Origin: an uncultured Clostridium sp.
Lineage (GTDB): Bacteria; Bacillota; Clostridia; Lachnospirales; Lachnospiraceae
Length of the DNA stretch: 64,000 nucleotides
Direction: 5' to 3'
Assembly (NCBI GenBank): GCA_900539185.1
Contig: UQBG01000012.1
Coordinates: 4,910-68,909, forward strand
The notes under the pieces: generated by a model
The model's database searches: none
Seen by the model: only the letters and a program-made list of their open reading frames with translations
What the model was told of the DNA's origin: nothing
Shown: piece after piece, positions 1-64,000 of the stretch
Layout: the number at the start of each line of letters is the position of its first letter
Numbering within the stretch: position 1 is the first letter of the stretch
Program-made: the position numbers and the translations under genes

Positions 1-2356
1 GTGAAATATCCTTACAGTATAAACGGATCACAATACCTTCTGTAGAAATCAGCATAATCTCATTATCTTCGTTTACAGCCTTTACTCCTACTACATTTCC
101 GGTCTTTTCATTGATCTTATAACACTTAACGCCCTTACCGCCACGATTCTGCGGAGTAAATTCATCCATAGAGGTACGCTTACCCATACCATTTTCTGAT
201 ACGATCAAAAGATCTTCTCCCTGCGTATCCATCTGCATTCCGACTACTTCATCTCCGGCACTTAAGTTCATACCCTTAACACCCATAGAAGTACGTCCTG
301 TGCTTCTGACATCCTTTTCTAAGAACCGGATACACATACCCAGCTTTGATACTAAAAGGATCTCTTTTTTATTGTTGGTTGACTTTACTTCGATCAGTTC
401 ATCTCCGTCTCGAAGTGTAATCGCAGCCAGACCATTCTTTCGAATATTCTGGAACTCTACGATCGGTGTCTTTTTAACCATACCATTCTTTGTTGCCATG
501 AACAGATATCTTCCAGGTTTAAATTCCCGAATCGGAATTACGGCTGTAATCTTCTCATTTGGAAGCATCTGAAGCAGATTTACGATTGCTGTTCCTCTGG
601 CTGTTCTGCCTGATTCCGGTATTTCATATGCTTTTAACCGGTATACGCGACCCATGTTGGTAAAGAACATGATAAAATGATGTGTAGTTGTCATGATCAG
701 TTCTTCGATAAAGTCGTCCTCAATCGTCTGCATACCCTTGATTCCCTTACCGCCTCGATTCTGAGACCGGAAGTTATCAATGGTCATACGCTTGATATAT
801 CCCAGCTTTGTCATTGCAATCACTGTATTTTCCCGCTTGATCAGTTCCTCATCGGTAATATCATCCTCATCCGGTCCGATTGCGGTTCTTCGATCATCTC
901 CGTATTTTGTGGAAATGATCAACAGCTCTTCCTTGATAACACCTAACAGCTTTTTCTCATCTGCCAGAATTGCCTTTAATTCTGCGATTCTCTCTATCAG
1001 CTCTCGATACTCATTCTCGATCTTATCGCGTTCCAGACCTGTCAGCGCACGCAGACGCATATCTACGATAGCCTGTGACTGTGCATCCGATAATCCGAAT
1101 TCTTCCATCAGCTTTTCTTTTGCTTCTGCTACATTTTTGGATCCCCGGATGATCTGAATCACACGTTCGATATTATCCAATGCAATCAACAAACCCTGTA
1201 AAATATGAGCACGTTCTTCTGCTTTGTTTAATTCATACTTCGTTCTTCTGGTAACGACATCCTCCTGATGCTTCAGATAGTATCCCAGCATCTCTAACAG
1301 ATTCAGAATCTTTGGCTGATTGTCTACCAGTGCCAACATAATGACACCAAAGGTATCCTGTAGCTGCGTATGCTTATACAGCTTTTTAAGAACAATATTT
1401 GCATTTGCATCCTTCTTTAACTCGATGACAACTCGCATTCCTTCACGGGAGGACTCATCACGCAGGGCAGTGATTCCTTCGATCTTCTTATCCTTTACCA
1501 GCTCCGCTATCTTCTGAATCAGTCTTGCCTTATTTACCATATATGGAAGCTCTGTAATAACGATTCTCTGCTTTCCGTTTGGCATAGGTTCAATATTCGA
1601 AATAGCACGAACCTTTACCTTTCCACGTCCGGTTCTATAGGCTGCATCAATCTCACTGGTTCCCAGTATCTGTGCTCCGGTTGGAAAATCCGGTCCCTTA
1701 ATGATCTGAAGGATTTCTTCAATATCCGTCTCTCGATCCTCTAACACCCGGTTATCAATTATTTTTACAACTGCATCGATAACCTCACGCAGATTATGAG
1801 GTGGTATATTTGTAGCCATACCAACTGCTATACCGGATGTACCATTTACCAAAAGATTTGGAAACCGGCTTGGAAGTACGGTCGGTTCCTTCTCTGTCTC
1901 ATCAAAGTTTGGTATAAAGTCTACCGTATCTTTATTAATATCCGCTAACATCTCCATGGATATCTTAGACAGTCTTGCTTCTGTATATCGCATAGCAGCA
2001 GCGCCATCACCATCGACAGAACCAAAGTTACCGTGTCCGTCAACCAGCATGTAACGTGTATTCCATTCCTGTGCCAGCTTTACAAGTGCTTCATATATGG
2101 AACTGTCTCCATGTGGGTGATACTTACCCATGGTATCACCTACGATACGGGCACATTTACGATGTGGCTTATCCGGACCGTTATTCAACTCTATCATGGA
2201 ATAAAGAATTCTTCTCTGTACCGGCTTTAGCCCATCTCTTACATCCGGCAGTGCTCTGGCTGCAATAACACTCATAGCGTAATCGATATAGTTACGTTCC
2301 ATGGTCTTCTGCAGGTCTATATCATGTACTTTATCAAAGATTGTACTGTCGTCCAT
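1..2356 (-). CDS. gyrA: DNA gyrase subunit A (partial; C-terminal part runs off window start)
   Basis: Open minus-strand frame from window edge to ATG at 2354-2356. N-terminus translates [49 protein letters not shown], typical of GyrA. GGAGG RBS 7 nt upstream. Immediately downstream of gyrB. Confidence 0.9.
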
Positions 2357-2373
2357 CTTCTATCCTCCATTCC

Positions 2374-4284
2374 CTAAATATCCAGATTCTTAACAAATTT
2401 AGCATTTGCTTCTATGAATTCTCTTCTTGGCTCTACCTTATCACCCATCAGCGTATTAAATGTCAGATCAATTTCTGATTCATTTTCTTCATCGATCGCT
2501 ACCCGTAATAAGATTCTCTGTTCCGGATCCATGGTTGTTTCCCATAGCTGATCCGGATCCATTTCACCCAAACCCTTATACCGCTGAATCTTATTATTGG
2601 TATCTCTTCCTACTTCTTTCAGGATCTTATCCAATTCCTCATCACTGTAGGCATACCATACCTTCCGGTTCTTCTCCAGCTTATAAAGTGGTGGCTGTGC
2701 CAGGTATACATGTCCCTGACGGATCAGCTCCGGCATAAACCGATAGAAGAAGGTCAAAAGCAGTGTTGCAATATGTGCTCCATCTACATCGGCATCTGTC
2801 ATAATAATGATTTTTCCGTACCGCAGCTTTGCAATATCAAAATTATCATGAATACCCGTACCAAATGCTGTGATCATAGCCTTGATTTCTTCATTTACCA
2901 ATATCTTATCAATTCTGGCTTTTTCTACATTCAGAATCTTACCACGCAGTGGCAGGATTGCCTGGGTTGCTCTGTTTCTGGCTGTTTTTGCGGAACCGCC
3001 GGCGGAATCACCCTCTACGATATAAATCTCGCAGTTTTCCGGATTTGTATCGGAACAGTCAGCCAACTTACCCGGCAATGCCATATTATCTGCCAGATTA
3101 CTCTTTCTGGCAACGTCTCTTGCCTTTCTGGCTGCGATTCTGGCTCTCTGTGCCAAAGCTGCTTTATTAATAATAATCTTTGCAATTGATGGATTCTGCT
3201 CCAGAAAATAGGTTAACTGTTCTGAAACAATACTTTCTACCGCACTTCTTGCTTCGGAGTTACCCAGCTTCTGCTTTGTCTGCCCTTCAAACTGAGGGTC
3301 CTCGATCTTAATGCTGACAATAGCAGTTAGGCCTTCTCTCAGATCATCACCGGATAAATTATCTTCCTTTTCCTTTAACAGCTTATTCGTTCTGGCATAA
3401 TCATTAAATACCTTTGTAATTGCACTTCTAAAACCGGTTAAGTGCATACCACCTTCCGGTGTATTAATATTATTTACAAAGCTATACGTGGACTCATTAT
3501 AAGAATCATTATGCTGAAGTGCCACTTCTACTAAAATGCCATCTTTTTCGCCTTCACAGTATATAACCTTATCATATAATGGATCCTTATGACGGTTGAT
3601 GTAAGAAACAAATTCCTTTATGCCACCTTCATAATGGAAAGTACGCTCCTTTACCGGATCTTCTCTTTTATCATTTAAATTAATCTTCAATGCCTTTGTC
3701 AGGAATGCAGTCTCACGCAGACGTACCTTCAGGGTATCGAAGTTATAAACAGTCGTATCAAAGATCTCTGGATCCGGTTTAAATGTAACCTTGGTTCCTG
3801 TATGCTCAGAGGTTCCTACCTCTTTCAGCTTATACATAACCTTTCCTCTTTCGTACCGCTGTCTGTATACCTTTCCGTTACGGCTGACTTCTACCTCCAG
3901 CCATTCAGAAAGCGCATTTACAACAGAAGCACCTACGCCATGCAGACCACCGGATACCTTGTATCCTCCACCGCCGAACTTTCCACCGGCATGAAGAATC
4001 GTAAATACAACTTCTACGGCCGGAATACCCGCCTTTGCCTGTATATCAACCGGAATTCCCCGGCCATTATCTACGACTGTAATAGAATTATCTTCATTTA
4101 TCGTAACATCTATGACGGAACAATATCCTGCAAGAGCTTCGTCCACTGCATTATCTACAATCTCATATACCAGATGATGTAGTCCTCGTTCAGAAGTACT
4201 TCCGATATACATACCCGGCCTTTTACGAACGGCTTCCAGACCTTCCAGTATCTGAATTTGATCAGCTCCATACTCGTTTGCCAT
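2374..4284 (-). CDS. gyrB: DNA gyrase subunit B
   Basis: 636-aa ORF with GHKL ATPase and TOPRIM signatures ([30 protein letters not shown]...). AGGAGG RBS. Confidence 0.95.
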
Positions 4285-4295
4285 TTTTCTTCCTC

Positions 4296-5372
4296 CTAAT
4301 ATACATGTCCTTCTACTACTTTATATACCTTATTTATCTTCATTCTCTCTTTAATAAAATCATCATATCCTGTACAGGTTATAATTGTCTGAATATTATC
4401 AATAGAGTGTAATAAATAATCTCTTCTCATCTCATCCAACTCTGACATAACATCATCCAATAACAGAATTGGTGTATCATTAATTAGCTGTTTTACAATT
4501 TCTATCTCTGCCAGCTTCAGTGCCAACGCTGCTGTTCTTTGCTGTCCCTGGGAACCGAATCTTCTTACTTCTATATCATCAATATAAAAGCTCATATCAT
4601 CTCTGTGCGGTCCACATTGTGTTGACTGGTATTTCAGATCCTGTTCCTGCTTTTGTCTCATTACTTCTTCATATTGATCTTCCTCTACACTTCCTTCATA
4701 ACAGATATGCAGATGTTCTTTTCCTCCCGTCAAATGAGAATGAATACTCTGCAATATATCATTTAATTGATGAATGAAGGTTTTTCTGGACTGAATCAGC
4801 TCTCTTCCATATTGAATCAACTGTTGATCCCATACTTCAAGGGTATCCTTTAATTCCGGCTTATAATAAATCTGTTTTAAAAGATTATTCCTTTGATTCA
4901 AAACTTTATTATAATTCGTATAATGATATAGATACAGTTTATCTAACTGGCATAATTCAAGATCAAGAAACCGTCTTCGTTCTGCCGGTCCGTTTTTTAT
5001 AATACTCAAATCCTCAGGAGAAAAGAATATAACATTGGCAACACCAAACAGCTCCCCGCTTCTCTTTATAGGAATTCCGTCAATAGCAATTCCTTTCGAA
5101 CGATTTTTTCTTAAATGCATATCAATCCTACGACAAATATCCATCTTATTTACATGGGTCCGTATATGTGATTCATCTGCTCCAAATCTTATAATATCCC
5201 GGTCTTTACTTCCCCGATGAGACTTTGTCGTTGCCGATAAATAAATCGATTCCAGTATATTTGTTTTTCCCTGAGCATTATTTCCATACAGAATCGTCGT
5301 GCCGGAATCAAAGTCTATATTCAAATATTCATAATTGCGATAATTTTTCAATTCCAGGGATTGAATATACAT
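4296..5372 (-). CDS. recF: DNA replication/repair protein RecF
   Basis: 358 aa with N-terminal Walker A ([14 protein letters not shown]), SMC-like. Canonical position between yaaA/dnaN and gyrB. Confidence 0.9.
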
Positions 5373-5384
5373 ACTACCAGCCTG

Positions 5385-5594
5385 CTACTTTTCTATCTTT
5401 ATGGTCTGATTATCATAAGATACTTCATCTCCGGGATAAAGCTTTCTTCCTCTTCTTGTATCAATCTCACCATTTACAGCTACTTCTCCATTCTGGATAA
5501 CTTCCTTTGCTACTACACCGGAATCTACCAGTCCTGCTGCTTTCAGTGCCTGCCCCAGTTTTATAAATTCATCTCTCAGCTTTACTACTTCCAT
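5385..5594 (-). CDS. yaaA: S4-domain RNA-binding protein YaaA
   Basis: 69-aa ORF between dnaN and recF, as in B. subtilis. S4-like fold sequence. Confidence 0.7.
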   Translation of the reverse strand: MEVVKLRDEFIKLGQALKAAGLVDSGVVAKEVIQNGEVAVNGEIDTRRGRKLYPGDEVSYDNQTIKIEK

Positions 5595-5611
5595 GTATTA
5601 TGCATCCCTTT

Positions 5612-6721
5612 CTATACAGCAGTTGTACTTATATTGACCGGAAGAATTACATAACGATAAGTCTCATCATCATCCTTTATATAGCAAGGAGCCTTCTGGT
5701 TCATAAAGTAAATACTTACTTCTTCATCATCAATGACACGAAGAGCATCCATCAAGAGCTTTGGATTAAATCCTATGATCAGATCCTTTCCTTCTTTTCT
5801 GGTATCCAATTCCTCATTCATGGAACCGAGAACGGAATCAATCTTCATATATATGGTGTCATTTTTAATATTTATAATAATCGGCTTCTTATCGGATTCC
5901 TTTATTAACAGAGAAGCACGATCAATACAATTTAAGAAATCCCGCTTATTAATAATCACCTTTGTTTCATAATCGTTGGTCAACATCTGATTGATCTTAT
6001 AATATTCGCCCTCCAGAAGACGAGAAACAACCTTTGTCTCACCAAACTCAAATAATATATGCTTATCTGTGAAGTAGATATCGACATAGTCATCGGTTCC
6101 GCCTTCCAGAATTTTACTTACTTCATTCAAAGTCTTTCCCGGAACAACCACCTTTATCAGATCATGATATTCCTTTAAAGCCACATTACGAATTGATATT
6201 CTGTGACCATCCAGAGAAACAATCTTCATATTGTTTCCTTCTATTTCGAATAATTCGCCGCTCATCAGCTTTGTACTTTCATTTTCTACAGTAGAAAATA
6301 TGGTTTGTCTGATAAATTCCTTAACTGTAAACTGAGATAAACTGATACCTTTATTCCGTTTTACCTCCGGTAAAAGAGAAAAGTCATCTCCGGATTTGCC
6401 GGAAATTACAAACTTTGACTTTTCACAACGGATCGTAGCCTGATAGTTTTCATTGGTTTCAATCAGAATTTCACTATCAGGAAGCTTTCGTATATATTCA
6501 AAAAATAGCTTTGCATCAATGGCTATTTTACCAGGATCCTGAATGGAACCTTCTACATAAGTCTCGATACCCAGTTCCATATCTGTTGCAGTTAACTTAA
6601 TTTTATCTTCTGCTTCGATCAGAATACATTCCAGAATCGGAAGTGTAGTCTTATTGGAAACAGCTTTCATAGCAGTGCTAACGGATGAAAGTAAATCCGC
6701 TTTCGTACATGTGATTTTCAT
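5612..6721 (-). CDS. dnaN: DNA polymerase III beta sliding clamp
   Basis: ORF-track frame 5612..6829 trimmed to ATG at 6719-6721 (MKITCTKADLL...), which has a GAAAGGAG RBS. The longer extension has no RBS and would overlap the unwinding region. Confidence 0.9.
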   Translation of the reverse strand: MKITCTKADLLSSVSTAMKAVSNKTTLPILECILIEAEDKIKLTATDMELGIETYVEGSIQDPGKIAIDAKLFFEYIRKLPDSEILIETNENYQATIRCEKSKFVISGKSGDDFSLLPEVKRNKGISLSQFTVKEFIRQTIFSTVENESTKLMSGELFEIEGNNMKIVSLDGHRISIRNVALKEYHDLIKVVVPGKTLNEVSKILEGGTDDYVDIYFTDKHILFEFGETKVVSRLLEGEYYKINQMLTNDYETKVIINKRDFLNCIDRASLLIKESDKKPIIINIKNDTIYMKIDSVLGSMNEELDTRKEGKDLIIGFNPKLLMDALRVIDDEEVSIYFMNQKAPCYIKDDDETYRYVILPVNISTTAV

Positions 6722-7004
6722 AATGTGAAAAACTCCTTTCTCCCGGCCGGGATAAAAAACAATATATAAATATTTAAATGATTTCCGTCTTATTCGTAGT
6801 AGGGGCAGTGGATATGTTAATAACCCCACTGAACCATTGAAAATAAAGGAATCATGATATTCAAAAGTCTGTTAAAAAGGATCCTGAAACCTGTTAAAAA
6901 AGGATCACTTATCAACAGGGTGAAAAGAAATGTGAATCATAAATAAACAAAAGAAACATAGTTATGCACATTTATTCACAATCTGTCCACCTGTTATAAA
7001 CAGA
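6722..7004. other. oriC region 2 (incC-like, dnaA-dnaN intergenic): DnaA boxes plus candidate unwinding module
   Basis: Boxes TTATCAACA 6909-6917, TTATGCACA 6962-6970, TTATTCACA 6972-6980, TGTCCAC 6984-6990. Direct repeat CTGTTAAAAA(A)GGATC at 6869-6883 and 6891-6906. Nearest dnaN: box AGTGGATAT 6807-6815, then GGGGC, then NAN trinucleotides 6787-6801, then an AT-rich run 6741-6786. Confidence 0.6.
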
Positions 7005-8372
7005 TTAAGAAGGAATAATTTTCTTCTTAATCGTATCAATCGTAGAAGCTAAGTTCTGATCGGTTTCCATACGATCCTTGATCTTATCAATGGAATGCAT
7101 AACAGTAGAATGATCCTTTCCTCCAAAGTAATCACCAATGGATTCCAAAGACTTCTCTGTCATAGTACGGCAAAGATACATGGAAATCTGTCTTGCCTGA
7201 GCAATATCAGCACTTCGTCTGGTTGAAAGAATATCTTCCTTTGAAATGCCCAGATGTTCACTTACGATATCGGTGATAAGCGAAGGTGTTACTTCACGGT
7301 TCGTATTCTTTGATATAAAATCCCGAAGGGTTTCTTCTGCAAAAGGAACGGTGATTGGCTGTTTGTCCAGCTTGGAGAATACACTGATTTTATTCAAAGC
7401 ACCCTCCAGCTCACGAATATTGGAAACAATATGCGTGGCAATATACTGAATAACATCATCCGGTATATTAATATTATCCTGTTCTGCGCGTTTTCGAAGA
7501 ATCGCCATGCGAGTCTCATAATCCGGTGATTGGATATCAACGGGAAGTCCCCATTCGAGACGAGACTTAATACGATCCTCCAGGTTTTCAATCTCCTTCG
7601 GAGCCTTATCAGAAGATATGACAATCTGTTTACCGGCTTCATGAAGGACATTAAAGGTATGGAAAAACTCCTGCTGTGTAGATTCCTTTCCTATTATAAA
7701 CTGAATATCATCCAATAAAAGAAGGTCAATGTTACGATATTTATTACGGAATTCTTCTGTTTTGTTCTTTTTTAATGCTTCAATCAGTTCGTTAGTAAAG
7801 GTTTCACTTGTAACATATAATACTTTTGCATTTTTATTATGTTGAAGAACGTAGTGACCGACGGAATGCATAAGATGAGTCTTACCAAGTCCTACGCCTC
7901 CATATAAAAATAATGGATTGAATGCCTGTGCCGGTGCTTCCGCAACTGCAACGCAGGCAGCATGAGCATGGCGGTTATTGTCACCTACGACAAAAGTATC
8001 AAAGGTATAGCGTGGATTCAGATTACTTGCTTCCATATTATATTCCATATAATTGTCGGAAGAAGCAACCGGAGCAGCTTCCTGTGTAATTTCATCCGGG
8101 GAAGAAATCAACTTAATATCATAGTCTTCATTCATTACAATCTGGATCGAAGCCTTAATAAACATGTCATACATTTTCGTTTTAAGAAATTCGATTCCCC
8201 GTTGTCCCAGTGTATCATCCGCTAATAAATAGATGGTATGATCCTTTACGTCATATATTTTCAGTGGACGAATCCAAGTATTAATGGTAATCGGTGCAAC
8301 TCCGTGTTCTAACTGAATGGAGTAAAGAATCTTTTCCCAGTTTTCTTCAATTTTCTCTTTTATAGCATTCAT
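7005..8372 (-). CDS. dnaA: Chromosomal replication initiator DnaA
   Basis: AAA+ Walker A GGVGLGKTHL and C-terminal DnaA-box binding domain. The track start at 8384 is TTG with the RBS directly abutting it. The ATG at 8370-8372 (MNAIKEK) has GAAAGG 12 nt upstream. Confidence 0.9.
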   Translation of the reverse strand: MNAIKEKIEENWEKILYSIQLEHGVAPITINTWIRPLKIYDVKDHTIYLLADDTLGQRGIEFLKTKMYDMFIKASIQIVMNEDYDIKLISSPDEITQEAAPVASSDNYMEYNMEASNLNPRYTFDTFVVGDNNRHAHAACVAVAEAPAQAFNPLFLYGGVGLGKTHLMHSVGHYVLQHNKNAKVLYVTSETFTNELIEALKKNKTEEFRNKYRNIDLLLLDDIQFIIGKESTQQEFFHTFNVLHEAGKQIVISSDKAPKEIENLEDRIKSRLEWGLPVDIQSPDYETRMAILRKRAEQDNINIPDDVIQYIATHIVSNIRELEGALNKISVFSKLDKQPITVPFAEETLRDFISKNTNREVTPSLITDIVSEHLGISKEDILSTRRSADIAQARQISMYLCRTMTEKSLESIGDYFGGKDHSTVMHSIDKIKDRMETDQNLASTIDTIKKKIIPS

Positions 8373-8807
8373 AGATGAAAGCAACCTTTCAAAGTTATTT
8401 CCTTATAAAATAAGTAACAAAGGGCACAAAAAGACCCATATATAATATATAACAAATTTTCATTTTTCGCAAGAAAAAGGGGGATTATTTCCATTTACTG
8501 TTTAACATAATGTCATTCCCATAAGAATGTAAAAATATGGTATTCACAGAATCAACAGTTGATATTTCAGAGAAAAATGCAGAAATCAGAAAAAAATCCA
8601 CACGTAAAACAAGAGTTTTCCACAGGTTATACACAAATTGTTGATAACATTATGTTAAGTACAAAATAAACTTTACGAAAATTATGCTTGACTGTTGAAA
8701 CGCTTTTCCATATAATAAATTAGGTGTTTTTTCATAAAAGCCATATTTGGAAAATAATAAAATAGTTAAATATAGATTTAACTAATGGTCGAAGGAGGTG
8801 TATAGAA
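8373..8807. other. oriC region 1: AT-rich dnaA-upstream spacer with DnaA-box cluster
   Basis: Boxes near consensus TTATCCACA: AAATCCACA at 8594-8602, TTTTCCACA at 8616-8624, TTATACACA at 8627-8635, and TGTTGATAA (reverse orientation) at 8639-8647. Lies between divergent dnaA and rpmH. Confidence 0.65.
8688..8716 (+). promoter_or_regulatory. SigA-type promoter of rpmH (-35 TTGACT, 17-nt spacer, -10 TATAAT)
   Basis: TTGACT at 8688-8693 and TATAAT at 8711-8716, about 90 nt upstream of rpmH. Confidence 0.55.
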
Positions 8808-8942
8808 ATGAAAATGACATTTCAGCCAAAGAAGAAGTCTCACGCAAGAGTTCATGGATTCAGAAAGAGAATGAGCACAGCTAATGGCAGAAAGGTGTTA
8901 TCTGCAAGAAGAGCAAAGGGTAGAAAGCACTTAACTGTATAG
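8808..8942 (+). CDS. rpmH: 50S ribosomal protein L34
   Basis: 44-aa [47 protein letters not shown] with GAAGGAGG RBS. Too short for the ORF track. Confidence 0.9.
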
Positions 8943-8968
8943 TTCGCATACAATAGCGAGTATCGTCT

Positions 8969-9000
8969 AATCTCACAGTTTTCGCTGTGAGATTAATTTT
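8969..9000 (+). terminator. Hairpin/attenuator between rpmH and rnpA
   Basis: Perfect 10-bp stem AATCTCACAG / CTGTGAGATT with 6-nt loop, followed by AATTTT. Confidence 0.5.
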
Positions 9001-9019
9001 ATATTCAGTAGGTAAAAGT

Positions 9020-9367
9020 ATGAGACATTACAATTCTTTGAAAAACAGCAGAGAATTTGGAAACGTATATCGGTGCGGCAAGTCATTTGCCAATAAGTAT
9101 CTGGTGATGTACGTTTTGGAGAAGACTGATAATGAGAATCGACTGGGAATATCTGTAAGTAAGAAAGTAGGAAACAGTGTTGTTCGACATCGAATTACAA
9201 GATTGATCAGAGAAAGCTACCGCCTTCATCAGGCAGAGCTGAAGCAGGGATATGATATCGTAGTTGTAGCCAGAGTTGCTGCAAAGGGACATGGTTATCG
9301 GGATATTGAACGTGCATTTCTGCATCTGGCAGGATTACATCACATTGAAAAGAAGATGATAGTATGA
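9020..9367 (+). CDS. rnpA: Ribonuclease P protein component
   Basis: Track frame begins at GTG 8987. The ATG at 9020 ([13 protein letters not shown]...) has an AGGTAAAAG RBS. RnpA-like basic protein directly after rpmH. Confidence 0.85.
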
Positions 9368-9576
9368 AAAAAGTATGTTTAGCATTGATTCGATTTTATC
9401 AGATTTATTTGTCACCCTTAAAAGGGCATGGAACTTGTAGATTTTATCCGACTTGTTCTCAGTATGCAATAGAAGCAATTCAAAAATATGGCGTTGGAAA
9501 AGGCACTCTATTGGCAGTCTGGAGAATACTTCGGTGTAACCCGTTCTCCAAGGGAGGTTATGACCCGGTTCCATAA
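9364..9576 (+). CDS. yidD: Membrane protein insertion efficiency factor YidD
   Basis: 70 aa with conserved [13 protein letters not shown] motif. Overlaps the rnpA stop by 4 nt. Confidence 0.8.
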
Positions 9577-9587
9577 AGGAGGTTAAT

Positions 9588-10874
9588 ATGATTTTTTTAA
9601 CTGCACAGGGAGGTATATTAGGCCCCTTTTGTTGGCTGTTAGGAAAGATTTTAAATTGGATTTATGTAGGTTTATCAAGTGTAGGAATTGAGAATCTGGC
9701 ACTGTGTATCATTATATTTACATTGGTTGTAAAGTTGATTTTACTTCCGTTTACGCTTCGTCAGCAGAGAGGCAGTAAGATTAATCAGATGATACAGCCG
9801 GAGCTTCAGAAGGTTCAGAAGAAGTATAAGAATAAGACAGATCAGGATTCTATGCTGAAGATGCAGCAGGAGACTCAGGCAGTTTATAGAAAGTACGGTA
9901 CCAGTATGACAAACGGATGTCTGGTAACATTTATTCAGTTACCGATTATCTATGCATTGTATCGTGTTATCTATAATATACCGGCATATGTACCGGAGAT
10001 TAAAGCCCTTTACGAGCCAATTGCACAGCAGATATTGAAGGTAAATGATTATGCCAATACATTATCTACCTTTGTAACAGATAATAAAATATCAACGGCA
10101 TCAAAGGCAATTAATACCTTAACAAAGCTGGATCCATCCAGTGTAACGGATAATAATATTATCGATATTATCTCACAGTTCAGTGCAACACAATGGGATA
10201 AGTTTGAATCATTATTTACAGGAAATGATGGATTGATCAATGCCATTACTACCAATGTACCGCAGATAACAGATCTGAATCAGTTTGTATTAGGTATCAA
10301 TATATCGGAAGCACCCGGCTGGAAAATCAGTTGGGCACTGATTATTCCAATCTCAGCAGCATTGTTCCAGTTCTTGAGTACAAAGACGATGCAGGCAGTT
10401 CAACCGGATATGACAGGTGGTGATCAGACAGCCGCACAGACAGCTGCTATGACAAAGTCAATGATGTACAGTATGCCATTGATGTCATTGTTTTTCTGTA
10501 TTACATTACCGGCAGGTATCGGTATCTACTGGTCGATCAGTGCATTGATCAGTTTGATTACACAGTTGGGTGTAAATCTGTACTATGATAAGATCGCCGA
10601 CAAGGACAAGATCTTAGAGAAGCAGATGGAAAAGGCTAAGAAAAAGAAAAAGAAGAACAAGAAGTCATTCATGGAAAAAATGATGGAAGCTGCAGGAGCA
10701 GCAGACACTTCAAATAACTCTTCAAACAGCGTTGCAGGGACGAATCTGAAGAGTTATAACAGTAATTCTGGTGAAGGTGGTGTAACAAACTACCGTAAGG
10801 GAAGTATCGCGTCAAAGGCAAATATTATGCAGCAGTACAATACGCAGAACAGCCAGAATAACAAGGAGGAATAG
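9588..10874 (+). CDS. yidC: Membrane protein insertase YidC/Oxa1 family with long K/N/S-rich C-terminal tail
   Basis: 428 aa with multiple TM segments and a conserved 60-kDa inner-membrane-protein core. C-terminal region of about 70 aa of low complexity (KKKKKNKK, S/N-rich). Confidence 0.85.
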   Translation: MIFLTAQGGILGPFCWLLGKILNWIYVGLSSVGIENLALCIIIFTLVVKLILLPFTLRQQRGSKINQMIQPELQKVQKKYKNKTDQDSMLKMQQETQAVYRKYGTSMTNGCLVTFIQLPIIYALYRVIYNIPAYVPEIKALYEPIAQQILKVNDYANTLSTFVTDNKISTASKAINTLTKLDPSSVTDNNIIDIISQFSATQWDKFESLFTGNDGLINAITTNVPQITDLNQFVLGINISEAPGWKISWALIIPISAALFQFLSTKTMQAVQPDMTGGDQTAAQTAAMTKSMMYSMPLMSLFFCITLPAGIGIYWSISALISLITQLGVNLYYDKIADKDKILEKQMEKAKKKKKKNKKSFMEKMMEAAGAADTSNNSSNSVAGTNLKSYNSNSGEGGVTNYRKGSIASKANIMQQYNTQNSQNNKEE

Positions 10875-10876
10875 GG

Positions 10877-11509
10877 ATGGAATTTATCGAATTTAAAGGA
10901 AAAACAGTCGATGATGCCATTACAGAAGCAACGATTCAGTTTGGCATTACCAGTGATGAGCTAATATATGAAGTAATCGATAAGGGCAGCACAGGAATCT
11001 TAGGATTTATCAATACGAAGCCGGCTATTATCCGTGCTAAGAAGAAGGAAACATTTGAGGATATCGTTCAGGATTTCTTAGATAAAATGTTTGAAATTAT
11101 GGGAATAGAAGCAGTGGTTGATATTACCTATAATGAAGAAGAAAAAACAATGGATATTAATCTGACAGGTCCTGAAATGGGTGTATTGATCGGTAAGAGA
11201 GGTCAGACACTGGATGCACTGCAAAAGATCGTACAGTCTGTAGTAAATAAGCACAGTGAAGACTTCATTCGTGTAAAGCTGGATACAGAGAACTATCGTG
11301 CAAGAAGAAAAGATACGTTGGAAAATCTGGCAAGAAATATCTCTTACAAGGTAAAGAGAACGAAGAAGTCTGTCGTACTGGAGCCAATGAATCCATACGA
11401 AAGACGGATTATTCATTCTACCCTTCAGAATGACAAGTATGTAAGTACCAGAAGTGAAGGAGAAGAACCATTCCGAAGAGTCGTTGTGTACTATAATCGT
11501 TCAAAGTAA
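10877..11509 (+). CDS. jag: Jag/KhpB RNA-binding protein (KH and R3H domains)
   Basis: 210 aa with GKRGQTLDALQ KH-like motif and C-terminal R3H region. Canonical position after yidC. Confidence 0.85.
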   Translation: MEFIEFKGKTVDDAITEATIQFGITSDELIYEVIDKGSTGILGFINTKPAIIRAKKKETFEDIVQDFLDKMFEIMGIEAVVDITYNEEEKTMDINLTGPEMGVLIGKRGQTLDALQKIVQSVVNKHSEDFIRVKLDTENYRARRKDTLENLARNISYKVKRTKKSVVLEPMNPYERRIIHSTLQNDKYVSTRSEGEEPFRRVVVYYNRSK

Positions 11510-11520
11510 GAATGAACGAA

Positions 11521-11569
11521 AAAGGGCCGGTGCAAGATAAGAATAGGCTTATTTTGCCAGCCCTTTTTC
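11521..11569 (+). terminator. Putative intrinsic terminator after jag
   Basis: Imperfect GC stem AAAGGGCCGG ... CCAGCCCTTT followed by TTTTTCT. Confidence 0.45.
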
Positions 11570-11588
11570 TGTATATAAGGAGGAAACT

Positions 11589-12968
11589 ATGTACCAGAAA
11601 GATACAATCGCGGCTATCGCAACCGGGATGACCAATGCAGGGATTGGAATAATCAGAGTCAGTGGAGAGGATGCAATCCGAATCGCTGATCAGGTATTTC
11701 AGGCTAAGAATCCAACTAAAAAACTGAATCAACTGGCTGGATATACGGCATTGTATGGTAATATCTGTGATGGTGATACTGTGTTAGATGAAGCTGTATG
11801 TCTGGTTATGCGTGCTCCTTATTCTTATACAACGGAAGATGTGGTAGAGATACAGTGTCATGGTGGTATTGTGATGCTGCGAAAGATACTGGAGCTGGTA
11901 GTAAAAACAGGTGCAAGACCGGCAGAACCCGGCGAATTTACAAAGCGTGCATATCTGGGAGGAAGAATCGACATTACGCAGGCAGAATCGGTTATGGATA
12001 TGATAAGTGCGAAAAATGAGCTGGCTGCCAAATCCTCTGTGTCTCAGCTTCAGGGAAGTCTGTCAAAAAAAATAAAAGATATACGGACGATGATACTGGA
12101 GCAGGTAGCATATATTGAATCTGCTCTGGATGATCCGGAAAACTATAGCCTGGACGGATATAGCGATAAATTAAAGATTCCAATTAGTGATACGGTAAAA
12201 CAGATTGATGCGCTGATACAGACAGCAGATGAAGGAAAGATGATAAAGGAAGGAATCCAAACAGTAATTCTCGGAAAACCCAATGCAGGAAAGTCATCAC
12301 TGCTGAATCTCCTGCTTGGAGAAGAACGGGCCATTGTAACGGATGTTGCAGGAACAACCAGAGATACGTTAGAAGAAGATACTGTTATACAGGGAATTCC
12401 ATTAAAAATCATAGATACAGCCGGTATCCATGATACCGTGGATATTGTGGAAAAGATAGGCGTTGATAAAGCGAAAAAACAGATTGAGGATGCAGATCTG
12501 GTGCTTTATGTTGTCGACGGTGCCAGGCCGTTAGATCCGGATGATACTGAGATTATGGGACTTTTGAAGGATCAAAAGGTTATTATTATAGTAAATAAAA
12601 GTGATGTGGAGCAAATTGTGGATAAGTCGTGCATAACTTCACAGTTACAGGCACCGATTGTGGAAATGTCAGCAAAAACCGGAGAAGGGCTTACAAAATT
12701 ACATGATTGCTTGAAGAATATGTTCTTCCATGGTAAGCTGTCCATGAATGATGAAGTATATATTACAAATCTCAGACATAAACAGGCATTGGTAGAAGCA
12801 AAAAACAGTCTGATGCAGGTACTGAGCAGTATTGAACAACAAATGCCGGAGGATTTTCTGACTATTGATCTGATGTCAGCATATGAACAACTGGGATATA
12901 TTCTGGGAGAAGAACTGGAAGATGATCTGGCAAATGAGATATTCAGTAAATTCTGTATGGGAAAGTAG
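11589..12968 (+). CDS. mnmE: tRNA modification GTPase MnmE
   Basis: 459 aa with G-domain motifs ([16 protein letters not shown]) and a C-terminal CxGK-type ending (FCMGK). Confidence 0.95.
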
Positions 12969-12982
12969 GAAGGAAGAGAAGT

Positions 12983-14851
12983 ATGCCACAAGTAGAAGAA
13001 TCCTATGATGTCGTGGTAGTAGGTGCCGGACATGCCGGATGTGAAGCGGCACTGGCAACCGCCAGAACGGGACTGGAAACAATTATATTTACGGTTAGTA
13101 TGGATAGTGTAGCTATGATGCCCTGTAATCCAAATGTCGGAGGAAGTTCTAAGGGACATCTGGTAAGAGAAATCGATGCTATGGGCGGTGAAATGGGAAA
13201 GAATATAGATAAAACCTATATTCAGTCCAAGATGCTAAATGAGTCAAAGGGTCCTGCCGTTCATTCTCTTCGGGCACAGGCAGATAAAGCAGAATACTCC
13301 AGAGCTATGCGGATGACATTACAAAATACAGATCATCTGACATTGCGACAGGCAGAGGTAACAGAACTTCTGGCAGAAGGAAAGACAATTACAGGTGTTA
13401 AGACATATTCGGGAGCAATCTATCATGCTAAGGCAGTCATACTATGCACAGGTGTATATTTGAAGGCAAGATGTATCTATGGAGATGTCAGTTATCCAAC
13501 CGGGCCAAATGGATTGCAGGCGGCCAATCATCTGACCGATTCTTTGATTCAGCTTGGAATACCGGTTCGACGATTTAAGACGGGAACACCTGCCAGAATC
13601 GATAAGAGAAGTATCGACTTTAGCAAGATGTCAGAGCAGTTCGGAGATGAGCATATTGTTCCGTTTTCATTTACAAACAAGGAAGAGGATATAAAGCGGG
13701 AGCAGATTTCCTGCTGGTTGACTTATACAAATGAAACAACACATGAGATCATTCGTCAGAATGTAGATCGGTCTCCACTGTTTTCCGGTGCTATAGAAGG
13801 AACCGGTCCACGGTACTGTCCATCGATCGAGGATAAGGTTATGAAGTTCCCCGATAAGGATCGGCATCAGGTATTTATCGAACCGGAGGGTGAATATACG
13901 AATGAGATGTATATCGGTGGCATGTCCAGTTCTCTGCCGGAGGATGTTCAGTATGCGATGTATCGAAGTGTGCCGGGACTGGAGCATGCAAAGATTGTAA
14001 GAACCGCTTATGCAATCGAATATGACTGTATCGATGCGACACAGCTAAAGGCTTCTTTGGAATTCAAGGAGTATCCGGGATTATTTGCCGGTGGACAGTT
14101 TAATGGAAGCTCCGGATATGAAGAGGCAGCCGCACAGGGATTTATGGCAGGGGTCAATGCGGCCAGAAAGCTGCAGGGAAAGGAACCTGTGATCTTAGAT
14201 CGTTCTCAGGCCTATATCGGGGTATTGATTGATGATTTGGTAACGAAGGAAACACAGGAGCCATATCGAATGATGACATCGCGGGCTGAGTATCGACTGC
14301 TTTTGCGGCAGGACAATGCGGATCTGCGGCTTACGGATATCGGACATGAGATTGGTCTGATCGACGAGGCTCGCTATCAGGTATTTTGTGAAAAGAGAAG
14401 ACTGATCCGGGAAGAAATAAAAAGACTGGAATCCATTACAGTAGGTGCAGGAAAGAAGATCCAGACATTTCTGGAGAGTGTAGAAAGTACTCCGCTTAAG
14501 ACAGCGGCGACGCTGGCAGATCTGATTCGGCGTCCGGAGCTTAGCTATGAAAGGATAGCTCCAATCGATGAAGAGAGAAAAGAACTTCCTTCGGATGTAA
14601 TCGAGCAGATTAATATAGAATTAAAATATGAGGGATATATAAAGAGACAACAACAGCAGGTAGAGCATTTTAAGAAACTGGAAAGAAGGCAGATACCAAG
14701 CGATATTGATTATGATGCAATTGGAAATCTACGCAGGGAGGCCAGACAGAAGTTAAATGCGATACGCCCGGCATCGGTTGGTCAGGCATCAAGAATCTCC
14801 GGGGTATCTCCGGCCGATATATCGGTACTGTTAATCTATCTGGGAAAATAA
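12983..14851 (+). CDS. mnmG: tRNA uridine 5-carboxymethylaminomethyl modification enzyme MnmG
   Basis: 622 aa with N-terminal FAD site [13 protein letters not shown]. Confidence 0.95.
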
Positions 14852-14872
14852 TGGAATGAAATAAGAGGAAAT

Positions 14873-15595
14873 ATGCGAATGAAAGAGCTACAGGAAAAGG
14901 CTGAGCAGCTTGGAATTGTCATAACGGATCAGCAGGCAGAACAGTTTCAGATTTATTATGACAGATTGATCGAGAAGAATAAAGTTATGAATCTGACTGC
15001 AATTACCGAATATCAGGAGGTCATCGATAAGCATTTTATCGATAGTATTCTTCTGGGAACGGTAATGGATCTGTCAAAAGAACAGTCAATGATCGATGTA
15101 GGAACCGGAGCCGGATTCCCCGGGATACCGTTGAAGATTGTATATCCGGAGCTGGAGATTACACTATTGGATTCCCTGAATAAACGTGTAAAGTTTCTGG
15201 AGGAAGTAGTAGCGGAGTTGAAGCTTCAGAATATACAGGCTGTGCATATGCGGGCAGAGGATGGTGGTCAGAGTAAGGAACATCGGGAGCAGTATGATAT
15301 CTGTGTATCCCGGGCGGTTGCAAATCTGGCTACCTTATGTGAGTATTGTCTGCCATTTGTGAAAAAGGGTGGTTGTTTTGTATCCTACAAGGCAGCAAAG
15401 ACGGAAGAAGAGCTTACGCAGGCAGAGCATGCCATAAAGGTGCTGGGTGGAAAGATAAAAACGGTAAAAGAATTAAGTCTCCCGGATGCGGAAGGCAAGA
15501 GAACCCTGGTTGTAATCGAAAAGATTGCAAAGACTCCAAAGCAGTATCCGCGAAAGGCAGGCGTTGCTTCGAAGGAACCGATTCAAAAGAAATGA
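14873..15595 (+). CDS. rsmG: 16S rRNA (guanine527-N7)-methyltransferase RsmG
   Basis: 240 aa with SAM-binding DVGTGAGFPGIPL motif. Follows mnmG. Confidence 0.9.
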   Translation: MRMKELQEKAEQLGIVITDQQAEQFQIYYDRLIEKNKVMNLTAITEYQEVIDKHFIDSILLGTVMDLSKEQSMIDVGTGAGFPGIPLKIVYPELEITLLDSLNKRVKFLEEVVAELKLQNIQAVHMRAEDGGQSKEHREQYDICVSRAVANLATLCEYCLPFVKKGGCFVSYKAAKTEEELTQAEHAIKVLGGKIKTVKELSLPDAEGKRTLVVIEKIAKTPKQYPRKAGVASKEPIQKK

Positions 15596-15601
15596 TGAAA
15601 C

Positions 15602-15640
15602 GAAAAACCACTGAAGGAATCAGTGGTTTTTTCGTTTCTC
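15602..15640. terminator. Bidirectional intrinsic terminator (rsmG and convergent exonuclease gene)
   Basis: Stem GAAAAACCACTG / CAGTGGTTTTTTC with 7-nt loop. T-run on plus side, A-run on minus side. The exonuclease stop codon lies inside the stem. Confidence 0.7.
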
Positions 15641-16564
15641 TTTTCTTTTTTCCCGCAGCTCAATCTGGCGGTTACGAATCGTTTCTACATCGGATTTTTT
15701 AATAGGTATAATGGTCTTTATAGCAAATAGTTTTCCGGAGCAAGAGGTTTTAATCCGGATCATTCCTTTCTGATATCCATGATACCAGCATTTTCCTACA
15801 CTGACATAGGAAGATTGATTGTAAGAAAACCATTTGATCTTCTTTGATATCTTGCGACGACACTTATAGCATCGGAGTGTGGTGATGTCCTTATCTTCCA
15901 TGATCTCATTTCTGTGATCAAAACCACGACTGATATGCTCTGCATAGGATTGATGATAGGAGTGGATCTCCTGTTCCTTTGCCTTTGGTTCGTGGTAATA
16001 GTCATAGGAATACTGATCATGCAGGTTCTTCTTGGATAACTGTTGGAAGATCGCTGCTGTATACCTTGCATCGTTGATTGCGGTATGGAAATCTTCTGTG
16101 GTAGGAAGCTCTAAGGCTGTGACTGCCCGCTCCAGCTTGCACGCACCCATATCGGGATACGATTCTGCAAAGATGGACTGTATGTTATAATACTTAAACG
16201 GCTCAGTAAAATTCTTAATATAGTAATAATCCATATTCTTCTGAAGCTGTGTCAGATCGCTGGGTCCCCAGGTACCAAACATATAGTTAGAACCACACCA
16301 GGCTTTAAATTCTTTACAGACCATTTCAAATGGCTGTCCGGTTCGAAGATAGGTTTCATCGTAGTTCAACATCTGACGGATGTGATTATGAAGGTACTTA
16401 TATACACGAGGCTTCACGATCCGGCTGAATTCATCTACTACTTCAAAAGCATCATTCAATTTAACGGCACCGATCTCAATGATCTCGAACGGAAGTCTGG
16501 GATTCTCATAATCCGGTCCTTTTGGACACTGATTCCACTCCAGGTCAAAAATAATGTAATGCAT
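15620..16564 (-). CDS. DEDDh-family 3'-5' exonuclease (KapD/ERI-1-like) with C-terminal Cys/His-rich extension
   Basis: 314 aa with Exo I FDLEWN, Exo II TWGPSDL and Exo III HTAINDARYTAAI motifs. C-terminal ~90 aa carries CYKCRRK ... KCWYHGY. Confidence 0.6.
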   Translation of the reverse strand: MHYIIFDLEWNQCPKGPDYENPRLPFEIIEIGAVKLNDAFEVVDEFSRIVKPRVYKYLHNHIRQMLNYDETYLRTGQPFEMVCKEFKAWCGSNYMFGTWGPSDLTQLQKNMDYYYIKNFTEPFKYYNIQSIFAESYPDMGACKLERAVTALELPTTEDFHTAINDARYTAAIFQQLSKKNLHDQYSYDYYHEPKAKEQEIHSYHQSYAEHISRGFDHRNEIMEDKDITTLRCYKCRRKISKKIKWFSYNQSSYVSVGKCWYHGYQKGMIRIKTSCSGKLFAIKTIIPIKKSDVETIRNRQIELREKRKEKRKNH

Positions 16565-16584
16565 ATCCTTGTATTATGTACGTA

Positions 16585-17151
16585 TTAAGAAGGCATTCGG
16601 GTAACTTTTGAACTGCTGATCTCACCCTCTAATGACTTGTGAATATCATGTAATGTTTCATTAGCTTCAGAAGCAGCCAGTTTGCTGTCACCGGATAGCT
16701 GAACGACCTGCTTGGTGATGCGATCATTACTATTCACAACACGTACCATGTTCTCCTGATTTTTTTTCATAATAAGCTTCGTGCAGAGCTTCTGTTGCTC
16801 GATCAACTCATTATTTAATCTTATGTTATCAGCCTTCAGTTCTTCTACAGAGGCAATTAAAGCTTCCATTCGCTGGTTCATGGAGAGTTCTTCTCGCTTA
16901 GCAACGGAATAAAGTCCTTTTTCCACCTTAGTTAGTTCGTTCTGTTTATCCATGGAACGGTTTGTGATTTCGTCTACCTTGCGGATAATGCTATCTACCA
17001 GAAAATAAGTATCTGTCACTACGATAAGACCAAAGGCTATAATTAACTCTAACCGCTCCGGCATAGTAGCAATTAAGTATATCATTGTAACAAATGCTGC
17101 CATCATAGCAACGGAGCTGATCAGCAAGTTCGTTTTAATTTTCTGTTTCAT
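16585..17151 (-). CDS. Hypothetical membrane-anchored coiled-coil protein
   Basis: Track frame starts at GTG 17169 with no RBS. The ATG at 17151 (MKQKIKTNLL) has GAGGG 7 nt upstream. N-terminal hydrophobic segments followed by heptad-like E/K/L-rich region. Confidence 0.5.
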   Translation of the reverse strand: MKQKIKTNLLISSVAMMAAFVTMIYLIATMPERLELIIAFGLIVVTDTYFLVDSIIRKVDEITNRSMDKQNELTKVEKGLYSVAKREELSMNQRMEALIASVEELKADNIRLNNELIEQQKLCTKLIMKKNQENMVRVVNSNDRITKQVVQLSGDSKLAASEANETLHDIHKSLEGEISSSKVTRMPS

Positions 17152-17225
17152 GTAACATCCCTCTTTCACCGATACATTTAATTGCTTTTAGGATAGCATA
17201 TTTAGATAGGAAATACAAGGTTGCT

Positions 17226-18686
17226 TTAGTCGAAAGCATCAACGATAAGGCCGTCAACCGGTTGCATATACATATCGTCGGTAACCGGTTTATAGTAAGT
17301 ATCATCCACATAATCGGTGAATCCATTTGGTGCCTGATAGATCTCACCGGTGTCTGTGTTATATACACGTTCATAACCCATGATAGCATCTGTTTGTTTT
17401 TGGCGCATAATATCTTCGCTGGCATTTCTGGACTCCCAGGAACTCATAATGATATCTGAGGTTTCATTGAGTGTCTGACGAAGAGACATTGCATTTGATA
17501 CCATTTGATCCCCCTGAGCCATTGTATTGCTGACAAAGGCATCGGTATAGTCGATAGAACTCAGGCACTGTGACAGGATTGGCTGCCATTCCGTAAATTC
17601 ATTTTCTGCAGATGTAATGGCACAAATATTGTATACCATATAGAAACCGGCACCAATGCTTGCACCATTTCCATTGGAAAAATCTACAACATCCGCCATG
17701 AACATGCCTTCACCGGCAGTGCCATAGCTGTCAGTAAAGGTGGCATGAAGAGTTGCCGGATTGATCGCATAGGCGGCCATATCGGAAGTGTCGGCAAAGG
17801 ATTCCAGCGTTGTAAAGTCATTAAACTGCGGAAACTCATAACCGGCATAGCTTGCTTCTATCTGACCGGCATAAGAAGTATATTCCGAAAAGATCCGGTA
17901 AAAATTCTCAGTGGATGGATCGCTCAGAATCGGAGCTAAAGCCATGACGGCGTAGGTGCCTCCATATGTATCATAAGAAACCTGATAGTAGTTCTTATCG
18001 GACTCATTGTAAAGAAATGGCTGAGCCTTTAGTAAAAGGAATATCTGATTGACCGGCTGTTCCGGATCATATACACGGATCGTATGAAAAATACCGGTAC
18101 CACCGGTAGTAACTGTCCATCCGCTTGGAATCTGCATACTAATGTCGTCTGTCTGATAAGGTTCCAGAGTCACCTGACTGGCTCTGGTAGGAACGATAGT
18201 ATAGTTTGAAGCGGAAGAGGTACTGTCAGCAGAAGAGGAACTACTTTCATTTTTCGTAATATCATCTGCCAGTCCCCACAGGTATTGATCGGAACTGATG
18301 GTATAGACGTCAGTTCCAACAACCAGGTTGTGCTGATTAAAAGAAAATGTATAAGCCCGGGCATCTGATAATGTGAAGATAAAGGAATCATCATAGTCTG
18401 AAGCAGTACGGTTGGTTTTCTGTTCAACCTGCAGTTTTGATAAGGCCTGGAACAGTCTGCCGATCGTTTTCTTATCATCTATTTGATATTCTTCTGAGGT
18501 TTCATGATTTCTCCGATAGAAAACAGAAACGACGTCATCGCTGTCAAAAGTATCGGCAAAGGTCTGAACATCCTTGTCATAAAGAGAAAAGATACTATCT
18601 CCGACTCCGGAGCCGCCCTGTGAACGGCAGGAACAGAGAGAAAGTATCATAAGTAGGGTTAGTCCTAGTGCAATCCATTTTTTCAT
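17226..18686 (-). CDS. Hypothetical lipoprotein (486 aa)
   Basis: Signal peptide with lipobox LSLC-S (MKKWIALGLTLLMILSLCSC). S/T/D-rich, with no recognisable catalytic motif. Confidence 0.6.
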   Translation of the reverse strand: MKKWIALGLTLLMILSLCSCRSQGGSGVGDSIFSLYDKDVQTFADTFDSDDVVSVFYRRNHETSEEYQIDDKKTIGRLFQALSKLQVEQKTNRTASDYDDSFIFTLSDARAYTFSFNQHNLVVGTDVYTISSDQYLWGLADDITKNESSSSSADSTSSASNYTIVPTRASQVTLEPYQTDDISMQIPSGWTVTTGGTGIFHTIRVYDPEQPVNQIFLLLKAQPFLYNESDKNYYQVSYDTYGGTYAVMALAPILSDPSTENFYRIFSEYTSYAGQIEASYAGYEFPQFNDFTTLESFADTSDMAAYAINPATLHATFTDSYGTAGEGMFMADVVDFSNGNGASIGAGFYMVYNICAITSAENEFTEWQPILSQCLSSIDYTDAFVSNTMAQGDQMVSNAMSLRQTLNETSDIIMSSWESRNASEDIMRQKQTDAIMGYERVYNTDTGEIYQAPNGFTDYVDDTYYKPVTDDMYMQPVDGLIVDAFD

Positions 18687-18808
18687 AGTCGTCCTCCTTT
18701 AAGATAGAATTACGTATCGTCTATTATTGATATAAAGATAAGTTCTATTATATAGAAAACAGGAAAAAATGGTTAGTTTACATTTGTCTCTATTTAAAAA
18801 TGCAGGGA

Positions 18809-19489
18809 TTATATGGATAAATGATCAGAAAGAAGTCGATCAATCAGGTCATAATGCAGATCAATCGCCTGATCACAGGCAGAGCGGTTGCCACTCTGCA
18901 GGGAAGAGAGCATAGCCATATGAGCAGAGTGGAGCTGCTGCTTCTGGTGAGAATCGGCACATTCCAGGGCTGTAGCAACCCAGTCTCGGTAGACGTCACA
19001 AACAGCATCCATGATAGCGATCCAGAAATGATTCCGGGAAGCCTGAACCAGAAGATAATGAAATTGTCGGTCCTGTTCTGCTTCCTCTAAGATTCCTTGT
19101 ACAGGTGCAGAAAGAACATTTGTCAGTTCTGAAATATCAAAGAAACCACGATCAATAATAGACTGGCAGGCAGACTTTTCCATTGTACGACGGAAGTCAC
19201 AGATATCCTGTGGTGTAACGAGCTGAAGCATCAGAAAAAGACGAATCATTTCGGAAAGTTTTTTCGATATATTACCGGTGAAGTAGCTGCCTGATCCACG
19301 GCGGCTTTCAATAATTCCCATATTTTCCAGCGTGCGAAGAGCCTCCCTGGTGGAAGGACGACTGATTTCCAGTTCTTCTGCTAATGCACGTTCGGTAGGC
19401 AGGCGGTCACCAAGCTGTATGGTTCCGTCCTGCATTTTATTGCATAGATATTGGATTGCCTTTTGATATTCCTTTGCATTCGATGCCAT
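18809..19489 (-). CDS. GntR-family transcriptional regulator (FadR/FCD-type C-domain)
   Basis: Trimmed to the ATG at 19489 (MASNAKEYQ), which has an AAGGAG RBS. N-terminal wHTH LPTERALAEELEISRPSTREALRTLE. Confidence 0.75.
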   Translation of the reverse strand: MASNAKEYQKAIQYLCNKMQDGTIQLGDRLPTERALAEELEISRPSTREALRTLENMGIIESRRGSGSYFTGNISKKLSEMIRLFLMLQLVTPQDICDFRRTMEKSACQSIIDRGFFDISELTNVLSAPVQGILEEAEQDRQFHYLLVQASRNHFWIAIMDAVCDVYRDWVATALECADSHQKQQLHSAHMAMLSSLQSGNRSACDQAIDLHYDLIDRLLSDHLSI

Positions 19490-19526
19490 GTCTCTGCTCC
19501 TTATGTATATATAGTAAGTAGTAGGG

Positions 19527-20216
19527 CTAAATAAACTTTGAAAAGAGAGAAGCACCACCTACGGTCAGAATACCGGAGACGGCTATGGACAAACCACTCA
19601 TTGCACCCTCTATCTCGCCCATTTCTAAGGCTTTTGCGGTGCCAATCGCATGGGAGGCAGAGCCAATCGCAATGCCCTTGGCAATTGGTTCCCTGATGTG
19701 AAACCATTTACAGATAAATGGTGCCAGAATATTACCCAGAATACCGGTTATGATAATAACGGCAACGGTCAGAGTTACGTAGCCACCCAGTTCCTCGGAT
19801 ACGCCCATGCCAATCGCAGTGGTGATAGACTTCGGGAGAAATGTAATGTATTCTTCGTGAGACAGACCGAAGATCAGACTCATAACCAGAATACAGCAAA
19901 GGGTGGTCAGGACACCGGAGAGAATGCCTGCCAGAATCGCTTTCCAGTTACTTTTTAGCAGCTCCAGCTTCTCATATAGCGGTACGGCAAGACATACGGT
20001 AGCCGGTGTCAGGAGGTAGCTTAAGTACTTCGCTCCGGTATAGTAGGTATCATAATCAATATGTGATACCAGCAGAATGAGGATCGTTATAATAATTGAA
20101 ATCAGTAATGGATTGAAGATCGCCAGTTTAAACTTGTTTTTAAGAAGACAGCCCAGACCGTATGCTACAATGCTGACGGTTACTCCAAAAAATACTGAAT
20201 TATGAAATGCTTCCAT
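19527..20216 (-). CDS. lrgB: LrgB/CidB-family murein hydrolase modulator
   Basis: 229 aa polytopic membrane protein, LrgB-like. Confidence 0.8.
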   Translation of the reverse strand: MEAFHNSVFFGVTVSIVAYGLGCLLKNKFKLAIFNPLLISIIITILILLVSHIDYDTYYTGAKYLSYLLTPATVCLAVPLYEKLELLKSNWKAILAGILSGVLTTLCCILVMSLIFGLSHEEYITFLPKSITTAIGMGVSEELGGYVTLTVAVIIITGILGNILAPFICKWFHIREPIAKGIAIGSASHAIGTAKALEMGEIEGAMSGLSIAVSGILTVGGASLFSKFI

Positions 20217-20589
20217 TTATATCTTCCTTTCTTGCCTTACGCTTTTGTTCCAGACGAATCACGAGCTGAGTTACCTGACCGGTAACCAGCATGACGATAA
20301 TTGTAGATAGAATCGTAATCACTACATAGGCAACCAGATTTGATTGAATAATTCCCCAGGAATCCATCAGACCAACAGCAGCCGGAATAAACATGAGCGG
20401 CATGATCTCGATTAAAAAAGTGGAGGTAGGTTTGACATCCTCCAGCTTAATGATTTTTAGCTGTAACAGCAGTAGCATAAGCAGCATACCGTAGATACAG
20501 GTGGGAATCGGAAGAGGGAGAAAGGTATGTAGGAGTTCTCCCGCAAAGGAAACAATGAGAATAATACAAAATTGTCGAATGTACTTCAT
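20200..20589 (-). CDS. lrgA: LrgA/CidA-family holin-like protein
   Basis: 129 aa with 4 TM. Overlaps the lrgB start by 17 nt. Confidence 0.75.
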   Translation of the reverse strand: MKYIRQFCIILIVSFAGELLHTFLPLPIPTCIYGMLLMLLLLQLKIIKLEDVKPTSTFLIEIMPLMFIPAAVGLMDSWGIIQSNLVAYVVITILSTIIVMLVTGQVTQLVIRLEQKRKARKEDINGSIS

Positions 20590-20689
20590 AGTAACAATAG
20601 CCTCTTTTCAAAAATTGGTCTTACCAATTATACAGCTATAAAAATAGGAAGTCAATGAGATATTAGTGTGATTTAAACGATTATCAATA

Positions 20690-20725
20690 TAAGAAACGCC
20701 GAATACGGAAAGGATGTATTCGGCG
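20690..20725 (-). terminator. Intrinsic terminator downstream of tRNA-Arg
   Basis: 10-bp stem CGCCGAATAC / GTATTCGGCG (plus coordinates 20697-20706 and 20716-20725) followed on the minus strand by a T-rich run. Confidence 0.6.
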
Positions 20726-20732
20726 GAGTTGT

Positions 20733-20809
20733 TGGCGTCGCTAAGAGGAATTGAACCTCCGGCCTACCGCTTAGGAGGCGGTCGCTCTATCCAACTGAGC
20801 TATAGCGAC
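20733..20809 (-). tRNA. tRNA-Arg (anticodon CCT)
   Basis: 77-nt cloverleaf on minus strand. Parts: GTCGCTA-TA-GCTC-AGTTGGATA-GAGC-G-ACCGC-CTCCTAA-GCGGT-AGGCC-GGAGG-TTCAATT-CCTCT-TAGCGAC-G. CCA encoded. The plus-strand ORF 20714..20905 is its antisense artefact. Confidence 0.85.
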
Positions 20810-20880
20810 AGTTTTATAACAAAGAATAACTTATATCGGTATCTATTTTATGAGAAAACAGGGCATCCGTCAAGACGAAC

Positions 20881-21759
20881 TTACGGTAAATTTACATACC
20901 CCTGAATCCATACGGTTCCCTTAAACCGCCTGCCGATTGCAGGTTCTCCCAGCAGGTCTTCCTGATTGATCATAATATCGATCAGAATCTCATTTACATC
21001 GGTGAGTAGTTGATAGAGCTTCTCACCGGTGATCGGATTCTCATGTGTATGGATAGCACGAATCGTACCCATGATAGAATACTGTTCACTGTCTACACCA
21101 TACGGGATAAAGCAGGAATCAACAATGGAGTAGATGTCTTCCTTTTTTGCACGTCTGGAAATGGCGGAATACAGATCAATATCTTCTAAGGTCAGACTTT
21201 CAATCGCATCGGCATCTCCTTCTCTGGCGGCGGCGATCAGTCGATTTCGGTTTGATCGCCCGTTAGCTTCCTGACGAAGTTGTTCTTCGTCCTTGTCGAT
21301 TCCGAGCAAAATACAGCCGTTCGAAGCCAGAGCCCCATAGGAAACCTGATTGAGAGGACGGTTGTATTCGTTTGACCATTTCGTTCTTACATAGTCTGCT
21401 ATATTCTGAAGAAAGAAGATGAGAGGAATACCAATATTCGTGTTCTCACTGACACCCGCATAGGCTTCTTTGTCAGAATGAGACTCTATCAGGATGCTAT
21501 CTTCCCAGCGGGAAGTCGTTCCCTGAATGTATGGAAAGTAATGCTCTACGATCAGATGATCGTTTTGATCATATTCTCCTATCAGACTAATTCCATAGGA
21601 AGGACTCAGTTCCTTTGTTAATTGAACAAGAGCGGTATCCGCACCGATCGTCGTAATGGAGCGGGTGGTAGGATGAGCAATGACATCTTCCAGTATAATA
21701 TTTAGTTGCTGTAGGTTCCGTAATCGGCTAAAGCCGATGGAACGTAAAAAGTGATGCAT
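20881..21759 (-). CDS. Conserved hypothetical protein (possibly DUF3881 family)
   Basis: 292 aa starting MHHFLRSIGF. GAAAGG RBS. Sits downstream of parB/DUF4446. Confidence 0.5.
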   Translation of the reverse strand: MHHFLRSIGFSRLRNLQQLNIILEDVIAHPTTRSITTIGADTALVQLTKELSPSYGISLIGEYDQNDHLIVEHYFPYIQGTTSRWEDSILIESHSDKEAYAGVSENTNIGIPLIFFLQNIADYVRTKWSNEYNRPLNQVSYGALASNGCILLGIDKDEEQLRQEANGRSNRNRLIAAAREGDADAIESLTLEDIDLYSAISRRAKKEDIYSIVDSCFIPYGVDSEQYSIMGTIRAIHTHENPITGEKLYQLLTDVNEILIDIMINQEDLLGEPAIGRRFKGTVWIQGYVNLP

Positions 21760-21787
21760 AGTGCTCGCCTTTCTGTAAATGCAGGAA

Positions 21788-22303
21788 TTAGTCAGCCAGA
21801 GGATCCTTCATATTAATTGCATTTTTTAGAGCTTCCTTTTCTTCCTCGGACAATGCAATGTAGGATTCTCCGTTTATAATTTCCTTTATATAAGTATAAC
21901 AACCTTCTCGGCTATGCATACAGTTGATAATGTAGCCACTGTTTCGATCTGTAAGCAATGCAAGGGCAAAGCTTAAAGTGCCACCCATTTCCTTAAAAGC
22001 GTCATACTTTACTATGCCCATCTTACTGTATGAGGAACGAAACTGACGTTTCAGATTCTTGATTTCCAATGCATGCTGCGTAGCAATTTGCTGCATAATA
22101 TCCAGTTCGCCAAAACGCTCATATATAACCTGTTCCAGTTCGGCTCCATTCTTTCCTTTCATAAAAGCAGTGTATTTGGTATTCAGTGCTGTTACCTTCG
22201 TAAGTAATATAATAACCAGCACGATGAGCGCAATGACTAAAATCATAAGTGCGATAATGATATATCCGGGGTCAATTCCTATGGAATTAAATATAGAACT
22301 CAT
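21788..22303 (-). CDS. DUF4446-like small membrane-anchored protein
   Basis: 171 aa with one N-terminal TM. GGAGG RBS. Family assignment from memory of this gene's usual position beside parB. Confidence 0.5.
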   Translation of the reverse strand: MSSIFNSIGIDPGYIIIALMILVIALIVLVIILLTKVTALNTKYTAFMKGKNGAELEQVIYERFGELDIMQQIATQHALEIKNLKRQFRSSYSKMGIVKYDAFKEMGGTLSFALALLTDRNSGYIINCMHSREGCYTYIKEIINGESYIALSEEEKEALKNAINMKDPLAD

Positions 22304-22314
22304 TGGTATCCCTC

Positions 22315-23256
22315 CTATTTATGTATTTCGTTTAGCTTGTCAATTAAGGATTCCAGTTCTTCGCTGGAGTAGTATTCGATTTCAATCTTTCCTTTTTCGT
22401 TGTTCTTTGCCTTTATGGAAACCTTGCTGCCCAGAACTTCCTTTAGATGTTCCTCCATATTGGTATAGAGATACTGGTGGTCAATAGCAGGTACTTCACG
22501 CTTTTCCTTTGGAGTAATCATAAGCTTCTTTACGAGAACTTCGGTCTGACGAACGCTCAGACTTTCATCGAACACCTTGCAGGCAATTTCATACTGCAGA
22601 TCCGGATCTTCGATGGTAAGGAGCGTACGAGCGTGACCGCTGCTTAGCTTGTCTTCAATCACCATTTCCTGAACCTTTGGACAAAGCTTGAGCAGTCGCA
22701 TAGAATTCGTAATGGCAGTCCGGCTTTTGGATACCCGCTCTGCAACCTCATCTTGCTTAAGCGAAAACTCCTGAATGAGACGTTGATATGCCTGTGCTTC
22801 TTCAATCGGATTTAAGTTCTCACGTTGAATGTTTTCAATCAATGAAATCTCTACGATTTCCTGATTCGTATAATTGCGGATAATAACCGGAACTTCCTTT
22901 AGACCAGCCAGACGGGCAGCCCTCCAGCGGCGTTCGCCGGCTATGATTTCATAGTAACCATTTTTCGGTGTTACAACGATTGGTTGAATAATGCCAAATT
23001 CCTTAATGGAATCTGCCAGTTCCTGTAATGGATCTTCTTCAAAGTGCTTTCTGGGCTGTGCAGCATTCGGTTCAATTTCTGTTATTTTTAAGGTCTTTTC
23101 TACTTCCTTGACAACTTCTTTTACAACTTCTTTTGTAGCGGACTCAGTTCCGCTTTTCTTCTTAGAAGTCTGTCTTGGAGTTTTCAGTTCGTTATCATCT
23201 ACTTCTGTTGGAATTAAGGAGGCTAAACCTCTTCCCAATCCTCGTTTCTGTGCCAT
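22315..23256 (-). CDS. parB: Chromosome partitioning protein ParB/Spo0J
   Basis: 313 aa with GERRWRAA ParB box and HTH. 4 nt after parA. Confidence 0.9.
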   Translation of the reverse strand: MAQKRGLGRGLASLIPTEVDDNELKTPRQTSKKKSGTESATKEVVKEVVKEVEKTLKITEIEPNAAQPRKHFEEDPLQELADSIKEFGIIQPIVVTPKNGYYEIIAGERRWRAARLAGLKEVPVIIRNYTNQEIVEISLIENIQRENLNPIEEAQAYQRLIQEFSLKQDEVAERVSKSRTAITNSMRLLKLCPKVQEMVIEDKLSSGHARTLLTIEDPDLQYEIACKVFDESLSVRQTEVLVKKLMITPKEKREVPAIDHQYLYTNMEEHLKEVLGSKVSIKAKNNEKGKIEIEYYSSEELESLIDKLNEIHK

Positions 23257-23260
23257 TTTG

Positions 23261-24028
23261 TCAACCTCCGATATTTGTAATTACTTCATCTGCCAGAAGT
23301 CGGTAGCTCTCAGCACCGGCAGATCTGGAATCATATAGGTTAATAGGAAGCCCATGACTCGGTGCTTCTGCTAATCGTACATTTCTTGGAATAATCGTTT
23401 TATATATATTTTGTTTTAAGGTGTCTTTTACATTTTCCACTACCTGCAGGGAAAGGTTTGTACGAGAATCATACATGGTAAAGACTACCCCTTCTATAGT
23501 AAGATTTTTGTTCAATTTCTTTTGAATCAGTTCAATTGTATAAATCAACTGAGATAACCCATCCAATGCAAAAAATTCACATTGAATCGGAACCAATACG
23601 GTATCAGCAGCTGTCATGGAGTTGACGGTTAATAGTCCTAAGGCCGGTGGACAGTCAATAATAATGAAGTCATATTTGTTCCGTAGTTTATCCAGATTCT
23701 GTTTCAATATGTACTGCATATCCGGAACCCCGACAAATTCCACCTCTGCACCAGCCAATAATCGATTCGCCGGAATCAGATTCAAATCTGGTATAACATT
23801 AATCAGCATACATTCACCGATATTGCAGTTGTCACACATTACATCATAAATGGTGTATTTCAAATCATTTTTATCTACACCCAAACCGGTTGTTAGATTT
23901 CCCTGTGGATCCATATCAACAGCCAGTACCTTTAACCCCTTTTCAGCAATGCATGCTGCCAGATTGATAGCGGTAGTGGTTTTGCCGACACCACCTTTTT
24001 GGTTTGCAATGGCAATAATTCTTCCCAT
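23261..24028 (-). CDS. parA: Chromosome partitioning ATPase ParA/Soj
   Basis: 255 aa with deviant Walker A KGGVGKTT. Confidence 0.9.
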
Positions 24029-24117
24029 GTTGACGCCTCCTGCGTTCCATTATCTCTAGTCCTGTATTTCTTTCTTAGATAGTATAACATTAATGGAAGA
24101 ATCAATCCATATAAAAA

Positions 24118-24133
24118 TGTTTCACGTGAAACA
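24118..24133. promoter_or_regulatory. parS site 1 (perfect TGTTTCACGTGAAACA)
   Basis: Exact 16-bp consensus parS palindrome upstream of parA. Confidence 0.75.
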
Positions 24134-24196
24134 TTTTTTATGAAAAATATAAATGAATACAATGTACTGTATAATGTATGAATGAAAAACGATGGA

Positions 24197-24212
24197 TGTT
24201 TCACGTGAAACA
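24197..24212. promoter_or_regulatory. parS site 2 (perfect TGTTTCACGTGAAACA)
   Basis: Second exact copy 79 bp from the first. A degenerate half-site AACGTGAAAAG follows near 24240. Confidence 0.75.
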
Positions 24213-24332
24213 TTTTGTAATCTTCAAAAAATGTTTTTAAAACGTGAAAAGAGAAATATAAAATTATAGTAAGAACAAAAAAAGTATGATACACTACATT
24301 CAAAAGAAATATAAGTGGAGAGGACAGAAAAA

Positions 24333-24893
24333 ATGGAACTTCAAAAGGGAAGACCACAGGATACAACCGGAAGACTGGAACGAGAAACTGCAGTATATGA
24401 TCTGTTAGATAAACTGGGAATCTCATATATGAGAACGGATCATGAAGAAGCAAATACGATGGAAGCATGCAATGAGATCGATCAGATCTTAGAGGTAACG
24501 ATCTGTAAGAATCTGTTTTTGTGCAATCGACAAGAAACAAATTTTTATCTGTTGATGATGCCGGGCGATAAGCCATTTAAAACAAAGGATTTGTCAGCAC
24601 AGATCAATAGTGCAAGACTGTCATTTGCCAAGCCGGAATATATGGAAGAATATTTGCATATTCATCCCGGGGCAGTATCCATTATGGGACTTATGAATGA
24701 TACAGAGAATCGAGTGCAGTTACTTATGGATCGGGAAATATATGAGAGTGAAAAGCTGGGATGCCATCCGTGTGTAAGTACCTCCAGCCTTCGAATAAAG
24801 ACAAAGGATATACTGGATATTTATCTTCCGGCGGTTCATCATCAACCTATCGTAGTGAATCTTCCACGGCCGGAAATGAAAGAAAATGAATAA
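24333..24893 (+). CDS. YbaK/ProX-family aminoacyl-tRNA deacylase domain protein
   Basis: Track frame starts at GTG 24315. The ATG at 24333 has a GGAGAGGA RBS. Conserved KNLFL, LLMMPGDK, GCHPC, NTSSL-like pattern. Confidence 0.6.
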   Translation: MELQKGRPQDTTGRLERETAVYDLLDKLGISYMRTDHEEANTMEACNEIDQILEVTICKNLFLCNRQETNFYLLMMPGDKPFKTKDLSAQINSARLSFAKPEYMEEYLHIHPGAVSIMGLMNDTENRVQLLMDREIYESEKLGCHPCVSTSSLRIKTKDILDIYLPAVHHQPIVVNLPRPEMKENE

Positions 24894-24904
24894 AGGAGAA
24901 ACGA

Positions 24905-25558
24905 ATGAAAAAATATGAAGTAGTGCTGTTTGATCTGGACGGTACCCTGACAGATCCGGGGATTGGGATTACAAACTCAGTAGCATATGCATTCGAGAAA
25001 TATAATATTCACATAAAAGAACGAGCGGAGCTGTATCGGTTTATCGGTCCACCGTTAGTAGATTCGTTTCAAAACTTCTATGGTTTTTCTGACGAGCAGG
25101 CGTTAGAAGCAGTCGAATATTACCGGGAGTATTATCAGGATAAGGGTATATTTGAAAACTATGTATATGATGGAATCCCTGACCTGCTGGAAACTTTGCG
25201 GGCGAGAGGAAAGCGATTAATCGTAGCAACATCCAAGCCGGAGGAATTTGCAAAGAGGATCATAAAGCACTATGATTTGGAAAAATACTTTTCTTATGTA
25301 GCCGGAGCAACAATGGACAATCAGACAAGAATAACCAAAGCAGCAGTGATCCGGTATGCATTGGATACCTGCCAGATCGAACAGACTGAAAAGGTAGTCA
25401 TGGTGGGGGATCGGAAGCATGATGTACTGGGAGCGGCACAATGGGGAATCGATACGATCGGAGTTCTATATGGATATGGAGATCGAGAGGAACTGGAAGC
25501 TGCCGGAGCACGCTATATTGCAGATACGGTCGAGCAGATTGCAGGGATCATACAGTAA
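24905..25558 (+). CDS. HAD-superfamily hydrolase (phosphatase, subfamily IA)
   Basis: 217 aa with motif I DLDGTL, ATSKP and GDRKHD. Confidence 0.75.
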   Translation: MKKYEVVLFDLDGTLTDPGIGITNSVAYAFEKYNIHIKERAELYRFIGPPLVDSFQNFYGFSDEQALEAVEYYREYYQDKGIFENYVYDGIPDLLETLRARGKRLIVATSKPEEFAKRIIKHYDLEKYFSYVAGATMDNQTRITKAAVIRYALDTCQIEQTEKVVMVGDRKHDVLGAAQWGIDTIGVLYGYGDREELEAAGARYIADTVEQIAGIIQ

Positions 25559-25560
25559 AA

Positions 25561-25620
25561 CGCTAAACGGAGAAGCACTAAACAGAGAAACACTAAACAG
25601 AGAAACACTAAACAGAGAAA
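25561..25620. repeat. Tandem repeat, 4 x 15 bp (CACTAAACAGAGAAA; first copy degenerate)
   Basis: cgctaaacggagaag followed by three identical cactaaacagagaaa units, between convergent HAD and argS genes. Confidence 0.85.
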
Positions 25621-25627
25621 CGAAAAA

Positions 25628-25684
25628 GCCGGAATATGGGTGATTACGCCTTCAATGAAAGGAAGACAGCATCCATATTCCGGC
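25628..25684. terminator. Long inverted repeat (12-bp stem GCCGGAATATGG / CCATATTCCGGC, 33-nt loop); possible bidirectional terminator
   Basis: Arms at 25628-25639 and 25673-25684 with flanking A-run and T-rich sequence. Confidence 0.4.
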
Positions 25685-25711
25685 TTGTATAATTGGTGTT
25701 GCAGTATAGTA

Positions 25712-27406
25712 TTACATCTGCTCCGGACAGTTGATACCTAGCAGAGCCAATGCATCCCGTAAGGTCTTACGTGTGACAGCCACTAGCTTTAAACGGGCAT
25801 TGCGGATATCTTCCTCCGGTACATTGATACGGTTTGCAGTATAGAACCGATTGAAGGACTGTGCAACATCAATAGCAAAACGAGAGATCATAAACGGCTC
25901 ATACTTATCGGCAGCATCTGCCACTGCCTTTGGAAACTTGTTGATCGCCTTCAATAGTTCCATAGAGTCCAGGTCAGTTAATACGGAGTAGTCAATCTCC
26001 TTTGTTTCATCAAAGTCGGGAACCGCACGTAACAGGCTGCTACAACGAGCATAGGTATACTGAACATATGGACCGGTTTCTCCATCGAAGTTCAGAATCT
26101 TGTCCCATTTGAAAGAAACATCTTTGATTCGCTGGTTGAACAGGTCATTAAAGATGATAGCACCGACACCAACCATCTTTGCTACTTCATCTTTATTCTC
26201 CAGATTTGGATTCTTTTCAGCGATAATCTCCTTAACCTTGGAAATGGCTTCTAATAAGATGTCTTCTGCATAAATAATATTTCCGCTTCGGGTAGACAGC
26301 TTGGCACCTTCCAGACTGACCAGACCATAAGGAATGTGAATCAACTGGTCAGCAGCCCATTCGTTTCCTAAAAGCTCTACAACTTTGAATACCTGAGCAA
26401 AGTGCAAACGCTGTTCCTGGCCGGTAACATAGAGACACTTCACGAAGTTATAGGTTTCTTTCCGGTAGAAGATGGCAGCCAGATCACGGGTGGCATAGAT
26501 AGAACCACCATCGGCTTTCTTTATAATGCAAGGAGCCATATCGTATTCGGATAGATCTACAATGTAAGCGCCTTCGCTTTCTTTTAATAAATGTGCCTGT
26601 TCCAGACGATCAACAACCGCCTGTGTTTTATCACGGTAGAAGCTTTCGCCGTTGTAGGAATCAAATTCGACACCTAACAGTTTATAGATTCTGCGATATT
26701 CGATCAGGCTGATATCTTTAAACCACTGCCAGATCGACAGGGCTTCTTCATCTCCTTGCTCCATCTTTACAAACCAGGCACGAGCCTGTTCAATCAGAGT
26801 TTCGTCCTCATTTGCTTCTTCATGGAACTTTACATATAAGTCCATAAGTTCAGCAATTCCTTTTTCTTCAACGGCTTCCTTGGAACCCCATTTCTTATAA
26901 GCAACGATCAGTTTACCGAACTGTGTTCCCCAGTCACCCAGATGATTGATCCGATGTACGGTGTAACCCAGCTTGCTATAGATCTTGGCAAGAGAATTAC
27001 CGATGATAGTTGTACGCAGGTGGCCGACATGGAAGTTTTTTGCCACATTAGGAGAAGAGTAGTCAATACAAATATTCTGTCCGTTTCCGATATCAGAACC
27101 GCCAAAGTTGTCAGCAGAAGCAGCATTCAACATTGTCTTAACAAACAGATCCTTCTTAATATAGAAGTTACAGTATGCACCCTGTACCCGGATCTCTTCT
27201 ACGAAGTCCAAAGAGCCCAGAATGGCATTCTTCAGATCTTCGGCAATCAGGTTTGGAGCCTTGTGCATGGTTTTTGCCAGGCGGAAGCATGGAAATGCGT
27301 AATCACCTAATTCCGGCTTTGGAGGAACTTCAAGCAACCCCAGAATATCGGAGGCTGTTAATCCTTCTACATGTTGTGAAATAATGTTCGCTAATTGTTC
27401 TTTCAT
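25712..27406 (-). CDS. argS: Arginine--tRNA ligase
   Basis: Trimmed to the ATG at 27406 (MKEQLANIIS), giving 564 aa. The longer track frame would overlap the upstream gene and has no RBS. Class I motifs and the C-terminal DALR anticodon-binding region are present. Confidence 0.9.
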   Translation of the reverse strand: MKEQLANIISQHVEGLTASDILGLLEVPPKPELGDYAFPCFRLAKTMHKAPNLIAEDLKNAILGSLDFVEEIRVQGAYCNFYIKKDLFVKTMLNAASADNFGGSDIGNGQNICIDYSSPNVAKNFHVGHLRTTIIGNSLAKIYSKLGYTVHRINHLGDWGTQFGKLIVAYKKWGSKEAVEEKGIAELMDLYVKFHEEANEDETLIEQARAWFVKMEQGDEEALSIWQWFKDISLIEYRRIYKLLGVEFDSYNGESFYRDKTQAVVDRLEQAHLLKESEGAYIVDLSEYDMAPCIIKKADGGSIYATRDLAAIFYRKETYNFVKCLYVTGQEQRLHFAQVFKVVELLGNEWAADQLIHIPYGLVSLEGAKLSTRSGNIIYAEDILLEAISKVKEIIAEKNPNLENKDEVAKMVGVGAIIFNDLFNQRIKDVSFKWDKILNFDGETGPYVQYTYARCSSLLRAVPDFDETKEIDYSVLTDLDSMELLKAINKFPKAVADAADKYEPFMISRFAIDVAQSFNRFYTANRINVPEEDIRNARLKLVAVTRKTLRDALALLGINCPEQM

Positions 27407-27432
27407 AATATATTGTATGTCCTTTCTGGTTC

Positions 27433-28713
27433 TTATTGCTGTGTAGCTGATGTATGACCGGGAGCGGAAGTCTCCGGCTCTGTACATATCGGGAATGAAA
27501 AACGGATATTGGTACCACTGATGATGTCACCGTCGATCTGAAGTTTTCCATCCAGTAAATGAACAATTTCATGGAGACGGTGAAGACCACTGTGCCAGGG
27601 ACTGGCAGTCAGATAGTCGGAAGGGATGCCGGCCCCATTATCATTGATATAGACATCTACCATTCGAGCGTTAATGTATACTTTTACTAATACGCGGTTC
27701 GCGTTGGAATAGTAGAATATGTTATCCATAATCTCACGAAGCAGCTGCAAGAGTGTAATCGTGATGATAGGAAGAACGTGTAATTCATAGTCCGTGCAGT
27801 CAACAGAAGCATCGATGGAACACTCCGGATGTAGGGACTTATAATGCTGGATACAGTCATCAATCGCCAGCCAGATCGGAGGCTGCGTTGTGAGACTCTG
27901 ATCTAGATCCTGTAAAATCATATCCATTGTATGCAGGAGTCTGGTATTGGTATCCTGCAGTTCCTGAAGCGTTAGTCTGGCTCTGGTAGGATCTGACTGA
28001 ATCAGCCATTTCAGAACCTCCAGCCTGTTCTGATTATTTTCCAGTCCCTGTTGAAGGGAACTGCGAAGTTGCTTTGCAGCCTGAGATTTATCATACTGAT
28101 TAAACATTAGAATCTGACAGGCATGGTAGGTAGAATCCTCTGTACTATCGGTAGCCGGAATAGTCAAATCCGATACTGTCTCTTCGGAAGGTGCTTCTGA
28201 CTGAGGCAAGGACTGGTAAAGGGAAGCCAGACTCTGATTCGCAGCTTCCAGAGACTGAATATGTGTCCGAATTGTTGTTAAGTCCTGTTCCAGCTTCTGA
28301 ATCCGTTTCGAGAGAGAAGTACGTACTTCCTGAAGCTCATCTAACTGTGCCTGAATGACCTGGCCTTTGCCCTGATTATCAGAGTTGACCGGGAGCGGCG
28401 AGAAAAAGTTCCGACGGGTATCCGACTGGAAAGAATAAATATTCTTTGTTTTTTCTAATTCCTCGATCTTAACATTCAGTTCGAAGAGTTCCGTCTTTAA
28501 TGTCTGTATCTGCTCAGACTGTGTTACATAGACGGAGCGGAAATAGTTTAATAAGTCCCAGTTTGTGGCACGCAGAGTATTCAACTGATCGTCCATCGAT
28601 AAATCAGGGGTATCGTTCGGAGCCTTGGCATTATCCGCAGAAGCTTCTTCGGTATGTGCCTCGGCAGCGAAAGCATTTAATTCATCAACGATATTAAACT
28701 GCTTTTCATCCAT
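27433..28713 (-). CDS. Hypothetical cytoplasmic coiled-coil protein with C-terminal GHKL (HATPase_c-like) domain
   Basis: 426 aa. Strong AAGGAGGG RBS. Q/L-rich heptad region (LQELQEVRTSLSKRIQKLEQDL...). C-terminal NDNGAGIP G1-box-like motif. No obvious H-box and no TM segment. Confidence 0.5.
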   Translation of the reverse strand: MDEKQFNIVDELNAFAAEAHTEEASADNAKAPNDTPDLSMDDQLNTLRATNWDLLNYFRSVYVTQSEQIQTLKTELFELNVKIEELEKTKNIYSFQSDTRRNFFSPLPVNSDNQGKGQVIQAQLDELQEVRTSLSKRIQKLEQDLTTIRTHIQSLEAANQSLASLYQSLPQSEAPSEETVSDLTIPATDSTEDSTYHACQILMFNQYDKSQAAKQLRSSLQQGLENNQNRLEVLKWLIQSDPTRARLTLQELQDTNTRLLHTMDMILQDLDQSLTTQPPIWLAIDDCIQHYKSLHPECSIDASVDCTDYELHVLPIITITLLQLLREIMDNIFYYSNANRVLVKVYINARMVDVYINDNGAGIPSDYLTASPWHSGLHRLHEIVHLLDGKLQIDGDIISGTNIRFSFPICTEPETSAPGHTSATQQ

Positions 28714-28769
28714 AGTAATCCCTCCTTATCGAATCGTAGTATAACGCTCAAATAAACTATAATAAATGA

Positions 28770-30191
28770 TTAAAAATGCAGCTTGCTGTTCTTGGAACGA
28801 CGCTTCAGATAACGGTAGCGTCGACTCTTGATCCGATACACAATGAAAAGAGCAAGCGTTACAAGAACAATACCGGAAATAGCGATAACAAGTGTCAGAT
28901 TCACCCGACGCTTATGTTCCTCCGGTGTGGTTCCCCAACGTAATACTTCTCCATTTACAGTCATATCACTGTATATGATATCGGATTCTCCGATGACGGT
29001 TCCTTGATAAAGAACGGAAATCTTTCCGACTACGTTATTTTCTAATGTATCGTAATAAGTAGTTTCGGTGGTCAACTCTGACGGATCGGTACTTCTGGGA
29101 ACTAAAACTGCCAGATCATTATCAATCGAAAGATTCAAAGTGTCATGATCAAGTCCGTGATAGAAGTTTGTTAAAATCGGATCGGTCGCAGTCACGGTGT
29201 TCGGATTCAGATTTTGCAATGGATACATATAGGTATAGTTATCAAAGTAGTAGTTGTATAAAGCAATGGAATCATTGTAGCAGTTCGCAGCACCATGACA
29301 GTCCATCATAACGCAGATCAGTTCCATTCCGTTTTTCTGAGCATAGGTAACCAGAGTATTCCGTGCCTGATCGGTAAAACCGGTTTTGCCACCCTCCAAC
29401 GGTTCATAGTAGTATCGGCTGGTAGGATAAAGCATTTTTAACTGATGCCAGAGATCCCGTGGCTCTTCGGTTAAATTCGTTGGTGGAATCTGGTGATAGG
29501 TTGTTTCATCTATCGTTCGGAATACCGGGTTCTGAATGGCTGCCTGTGTGATCAGAGCCATATCGTAAGGGGTTGTGTAATGATTATCATCGTGCAGGCC
29601 ATTGGGATTTACAAAATGAGTGTCTTTACAACCCAGTTCTGCCGCCTTGGCATTCATCATATCCGCAAAGGCCTCTACGGAGCCGGCTACATGTTCAGCC
29701 ATACCGATGGATGCCTCATTGGCAGACTGCAACAGGATCGCATAAAAGCAGTCTTCTACAGAAATCTGTTCCCCTACATCCAGAGCGATATGATTGCTGT
29801 CACGTTCAATGCCCCAGATTGCATTTTCCGAAAATGTGACGGTGTCGGTCATGGTTGTATGATCCAAAGCAACCAGGCAGGTCATGACCTTAGTGATACT
29901 GGCGGGATAGCACCGCCGATCCATATTTTTACCATAAAGAACCGCGCCGGTCTTTGCATCGATTACAATCGCAGCGTTTGCTACGATCGAAGGTGCACTC
30001 GGATCTGTAATATCTGCCGGTTCTTCGGTAGAAGTATCGCCGGCGGAATCAGAGGTGTCATCTGAGGAAGTATCCTGAGAAAGATCCTCTGCCATTGCAA
30101 TGCGGGTACCTGCACCTGTCGAAATAATATAAGAAAAAGATAATAGACAGGCCAGAAAAAGAGTGGCTGTCTTCTTAAAAAAAGTCTTCAA
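28770..30191 (-). CDS. dacB: D-alanyl-D-alanine carboxypeptidase (PBP5/6 family, S11) with C-terminal membrane anchor
   Basis: SxxK SITK, SxN SANEAS and KTG GGKTGFT motifs. Signal peptide then acidic low-complexity linker. Start is TTG at 30189-30191 with GGAGG 6 nt upstream. Confidence 0.8.
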   Translation of the reverse strand: MKTFFKKTATLFLACLLSFSYIISTGAGTRIAMAEDLSQDTSSDDTSDSAGDTSTEEPADITDPSAPSIVANAAIVIDAKTGAVLYGKNMDRRCYPASITKVMTCLVALDHTTMTDTVTFSENAIWGIERDSNHIALDVGEQISVEDCFYAILLQSANEASIGMAEHVAGSVEAFADMMNAKAAELGCKDTHFVNPNGLHDDNHYTTPYDMALITQAAIQNPVFRTIDETTYHQIPPTNLTEEPRDLWHQLKMLYPTSRYYYEPLEGGKTGFTDQARNTLVTYAQKNGMELICVMMDCHGAANCYNDSIALYNYYFDNYTYMYPLQNLNPNTVTATDPILTNFYHGLDHDTLNLSIDNDLAVLVPRSTDPSELTTETTYYDTLENNVVGKISVLYQGTVIGESDIIYSDMTVNGEVLRWGTTPEEHKRRVNLTLVIAISGIVLVTLALFIVYRIKSRRYRYLKRRSKNSKLHF

Positions 30192-30271
30192 AATAGGCCT
30201 CCAAAAAACATAGTCATACTTATTAATATATTAGTATAGAAAGGCAAAATAGTCAATGAAAACTGGCGTTT

Positions 30272-30300
30272 GTTGACACTGGAAGAAGGGGCCGATATAA
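30272..30300 (+). promoter_or_regulatory. SigA-type promoter of trmB (TTGACA-17-TATAAT)
   Basis: Perfect consensus hexamers at 30272-30277 and 30295-30300. Confidence 0.6.
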
Positions 30301-30354
30301 TGAAAACAGCAGGAAGAAGACAGAAGAGACTTCCGGGCAGAAAGAGGATGTAAG

Positions 30355-30996
30355 ATGCGATTAAGAAATGTAAAAGGCTCAAGGGAAACAATAGCGGCAA
30401 ATGAGTATGTGATAAAGGAAGAAACACAGTATAAGGGAAAGTGGAAAGACATATTCGGAAATGATCATCCGATTCATATAGAGATCGGAATGGGAAAGGG
30501 ACAGTTTATCACAACGCTGGCGCAGCAGAATCCGGAAATTAATTATGTAGGGGTTGAAAAATATTCAAGTGTGCTGATCCGGGCGATTGCGAAGCAGGAG
30601 GAGCTGCAGCTGCCAAACCTTTATTTTATCCGTATGGAGGCAGAGTATATAGCAGATGTATTTGCACCGGATGAGGTAGAACGGATTTATTTGAACTTCT
30701 CGGATCCATGGCCAAAGGATCGGCATGCGAAGCGGCGGCTGACCTCGAAGGAATTTCTGGCAAGATATGATCAGATTCTGGTACCGGAAGGAGTCGTGAT
30801 CTTTAAGACCGATAATCGCGATCTTTTTGACTTCTCTCTTGAGCAGGTGCCGGAGGCCGGATGGAAACTGGTAAACTATACATATGATCTCCATCATAGT
30901 GAGTATCTGGATGGAAATATTATGACGGAGTATGAAACGAAGTTTGTGGCAGAGGGAAAACCGATCGGCAGACTGGTAGCCGGAAGAGAAAAATAG
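30355..30996 (+). CDS. trmB: tRNA (guanine46-N7)-methyltransferase
   Basis: 213 aa with SAM-MTase motif IEIGMGKGQF and FSDPWPK. Confidence 0.85.
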   Translation: MRLRNVKGSRETIAANEYVIKEETQYKGKWKDIFGNDHPIHIEIGMGKGQFITTLAQQNPEINYVGVEKYSSVLIRAIAKQEELQLPNLYFIRMEAEYIADVFAPDEVERIYLNFSDPWPKDRHAKRRLTSKEFLARYDQILVPEGVVIFKTDNRDLFDFSLEQVPEAGWKLVNYTYDLHHSEYLDGNIMTEYETKFVAEGKPIGRLVAGREK

Positions 30997-31067
30997 AAAG
31001 TCGGGCAAGTGAAATTCTGAATTTGATATAAATAGTGAAATTAAAAAGGAATACGTTTGAAGAAAAG

Positions 31068-31110
31068 GGGAAAACTACTGGTAGATCGTGATTTACCGGT
31101 AGTTTTTCTA
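31068..31110 (+). terminator. Intrinsic terminator after trmB
   Basis: Stem AAACTACTGGTAG / TACCGGTAGTTT followed by TTTTC. Confidence 0.6.
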
Positions 31111-31203
31111 CGATACGTTAGAATAAAAAACTATCAGAAAAACAGAGGTAAAAACGCAAATTGTCTAACTTTAACAAAATATTAAAAAAAATCAAAAAAG
31201 TAC

Positions 31204-31232
31204 TTGCATTTTGAAAAATGCTGCGTTATAAT
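31204..31232 (+). promoter_or_regulatory. SigA-type promoter of tRNA-Lys (TTGCAT-17-TATAAT)
   Basis: Hexamers at 31204-31209 and 31227-31232. A short 7-bp leader hairpin CGTTGTG/CACAACG lies at 31241-31265. Confidence 0.6.
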
Positions 31233-31279
31233 CATTCTTGCGTTGTGAGTGATGTAAACACAACGAAACAACAAAATAT

Positions 31280-31352
31280 GCGCTTCTAGCTCATTTGGTA
31301 GAGCACCTGACTCTTAATCAGGGTGTGCGGGGTTCGAGCCCCCGGAGGCGCA
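31280..31352 (+). tRNA. tRNA-Lys (anticodon CTT)
   Basis: 73-nt cloverleaf: GCGCTTC-TA-GCTC-ATTTGGTA-GAGC-A-CCTGA-CTCTTAA-TCAGG-GTGTG-CGGGG-TTCGAGC-CCCCG-GAGGCGC-A. CCA not encoded. Confidence 0.85.
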
Positions 31353-31488
31353 CTAAAAGGCTCAAGGCTTCGCGGATATGCAGGTTTTGGGTTTTTTGTT
31401 TTAAAAAAATATTTGAATTGAAATCTGGAAAAGTCAAAATTGACCTATTATCTCGTCATTGATTACCCTATGAAATATAGAAAATGCT

Positions 31489-31497
31489 TGTTATAAT
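31489..31497 (+). promoter_or_regulatory. Extended -10 (TGtTATAAT) promoter upstream of beta-glucosidase gene
   Basis: The block aaaatgcttgttataatcga closely resembles the tRNA-Lys -10 region aaaatgctgcgttataatca. Confidence 0.4.
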
Positions 31498-31575
31498 CGA
31501 GACAAATCAAAGAAACCATGAACATAATGCGGAAAGCAAAAGTCAATAGATGATGAATCGGAAAGGAGAATGACT

Positions 31576-32922
31576 ATGGGATTCGGAAAAGATTTTATGT
31601 GGGGAGCAGCGAGTGCGGCTTATCAGGTAGAGGGTGCCTGGAATGAAGACGGAAGAGGACCAAGTGTCTGGGATGTCTGTGGAAGAGGACGCGAAAAGGT
31701 AATGTTCAATGAAACGGGCGATATCGCATGTGATCATTATCATAGATATAAGGAAGATGTGGCACTGATGAAAGAGATGGGACTGAAGTGCTATCGGTTT
31801 TCCATCAGTTGGTCACGGGTTTTACCGGATGGTACCGGCAAAATCAATGAGAAAGGTTTGAAGTTTTATTCGGATCTGGTAGACGAACTTCTGGCAAATG
31901 ATATTACACCGTTGGTTTCCATTTTCCATTGGGATTATCCATATGCGCTGTATCAGAAGGGTGGCTGGATGAATCCGGAATCCTCTGAGTGGTTCTTAGA
32001 GTATGCGAAAATCGTGGTAGATGCATTATCTGACCGGGTATCATGCTGGTTAACGATCAATGAGCCGCAGTGCTTTATAGGTTGTGGATATGAGTTTGGC
32101 AGTCATGCACCATTTGTTCAGATGGCACCAAAGGATCTGATCACGATGACACACAACGTATTGTTGGCACATGGTAAGACGGTGAAGTATATTCGGGAGC
32201 ACGCAAAGACAAAGGCAGAGATTTCATTTGCACCGATCGCACCGGTTTATATTCCGGAAAATGACACGAAAGAAGCGATAGAGGCAGCCAGACGGAAGAC
32301 GTTCAGTATGACAAAGGAGGGCTTCACCTTTGGACTGACCTGGTGGAGTGATCCGATTATACTGGGAAAATATCCGGAAGAGGCATATGAGCTCTTTGGA
32401 GAGGATATGCCGGTGTACAGTGAGGAAGATATGAAGCTGATCAGTCAGCCATTGGACTTCTATGGAATGAATGTTTACTACTCAGCAGGAGAGCATCGGA
32501 CGGATGCCTATCCAGTATATATGTGGCAGGGACGTGCAACTACGACTATGGGCTGGCCGGTGACCCCGGAAGCACTGTATTGGTCGCCGAAGTTCCTGTA
32601 TGAGCGTTACGGACTTCCGATCATGATTACGGAAAATGGTATGGCAGGTATGGATTGGATTCATATGGATGGCAAGGTTCATGATTCATATCGTATCGAC
32701 TTTATGCATCGGTATTTGCTGGAGTATAAGCGTGCGGCAGAGGATGGTGTGCCATTGAAGGGCTATATGTACTGGTCACTGACAGATAACTTTGAGTGGG
32801 CGTTCGGTTATAATCAGCGGTTTGGTTTGATTTATGTGGATTATCAGACCCAGCAGAGAACGATGAAGGATGCTGCCTACTGGTATAAGGAAGTTATGGA
32901 GACAAACGGAGAAAATTTATAA
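31576..32922 (+). CDS. bglA: Glycoside hydrolase family 1 beta-glucosidase / 6-phospho-beta-glucosidase
   Basis: GH1 motifs including LTINEP acid/base and ITENG nucleophile. The second ATG (31576) is preferred because the RBS abuts the first. Confidence 0.85.
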   Translation: MGFGKDFMWGAASAAYQVEGAWNEDGRGPSVWDVCGRGREKVMFNETGDIACDHYHRYKEDVALMKEMGLKCYRFSISWSRVLPDGTGKINEKGLKFYSDLVDELLANDITPLVSIFHWDYPYALYQKGGWMNPESSEWFLEYAKIVVDALSDRVSCWLTINEPQCFIGCGYEFGSHAPFVQMAPKDLITMTHNVLLAHGKTVKYIREHAKTKAEISFAPIAPVYIPENDTKEAIEAARRKTFSMTKEGFTFGLTWWSDPIILGKYPEEAYELFGEDMPVYSEEDMKLISQPLDFYGMNVYYSAGEHRTDAYPVYMWQGRATTTMGWPVTPEALYWSPKFLYERYGLPIMITENGMAGMDWIHMDGKVHDSYRIDFMHRYLLEYKRAAEDGVPLKGYMYWSLTDNFEWAFGYNQRFGLIYVDYQTQQRTMKDAAYWYKEVMETNGENL

Positions 32923-32950
32923 AAAAGGTAGTGCAATTTTTCAAGGACTA

Positions 32951-32959
32951 TGCTATAAT
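32951..32959 (+). promoter_or_regulatory. Extended -10 (TGcTATAAT) promoter for tRNA-Pro
   Basis: atgctataat at 32950-32959, followed by a leader hairpin GCAAAAGTTGCTGAA-GAGA-TTCAGTAACTTTTGC (32961-32995) ending 3 nt before the tRNA 5' end. Confidence 0.4.
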
Positions 32960-32998
32960 AGCAAAAGTTGCTGAAGAGATTCAGTAACTTTTGCTTTC

Positions 32999-33072
32999 CG
33001 GAATGTGGCTCAGTTTGGTAGAGCGCTTCGTTCGGGACGAAGAGGTCGCGTGTTCGAATCACGTCATTCCGA
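32999..33072 (+). tRNA. tRNA-Pro (anticodon CGG)
   Basis: 74-nt cloverleaf: CGGAATG-TG-GCTC-AGTTTGGTA-GAGC-G-CTTCG-TTCGGGA-CGAAG-AGGTC-GCGTG-TTCGAAT-CACGT-CATTCCG-A. The track ORF 32991..33665 overlaps it as an in-frame artefact. Confidence 0.85.
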
Positions 33073-33078
33073 TGCTGG

Positions 33079-33125
33079 AAAAAGAGCGGAATCCCCAGAG
33101 TTTTCAAGGGGTTTCGCTCTTTTTA
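33079..33125 (+). terminator. Intrinsic terminator after tRNA-Pro
   Basis: Stem AAAGAGCG ... CGCTCTTT enclosing CCCCAGAGTTTTCAAGGGG, followed by a T-run. Confidence 0.6.
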
Positions 33126-33182
33126 CATTACGTGATTTTTAACTCAGGGATTATAGGTACAGAACGTAAGGGATGTAGGAAT

Positions 33183-33665
33183 ATGAATCAGATTAAGAAG
33201 GCAACGGAAGCGGATGCACAGGAAATTTTAAAATTATATCAGACGATGCTGTACGGACCGGCAGACTGGAATGAAGGCTATCCGTCTCACAAGACAATCG
33301 CATTTGATCTGTCAAGAGGGGCTTTGTTTGTTATGAAGAATGCGCAGGGGGAGATTTTGGCTACAATCTCGATCGATGAGGATGAGGCGGTTGAACGACT
33401 GACCTGTTGGGATCCGGCACTGCAGCCGAGTGCAGAGCTTGCAAGACTTTGTGTACGGAAGGATGCACAGGGAAAAGGCATTGCGAAGCAGATGATGCGG
33501 TTTGTGTTCGGAATTCTCAGAGAAGAGGGGGAAAAAAGTGTCCATATACTGGTAAAGACGGGGCACGAGGTTGCACTTTCTGCCTATCGAACACTTGGAT
33601 TTCGTGAGGTTGGAACCTGCCATTTATTTGATAAAGATTTCATTTGTATGGAAATCATTCTTTAA
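33183..33665 (+). CDS. GNAT-family N-acetyltransferase
   Basis: Trimmed to the ATG at 33183 (MNQIKKATEADAQEIL). Acetyl-CoA motif RKDAQGKGIAKQMM. Confidence 0.7.
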   Translation: MNQIKKATEADAQEILKLYQTMLYGPADWNEGYPSHKTIAFDLSRGALFVMKNAQGEILATISIDEDEAVERLTCWDPALQPSAELARLCVRKDAQGKGIAKQMMRFVFGILREEGEKSVHILVKTGHEVALSAYRTLGFREVGTCHLFDKDFICMEIIL

Positions 33666-33710
33666 ACTCCTGATTATTTTCAATAAAAATTCTCAAAAGA
33701 AAACTATATA

Positions 33711-33769
33711 TTGACATGCAAGTTAGATTAAACTAACATATATGTGAACGTAATCATAAAATGTTCACA
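33711..33769 (+). promoter_or_regulatory. Promoter (TTGACA-17-TAACAT) plus 7-bp inverted repeat TGTGAAC-N13-GTTCACA, a candidate TetR operator
   Basis: -35 at 33711-33716 and -10 at 33734-33739. Inverted-repeat arms at 33743-33749 and 33763-33769, immediately upstream of the TetR gene. Confidence 0.45.
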
Positions 33770-33795
33770 AAAAATAAATGTATGGAGAGGATACG

Positions 33796-34386
33796 ATGCC
33801 AACAAGAGTATTTTCAGAGGAAGAACGGGAAGCATTGCGAATTCAGATGCTGGAGGTTGGATTTCCATTGCTAAAACAGTATGGTATGACGCATACTTCG
33901 ATTTCAAAGATTACCAAGGCGGCGGGAATCGGAACCGGTACATTCTATAAGTTCTGGGAGAGCAAAGAGGCCTATATGGCGGAGCTGATTCAGTATCGTG
34001 TAGGAAAGATAAGACCAACGCTGATTGGAGCGGAAGCATTATCCGGACAGAGACGACTGGGACGCGAAGATGCACGCCGATACCTGCGGGCGGTGGTGGA
34101 TGAGGAGGTCAGCATTTATCCGCATATGACATTAGAGGATGAGGCGAGGCTACTTCATGGAACCGATGCATTTATTCCGGATCTGGATAAAGAGCATGCG
34201 ATTACAATGGGCCTGCTGGGGTATCTGGATAATGTACGGGAGGATGTGAATGTCGGATTGGTTGCGAATCTTACAAAGGTTTTGGTGCTAACCTCAGAAT
34301 CCCGGGAGGAGCTGCATGCATCGGCGTATCAGGAAACGCTGGAGACACAGATTGAGACGATTTTGAATTTAATTTTTAAGAATTAG
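33796..34386 (+). CDS. TetR/AcrR-family transcriptional regulator
   Basis: Trimmed to the ATG at 33796 (MPTRVF), which has a GGAGAGGA RBS. N-terminal HTH TSISKITKAAGIGTGTFYKFW. Confidence 0.7.
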   Translation: MPTRVFSEEEREALRIQMLEVGFPLLKQYGMTHTSISKITKAAGIGTGTFYKFWESKEAYMAELIQYRVGKIRPTLIGAEALSGQRRLGREDARRYLRAVVDEEVSIYPHMTLEDEARLLHGTDAFIPDLDKEHAITMGLLGYLDNVREDVNVGLVANLTKVLVLTSESREELHASAYQETLETQIETILNLIFKN

Positions 34387-34402
34387 GTAGGAGGAAAAAC
34401 AG

Positions 34403-35323
34403 ATGAAAAAGATAAAAGAGACAGAAAAAGGATTTTACGGATGCTATTGGCCGGTAGAAGGAAGCACTTGTGCAATCATTGCGATGCTGGGAGATGACTG
34501 TGAGGATCATATGGCAAAAGGAGCCGTAAAGTGGCTTCAGAAAAAGTTTCAGGTCAGTGTGGTAACACTGAGCCCGGCGCATAAGAATTATAGTCATCAT
34601 AACCTTCCGGTAGAACGAATCGGAGCGGTTATAAAATACCTTCAGGAGAGAGGAATAAAGAAAATAGGAATTGCAGGGGCTTCTACAACGGGTATGTTTG
34701 CCCTGATAGCGGCGTCCTATTATCCGGAGATTACATTAACTTTGGCGATGACTCCGTCAGACTTTGTAATGGAGGGCTTCTATCAGGGAAAGCGTGATGG
34801 TATGACAGAGTGGCCGGGAGAAGGAGAATCTACTGCATCCTGGGAAGGAAAGCCGCTTCCGTATCTCCCGTATGCATATCGTCACCCGGCGTATGGTCAG
34901 AAGATGAAGGATGATGCAAAGAAGAATGGTGACATGATCTCATCCGTCAATATATTCATTGATTCCGAAAAGGCACATCCGATCCAGGAGGAAGAATTTA
35001 TTAAGATTGAACGGATTCATGGAAAGGTACTGTTGATCGGAGCCGAAGATGATTCTTTGTGGGAAGCGGCAAAGTATATCCGAAGAATGGAGAAGCGGCT
35101 GGAGACACATGCACATGAGTGTGAGGTGGAGAGTTATATTTATGAGCACGCAACTCATTTTGTATTCCCGGAAGGAATGTTAAAAGCAATAATACCGGCT
35201 GTAGGGGATCTGATGACATGGGTATTTGCTGCCGGACGAAAGTTCCCAAAGGAATGTAAGGAAGCACGGAAGGATATTGAGCGGCATGTGACAGATGCGA
35301 TTGAGACGTGGAAACGCCGGTAA
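34403..35323 (+). CDS. Alpha/beta hydrolase (BAAT/acyl-CoA thioesterase-like C-domain)
   Basis: 306 aa with nucleophile elbow GASTTGM and downstream acid/His candidates. Confidence 0.6.
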   Translation: MKKIKETEKGFYGCYWPVEGSTCAIIAMLGDDCEDHMAKGAVKWLQKKFQVSVVTLSPAHKNYSHHNLPVERIGAVIKYLQERGIKKIGIAGASTTGMFALIAASYYPEITLTLAMTPSDFVMEGFYQGKRDGMTEWPGEGESTASWEGKPLPYLPYAYRHPAYGQKMKDDAKKNGDMISSVNIFIDSEKAHPIQEEEFIKIERIHGKVLLIGAEDDSLWEAAKYIRRMEKRLETHAHECEVESYIYEHATHFVFPEGMLKAIIPAVGDLMTWVFAAGRKFPKECKEARKDIERHVTDAIETWKRR

Positions 35324-35470
35324 TGGAAGAAAGGAGAATACCAATGGCAGTCAAAGTAACGGATGCAAGCAGAAATGTGAAAAAAGCTGTTGCAACGAAA
35401 AATGTCACATAGTATTATAATGAGGATCTTGGAAAATATGTGATATTTAAAATGGATATGAGGATTAATT

Positions 35471-37414
35471 ATGCAATATAGCGATGAAATGGACAAAACG
35501 CAAGAAGGGATACATTTGAAGAAGAAAAGGTTTGTAAAATTAAAAAAAACAGGAAATATCTTTGCGATTATGGGACTGTCTATCATTTGGGTTATAGCTG
35601 CGTACACATTTATTCTGCAAAGTGCCTATACTAAGACTGCACTGGAAACAGAAATCTCCCGTGATAGAGCAAGTGCAGATGCAGTCCATAAACTGGTGGA
35701 TGGAAAAATTGGGTGGGAGGATTTTTCACAAATCAAGGATCGCTCCGATGAAGATACACAGTTCTATAAGGATATTTCCCTCTACCTCAACGAGATCCGG
35801 ACATTGAATTCTACAAGGTATATTTACATTGCTACGAGAAACGAAGAAGGAAAACTGATCTATGTGGTGGATGGTTTGAATCCAGATGCCGGGGATGTAA
35901 GACATCCCGGGGATTATATAGAGGATGAAATGATTCCCTATATTGAAAGGGCTCTCTCTGGGGAAAACGTGTATTCTCAAGATATTGTGGACACAACCTG
36001 GGGACCAATTTTCACGGCCTGCTATCCGGTACGTTCAAATCTGGATGGAACGGGAGAGATCGTAGGTGCATTCTGTATTGAAATTGATATGCAGTCTGCG
36101 TATGGCATGGTAGAGAAGACAAAAAACATATCTGTAATTTGTGGCACGATTGCCGGATTAGTGTTGCTGATGATCTGTTTGAGTATCTATTTTATCTACC
36201 AGAAAAGCAAGAAAGAAGAATATACGCAAAAGCAACAGTTGTTGGAAGCTGTGGAAAAAGCAGATGCTGCCAATCAGGCAAAATCTACATTTTTGCTTAA
36301 CATGAGCCATGATATCCGAACCCCAATGAATGCCATCATTGGATTTACCAATATTGCATTGCACCAGAATGCGGTTGCAGAAATACATGAAAGTCTGGAA
36401 AAAGTGCGGGAAAGTTCCAATCATCTGCTTTCGTTGTTGAATGATATTCTTGATCTCAGTCGTATTGAAAGTGGAAAAACAGTGTTTTCTCCTGAACCGG
36501 TGAATATTACCGAGCTGACAGATAATGTTCTGGCAATCATGAAAGGCCTTCTTTATAACAGAGATTTGAAGATTGAAGTATACCGTGAAAGACCAAAGAA
36601 TTCCTATGTTCTTGCAGATGCTGCACGTATTCGAGAAGTTCTGACGAATCTTCTCAGTAATGCTGTGAAATTCACAAAGGATGGTGGAACGGTCACACTG
36701 GACATCAGCAGTCATCCGGGAGAGGATGACAAGCATATTGTAGCCCGTTATATTGTTCGGGATAACGGTATTGGGATGAGTGAAGAGTTTCAGAAAAACC
36801 TATTTAAACCATTTTCACAAGAAGATGACAGAGGTGCCAGAACACAATATAAGGGTACCGGACTTGGAATGGCCATTACAAAGGAATATGTTCACATGAT
36901 GGGAGGCAAAATTGACTTTGAAAGCAAAAAGGGCATTGGAACTACTTTCATAGTGGAGATTCCGCTGGAGTTGACAGAGCAAGATATTCATCAAAAGCAA
37001 GAAGATCCAGTGAATCGTGATTTGACAGGTGTTAATGTTCTTATGGCAGAGGATAATGATCTGAATGCTGAGCTTGCTACGGTGATGCTGGAGGATGCAG
37101 GCATGGTTGTGACACGGGCATCCGATGGAAAGGAAGCGGTCGAACTATTCAAAAATCATCCACGAGGCACTTACGATATTATATTGATGGATATTATGAT
37201 GCCGAATATGGACGGATATCAGGCTGCGAAAACTATTCGGGCCATGGAGATGGAGCGACCGGACGCAAGTACGATTCCGATTATTGCCTTGTCCGCAAAT
37301 GCTTTTGTGGAGGATATCAAGGCTTCATTGGATTCTGGTATGAATGGTCATATTTCAAAACCATTTGACATGGAAGAAGTAACCGATACAATCACAAAAT
37401 ATGTCAAGTCTTAG
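35471..37414 (+). CDS. Hybrid sensor histidine kinase / response regulator (orphan)
   Basis: 647 aa. Two TM segments flank a periplasmic domain of about 170 aa. HisKA H-box [12 protein letters not shown]. HATPase_c with DNGIGM and GTGLGM. C-terminal receiver with DIMMPNMDG. Confidence 0.85.
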
Positions 37415-37446
37415 AATATGAAAGATTAGGCAAACAAAGTGGGAAA

Positions 37447-37480
37447 GGAGAACCGTTATCAAAAGGTTCTCTTTTCTTTT
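37447..37480. terminator. Bidirectional terminator between hybrid kinase and dinB
   Basis: Stem GGAGAACC / GGTTCTC with 10-nt loop, followed by TTTTCTTTT. Overlaps the dinB stop codon. Confidence 0.55.
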
Positions 37481-38697
37481 GACAGGCCACCGGTCATGTG
37501 AGCCTGATCTGAGTTTACAAATCTGGCACGGAGAATCGAATCTTCTCCGTAGCGGTTGCGAATGCTGTCGATCGCCGCATTCAGCTTCGAGAGCTTTTCG
37601 TTCTCCTCGGCGTGGAACAGGTCGAGTTGCTGGGAATCGGCACCGGAGATGTGACCGGTAGAAATGCCGATCTGGCGCAGAGGGGTGTGATCCCATAGGG
37701 TATCGAAGAGCTGACAGGCGGTGGTGTAGATTACTTCAGTGACGTTGGTCGCTGAGGAGAGCTGACTCTGATGGGACTGGCGATGGAAGTCACAGTCTAC
37801 AATCGAGACAGAAACCATGCTGATATAGGCTCCGTCCATGCGGATTCTGGCACCAATCGTTTCACTAAGGGATAATAAAAAGGTCTTTGCCGTTTCGGCG
37901 TCGGTTACGTCATAAGCAATCGTGACAGAGTTCCCGTAGCTTTTATTGGCAGTCTTGTGGTCGGTAACCAGTTCGATGTCGTGTCCGTTTGCATAGTTCC
38001 AGATGATTTCTCCATGCTTTTTAAAATGTGAGCGAAGGATATTCACATCACACCGAGCCAGATCACCGATCGTATGGATCCCCAGTGTATGTAGCTTCTG
38101 ACCGGTAGAACGTCCGACAAAGAACAGATCATCGACAGAGAGCGGCCACATCTTTACAGGAACTTCTTCCGGGAACAGAGTATGCACCCGATCCGGTTTT
38201 TCAAAGTCGGAAGCCATCTTAGCCAGAAGACGGTTTTTGGAAACACCGATATTAACGGTAAAGCCGAGCGTGTCACGGATGATGTCTTTTAATTTACCGG
38301 CAAATTCCACAGGTGAGCCATACAGGCGGCCGGTGCCGGTCATGTCACAGAAGGCTTCGTCGATACTATACTGTTCTACGATGGGAGCGTAGGAGCGCAG
38401 AAGTTCCATAAAGGCATGAGACTGTGCAACGTATAGAGCATAGTCCGGTGGAACAACAGTCAGTCCGGGGCATTTTCTGCGGGCATTTACAAGAGGTTCA
38501 CCGGTTCGAATCTGATAGATCTTTGCCGGAGAGGACTTTGCTAAAACAATGCCGTGGCGATTTTTCTCACTTCCGCCGATGACGGATGGGATCGTGCGTA
38601 GATCCGTGGAGGAAGGATCAGCGGACAGACGACGGGCAGCCTCCCAGGAAAGGAAGGCACTATTCACATCTATATGATAAATAATCGGTTCTGGCAT
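37459..38697 (-). CDS. dinB: DNA polymerase IV (Y-family translesion polymerase)
   Basis: 412 aa with N-terminal HIDVNSAFLS ... DEAF motifs, fingers/palm/thumb and little-finger regions. Confidence 0.85.
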   Translation of the reverse strand: MPEPIIYHIDVNSAFLSWEAARRLSADPSSTDLRTIPSVIGGSEKNRHGIVLAKSSPAKIYQIRTGEPLVNARRKCPGLTVVPPDYALYVAQSHAFMELLRSYAPIVEQYSIDEAFCDMTGTGRLYGSPVEFAGKLKDIIRDTLGFTVNIGVSKNRLLAKMASDFEKPDRVHTLFPEEVPVKMWPLSVDDLFFVGRSTGQKLHTLGIHTIGDLARCDVNILRSHFKKHGEIIWNYANGHDIELVTDHKTANKSYGNSVTIAYDVTDAETAKTFLLSLSETIGARIRMDGAYISMVSVSIVDCDFHRQSHQSQLSSATNVTEVIYTTACQLFDTLWDHTPLRQIGISTGHISGADSQQLDLFHAEENEKLSKLNAAIDSIRNRYGEDSILRARFVNSDQAHMTGGLSKEKRTF

Positions 38698-38737
38698 ATC
38701 GGTACCTCTTTAAAATGAATTCTTATACCATATTATC

Positions 38738-38751
38738 AGAACAAATGTTCT
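38738..38751. promoter_or_regulatory. LexA (Cheo/SOS) box AGAACAAATGTTCT upstream of dinB
   Basis: Matches the Firmicute LexA consensus GAAC-N4-GTTC. About 40 nt upstream of the dinB start, in the divergent region shared with the MarR gene. Confidence 0.6.
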
Positions 38752-38853
38752 AAGTAAATAGGAAATTTGTAAAAAAAATATGAAAAAACAAAAAGAAGGA
38801 TTGATTTTTATTTTTTATACATATAACATAAAAAGAAAAAGGGAGGTAATGGA

Positions 38854-39342
38854 ATGAAGCAGACAGAAGTAGCAGCAACAAATGAAGTGGCAGAACTGGC
38901 GAATGAGATTACGATCCAGTCCTATCGGTGGAATCGGGTAGACCTCCATAGATTGTTTCAGAATATGTCTACTGTAGATTATGCCGCAATGTGGATCCTA
39001 TCCCGTCATATCGAGGGTGAAGAGGAGAATAAGAAGATTTATCTGAAAGAGATATCAGAAAAGCTGATGCTGCCGATGCCGAAGGTGTCCAGACTGGTAC
39101 AGGCCTTACAGGAGAAGGGACTGGTGACCTGGCGGCATGATGGCAAGGGGGAAGAGGGAACCTATATTCAGGTGACGGAGCATGGTGTCCAGAAGGGAAT
39201 CGAACAGCAGGAGACGCTGAAGGAGTTTTATAATCGAGTGATTCCAAGGTTCGGAAAAGAGCGGTTTGCACATCTGCTTGAGGAGATGAACGAACTTGAG
39301 GAGATCATGAAGGATGAAATGGAAAATAGCAGCAACCGGTAG
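38854..39342 (+). CDS. MarR-like winged-helix transcriptional regulator
   Basis: 162 aa. AGGGAGG RBS. Central wHTH segment ISEKLMLPMPKVSRLVQALQEKGLV. Confidence 0.55.
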   Translation: MKQTEVAATNEVAELANEITIQSYRWNRVDLHRLFQNMSTVDYAAMWILSRHIEGEEENKKIYLKEISEKLMLPMPKVSRLVQALQEKGLVTWRHDGKGEEGTYIQVTEHGVQKGIEQQETLKEFYNRVIPRFGKERFAHLLEEMNELEEIMKDEMENSSNR

Positions 39343-39397
39343 TTGCTTTTGTTAACATAAGTTCACACATTTTTCACAAATAATTAGCACTCAACAC

Positions 39398-39426
39398 TTG
39401 ACATTGCTAACAATAGGTGTTATAGT
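39398..39426 (+). promoter_or_regulatory. SigA-type promoter (TTGACA-17-TATAGT) about 160 nt upstream of hsp20
   Basis: Hexamers at 39398-39403 and 39421-39426. Embedded between the TTAGCACTC (39384-39392) and GTGCTAA (39522-39528) arms. Confidence 0.5.
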
Positions 39427-39583
39427 ACAGGCATAACAAAGGAAGAGGGATAAAAAGAATAGAAGATGATCCCGGAATCCGATGTTAAAGTTGAAACTCA
39501 ACACCTCAGATTTCTCTGATCGTGCTAATAGGTTATATGGTTTATGAATCGTAAGGATTCATCTTTGAAAGGAGTAATGACTT

Positions 39584-40045
39584 ATGTTACCTAGTATTTT
39601 TGGAGAAAGCTTATTTGATGACTGGATGGACTTCCCATTTGACGGGGAATTTGAAAAGCAGTTCTTCCCATCGAAGAATCCGTTGTATGGCAAGCATGCA
39701 AAGAACATGATGAAGACCGATGTGAAGGAAGTAGATGATCACTATGAAGTAGATATTGATCTTCCTGGATTCAAGAAAGACGAAGTAAGTGCAGAACTGA
39801 AGGACGGTTATCTGACAATCTCTGCAGCGAAGGGTCTGGATAAGGACGAGAAGGATAAGAAGACCGGCAAGTATATTCGTCAGGAGCGGTATGCCGGCAG
39901 TATGAGCCGAAGCTTCTATGTAGGTGAGGACATTACGCAGGATGAGATCAAAGCAAAGTATGAGAATGGTATCCTGCAGTTGACGATCCCGAAGAAGGAA
40001 GCAAAGCCTGCGGTAGAGCAGAAGAACTTCATAGCGATTGAATAA
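39584..40045 (+). CDS. Hsp20/alpha-crystallin-family small heat-shock protein
   Basis: 153 aa with alpha-crystallin-domain signature (DVKEVDDHYEVDIDLPGFKKDEV ... GILQLTIPK). Confidence 0.85.
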   Translation: MLPSIFGESLFDDWMDFPFDGEFEKQFFPSKNPLYGKHAKNMMKTDVKEVDDHYEVDIDLPGFKKDEVSAELKDGYLTISAAKGLDKDEKDKKTGKYIRQERYAGSMSRSFYVGEDITQDEIKAKYENGILQLTIPKKEAKPAVEQKNFIAIE

Positions 40046-40100
40046 CCGGAAACATAACAATATGTGCATAGGATGATAGAATAGAAAGGAAGTAATTATT

Positions 40101-40220
40101 ATGTCAGATAAGAATCCAAAGCATCCATTGAAAAAGAAAAAAGTTCAGCAGAAGATGTGTGTTGCAAATCATTCTGAGGAAGAGATGCAGCCAAAGTCAA
40201 AGAAGCATGTTTATAACTAG
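40101..40220 (+). CDS. Small lysine-rich hypothetical protein (39 aa; not in ORF track)
   Basis: MSDKNPKHPLKKKKVQQKMCVANHSEEEMQPKSKKHVYN. GAAAGGAAG RBS 8 nt upstream. A hairpin AATCGGAG/CTCCGATT with T-run follows at 40252-40290. Confidence 0.3.
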   Translation: MSDKNPKHPLKKKKVQQKMCVANHSEEEMQPKSKKHVYN

Positions 40221-40336
40221 CCGGGAAATGACTAATCTGTAAACGATAACGAATCGGAGAGCGGATGACGCCCTCCGATTTGTTGTTTATGCGATAAACA
40301 GTCGAGTAATAAAAACCTAAGACAAGGAGAGATGAT

Positions 40337-40564
40337 ATGAAGAATCCAGCAGCGTTATTTAAGTTTAAAGGATTATGGGATAGGTTCGTTCAGAACCATC
40401 CGAAGTTCCCGATGTTTATAAATGCATTGAAGAACTCCGGAATCTCTGAAGGGAGTGTACTGGAGATCCAGGTTACACAACCGGATGGTCAGCATATGAA
40501 GACCAATATCAAGGTATCCCAAGAGGATATGGAGCTGTTTGAACAGCTAAAAGAATTATTCTGA
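40337..40564 (+). CDS. Hypothetical small protein (75 aa)
   Basis: AAGGAGAGA RBS. No recognised motif. Confidence 0.45.
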   Translation: MKNPAALFKFKGLWDRFVQNHPKFPMFINALKNSGISEGSVLEIQVTQPDGQHMKTNIKVSQEDMELFEQLKELF

Positions 40565-40573
40565 TAGGTCAGG

Positions 40574-42226
40574 TTAATTGTCCCATTGCTGTAAGGTACT
40601 TACAAGAAGTGGGACAATCTGTTTTTTGCGGGACACAACACCCGGAAGATAGCAGGCATTTCCGGTAGGATCCAGTTGAAAGGCCTCTCGTACCAGTGCC
40701 TCGGATTGTTCACCATAGAAGAGCATCGTGGAGGATTCCTCCAGAATATTCGTCATGACAAAGAAGATCATATCACACTTGGTTGTAGGATAGGATTGCG
40801 CCAGATAGGCATCCAGCTCCTGTTGGAGACGTGTAAGTTCCTGCTGGTTCATGGAACTGATCTGTGCAACTCCGAATGTAGTATCTCCGACCTGGAAGGT
40901 TTTGAAATCCTGATAGAAGATCTCTTCCGGTGATTTGCCAACCAGATCGCTGCCGGCAGCAAACATTTCCATTGCGTAGGTTTCGATATCAATATCGGCC
41001 AGAGCAGATAGTGCCCGGGCGGCAGACTCATCCATAGGGGTGCAGGTCGGAGAGCGGAACATCAGGGTATCAGAGAGAATCGCAGAGCATAGAAGTCCGG
41101 CAATCGCCTTTGGCGGTGTCACACCCTGTTCCTGATACATTTGATAAATGATGGTTCCGGTACAGCCAACCGGTTGATTGCGGAAGTATACGGGATTGAT
41201 CGTCTCCAGAGAACCGATGCGATGGTGATCAATGATCTCCATGATCTCAGCATTTTCAATCCCACTGACGGCCTGGGAACGTTCGTTATGGTCGACCAGA
41301 ATCACCTGTTTTCTGCGCATGGCTAAGAGGTTTCGTCTGGAGACCATACCATAGTAGTTTCCGACATCATCCGTGATCGGGAAGTCCCGGTGGCGAAGCT
41401 TAGACATGATTTCCTTTGCACTGTCTAAAGAGTCATCGAGCTGAAAGGTTACCAGATTCGAATGACGCATGAAGTACTTGATCGGAATGCACTGGTTAAT
41501 CATACGAGCAGCGGAATATGTGTCCAGATATGTGGTTATAATAGAACACTGCTTTTCTTCTGCCATATGTATGATCTCAGGTGAAACCTTTGCATTCAGG
41601 CAGACAATCAGACAGGAAGCACCATGCTCAATGGCTTCACACTGAACATCTTCTCGATCGGCGGCGATGACGATATCATCTTCTTCGATACTGGCTTCTA
41701 TGATATCTCGATTGGCGGCTCCGATCATGACCTTTCCGTTTATGATTCTGGCGTGTGGATTACCACAGATCAAAGTCCCTTCCAGAACCTCGATCAGGTT
41801 GCTGAGCGGTGTCCGGGCCAGACCGAGGATGTGATTATCCAAAACATCCATATAGGAGCGGGCGATATCATTAATGGTGATTAATCCCTCCAGCTTGTTG
41901 CCACCCTGTGTGATAGGCAGAGTGACCACATCCAGTTCACGCATGAGCAGCCAGGCATTTCGGATGGAAATGGTATCGGCAACCCCCTGTGTCTCGCGGA
42001 AGTCGATATCCCGCATTTGTACATCGACATTTTCCAGATAGTCAGGAGCATCAACACCAAAGTAGTCCAGAACAAAGGAGGTTTCGTTGTTGATATTACC
42101 GGCCCGGCGGGCGGTATAATGTCCCGGTTGTTCTATATTTTTCAGATAAGCATAAGCGATGGCGGAACAGATGGAGTCTGTGTCCGGATTCTTGTGCCCG
42201 ATTACATATATCGTTCGTTGATCCAT
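40574..42226 (-). CDS. CBS-domain-containing manganese-dependent inorganic pyrophosphatase (DHH-CBS-DRTGG-DHHA2)
   Basis: 550 aa. N-terminal DHH (IGHKNPDTDS). Middle CBS pair. C-terminal DHHA2-like. Confidence 0.7.
   Translation of the reverse strand: MDQRTIYVIGHKNPDTDSICSAIAYAYLKNIEQPGHYTARRAGNINNETSFVLDYFGVDAPDYLENVDVQMRDIDFRETQGVADTISIRNAWLLMRELDVVTLPITQGGNKLEGLITINDIARSYMDVLDNHILGLARTPLSNLIEVLEGTLICGNPHARIINGKVMIGAANRDIIEASIEEDDIVIAADREDVQCEAIEHGASCLIVCLNAKVSPEIIHMAEEKQCSIITTYLDTYSAARMINQCIPIKYFMRHSNLVTFQLDDSLDSAKEIMSKLRHRDFPITDDVGNYYGMVSRRNLLAMRRKQVILVDHNERSQAVSGIENAEIMEIIDHHRIGSLETINPVYFRNQPVGCTGTIIYQMYQEQGVTPPKAIAGLLCSAILSDTLMFRSPTCTPMDESAARALSALADIDIETYAMEMFAAGSDLVGKSPEEIFYQDFKTFQVGDTTFGVAQISSMNQQELTRLQQELDAYLAQSYPTTKCDMIFFVMTNILEESSTMLFYGEQSEALVREAFQLDPTGNACYLPGVVSRKKQIVPLLVSTLQQWDN
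40578..40628 (+). terminator. Intrinsic terminator of the 40337 gene (overlaps 3' end of convergent CBS-PPase gene)
   Basis: Stem ATTGTCCCA / TGGGACAAT followed by CTGTTTTTTG. Confidence 0.55.
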
Positions 42227-42296
42227 AGTACACCTCGATTCAATAGCATGTTAACCGTTTTATTTGTGCAAAAATGTAATTTCAGTATACATGATT

Positions 42297-42695
42297 TTAG
42301 GGCTTTTTCCAAATAAATTTAATCCCATTCAGGATGATAAGAATTCCGCAAAAGATGAAAAACAGGCAAATGCCCAGAACAGAAGTTACCATCTTTAAGC
42401 TTTCATATTCGGACGGATGAAGGATCGTATACCAGCCGAGACCGCCACCGGCGATCAGAAAGAGAGCTCCGATAAAAATGTATATGATGCAGAAAATAAT
42501 ATCTCGTACCGTTCGACCGGCTTTTTTAATTGTTTCGGAAGCAGAGGCAGGTGCCTGTTGCCCGGAAGCATGAGGAGAGTAGAAAATGTGCTCCGAATCA
42601 GTATCGGAGGCGGATGGTTTATGGGAAGGTGAAGGCTGTTGGGACGATGGTTCGTCCGGATGATAGGAATATGGGTTGTTTGACTGATTTTCCAT
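42297..42695 (-). CDS. Hypothetical small membrane protein
   Basis: Trimmed to the ATG at 42695 (MENQSNNPY), which has a GGAG RBS. P/S-rich N-terminus, two predicted TM segments. Confidence 0.45.
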   Translation of the reverse strand: MENQSNNPYSYHPDEPSSQQPSPSHKPSASDTDSEHIFYSPHASGQQAPASASETIKKAGRTVRDIIFCIIYIFIGALFLIAGGGLGWYTILHPSEYESLKMVTSVLGICLFFIFCGILIILNGIKFIWKKP

Positions 42696-42808
42696 GAAGG
42701 CTCCTTTCCTTTGACATCTATATACATGGGTTGTATAGTATCGTACAGAATCTATAATAAATGCATCATAACATACGTAGAAACCGGCATCAAGGAGGCT
42801 GTAAGCAT

Positions 42809-44191
42809 ATGGAACGTACAAAGGAAGAAAATAGAGAGCTGGCAGAGGCTCCGGTAATGAGACTGCTGCTCCGGCTGGCGATACCGACGGTGATCGCGCA
42901 GTTGGTCAACCTGTTATACAATATGGTAGACCGTATCTATGTAGGACGGATTCCGGAGGTGGGGACGCAGGCACTGGCGGGCTTGGGTGTTACATTTCCG
43001 ATTGTAATGCTGGTATCGGCGGCATCTGCATTGTCAGGGATGGGAGGAGCATCCAGAGCGGCGATCGCCATGGGAAAGGGCAATCATGAGAAGGCAGAGA
43101 AGTATCTGGGAAATGCAACTCTGGTTCTGGTGCTTCTGGCGATTGTTCTGACGGTGGTATTTCAGATCACGAAGAATCCGATTCTGATGGCCTTTGGTGC
43201 CAGTGAAGCAACGCTGCCATATGCAAGCAGTTATTTGTCCATTTATCTTTTGGGAACCATATTTGTCCAGATTTCTCTGGGACTGAATATGTTTATAACG
43301 AATCAGGGGTTTGCGAAGACCAGTATGGCTACCGTGTGCATAGGGGCGGTGCTGAATATTATTCTGGATCCGATCTTCATCTTTGGATGCCGCATGGGCG
43401 TGCGGGGAGCAGCACTGGCAACCGTCCTGAGTCAGGCAGTGTCCGCAGTATGGGTGCTTCAGTTCCTGACCGGAAAAAAGACGATCCTTCGTCTGCAGAT
43501 ACGATATATGAAGCCGGAGGGCAGAATCATCGGATCGATGCTGGCACTGGGGGTATCGCCATTTATTATGCAGTCAACGGAAAGTCTGATCCAGTTGATC
43601 TTCAATACAGGTATGCAGACCTATGGAAATGATGTGTATGTGGCAGTGATGTCCATCTTATTCAGTATTATGCAGATTGTCTGGCTGCCGATTCAGGGGT
43701 TTGCACAGGGAGCACAGCCAATCGTTAGTTATAACTACGGAGCCGGGAATATTGACCGAGTCAAGAAGTGCTTTCGGATACTTTTTACAATATGTATTAG
43801 TTTCTCCGTGGGAATTGTTGTATTGATCGAGCTGATTCCGCAGGTGTTTATCGGAATCTTTACGCCGGATGCTGCCGTGATTGAAATCGGGACACCGGCA
43901 CTTCGGGTATTTATGATCGGCATGAGTCTGATGGGAGCACAGTGTGCCTGCCAGCAGACCTTTTTAGCACTGGGTGAGTCGTTGATTTCTATGTTTCTGG
44001 CGCTGCTTCGGAAGGTGATCCTTTTGGCACCGCTGGCACTGCTGCTTCCAGTCTGGACCGGATGGGGTGTATGGGGGCTGTTTATAGCGGAACCGGTGAG
44101 TGATATTCTGGCGGTGTGTACGACGGTTACCATGTTTGTGTTTCGTAGTCGGAAGCTGTGGAAACAGGCAGAAAAAAGTGCTTGCATATAA
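42809..44191 (+). CDS. MATE-family multidrug/oligosaccharidyl-lipid efflux transporter
   Basis: Trimmed to the ATG at 42809 (MERTKEEN). 12-TM profile with MATE-like repeats. Confidence 0.8.
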   Translation: MERTKEENRELAEAPVMRLLLRLAIPTVIAQLVNLLYNMVDRIYVGRIPEVGTQALAGLGVTFPIVMLVSAASALSGMGGASRAAIAMGKGNHEKAEKYLGNATLVLVLLAIVLTVVFQITKNPILMAFGASEATLPYASSYLSIYLLGTIFVQISLGLNMFITNQGFAKTSMATVCIGAVLNIILDPIFIFGCRMGVRGAALATVLSQAVSAVWVLQFLTGKKTILRLQIRYMKPEGRIIGSMLALGVSPFIMQSTESLIQLIFNTGMQTYGNDVYVAVMSILFSIMQIVWLPIQGFAQGAQPIVSYNYGAGNIDRVKKCFRILFTICISFSVGIVVLIELIPQVFIGIFTPDAAVIEIGTPALRVFMIGMSLMGAQCACQQTFLALGESLISMFLALLRKVILLAPLALLLPVWTGWGVWGLFIAEPVSDILAVCTTVTMFVFRSRKLWKQAEKSACI

Positions 44192-44317
44192 GGAAAGACT
44201 GTGTTATTTTTTTGCTGAGTGGTATTCGAGATGCAGGAACGAAAGGGATTTCAGAGCCTGCGAGAAATCACATCGGGATAATGTGCCATCGGCGACAAAA
44301 GAGAAAGAGGTGATGGC

Positions 44318-45154
44318 ATGGATATAGGAATCATAGGTGCCGGCAAGGTGGGCTGCTCCATGGGAAAGTATGCGAGACAGCACTGGTTACCGGTAGCGGG
44401 ATACTATAGTAAAACAAAACAGAGTGCTATGGAGGCAGCGGAGTTTACCCGCACCGAGTGCTTTGAAGATTTAACAGATATTATATTGGCAAGCGATACC
44501 CTGTGGATCGCCACACCGGATGATACGATCCGGAAAGTATGGGATTGCATTGCAAAGTATGACATTCAAGATTATATAATTTGCCATTTTAGCGGCTCAT
44601 TATCATCCGATGTTTTTTCCGGGATCGAAAAGAAGAAGGCACATCCGTGTTCGATCCATCCGATATACGCATTCAGCGATAAGAACACTTCCTATCAGAA
44701 ATTAAATGAGGCATATTTCACCATAGAGGGTGATGATTATGCGGTTGAACACATGACGGCACTGCTTAAGAAAATGGGGAATCCTGTAACACGGATTCGT
44801 CCGGATCGGAAGGCACTGTATCATAGTGCGGCATCTCTGGTCAGTAATCATGTACTGGGAGTGATTCATGCAGGAATCCAGATCATGGAGGAATGTGGGT
44901 TTTCCAGAGAAGAGGCGTATCAGGCATTGACGCCGTTGATTCTGAACAATGTCGAAACTGCCTGCGAGAAAGGATGCAGGGCAGCACTGACCGGGCCGAT
45001 CGAACGGAACGATGTGAAGACGGTAGATCGTCATCTGGAAGCATTGACCGGAACGGCCAGAGACATCTATGAGAGCGTGGGAAGTGAACTGGTGATCATG
45101 GCGAAGGAGAAGCACCCGGAGCGCGATTACAGTAGTATGGAATTAAGATTTTGA
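44318..45154 (+). CDS. Rossmann-fold NAD(P)-binding protein, DUF2520-like; putative PanG-type ketopantoate reductase
   Basis: N-terminal [10 protein letters not shown] dinucleotide-binding motif. Sits immediately upstream of panB-panC-panD. Confidence 0.5.
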
Positions 45155-45170
45155 TTGGAGTATAAGGAAT

Positions 45171-45998
45171 ATGAAGAATACGGTAGTAACATTTCAGAAA
45201 GCAAAGCAGGAGGGAAAGCGGATCTCCATGCTGACAGCATATGATTATTCTACAGCAAAGCTGGAGGATGAAGCCGGTATACAGGGAATTCTGGTAGGAG
45301 ATTCTCTGGGAAATGTCATTCTGGGGTATGAGGACACCATTGCAGTCACGATGGAGGATATGATTCATCATGGTGCGGCAGTAGCCAGAGGAGCAAAGAA
45401 TGCGCTGGTGGTTGTAGATATGCCGTTTATGTCTTATCAGGTATCTGTGGAAGAGGCAGTGAAAAATGCAGGCCGGTTGATGAAAGAGGCACATGCGGGG
45501 GCTGTAAAGCTGGAAGGTGGAGAGGCCGTTTGCCCGCAAATCCGGGCCATCGTAAATGCAGGAATTCCGGTTATGGCACATCTGGGGTTAACACCACAGT
45601 CCATTCATGCATTTGGTGGTTTTAAGGTGCAGGGAAAGACAGAGGCAGCAGCAAAGAAACTGTTAGAAGATGCACATAGGGTGCAGGAGGCAGGTGCGTT
45701 TGCACTGACACTGGAGGCTGTTCCGAGTAAGCTGGCGAGTATGATTACGGAACAGTTGGATATACCGACGATCGGAATCGGTGCGGGCAATGGATGTGAT
45801 GGACAGATTCTGGTATATCAGGATATGCTGGGAATGTTTTCAGACTTTACACCGAAGTTTGTAAAGCGATATGCAAATGTAGGAGAGGTTATGAAGGATG
45901 CCTTCCGGGGATATATCGAGGAGGTAGAGTCCGGTGCATTTCCTTCAAAGGAAAATGAGTATAGTGTAGACGATAGTGTAATCGAGAAGCTGTACTAG
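45171..45998 (+). CDS. panB: 3-methyl-2-oxobutanoate hydroxymethyltransferase
   Basis: 275 aa. KPHMT motifs, including the GxxVxxD motif [11 protein letters not shown]. Confidence 0.9.
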
Positions 45999-46054
45999 AG
46001 AAGTAGAAGTATAAAAAGGAACCTGTAAAATACGGGAAGAAAAAGGAGCGTACT

Positions 46055-46903
46055 ATGGAAATCGTAAAAACAGTAGAAGAAGTCAGAGCACAGGTAAAAC
46101 AGTGGAGAGCGGAAGGACTTTCAGTCGGTCTGGTTCCGACAATGGGCTATCTGCATAAGGGGCATCGGAGTCTGATCGAGCGGGCAGCCAAGGAGAATGA
46201 TCGCGTGGTTGTCAGTGTATTTGTGAATCCGATTCAGTTCGGACCAAAGGAGGATTTGGCAAGCTATCCAAGAGATATCGAGCGGGATAAGGTACTGTGT
46301 AAGTCAGCAGGTGCGGATCTGATCTTCCATCCAACACCGGATGATATGTATACAAAGAATTTTTCTACCTTTATTGATATGGATACCATGACAAAGGGAC
46401 TGTGTGGTAAGACACGCCCGATTCATTTCCGTGGAGTCTGCACCGTTGTAGGTAAGCTGTTCAATATCGTACAGCCGGATCGGGCATATTTTGGAGAGAA
46501 GGATGCACAGCAGTTAGCAGTGATCCGTCATATGGTAGAGGATCTGAACTTCAACCTGGAGGTTGTAGGATGTCCGATCATCCGGGAAGATGACGGACTG
46601 GCAAAGAGTTCGCGAAATACGTATTTAAGTCCGGAAGAGAGAAAGGCTGCAACGATTCTTTATAAGGGTCTGGAAAAAGGACGGGAACTGTTTGAGGCCG
46701 GTGAACGGGATGCAGAGGTGATCAAGCAGGCAGTAACGGAAGTGATCGAATCAGAACCATTAGCAAAGATTGATTACGTAGAGATCGTAGACTGGAAGAC
46801 ACTGGATCCTGTAAAGAAGATCTTTGATCCTGTATTAAATGCGGTTGCTGTCTATATCGGAAAGACTCGGCTAATCGATAATCACATTTACAAAGAGGTA
46901 TAA
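46055..46903 (+). CDS. panC: Pantoate--beta-alanine ligase
   Basis: 282 aa with HIGH-like PTMGYLHKGH. Confidence 0.9.
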   Translation: MEIVKTVEEVRAQVKQWRAEGLSVGLVPTMGYLHKGHRSLIERAAKENDRVVVSVFVNPIQFGPKEDLASYPRDIERDKVLCKSAGADLIFHPTPDDMYTKNFSTFIDMDTMTKGLCGKTRPIHFRGVCTVVGKLFNIVQPDRAYFGEKDAQQLAVIRHMVEDLNFNLEVVGCPIIREDDGLAKSSRNTYLSPEERKAATILYKGLEKGRELFEAGERDAEVIKQAVTEVIESEPLAKIDYVEIVDWKTLDPVKKIFDPVLNAVAVYIGKTRLIDNHIYKEV

Positions 46904-46906
46904 TCT

Positions 46907-47290
46907 ATGACTATTACAATGTTAAAAGCGAAGATCCACCGGGCAGTGGTGGTACAAGCGGAATTGAACTATGTTGGAAGTATTACGATTGATGCAGCGT
47001 TAATGGAGGCGGCCGGGATCCTGGAATATGAGAAGGTTCAGATCGCAGATGTCGAGAGTGGAACCCGATTTGAAACATATGTAATCGCAGGAGAGGCCGG
47101 TTCCGGTATGATCTGTCTGAATGGAGCAGCAGCCCGTCAGGTACAGGTCGGCGATCATGTGATTATTATGGCATATGCAGATATGACACCGGAGGAGGCT
47201 CGTCAGGCGAAGCCACAGGTGGTATTTGTAGATGAGAAGAACCGGATTAAGAGAATTGCACAGTATGAAAAGCATGGAGAACTAAGCTAG
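46907..47290 (+). CDS. panD: Aspartate 1-decarboxylase
   Basis: 127 aa with pyruvoyl-forming G-S (YVGSITID) region. Confidence 0.9.
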
Positions 47291-47315
47291 AAGCAATCAA
47301 AAAGAATAGATGAAG

Positions 47316-47375
47316 AAAACCCCTCTGATAAAACAGATCGATCATAAAATCGTCTTATCAGAGGGGGTTTTCTAT
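47316..47375. terminator. Strong bidirectional intrinsic terminator (panD / nicotinamidase-like gene)
   Basis: 16-bp stem AAAACCCCTCTGATAA / TTATCAGAGGGGGTTTT with A-run before and T-run after. Confidence 0.8.
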
Positions 47376-47411
47376 GTTTCATATGCCTTAGAGTGCCTTG
47401 CGGTACAGGCA

Positions 47412-47930
47412 TTAAAGAGATTCGTCACCGGTAATGTCAATCTGACACATCTTCATCGTTTCCAGTGCGGCACGGTGTGTCCCCGGTGTGACACCGGCAC
47501 AGCAGCGGGCATCTACAGTGATGGTAAGTGCCGGGTAGGTGGCTTTGAGGATCAGGGCATTCGATACGACACAGATATCGGTACAGAGTCCTACAAGTTC
47601 GATATCATCGTCAAAGGCTTCCTCCGCCCAGTGTGTCCATCCGAAACTTGGCTTGTTGATATATCTGCAGCCATCGACTTCCAGACCGTCTGCAATCTCC
47701 CAGCCATGAGTGCCCTCGATGCAATGCTCGACCGGAAGCTTCTTTCCCTCCGGAGTGTTCAGATAATCGGTCTGATGGGTGTCTCTGGTAAAAATGATGG
47801 GATCTCCTTGTTCCAGATAATGCCAGATCTTTTCACGGACATTTGGAACGATCGCCTGTGCCTCCGGGGTTCCCAGGGAACCATCGATAAAGTCATTTTG
47901 CATATCTACAACAATTAGTGTTTTGCTCAT
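47412..47930 (-). CDS. Isochorismatase-family cysteine hydrolase, nicotinamidase PncA-like
   Basis: Trimmed to the ATG at 47930 (MSKTLIVVDMQNDF), which has an AAGGAGAGG RBS. Catalytic D, K and C (GLCTDICV). Confidence 0.7.
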   Translation of the reverse strand: MSKTLIVVDMQNDFIDGSLGTPEAQAIVPNVREKIWHYLEQGDPIIFTRDTHQTDYLNTPEGKKLPVEHCIEGTHGWEIADGLEVDGCRYINKPSFGWTHWAEEAFDDDIELVGLCTDICVVSNALILKATYPALTITVDARCCAGVTPGTHRAALETMKMCQIDITGDESL

Positions 47931-48126
47931 CTGAGTCCTCTCCTTTATTGCATACTTTATAAATGGATGTATTCTGATACAGCCTGCTATCCTGCATATT
48001 ATACCATGGATATGCAAAACGATAACAGAGATTTTGCAACAGATTGTTTAAAGAAGAGAAACAACATGGTATAGTTAGAATTGAAAACGCGGATAATCGA
48101 AAAGTGACAGGAGGATTTAGTAGATT

Positions 48127-49317
48127 ATGTTAACTGGAAAGACAGTGGTGCTGGGTGTGACCGGTAGTATCGCAGCTTATAAAATGGCGAATCTGACGAG
48201 TATGCTGGTGAAGCAGCATGCAGATGTCTATGTGCTGATGACGAAAAATGCGACAAACTTTATCCACCCGATTACATTTGAAACCCTGACAAATCATAAG
48301 ACTTTGGTTGATACCTTTGACCGAAACTTTAATTATAATATCGAGCATGTTTCACTGGCAAAAAAGGCAGATGTGGTTCTGGTGGCACCGGCATCTGCAA
48401 ATGTGATCGGAAAGATCGCAAACGGAATCGCAGATGATATGCTGACAACGACAGTCATGGCATGCAAGTGTAAGAAGCTGATTGCACCGGCTATGAATAC
48501 ACAGATGTTTGAAAATCCAATCGTACAGGATAACCTAAAGAAACTCGAACATTATGATATGACAGTGATCCAGCCGGATGTGGGACTGCTGGCATGCAAG
48601 GATGTAGGAGCCGGAAAGCTGCCATCGGAACAGGTACTGATGGACTATATTCTGCGTGAGATTCGATATGAAAAGGATATGGCAGGCAAGAAGGTTCTGG
48701 TAACGGCAGGTCCTACAGTAGAGCGTATTGATCCGGTGCGGTATATCAGTAATCATTCAACCGGAAAGATGGGTTATGCGATCGCACGGGTAGCGATGGA
48801 GCGTGGAGCGGATGTGACACTGATCAGTGGACCGGTCAGCATTGCACCGCCTCCGTTTGTCAGGGTTGTACCGGTAGAAAGCGCCGAGGATATGTTCCGG
48901 GCAGTTCAGAAGAATAGTGAAGAGGCAGATATAATTATAAAGGCGGCAGCTGTGGCAGACTATACACCGGAAACGGTGGCAGCAGAGAAGATCAAGAAAT
49001 CGGAAGATGACAGTGAGCTAAAACTGGTTCGGACGACGGATATCCTGAAGTGGCTGGGAGAGCATCGGCATGCCGGACAGTTTCTGTGTGGGTTTTCTAT
49101 GGAGACGGAGCATATGCTTGAAAATTCCAGAGCAAAGCTGGAGAAAAAGAAGATCGATATGATCGTTGCAAACAATCTGAAGGTAGCAGGTGCAGGCTTT
49201 GGTGTGGATACGAATGTGGTGACGATCATAACAAAGGATGATGTACAGGAGCTGCCGCAGATGAGCAAGGAACTGGTGGCAGAGAAACTGCTGGATCAGA
49301 TAGTAAAAAGCCTGTAA
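48127..49317 (+). CDS. coaBC: Bifunctional phosphopantothenoylcysteine decarboxylase / phosphopantothenate--cysteine ligase
   Basis: 396 aa with flavoprotein N-domain and CoaB C-domain. Confidence 0.9.
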   Translation: MLTGKTVVLGVTGSIAAYKMANLTSMLVKQHADVYVLMTKNATNFIHPITFETLTNHKTLVDTFDRNFNYNIEHVSLAKKADVVLVAPASANVIGKIANGIADDMLTTTVMACKCKKLIAPAMNTQMFENPIVQDNLKKLEHYDMTVIQPDVGLLACKDVGAGKLPSEQVLMDYILREIRYEKDMAGKKVLVTAGPTVERIDPVRYISNHSTGKMGYAIARVAMERGADVTLISGPVSIAPPPFVRVVPVESAEDMFRAVQKNSEEADIIIKAAAVADYTPETVAAEKIKKSEDDSELKLVRTTDILKWLGEHRHAGQFLCGFSMETEHMLENSRAKLEKKKIDMIVANNLKVAGAGFGVDTNVVTIITKDDVQELPQMSKELVAEKLLDQIVKSL

Positions 49318-49362
49318 GAAACGCAAGGAAGAACCGGAAAAAATGGAAGGAGGCAGAGGACT

Positions 49363-50238
49363 ATGCGGATAGGAGCATTGGAAGCCGGAGGTACAAAGAT
49401 GGTATGTGCGATAGGGGATGAGCATGGCCGGATTGAGGAGCAGAGATCCATCCCGACGCGTACACCGGAGGAAACGATGCCGGAATTAATTGCATACTTT
49501 CAGAAGAAAAATATAGAGGTATTGGGGGTCGCAGCTTTTGGACCTGTAGGAGTAAATCCGGATGCACCGAAATATGGGTGGATTCTGGATACATCGAAGC
49601 TGGCATGGAGACAGTATCCATTATTGGAAAAGCTTCAGACGGCACTATCGGTTCCGATTGGTCTGGATACGGATGTAAATGGTTCCTGTCTGGGAGAAAT
49701 GACATATGGAGCAGCGAAGGGACTGAAGAATGTGATCTATATTACAGTCGGAACCGGTATCGGTGCCGGAATCGCAGTAGATGGAAAACTGATTCATGGT
49801 ATGCTACATCCGGAGGCAGGGCACATTCTGATCGCACCACAGACAGGGGATGAAGAGCATTGTATTTGTCCGTATCATACGCATTGTCTGGAGGGACTGG
49901 CAGCAGGCCCTTCAATCGAAAAACGTTGGGGAAAGAAAGCAACAGAGCTGGCTGATCGAGCCGAGGTCTGGGAGCTGGAGAGTGAATATCTGGCACAGGC
50001 GATTGTAAATTATATTATGTTGGTATCTCCGCAGCGGATCATAATGGGCGGAGGTGTGATGCATCAACAGCAGTTGTTCCCGCTGATCCGCAGAAAGGTA
50101 TTGGAAAAGGTCAATGGGTATATACAGACACCAGAATTAAAAGACATGGAACATTATATTGTGCCGGCCAGCCTAAAGGATAATCAGGGCATCATGGGAT
50201 GTTTGCGGTTGGGAGAACTGGCATATCAGAGTAAATAA
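49363..50238 (+). CDS. ROK-family sugar kinase (fructokinase-like)
   Basis: 291 aa. N-terminal ATP motif LEAGGTK. ROK zinc motif HCICPYHTHCLE. Confidence 0.75.
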   Translation: MRIGALEAGGTKMVCAIGDEHGRIEEQRSIPTRTPEETMPELIAYFQKKNIEVLGVAAFGPVGVNPDAPKYGWILDTSKLAWRQYPLLEKLQTALSVPIGLDTDVNGSCLGEMTYGAAKGLKNVIYITVGTGIGAGIAVDGKLIHGMLHPEAGHILIAPQTGDEEHCICPYHTHCLEGLAAGPSIEKRWGKKATELADRAEVWELESEYLAQAIVNYIMLVSPQRIIMGGGVMHQQQLFPLIRRKVLEKVNGYIQTPELKDMEHYIVPASLKDNQGIMGCLRLGELAYQSK

Positions 50239-50453
50239 GAAAAACAGCGAAAATTAAAAGCAGGCTCCGTATATACGGAGCCCGCAAAAATGAGGGGGAG
50301 AGAGAGGATTCAAATATATGAAAACTCTTTACGATTATTAAGATACTGCTTAAATGTGTTCATTCTGTGTCGAAAGAATAAAGAAAATGAAAACTTTCAG
50401 AAAATAAATAGAAACTATAAAAATGAGAACCGTGTAAGAGACAGGAGAACGGA

Positions 50454-51221
50454 ATGGGAAAAGTGTATAAATTCTGGATGGGATTGTTGGCGATAATAGG
50501 AAGTATCAGTATGGGATACTTTTTGTTATTGTGGATCTGTCTGGGAAGCATTTCTACCTATAATTTTATATGGTTGTGCCTGACAGTGCTTTGTGCAGGG
50601 CTGATGATGGCTGTTTATCACTATGGGAGAAACGGGCAGATTCCTCCCAAGTGGGTTGTGATCCCGGTAGAGATTCTGGTGGGAATCAGTTGTCTGATAT
50701 TCATTATAGTGGAAACGTTTATTATCCATGCCGGGCATCAGAAGGCAGAGGCAGGTGCGGATTATCTGATTATCTTGGGAGCAAAGGTAAATGGCACACA
50801 TCCATCACTGATTTTAAAGTATCGGATTCAGGCAGGCGTGGAATACTTAAAACAGAACCCGGATACCCGGGTGATCGCAAGTGGCGGACAGGGATCCGAT
50901 GAGGGAATCTCGGAGGCACAGTGCATCTATGAGCAGTTGATCGCACAGGGAATCGATGCGGATCGGATCTATCTGGAGGATCAGTCTACGAGTACCCGAG
51001 AGAATCTGGAATATTCAGCACGGTATTTGGATCGGCAGCAGGACCGGGTGGTGATTGCAACGACGGATTTTCACCTGTTTCGGGCGATGCGTCTGGCGAA
51101 GAAATGTGGATATGAGCAGGTGAGCGGAACTCCGGCAAAATCGGTCTGGTGGCTGGTCCCTACGAACTATACACGGGAATGTCTGGCAGTACTCAAGGAT
51201 CTGATCTGTGGAAATATATAA
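50454..51221 (+). CDS. YdcF/ElyC-like DUF218 membrane protein
   Basis: 255 aa with N-terminal TM segments and a DUF218-like ILGA ... SGGQG core. Confidence 0.6.
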   Translation: MGKVYKFWMGLLAIIGSISMGYFLLLWICLGSISTYNFIWLCLTVLCAGLMMAVYHYGRNGQIPPKWVVIPVEILVGISCLIFIIVETFIIHAGHQKAEAGADYLIILGAKVNGTHPSLILKYRIQAGVEYLKQNPDTRVIASGGQGSDEGISEAQCIYEQLIAQGIDADRIYLEDQSTSTRENLEYSARYLDRQQDRVVIATTDFHLFRAMRLAKKCGYEQVSGTPAKSVWWLVPTNYTRECLAVLKDLICGNI

Positions 51222-51293
51222 TCAATGCTTGCGTTGCCGGATAGGGTGTATTATATTATAGAAGAAACACACGGTTGTAAGGAGGACTTAGAT

Positions 51294-51506
51294 ATGGCAC
51301 AGGTAGTAACGAAGGATATGATAATCGCTGATATTCTGGCAGTTGATCCGGGAAATGCAGCAATCTTAATGGCAGCAGGTATGCACTGCATCGGATGTCC
51401 GGCGTCCCAGGGCGAGCCGCTGGAGGAAGCATGCATGGTACATGGAATGGATGTAGATGAGGTACTAGATCAGATCAACGAGTATCTGGCAAAGAAAGAA
51501 CAGTAG
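51294..51506 (+). CDS. DUF1858-like small redox/disulfide-domain protein
   Basis: Trimmed to the ATG at 51294, which has an AAGGAGG RBS. CIGCP motif. Confidence 0.5.
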   Translation: MAQVVTKDMIIADILAVDPGNAAILMAAGMHCIGCPASQGEPLEEACMVHGMDVDEVLDQINEYLAKKEQ

Positions 51507-51562
51507 ACAATATATACAAATCAAATTGTTGAAAATAGCCAAAGGGAAACCGGGCAATTTTC

Positions 51563-51591
51563 TTGAGCATTTTTCTCCGATATGCTATAAT
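51563..51591 (+). promoter_or_regulatory. Promoter (TTGAGC-17-TATAAT) for the 51665 gene
   Basis: Hexamers at 51563-51568 and 51586-51591. Confidence 0.5.
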
Positions 51592-51664
51592 TACTCTATA
51601 ATTGGTTTCGGAAAGGACACCCGGTAACGGGATCCATATTTGAAGGTGAAGGAGGAATTACAGG

Positions 51665-51970
51665 ATGGGAGAAGGTCAATCGGAAGGTGGCTTCAATCTA
51701 GCCAAAGGCAGCACTTCGATTCTGAAGGGGGTCGATCCTGATGATATCGGAAGTACAGGCGTTCTGTATTCGAAACGAACAGGTGAGACTGGTGTACTAA
51801 AGGGCAGTATTGCACCAAATGTCTATAACACAGAGTATAACTATGAGAAGGCGAATCCATCAAAGAGCGAATCAAAGGTGGGAAAAGTTTTGGTTATTGC
51901 ACTGGTTGTAGTACTGATTGGGATTGCGGTAGTTGCTGCACTGGGATACTTTGGTGTACTATTTAAGTAA
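51665..51970 (+). CDS. Hypothetical tail-anchored small membrane protein
   Basis: 101 aa. GAAGGAGG RBS. Single C-terminal TM (VLVIALVVVLIGIAVVAALGYFGVLF). Confidence 0.45.
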   Translation: MGEGQSEGGFNLAKGSTSILKGVDPDDIGSTGVLYSKRTGETGVLKGSIAPNVYNTEYNYEKANPSKSESKVGKVLVIALVVVLIGIAVVAALGYFGVLFK

Positions 51971-51983
51971 AGAAAGATGAAAG

Positions 51984-52018
51984 CATGGTTGAGTATAAGA
52001 CTCAGCCATGTTTTTTTT
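51984..52018 (+). terminator. Intrinsic terminator
   Basis: Stem CATGGTTGAGTA / TACTCAGCCATG (one mismatch) followed by T8. Confidence 0.75.
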
Positions 52019-52148
52019 ATAGGATCAGATGACAGGCAGGAAGACGTTGATTGCGGTCGCTCTTGCCATATGGTGAGGATAATGTTAGAATAAATGCAGA
52101 ATGTTCGCAGGTCGAACGGTTACTTGTTTGAATGGAGGATACCATATT

Positions 52149-54137
52149 ATGAGTATTGATACAAAATCAGTTAGTGCGATTCGGGTATTATCTGCAGATG
52201 CGATTCAAAAGGCAAATTCCGGACATCCGGGACTTCCGCTTGGCTCGGCAGCGATGGCCTATGAATTATGGGCAAAGCATATGAAGCATAATCCGGCGGA
52301 TCCGAAGTGGGTGAATCGGGATCGGTTTATCCTGTCCGGTGGACATGGTTCCGCATTATTATATTCCTTGCTGCATTTATTCGGCTATGGTCTGACGATG
52401 GAGGATATGAAGAACTTCCGTCAGTTAGGTTCTCTGACTCCGGGACATCCGGAGTATGGACATACGGTAGGAGTAGAGGCTACGACCGGACCACTGGGAG
52501 CCGGTATGGCGATGGCGGTCGGTATGGCAATGGCGGAGAATCATCTGGCGTCTATATTTAATGAAGACGGATATCCGGTGGTTGATCATTATACCTATGT
52601 ACTGGGTGGAGATGGCTGTATGATGGAGGGAATCTCCTATGAGGCCTTTTCATTAGCCGGTTCTCTGGGACTTGGCAAACTGATTGTATTATATGATTCG
52701 AACAATATTTCGATTGAGGGTGATACCAATATCGCATTTCGTGAGAATGTTCAGACGCGGTTTCAGGCATTTGGTTTCCAGACACTGCTGGTAGAGGACG
52801 GAAATGATCTGGAGGCGATCGGCAAGGCCATCGAGGAGGCAAAGGCGGATACGACGAGACCGACGATGATCGAAGTAAAGACAAAGATCGGATATGGATG
52901 CCCAGCGAAGGAAGGAAAGGCATCTGCACATGGAGAACCGCTGGGGGTTGAAAATGTAGCAGCACTTCGAAAGAATCTGGGCTGGGAGATTGAAGAGAGC
53001 TTTACTGTTCCGCAGGATGTATATGATAACTTCCGGGCAATCGCAAAGGAAAATGCGAAGGCAGAAGAGCAGTGGAATGCATTGTTTGCAGACTATGCAC
53101 AGAAGTATCCGGAGAAGAAAGCACTGTGGGATCAGTACTATAACGAAGAAAGCGGAGAACTGCTGCAGGACAATGAAGCATTCTGGGCTGTGCCGGAAAA
53201 GGCAGAAGCAACCCGGAGTCTGTCCGGTAAGCTGATCAATGTTATGAAAGATGTCCTTCCGAATATGTTTGGCGGGGCAGCCGATCTGGCACCATCGACC
53301 AAGACCTATATGAATGATATGGGGGATTATTCCGGCGAGAATCCGGAAGGAAAGAATATACATTTTGGTATTCGTGAGATTGCCATGGCAGCGATCGGTA
53401 ACGGTATTGCACTGCATGGCGGACTAAGACCATATGTATCTACGTTCTTTGTATTCAGTGACTATGTAAAACCAATGGCAAGACTGTCAGCACTGATGGG
53501 ACTTCCATTGACCTATGTATTAACACATGACAGTATCGGGGTAGGAGAAGATGGACCAACCCATGAGCCGATAGAGCAGTTAGCGATGCTTCGTTCTATG
53601 CCGAACTTTACGGTATATCGTCCGGCAGATGCAATTGAGACCGCAGCAGCCTGGTACTATGCGGCAAACAGTAAACATACGCCGACAGCACTGGTATTAT
53701 CCCGTCAGAACCTGCCGCAGTTAGCCGGTTCCAGCAAGGAAGCCCTGAAGGGTGGATATGTAATAGCAGATTCTGAGAAGAAAACACCGGATGCGATCAT
53801 TATCGCGACCGGATCAGAAGTGCAGCTGGGTATACAGGCAAAGGAACTTCTTGCAAAAGAAGGTGTCGATGTCCGGGTAGTCAGTATGCCGTCTATGGAT
53901 GTATATGAACAGCAGACAGACGACTATAAGGAACAGGTACTGCCGAAGCAGGTACGGGCAAGAGTTGCGGTAGAAGCATTATCTGATTTCGGATGGGGCA
54001 AGTATGTAGGTCTGGACGGAGAGGTTGTATCCATGAAGAGTTTTGGTGCATCGGCTCCGGGCAAGTTACTGTTTGAACATTTCGGAATCACAACAGAAGC
54101 GGTTGTTGCGGCTGTTAAGAAGACGTTACGGGCGTAA
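52149..54137 (+). CDS. tkt: Transketolase
   Basis: Trimmed to the ATG at 52149 (MSIDTKS), which has a GGAGG RBS. TPP motif GDGCMMEG and conserved HPE/HGE regions. Confidence 0.9.
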   Translation: MSIDTKSVSAIRVLSADAIQKANSGHPGLPLGSAAMAYELWAKHMKHNPADPKWVNRDRFILSGGHGSALLYSLLHLFGYGLTMEDMKNFRQLGSLTPGHPEYGHTVGVEATTGPLGAGMAMAVGMAMAENHLASIFNEDGYPVVDHYTYVLGGDGCMMEGISYEAFSLAGSLGLGKLIVLYDSNNISIEGDTNIAFRENVQTRFQAFGFQTLLVEDGNDLEAIGKAIEEAKADTTRPTMIEVKTKIGYGCPAKEGKASAHGEPLGVENVAALRKNLGWEIEESFTVPQDVYDNFRAIAKENAKAEEQWNALFADYAQKYPEKKALWDQYYNEESGELLQDNEAFWAVPEKAEATRSLSGKLINVMKDVLPNMFGGAADLAPSTKTYMNDMGDYSGENPEGKNIHFGIREIAMAAIGNGIALHGGLRPYVSTFFVFSDYVKPMARLSALMGLPLTYVLTHDSIGVGEDGPTHEPIEQLAMLRSMPNFTVYRPADAIETAAAWYYAANSKHTPTALVLSRQNLPQLAGSSKEALKGGYVIADSEKKTPDAIIIATGSEVQLGIQAKELLAKEGVDVRVVSMPSMDVYEQQTDDYKEQVLPKQVRARVAVEALSDFGWGKYVGLDGEVVSMKSFGASAPGKLLFEHFGITTEAVVAAVKKTLRA

Positions 54138-54154
54138 CGGAAAAGAAATAAAAG

Positions 54155-54192
54155 AAACGTGCAGGAAATCTTCGGATTCCTGCACGTTTTCT
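54155..54192. terminator. Bidirectional intrinsic terminator (tkt / mecA)
   Basis: Perfect 13-bp stem AAACGTGCAGGAA / TTCCTGCACGTTT with 9-nt loop and flanking A- and T-runs. Confidence 0.85.
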
Positions 54193-54215
54193 TATTAAAA
54201 AATCTGAAAAACTGC

Positions 54216-55010
54216 TTATAAACTATTTAATGTCTGTAATGCAAACCGCTTGATAATCGGTTGAAAATGCTCTGCCATATGATAAGGCATTGCATAAGAG
54301 GTCTTTATCTTCGAACCATATTCACACAAAGTATTGCATACAAGGTTAAATTCATCGGTTGTATGGTTTGACTGAGTAACAATCAGGTAATAACGGGAAT
54401 CACGCGGATTCTTAAACAGTGTGTTTTCACCGCAATAAACGCCCTGTAGCTGAGCTGCCGCGGAGGCAACATTACTCAGTGCAGAGAATACAAAGATCCG
54501 ATAAACATCGGAAGTATCCGGTTGTTTCTTTGAAGCAGAATCTGCAGGCGTTGATATCGTCTGATCCGAAGACTCCTTTGAACGGAGAGACTGTTCGGCA
54601 GAACTGTGAATCGCTTCCAGATTCTCTACAATATTGCCTAAGACATCAAATATACTGGACGGATCCTCTACATCGTCATCCTCTTCATCATTGTAGTCAT
54701 CATAATCCACATCTTCCGTAGAAGGACGGGTAAACTTGGAAAAACGGGTATCCAATTCCTCCGGATCTTCTACCTTCGTTATAATCAGGACTAAACAGTC
54801 AGGATTGACCGGTATTGCCTCTATCATCAATGGGATATCGCCAACTTCGAAACCTACATCATCGGAAGCCTTCTGCATCATATCCCGAAATAGTGCTTTT
54901 GCACGATCTGTACCATATGCAAGCTCGGTAAGACGTATATTATGATCTGCTAAATCTGATTTATTTAAAGTACAACGAATTTGATTCTCATTTAATTTTT
55001 CAATTTTCAT
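54216..55010 (-). CDS. mecA: Adaptor protein MecA
   Basis: 264 aa. N-terminal domain MKIEKLNENQIRCTL. Acidic D/E-rich linker. C-terminal YYLIV ... EYG domain typical of MecA. Confidence 0.7.
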   Translation of the reverse strand: MKIEKLNENQIRCTLNKSDLADHNIRLTELAYGTDRAKALFRDMMQKASDDVGFEVGDIPLMIEAIPVNPDCLVLIITKVEDPEELDTRFSKFTRPSTEDVDYDDYNDEEDDDVEDPSSIFDVLGNIVENLEAIHSSAEQSLRSKESSDQTISTPADSASKKQPDTSDVYRIFVFSALSNVASAAAQLQGVYCGENTLFKNPRDSRYYLIVTQSNHTTDEFNLVCNTLCEYGSKIKTSYAMPYHMAEHFQPIIKRFALQTLNSL

Positions 55011-55133
55011 CGAATCATCTCCTTATCGTTATAATACATACAATCCTTTGTGCATAGGTGTATTCTTAGTTTAACACAAAATAGGCATATGTAAAGAGGA
55101 TTTATACGGTAAAATTGTAAAAAATTTAGAAAT

Positions 55134-55162
55134 TTATAAAAAAAACCTTGTATAATGTCAAA
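55134..55162 (-). promoter_or_regulatory. Candidate mecA promoter (minus strand TTGACA-17-TATAAA)
   Basis: Minus-strand TTGACA at plus coordinates 55157-55162. A TTGTATAAT on the plus strand overlaps it (55148-55156). Confidence 0.4.
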
Positions 55163-55546
55163 AAATAGATTATACTTTTACGTAGAGATGACCGAAATGC
55201 GAAAGAAGGGAGGATATAAAATAACGGGGACCCGAATCATATCTGATAGTCTGTTGGGTTCTGATCAGGAGATTCATATTATTTCTTAGTTGGTATATCT
55301 CTATTTCCGGTTGATAAATGCAAGTTGCCGCATAGGTGTTTCGGAGGAATACTATAAAATGTCTCACAACTGCACCATCCTATGGTAGAGGTAGTGTCCA
55401 TCCGGTTCCGTGCGGGAAAAAGGGGGCGGTCGTGGCATAAAAGAATAGTCACTTATAAAGGATAATACGAAATCTACACATTTATAGCATTACATAGAAC
55501 AAAGAATTCACAGAGTTTGTGATAGTTAGCAATGAGGGAGCAGGTA

Positions 55547-56245
55547 TTACCCCATAATACCTGCTTCTGTGTTTAAATACTGCCGGACGCCTACAGATAT
55601 AGCATAAGCAAGTTTCTCCTGGTATATAGGAGCATTTAGAAGGGCGGATTCTGTGGGATTCGACATGAATCCACATTCCACAATCACGGCGGGACAGGAT
55701 ACGTTTTTCAGGACATAATAAGAATCATTAGACTTGGCTGATCGGGTATTGGAGGGATCTGCCAGTTCTATCAGAGAGGACTGAATCTGTTCTGCCAGCT
55801 TCCGGCTGGATGCAGATGAATAATAGTAAAAGCTTTGGGCTCCATGTTCTGCAGGAGAAGAAAAACTGTTTTGGTGAATACTGATCATCAGATCCGGTTG
55901 ATGAGCATCTACAAAGGCAATGCGGTTTCTCATATCGGACTGTTTTTTATTGCGGGCATTGACATCACTTAAACTACAGTCTGAATCACGAGTCAGATAG
56001 ACCAGACAGTCCTGTGCTTCCAGATAGCTTTTTAACCGCAGGGCGATAGCCAGATTCAGATCCTTTTCTAACTGTTGATCCGGTGATACCATACCGGGGT
56101 CGAAGCCGCCGTGTCCGACGTCGATGACGATGACGGCCTGCTCTCTGGATGTATGAAAGACGGTTGTAGACGGAAAATAAACCATAAAAAGGATAATAAT
56201 CAGAAAAATAGAAAGTACGGGCAGAAGGTATCGTTTTAGTTTCAT
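55547..56245 (-). CDS. cwlD: N-acetylmuramoyl-L-alanine amidase, CwlD-like
   Basis: 232 aa. N-terminal TM. Amidase_3 motifs VIDVGHGG and SIHQNS. Confidence 0.75.
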   Translation of the reverse strand: MKLKRYLLPVLSIFLIIILFMVYFPSTTVFHTSREQAVIVIDVGHGGFDPGMVSPDQQLEKDLNLAIALRLKSYLEAQDCLVYLTRDSDCSLSDVNARNKKQSDMRNRIAFVDAHQPDLMISIHQNSFSSPAEHGAQSFYYYSSASSRKLAEQIQSSLIELADPSNTRSAKSNDSYYVLKNVSCPAVIVECGFMSNPTESALLNAPIYQEKLAYAISVGVRQYLNTEAGIMG

Positions 56246-56392
56246 AAAAAACCTCAGAAATTATTAAAAAAAGTGTCGATATAATATATTCTTGTGTTAT
56301 AATTTTAATGCACCTATTGTTCTGATCTCAGAGGAGTATTGAGAGCGGAAGATAGGCGACATTACTGATACACGGGGTATAAGAAAGTAAAA

Positions 56393-57460
56393 ATGAATAC
56401 GTTATTTGTAAATGTTGATAGCGGTATCACAGAAGATGAGCCGAGTCAGGAACTGGAGACGGCAGGAGAGATTTTAAAGCAGGGAGGACTGGTAGCATTT
56501 CCGACCGAGACGGTATACGGATTAGGTGGTGATGCGTTGAATGCCGAGGCGTCTCAGAAGATCTATGCAGCAAAGGGGCGGCCGTCCGATAATCCGTTGA
56601 TTGTTCACATTGCGGATGAAGCAGATCTTCAGCGGATAGCTACGGATATTCCGGAGGCGGCATATAAGCTGATGGATGTCTTCTGGCCGGGACCTATGAC
56701 ATTGATATTTAAGAAGAAGCCGATTGTTCCGGATAGTACAACGGGCGGACTGGATACGGTGGCTGTACGGATGCCGTCTCATAATGTGGCGTATGAGTTG
56801 ATTCGACGGTCCGGTGTGCTGATTGCGGCACCGAGTGCTAATGTGTCCGGAAGACCGAGTCCGACAATGGCGGCACATGTGAAAGAGGATCTGGATGGAA
56901 AAATCGATATGATCATCGATGGCGGTGACTGTCGGTACGGTATCGAGTCCACGATCATCGATATGACCAGTAAGGTGCCGATGATCTTACGACCGGGATA
57001 TATCACGCAGGAGATGATCGAGGATGTGATCGGGAATGTAGAGCTGGATCCCGGAATCACCGGACTTCCGACACATACCAGACCGAAGGCACCCGGAATG
57101 AAGTATACACATTACGCACCGAAGGGAATCATGTATATTATTGAGGGAGAATCAACCTCCGTAATTCGGTGCATTAATCGAATGGTAAAGGAGCGTCAGG
57201 CAGCAGGCTGTAAGACGGGTGTATTGGCGACCAGATATAATGCATCTGCATATGAGGCAGATGAGGTGATTGTAATCGGAGATAAGGCAGATGAACTGAT
57301 GATTTCTTCAAATCTGTACCGGACGTTACGGGAGTTTGATGCAAGAGGAGTTGATTATATTTACTCAGAATCATTTACAGGAAGCGGGCTGGGGACAGCC
57401 ATTATGAATCGGTTAATTAAGGCAGCAGGGCATCGGGTGATTCAGGCACCGACAGTGTAA
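56393..57460 (+). CDS. tsaC: L-threonylcarbamoyladenylate synthase (Sua5/YwlC type)
   Basis: 355 aa. YrdC-domain motif FPTETVYGLG. C-terminal Sua5 domain. Confidence 0.8.
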   Translation: MNTLFVNVDSGITEDEPSQELETAGEILKQGGLVAFPTETVYGLGGDALNAEASQKIYAAKGRPSDNPLIVHIADEADLQRIATDIPEAAYKLMDVFWPGPMTLIFKKKPIVPDSTTGGLDTVAVRMPSHNVAYELIRRSGVLIAAPSANVSGRPSPTMAAHVKEDLDGKIDMIIDGGDCRYGIESTIIDMTSKVPMILRPGYITQEMIEDVIGNVELDPGITGLPTHTRPKAPGMKYTHYAPKGIMYIIEGESTSVIRCINRMVKERQAAGCKTGVLATRYNASAYEADEVIVIGDKADELMISSNLYRTLREFDARGVDYIYSESFTGSGLGTAIMNRLIKAAGHRVIQAPTV

Positions 57461-57471
57461 GTAAGGAGGAT

Positions 57472-57900
57472 ATGATGATAGCATTGGGAAGCGACCATGG
57501 CGGATATGGTCTGAAGCAGGAAGTAATCAAGCATCTGAAAGAACGTGGACTGGAATATAAGGACTATGGTTGTTATAGTGAGGAGTCCTGTGATTATCCG
57601 GTATATGGACGGGCAGTGGCAGAGGCTGTCGCATCCGGAGAATGTGAGCGTGGAATTATTATCTGCGGCACAGGCATCGGAATTTCCATTACGGCAAATA
57701 AGGTGCCGGGAATCCGGGCAGCGCTGTGTCATGACTGTTTCAGTGCGGAAGCAACCAGACAGCATAATGATGCAAATGTACTGGCGATGGGAGCCAGAGT
57801 AATCGGCTCCGGACTTGCATTAAAGATTGTGGATATCTTTTTGGATACGCCTTTTTCAAATGATGAGCGACATGTGAGAAGAATCGGCATGATCGAATAA
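57472..57900 (+). CDS. rpiB: Ribose-5-phosphate isomerase B
   Basis: 142 aa RpiB/LacAB fold (ALGSDHGG ... ICGTGIG). Confidence 0.9.
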   Translation: MMIALGSDHGGYGLKQEVIKHLKERGLEYKDYGCYSEESCDYPVYGRAVAEAVASGECERGIIICGTGIGISITANKVPGIRAALCHDCFSAEATRQHNDANVLAMGARVIGSGLALKIVDIFLDTPFSNDERHVRRIGMIE

Positions 57901-57946
57901 CCGCATAGAATCATCCAAAGTGGATATATTAGAATAGTGAAAGAAG

Positions 57947-57990
57947 AAAAGACTTATGCACGTTTTATGGAAAACGGACATAAGTCTTTT
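57947..57990 (+). terminator. Intrinsic terminator after rpiB
   Basis: Stem AAAAGACTTATG / CATAAGTCTTTT with internal CGTTTT-ATGG-AAAACG sub-hairpin. Confidence 0.7.
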
Positions 57991-58018
57991 GCAAATCTGC
58001 TATTTTACACAAAATTTA

Positions 58019-58048
58019 TAGACATTTTTGTGGTAATTTAGTATAATT
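58019..58048 (+). promoter_or_regulatory. Candidate atp operon promoter (TAGACA-18-TATAAT)
   Basis: -10 at 58043-58048. About 20 nt upstream of the atpZ RBS. Confidence 0.45.
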
Positions 58049-58068
58049 TACTACGAGGTGAGAAAACC

Positions 58069-58317
58069 ATGAGGGAACACAAACAGGTATTCAAGATGAT
58101 AACACTGATTTCTCAGGTAGGAATAACCATGTTATCATCTATTTTTATTTGTGGACTGATTGGATATTGGATAGATAATCGGTTTGAAACCCACACATTT
58201 ATCGTGTTTTTAGTGCTGGGGGTAGCTGGCGGTTATCGTGCCGTATATTCCCTGGTGAAGCAGTTTATGAAGAAAAAGGAGAAACAGGACGATGAAACGA
58301 CTGGATCCGACCGTTAG
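58069..58317 (+). CDS. atpZ: AtpZ/AtpI-family small membrane protein (F-ATPase operon leader gene)
   Basis: 82 aa with two TM segments. First gene of the atp cluster. Confidence 0.5.
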   Translation: MREHKQVFKMITLISQVGITMLSSIFICGLIGYWIDNRFETHTFIVFLVLGVAGGYRAVYSLVKQFMKKKEKQDDETTGSDR

Positions 58318-58690
58318 GGATGTATTGGTAGGGGCCTTGTTATATGGTATCCTTGTAGAGATCATAGGGGTTATTGTGGTAGAGAACCGGCTGAGCTACA
58401 GTCTGGGACTTGTATATGGATATGGTTGTATCATATTTATGATATGTCATATGTATCTGACGCTGGAGAAGGCATTGGATATGGAGCCGAAGGACGCATC
58501 AAAGTATGGGATTCGGAATAATATCCTGCGATATGTTATCGTATTTTTGCTGTTGGTAATCGCAGCAATGATACCACAGGTCAGCGTCGTTGCAGTAATT
58601 ATTATGATATTTGGGATGAAGATTTCGGCGGCACTGCAGCCGAAGGTAAATAAGTACATTACCTCAAGAATCTTTGATGGAAGAAGGTGA
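58292..58690 (+). CDS. atpI: ATP synthase protein I
   Basis: 132 aa with 4 TM. Overlaps atpZ by 26 nt. Confidence 0.55.
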   Translation: MKRLDPTVRDVLVGALLYGILVEIIGVIVVENRLSYSLGLVYGYGCIIFMICHMYLTLEKALDMEPKDASKYGIRNNILRYVIVFLLLVIAAMIPQVSVVAVIIMIFGMKISAALQPKVNKYITSRIFDGRR

Positions 58691-58694
58691 ATCT

Positions 58695-59459
58695 ATGGTG
58701 AATGTAGCAGCCAGTGCGTGGCAGACGGTGGCCGGCATTGGTGGTATACGGACAGTACTGACAGATGAAAAGACCGTTGATTTTTTCATACATGAGCTGA
58801 TTCCGTATAAGTTTTTTGGGCAGACTGTGTATATTACAACTACCCACATCTGTGAGTTTATTATAATTCTCGGAATTGTAATTTTTGCGCTGATCGCAAG
58901 GCACAGAATTATGCATGCGGAAGAAATCCCCAGAGGATTTCAAAATGTAGTGGAATTCCTGATCGAGACACTGCAGAAGTATGTGAACGGGTCCATGGGA
59001 AAAAACGGAACCAAGTGTTATGTGAATTACATTGGAACGATTATCCTGCTGATTTTTCTGTGTAATATATCAGGTCTGATCGGCTTGAGACCGCCGACAG
59101 CAGATTACGGAACGACGTTGTGTCTGGCCATTATATCCGTTGTTATGATTCAGTATAACAACATAAAGTGGAATAAGTGGAGGGCATTTACGAGTCTGTT
59201 TGAACCGGTATTTTTATTCTTCCCGATTAACCTGATCGGTGAGGTGTCTACGGTGGTTTCGCTGTCATTGCGTTTGTTCGGTAACATTATGGCAGGTACG
59301 GTTATGATAACGCTGTACTATACACTGATGCCGATTTTCGTAAAGATTGGTATTCCGGCAGCGCTGCATGCTTATCTGGATGTTTTTTCAGGAGCGATTC
59401 AGGCGTATGTATTTACGATGCTGACGATGGTATTTATCAATAATAAGATAGAAGGATAA
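58695..59459 (+). CDS. atpB: F0F1 ATP synthase subunit a
   Basis: Track frame begins at TTG 58674. The ATG at 58695 has an AAGGTG RBS. Conserved LSLRLFGN motif. Confidence 0.85.
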   Translation: MVNVAASAWQTVAGIGGIRTVLTDEKTVDFFIHELIPYKFFGQTVYITTTHICEFIIILGIVIFALIARHRIMHAEEIPRGFQNVVEFLIETLQKYVNGSMGKNGTKCYVNYIGTIILLIFLCNISGLIGLRPPTADYGTTLCLAIISVVMIQYNNIKWNKWRAFTSLFEPVFLFFPINLIGEVSTVVSLSLRLFGNIMAGTVMITLYYTLMPIFVKIGIPAALHAYLDVFSGAIQAYVFTMLTMVFINNKIEG

Positions 59460-59500
59460 TGCAGTAGAATTAAGTAAGAAAGAAAATGGAGGGTTTCTAA

Positions 59501-59776
<276 letters not shown>

Positions 59777-59816
59777 GGAATATGTATTCCCAAACGGGCG
59801 GAAAGGAGGCTAAGAC

Positions 59817-60377
59817 GTGTTTAAGATATGCATGATGAGCGGTACAGTAGCACTGCTGGAGGGAAGAATCTTCGGTCTGGATGCACAACTGCTGGCAGAT
59901 ATTTTAATACAGGCGATTGCAATCTTTATCTTATTTGCATTTTTATCTTATGTTCTGTTCGAACCGGTAAAGAAGGTATTGAATAACCGGACAGAGCGAA
60001 TTAAAAATGATATCGAAAGTGCCAAACAGGATAAAGAAGAAGCATCGAAGATGAAGGAAGCGTATGACAGTAAGCTGCAGGCTGCAGATACGGAAGTACA
60101 GGAAATATTAAGCGAAGCACGTAAGAAAGCAAAGAAGCGGGAAAGTGATATCGTAGAGGAAGCGAATGAGGAGGCCGCCAGAGTCAGAAACCGTGCCAGC
60201 CAGGAGATTGAACTGGAGAAGGCAAAGGCACAGGATGAGATCCGGCAGGAGATCATACAGGTAGCAACGGCTATGGCATCCAAGATCGTAACGGTTTCTC
60301 TGACTGAGGAACAGCAAAATGCTCTGTTGGAAGAGACACTGAAGGAAATAGGTGATGATACATGGCTAAGCAGATAG
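59817..60377 (+). CDS. atpF: F0F1 ATP synthase subunit b
   Basis: GTG start with AAAGGAGG RBS. Alternative ATG at 59832. Single TM followed by long charged helix. Confidence 0.8.
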   Translation: MFKICMMSGTVALLEGRIFGLDAQLLADILIQAIAIFILFAFLSYVLFEPVKKVLNNRTERIKNDIESAKQDKEEASKMKEAYDSKLQAADTEVQEILSEARKKAKKRESDIVEEANEEAARVRNRASQEIELEKAKAQDEIRQEIIQVATAMASKIVTVSLTEEQQNALLEETLKEIGDDTWLSR

Positions 60378-60907
60378 ATTCTACTTATGGAGATGCACTT
60401 TATGAACTGGCAGTAGAGGAACAAAAGACGGATTCTGTTCTGGAAGAGATGACAGGGCTGCTTCAGGTGTTTCGGGAGAATGAAGAACTGCTTCAGGTAT
60501 TGACACATCCGGAAGTGCAAAAGGAGCAGAAACTGGAGTTGATTCGTAATGTATTTCAGGGAAGAGTCAGTGATGATGTTATGGGAATGCTGTTAATTGT
60601 GGTGCAGAATGACCGTAGCAACGGCTTAATCGCTATTTGTCAGTACGTGATCAGGAAGATTAAGGAATATAAGAAGATAGGAATCGCAAGTGTGACTTCG
60701 GCAAGTGTGCTGACAGCACAGCAGAAGTCGGCGATTGAATCTAAGCTGGTTGATACAACGGACTATAACAGTATGGAGATGAATTATATCGTTGATCCAA
60801 CAATTATAGGAGGATTGATTATTCGGATTCAGGATCGGGTAGTGGATAGCAGTATCAAGAGTCAGTTAGAGAGAATGTCGCAGACACTCTCTCATGGGGA
60901 AATGTAG
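60362..60907 (+). CDS. atpH: F0F1 ATP synthase subunit delta
   Basis: 181 aa OSCP-like. Overlaps the atpF end. Confidence 0.8.
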   Translation: MAKQIDSTYGDALYELAVEEQKTDSVLEEMTGLLQVFRENEELLQVLTHPEVQKEQKLELIRNVFQGRVSDDVMGMLLIVVQNDRSNGLIAICQYVIRKIKEYKKIGIASVTSASVLTAQQKSAIESKLVDTTDYNSMEMNYIVDPTIIGGLIIRIQDRVVDSSIKSQLERMSQTLSHGEM

Positions 60908-60940
60908 TAAAATATAGAAGAAAGAAGGTGCTGAGGCTCC

Positions 60941-62446
60941 ATGAATTTAAGACCGGAAGAGATAAGCTCTGTTATAAAAGAGCAGATCAAGAATTATTCG
61001 GTTCATCTGGAAACTACGGATGTAGGTACCGTTATTCAGGTGGCAGATGGTATCGTTCGTATTCATGGTCTGGAGAATGCGATGCAGGGAGAACTGCTGG
61101 CATTTCCAAATGATGTATATGGAATGGTCATGAACCTGGAAGTAGATAATGTAGGTGCCGTACTGCTCGGAGATAGCAGTAGCGTAAATGAAGGCGATAC
61201 CGTTAAGACAACCGGACGCGTCGTTGAGGTCCCTGTAGGGGATGCGATGCTGGGCAGAGTTGTAAATGCATTGGGACAGCCGATCGATGGAAAAGGACCG
61301 ATTCAGTCTACAAAGACCAGACAGATTGAACGAGTGGCATCGGGTGTTATCAGCCGGAAGTCTGTAGATACTCCGTTACAGACCGGTATTAAGGCAATCG
61401 ATGCGATGGTGCCGATCGGTAGAGGACAGCGAGAACTGATCATAGGAGATAGACAGACAGGTAAGACTGCCATAGCGATTGATACGATTATCAATCAAAA
61501 GGGACAGGGAGTTTACTGTATATACGTAGCAATCGGACAGAAGGCCTCCACGGTAGCCTCTATCGTGAAGACATTGACGGAATTTGGAGCTATGGATTAT
61601 ACAACGGTTGTGGCTTCTACAGCGTCAGAACCGGCTCCGCTGCAGTATATTTCGCCGTATGCAGGATGTGCAATCGGTGAGGAATGGATGGAGGAAGGAA
61701 AGGACGTTCTGGTAGTGTATGATGACTTGAGCAAGCATGCTACCGCATATCGTACACTTTCATTGCTTCTCCGTAGACCACCAGGCCGTGAGGCTTATCC
61801 AGGAGATGTATTCTATCTGCATAGTCGTCTTCTGGAGCGTGCGGCAAAGCTGTCGGATGAACTGGGAGGAGGTTCTTTGACGGCACTGCCGATTATAGAG
61901 ACACAGGCCGGAGATGTATCCGCCTATATCCCGACAAATGTTATATCGATTACGGATGGTCAGATTTATCTGGAGACAGAGATGTTCAATGCCGGTTTCC
62001 GTCCGGCAGTAAATGCAGGCCTTTCTGTATCGCGGGTAGGTGGTTCTGCCCAGATCGGTGCAATGAAGAAGATAGCAGCACCAATCCGTGTTGAGTTAGC
62101 ACAGTATCGCGAGCTGGCTGCGTTTTCACAGTTTGGATCTGAGCTGGATGCAGATACAAAGGAGCGTCTGGCACAGGGTGAACGGATCAGAGAGATGCTG
62201 AAGCAACCGCAGTATGCACCAATGCCGGTAGAACGACAGATCGTAATTATATATGCCGCTACGAAGAAGTATCTGCTGGATATTCCGGTAGAAGATATTC
62301 AGCGGTTTGAAAAGGAATTGTTTGACTTTATTGATACAAAGTATCCGGAAATATTCCAGAAGATTCGTGAGGAAAAAAAGCTGTCGGATGAACTGGAAGA
62401 GATGATGGTAAAGGCGATTACCGAATTCAAGGCTGAGTTTAAGTGA
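60941..62446 (+). CDS. atpA: F0F1 ATP synthase subunit alpha
   Basis: 501 aa with Walker A GDRQTGKT. Confidence 0.95.
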
Positions 62447-62461
62447 TGGAGGTGACAGAAT

Positions 62462-63322
62462 ATGGCGTCCATGCGAGATATTAAGCGAAGGAAAGAAAGT
62501 GTCACCAGTACGCAGCAGATTACAAAGGCCATGAAGCTGGTTGCAACAGTAAAACTGCAAAAGGCGAAGGCAAGAGCAGAGAGAAATAAGCCATATTTTC
62601 ATGCATTGTATAAGACGATATGTTCCATTCTGTCGAAAACAGAGAATATCGAGCATCCATATCTGAAGGATAACGGCAGTAGTCGTAAGGCAGTGATCGT
62701 TATTACATCCAATAAGGGATTAGCCGGTGGCTATAATGCAAATATTATCCGGGAGGTAACCGGAGCCGGGTTCTCAGTGCAGGATACTGATATTTATGCA
62801 ATCGGCCGGAAGGGCGCAGAAGGACTGGCAAGAAAGGGATATACCATTCTGGAGGATGATTCCGATGCAATAAATGAGCCATTGTATAAAGATGCGATCG
62901 ATATTACAAATCGGGTATTGGAATCCTATACGAAAGGCGATGTAGGCGAGATCTACATGGCATATACGAATTTTAAGAATACCGTATCACAGGAAGCGAC
63001 ATTGATTAAGCTGCTTCCTCTGAATCTGGATGAACTTCCGGCGGAGGAAGAGGATGATGACGGGGTGCTGATGAACTATGAACCGGAGGCAGAGGATGCA
63101 CTGGATATGCTGATTCCGAAGTATATCAGTAATCTGCTATACGGTGCATTTGTAGAGGCGCTGGCCAGTGAAAATGGTGCCAGAATGCAGGCTATGGATT
63201 CAGCAACAACGAATGCAGATAATATGATTTCAGACTTATCACTAAAGTATAATCGGGCAAGACAGGCGTCTATTACACAGGAATTGACAGAAATTATCGC
63301 CGGTTCGGAAGCGATTAGCTAG
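62462..63322 (+). CDS. atpG: F0F1 ATP synthase subunit gamma
   Basis: 286 aa gamma-subunit profile. Confidence 0.9.
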   Translation: MASMRDIKRRKESVTSTQQITKAMKLVATVKLQKAKARAERNKPYFHALYKTICSILSKTENIEHPYLKDNGSSRKAVIVITSNKGLAGGYNANIIREVTGAGFSVQDTDIYAIGRKGAEGLARKGYTILEDDSDAINEPLYKDAIDITNRVLESYTKGDVGEIYMAYTNFKNTVSQEATLIKLLPLNLDELPAEEEDDDGVLMNYEPEAEDALDMLIPKYISNLLYGAFVEALASENGARMQAMDSATTNADNMISDLSLKYNRARQASITQELTEIIAGSEAIS

Positions 63323-63345
63323 TGAGGAGCAGGATAAAGTAGTAA

Positions 63346-64000
<655 letters not shown>

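Follow-up and report, generated by a model that had tools for sequence, protein, structure and literature searches.

Bacillus subtilis DegS is a soluble kinase in which a coiled-coil N-terminal region is followed by HisKA_3 and HATPase_c domains, and it is similar in size to the protein described here, which we call X. DesK, NarQ, VraS and LiaS, also NarL-type (HisKA_3) kinases, share with X a DHp hairpin and, behind it, a CA domain whose ATP lid is short, as well as an intact N-box asparagine and DxGxG motif, and as a group they were its best structural and profile matches. X differs from them in having neither a transmembrane sensor nor an adjacent cognate regulator gene, in the loss of the His-Asp pair of the H-box, the glutamine of the DxxxQ motif, the R...P motif of alpha2 and the lid arginine, and in the absence of a Pfam HisKA_3 match. 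To our knowledge, pseudo-histidine kinases have rarely been documented outside Alphaproteobacteria. Caulobacter DivL, which belongs to that class, is a pseudo-histidine kinase that shows neither kinase nor phosphatase activity and exerts its effect through binding to a response regulator in the phosphorylated state (PMC4211667). Like X, it has a conserved kinase fold minus the phospho-acceptor histidine; unlike X, it is of the HisKA type, contains PAS domains, has a conserved tyrosine at the histidine position and acts with an established partner, DivK~P, whereas in X the residue at that position is variable and the ATP core is better kept.

The closest relatives of X by profile search are kinases of Anaerocolumna, Anaerosporobacter and related Lachnospiraceae (e.g. 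P0157), hereafter sister kinases, which form with their regulators an uncharacterised soluble kinase-regulator pair. They have the same length as X, an N-terminal hairpin with an F-S-P loop, the same DHp base (K230, D241, R244 and A245), CA core and chromosomal neighbourhood, but, in contrast to X, a fully canonical H-box, a HisKA_3 score above the gathering score and an adjoining NarL-type regulator gene. JGI gives the name DegS to the sister kinases and to one X homologue. Nevertheless, we rejected DegS membership of X, which matches neither the Pfam DegS N-terminal family (PF05384, searched to E = 1; the sister kinases are also unmatched, to E = 1e-3) nor any NCBIfam DegS-type equivalog, and which differs from the Bacillus subtilis protein in lacking both a DegU partner and a phospho-acceptor histidine; X-family proteins should not carry the name 'sensor histidine kinase DegS'. 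The literature surveyed contained no characterised X-family member and no statement on a T-box ahead of argS, only general background.

The dac-X-argS locus

In the 64-kb stretch of DNA that was analysed (the window), the genes dac, X and argS lie head to tail with gaps of 56 nt (dac-X) and 26 nt (X-argS), and the exact coordinates (Table 1) bear out the tight packing that a previous sequence-only reading had described as an apparent operon. We infer that the three genes form one operon, since the gaps are tight, the X/argS junction carries no RNA structure (fold z = 0.06) and a strong terminator is found after argS; the conservation of this packing in related genomes points in the same direction. 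A scan of both gaps revealed no terminator-like sites, and neither the consensus scan, which gave no promoter-like sites on the minus strand inside X, nor the Rfam scans revealed an independent argS promoter or T-box within X. The hairpin located around 25 nt past the argS stop codon (-30.2 kcal/mol, z = -6.45, with none of 200 shuffles folding equally well) likely marks the end of the operon, and the site just 5' of dac is the likely operon promoter, the promoter scan being based on consensus only and its match count in the region not above the shuffled expectation, so that its sites are to be read as candidates. An internal promoter may also be present ahead of X or of argS; some genomes have no dac at this position, and therefore X-argS must use another promoter there. 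In the arrangement that we propose, dac, X and argS would be transcribed jointly from the trmB-dac intergenic promoter to the hairpin past argS, and argS, without a leader of its own, would be carried on the dac-X transcript.

Table 1. Features of the dac-X-argS locus, with positions counted from the first nucleotide of the window.
Feature	Position	Strand	Basis or remark
trmB-facing perfect TTGACA-17-TATAAT	30273-30301	plus	divergent from the dac promoter candidates
dac promoter candidates, two overlapping sigma-70-like -35/-10 pairs	30228..30262	minus	consensus scan
dac	28770-30191	minus	TTG start, GGAGG 7 nt upstream
X, 426 aa	27433-28713	minus	ATG start, AAGGAGG ribosome-binding site
X residues 40-168, predicted N-terminal helical hairpin (helices 40-94 and 110-168)	28210..28596	minus	AlphaFold, pLDDT >90
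X residues 194-270, predicted DHp-like hairpin with decayed H-box	27904..28134	minus	AlphaFold, Foldseek against DesK, alignment to canonical HisKA_3 kinases
H197 codon, beginning of DHp alpha1, 20 residues N-terminal to the canonical His position	28123..28125	minus	family alignment
R217 codon, column of the canonical phospho-acceptor His	28063..28065	minus	aligned to P0157
X residues 280-412, CA (GHKL/Bergerat) ATP-binding domain	27478..27876	minus	HATPase_c, profile matches, conservation table of 170 sequences
argS, 564 aa	25712-27406	minus	ATG at 27406, 26 nt past the X stop codon
Intrinsic-terminator-like hairpin (25626-25686), then UUUUUCGUUU	25618..25686	minus	RNA fold

The dac product, 473 aa long, is a PBP5-type D-Ala-D-Ala carboxypeptidase (Peptidase_S11, 212 bits; NCBIfam DacA, 7e-36), with a signal peptide, a C-terminal membrane anchor (hydrophobic tail, residues 433-451) and the active-site motifs SITK98, SAN156 and KTG269 all intact. 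The argS product is an arginine--tRNA ligase (TIGR00456, 512 bits against a cut-off of 262) composed of Arg_tRNA_synt_N, tRNA-synt_1d and DALR_1 Pfam domains.

The absence of a T-box or leader before argS, pointed out in the sequence-only reading, was confirmed: Rfam at gathering thresholds identified three tRNAs only and no T-box (RF00230) in the full window, and a permissive scan of positions 27200-30600 gave no relevant match. A T-box was also absent in all 18 related loci scanned, even where X and argS are 276-366 nt apart, and a T-box or other leader RNA before argS was rejected on the basis of these empty scans and of the unfolded junction. T-box control is near-universal for ileS, alaS, serS and thrS (PMC2494555), but only around 61% of the regions upstream of Firmicute aminoacyl-tRNA synthetase genes contained the motif (PMC2494555). 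Since coverage is partial and the 18 related loci also have no T-box, its absence, which had been presented as unusual, is unremarkable and normal for the clade.

Domains of X and its chromosomal neighbourhood

X is annotated in NCBI as 'hypothetical protein' (MDD6331035.1). Its residues 320-408 score 27.5 bits against Pfam HATPase_c (gathering score 26.4), which upholds the Bergerat/GHKL ATP-binding domain previously suspected in the C-terminus from the 'NDNGAGIP' box (residues 357-364); in addition, residues 199-412 match the NCBIfam NarQ model (E = 3e-14), and PF02518 is precomputed in about two thirds of 101 X homologues. The AlphaFold monomer model (overall pLDDT 80.8) contains the DHp hairpin and an alpha/beta CA domain, with alpha1 spanning residues 194-240, a turn at D241-P242, alpha2 spanning residues 242-270, and an alpha/beta sandwich at residues 280-410 (pLDDT around 90). 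In Foldseek, the cytoplasmic domains of DesK ranked best (E = 1e-10, with target TM-scores reaching 0.80) and the VraS CA domain was matched with a target TM-score of 0.75; a profile of the X family matches DesK as well as the DosT and VraS CA domains. The CA domain includes the N-box N331, the G1 box D358-N-G-A-G362 and G400-T401, and its lid is remodelled (W373, S375 and H378).

The N-terminal half of X is helical and rich in leucine and glutamine, in agreement with the sequence-only reading. Its hairpin holds the conserved loop F104-S105-P106, common to the canonical sister kinases, and conservation within the X family is highest in its helix 1, whose conserved residues are specific to the family. 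We observed neither a transmembrane segment (maximum Kyte-Doolittle 19-residue window 1.54) nor a receiver domain in X, as had been noted before. Judged by sequence and model, X is a soluble homologue of NarL-type (HisKA_3) kinases and is complete, with N-terminal hairpin, DHp and CA domain all present. Two kinds of protein had been considered in the sequence-only reading, a divergent kinase and an anti-sigma-type GHKL ATPase: the first has been extended to a full DHp and CA kinase homologue, while the second was rejected, as X gave no HATPase_c_2 match up to E = 1; its locus neighbours are dac, argS and trmB, with no anti-anti-sigma or sigma factor gene. An anti-phage defence system was also rejected, PADLOC having returned just 14-bit coiled-coil noise against JetC.

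We compiled a set of 170 full-length X-family members (26-98% identity) and found X directly followed by argS in 67 of 68 evaluable related loci; in L062, X is present with no argS downstream. The median X-argS gap is 42 nt (65 related loci), and the X stop codon overlaps the argS start codon in five of these. This junction is nearly invariant, whereas the other junctions vary: dac does not adjoin X in 11 of the 68 loci, nor in the deepest family members. The proposed tie of X to cell-wall metabolism is weak, because dac is missing beside X in those loci, because X-argS is near-invariant and because the locus is homologous in position to the rsmG-HK-RR-parAB arrangement.

X loci have the order X-argS-(0-3 genes)-parA-parB-DUF4446-DUF3881, the deepest family member lies in the order mnmE-mnmG-rsmG-hydrolase-X-argS, and the sister kinase loci have the order rsmG-(GNAT)-HK-RR-parA-parB-DUF4446. 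Since the rsmG/parAB neighbourhood is common to both, X is the positional orthologue of the rsmG-linked kinase, and argS stands where the regulator gene would be. A response regulator near X was searched for and rejected, as comparison of ten neighbouring ORFs with Pfam and tblastn with the sister regulator gave nothing in the window; tblastn gave one weak match (L016, E = 4.5e-8) in the sequence flanking the 68 related loci. Sequence, model and synteny together show the descent of X from a soluble NarL-type (HisKA_3) sensor kinase. In other Lachnospiraceae such a kinase and its NarL-type regulator are encoded between rsmG and parAB; the lineage of X has no regulator gene there and has argS instead.

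The phosphotransfer centre and the ATP core of X

In the alignment, R217 of X stands opposite His169 of P0157, which is HisKA_3 profile position 10, in agreement with the earlier remark that X has no H-box. This column holds histidine in all 110 sister kinases, in 25 of the 170 X-family members (15%) and in none of the 27 family cluster representatives, and it is otherwise variable in the X family (D, R, E, S, N and Q). The residues H217, D218, Q222, R264, P272, G279 and R383, each conserved in 100% of the 110 sister kinases, are all lost in X: the protein of the window has S218, column 222 of the DxxxQ motif contains Q in 36%, D in 32% and E in 19% of the family, and the lid arginine is replaced by isoleucine. 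No sequences intermediate between the X family and the sister kinases were found among 95 representatives. Pfam HisKA_3 does not match X of the window, not even when the DHp is searched by itself with a limit of E <= 10; the best HisKA_3 score in the family is 17 bits (P0024, cut-off 24), and the isolated DHp gave HisKA_3 or HisKA matches, all sub-threshold, in two members.

The nucleotide-binding residues N331, D358, G360, G362, G389 and G400 are, on the other hand, invariant in all 170 family sequences. The region of the G2 box reads Y/H374-S375-G376-L377 instead of G-x-G-L, its first glycine being lost, and about half of the family (86 of 170) still has lysine at N-box column 334. The family has also gained conserved residues, in N-terminal helix 1 and at W373, S375, H378 and H197. 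The H197 column holds histidine in 162 of 170 members, a residue that the sister kinases do not share, and the hydrophobic repeat places it at an exposed 'f' position. X is under selection rather than decaying, since there are 170 full-length members with many invariant residues and newly conserved ones have been gained; conservation of this degree already implies a dN/dS far below 1 over the gene. The invariant ATP core and the conserved lid (W373, S375, H378, N337 and N339) argue that nucleotide chemistry still matters, a pattern no less compatible with an active enzyme than with a passive scaffold.

Possible functions of X

By analogy with the repurposing of DivL, we infer that X most probably functions as a pseudo-histidine kinase, and we favour, with somewhat better than even confidence, a repurposed protein of this kind that is predicted to bind nucleotide and to be co-transcribed with argS. 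X has lost the entire phosphotransfer centre (the acceptor histidine with the adjacent aspartate, the glutamine of DxxxQ, the arginine and proline of alpha2 and the lid arginine) and has kept the dimerisation hairpin and an invariant Mg-ATP core, while its N-terminal hairpin became much more conserved. It would act as a dimeric nucleotide-binding scaffold or switch, without His-to-Asp phosphotransfer, signalling by protein-protein contacts through the N-terminal hairpin and the DHp base. X would then be a clean, datable case of a pseudo-histidine kinase in abundant gut Lachnospiraceae (Coprococcus, Wujia). Next to parAB, one lineage still encodes the canonical kinase and its regulator, whereas the lineage of X lost regulator and phosphotransfer residues and retains an invariant ATP pocket, a near-invariant new histidine and a hyper-conserved N-terminal hairpin; this contrast offers a ready comparison for the role of a kinase fold once kinase function ends.

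The invariant ATP core would also suit an active histidine kinase, in which H197 could be a relocated phospho-acceptor and the partner an unlinked response regulator or phosphotransfer protein. H197, at the beginning of alpha1 and facing outwards by the hydrophobic repeat, is the sole residue from 156 to 201 with a conservation of at least 90%, and the DHp base (K230, L237, D241, R244 and A245) is common to X and the sister kinases. In canonical kinases regulators dock at this base. However, H197 is 20 residues, about 30 A along the helix, from the canonical site and above the level of the alpha2 end (residue 270 pairs with about 212), such that a regulator docked at the conserved base would be unable to reach it, and it is followed by G, A or N rather than by the acidic residue of the H-D or H-E of canonical kinases. 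Moreover, the alpha2 Arg/Pro motif and the lid arginine, present in 100% of the active sisters, are gone, no regulator gene lies near X apart from the weak match in the L016 flank, and we know of no HisKA_3 kinase with a shifted phospho-acceptor. Taken together, these observations make an active histidine kinase unlikely.

X might instead be another GHKL enzyme, either a Ser/Thr protein kinase or an ATPase acting on ArgRS, the carboxypeptidase or ParA/ParB. GHKL Ser/Thr kinases are exemplified by SpoIIAB/RsbW and by mitochondrial PDK/BCKDK, which keep a helical bundle and a GHKL domain, and the invariant nucleotide core together with new conserved pocket and lid residues (N337, N339, W373, S375, H378, G395 and D396) would be in line with such a role, as would an X-argS junction that is nearly invariant where all others vary. 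Against it, HATPase_c_2 is unmatched, no STAS/anti-anti-sigma or sigma factor genes are adjacent to X, the adjacency to argS is equally explained by dependence of argS on an upstream promoter, and L062 carries X without argS downstream; we regard this possibility as rather improbable.

The place of the lost regulator may have been filled by a new output of the GHKL/DHp module, with a functional link to ArgRS, a proposal that we consider doubtful at best. X might modify, sequester or sense ArgRS or the arginine/tRNA-Arg status, via H197 or the remodelled ATP pocket, and an output of this type, if true, would explain the near-unbroken X-argS junction across the family.

It is very improbable that X is a functionless relic, kept for a promoter or translational coupling needed by the essential argS, as its lost catalytic centre, the absent regulator gene and the overlapping or almost touching X and argS genes of many genomes could suggest. 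In a relic, the reading frame would not have stayed intact and full-length in 170 members as distant as 26% identity, and dozens of residues, some of them at the surface, would not have remained invariant, nor would the DxGxG motif and the N-box be fully intact. Newly conserved residues have been gained as well, and X persists in L062 although argS is not downstream.

Kinase architecture and catalytic residues of X

X, the 426-aa gene product encoded between dac and argS, had been described in the sequence-only reading as a coiled coil joined to a GHKL domain. The GHKL part is corroborated, since HATPase_c scores above the Pfam gathering threshold, the NCBIfam NarQ model aligns to residues 199-412, i.e. 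to both the dimerisation hairpin that bears the phospho-acceptor His in canonical kinases (DHp) and the GHKL/Bergerat ATP-binding domain (CA), and the X-family profile matches DosT and VraS in their CA domains, as well as DesK. DesK is a model HisKA_3 kinase, and its cytoplasmic domains are the top Foldseek matches (E = 1e-10, TM-score <=0.80 on target) for the AlphaFold model of X, which was built on 30 homologues (pLDDT 80.8) and contains the elements listed in the table. Because of the NarQ match over DHp and CA, the modelled elements and the DesK matches, X is a complete soluble NarL-type kinase homologue, and not a bare GHKL domain on a coiled coil. Neither a membrane segment nor a receiver domain was found in X, as had been anticipated.

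Coordinates of the three genes in the window and of the structural elements of X (residue numbers of the protein)
Feature	Position	Strand	Description
dac	30191-28770	minus	TTG start, GGAGG before start; PBP5-type DD-carboxypeptidase
X	28713-27433	minus	ATG start, AAGGAGG before start
argS	27406-25712	minus	arginine--tRNA ligase, standard type
N-terminal helical hairpin	X residues 40-94 and 110-168		AlphaFold model
Disordered acidic linker	X residues 169-193		AlphaFold model
Second helical hairpin (DHp)	X residues 194-240 and 242-270		AlphaFold model
Alpha/beta CA domain	X residues 280-410		AlphaFold model

In the alignment of 170 X-family members, N331, D358, G360, G362, G389 and G400 are invariant. 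The canonical His column was located via P0157, one of the canonical soluble HisKA_3 kinases closest to X (sister kinases), whose His169 (HisKA_3 profile position 10) aligns with R217, and was placed a second time through a weak HisKA_3 match in an X-family member still carrying the His. This column holds Arg in the X of the window, which bears out the missing H-box, and His in 25 of the 170 members. Column-by-column comparison with 110 sister kinases revealed that H217, D218, Q222, R264, P272, G279 and R383, present in 100% of the latter, are all lost in X. The conserved residues specific to X comprise most of N-terminal helix 1, H197 (His in 162/170 members), T248, E251, C306, N337, N339, W373, S375 and H378, while both groups have in common the F-S-P loop of the N-terminal hairpin and the DHp base (K230, L237, D241, R244 and A245). 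The two groups split cleanly, with no intermediates among 95 cluster representatives. At the level of the alignment, X is thus shown to lack every residue on which autophosphorylation, phosphotransfer and phosphatase activity depend in its canonical relatives. Soluble and conserved, it retains a dimerisation-type hairpin and an intact nucleotide-binding core, and no regulator gene adjoins it.

We infer that X acts as a pseudo-histidine kinase, for which DivL is a precedent (PMC4211667), signalling through protein contacts. The contact surfaces would be the N-terminal hairpin, which is hyper-conserved, together with the conserved base of the DHp, and nucleotide binding may gate these contacts. 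The main rival, that H197 is a relocated phospho-acceptor, would fit a residue that is nearly invariant and placed at an exposed heptad position, but we consider it unlikely, as H197 is ~30 A away from the canonical site and has no acidic residue after it, and X has lost the other catalytic motifs. Somewhat less likely still is a new GHKL enzymatic activity, to which the remodelled yet conserved lid of X could point. That X is a functionless relic is highly improbable, being ruled out by the conservation pattern.

In two proteins of the otherwise canonical sister group, P0193 and P0208, Tyr stands in the phospho-acceptor His column and R264 and G279 are gone as well; the His was apparently lost independently there, in a DivL-like manner. 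The window also contains a second kinase-like gene, a 647-aa ORF (35471-37414, plus strand) with a kinase-type CA domain, recognized by a tblastn match with a sister kinase at 36629-36970 (E = 4e-6).

Descent of X and its gene neighbours

The X family is small (just 54 cluster representatives at E <= 1e-30 among 1.8 billion proteins), and all its named members are from Lachnospiraceae or labelled gut 'Clostridium sp.'. The next-best matches are the sister kinases, which are as long as X and belong to Anaerocolumna, Anaerosporobacter and their relatives, likewise Lachnospiraceae. A NarL-type regulator gene abuts the kinase gene in all four sister-kinase loci looked up, in the order rsmG-(GNAT)-HK-RR-parA-parB-DUF4446, whereas argS takes that place beside X (X-argS-(0-3 genes)-parA-parB-DUF4446-DUF3881). 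At 27% identity to the window protein, the most divergent member of the X family lies in the exact place of the canonical kinase, with argS where the regulator would be (jag-mnmE-mnmG-rsmG-hydrolase-X-argS), and a second deep member is likewise followed by argS. No canonical kinase-regulator pair was found after rsmG or before parA in the window, and no NarL-type regulator was detectable anywhere in its 64 kb. Since argS occupies the regulator's place in the deep member and the window has no canonical pair, we conclude that the rsmG-parAB-linked canonical kinase and X are positional orthologues, and that regulator loss, H-box loss and argS arrival all date to the base of the X family. X descends from a soluble NarL-type kinase and has neither the histidine nor the regulator.

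The kinase-regulator pair between rsmG and parA-parB is conserved in Anaerocolumna-like Lachnospiraceae, as observed in four related loci of other genomes (L081, at 6001-7775, L083, L085 and L086); no NCBIfam equivalog naming this pair was matched.

X and argS are adjacent in 65 of 66 evaluable genome loci and in the two deep metagenomic members (67/68), with a median gap of 42 nt and overlapping stop/start codons in five loci. In the sole exception, locus L062, a 1.25-kb stretch (7114-8365) separates X from parA; it is AT-rich and non-coding and is filled with parS sites, the palindrome (GTTTCACGTGAAAC) occurring ~ten times. The third gene, dac, is not upstream of X in 11/68 loci, nor in the deep members. 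As the orientation of trmB also varies between X loci, the cell-wall association is younger and looser than that with argS and parAB, and the proposed link of X to cell-wall metabolism is weak. The transition from kinase to pseudokinase deserves to be followed further, as does the unbroken linkage of X with argS.

Gene layout and transcription

The genes dac, X and argS are arranged head to tail, with gaps of 56 nt (dac-X) and 26 nt (X-argS), the tight packing originally noticed. The argS product is recognized by TIGR00456 (512 bits) and three of three Pfam domains, and the assignment of dac to the PBP5-type carboxypeptidases agrees with its intact SxxK, SxN and KTG motifs, signal peptide and C-terminal anchor.

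The absence of a T-box before argS is genuine: three tRNAs were the sole Rfam matches in the 64-kb window, a permissive scan of 27200-30600 gave nothing relevant, and no T-box was present in any of 18 related loci scanned, including loci with an X-argS gap of 276-366 nt. Nevertheless, this absence is ordinary, and not unusual as had been supposed, since a survey found the core motif in only ~61% of Firmicute aminoacyl-tRNA synthetase upstream regions and near-universal T-box control was reported for ileS, alaS, serS and thrS only (PMC2494555).

Neither an argS promoter nor a T-box was identified within X, where a consensus scan found no minus-strand promoter-like site and Rfam no match, and no terminator-like site was found in the dac-X or X-argS gap. 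The RNA of the X/argS junction folds no better than shuffled sequence (z = 0.06), a hairpin with a U-run (-30.2 kcal/mol, z = -6.45) lies ~25 nt past the argS stop codon, and the consensus scan gave candidate promoter-like hexamers directly upstream of dac, back to back with a perfect consensus promoter oriented towards trmB. The unstructured junction, the absence of internal sites, the strong 3' hairpin and the hexamers argue for a single dac-X-argS transcript, predicted from sequence, in which argS would be expressed by read-through from upstream. Between the argS terminator and a convergent HAD-phosphatase gene there is a 15-nt tandem repeat, AAACACTAAACAGAG (25558-25621; 4.3 copies, 91% matches).

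Replication origin region and other features of the window

The replication origin region seems to be covered by the window, which includes rsmG, parA, parB, DUF4446 and DUF3881 (1-24000 region), ORFs at 5612-8384 that may be dnaA and dnaN, and a sign change of the GC skew near 7-8 kb. Two perfect parS sites (TGTTTCACGTGAAACA; 24118-24133 and 24197-24212), where none is expected by chance, are intergenic and directly upstream of parA (23261-24028, minus strand). A 224-aa ORF with a TTG start (32991-33665, plus strand) overlaps a tRNA gene (32999-33072) and only its C-terminal part resembles a GNAT acetyltransferase, so its true start lies downstream of the tRNA.
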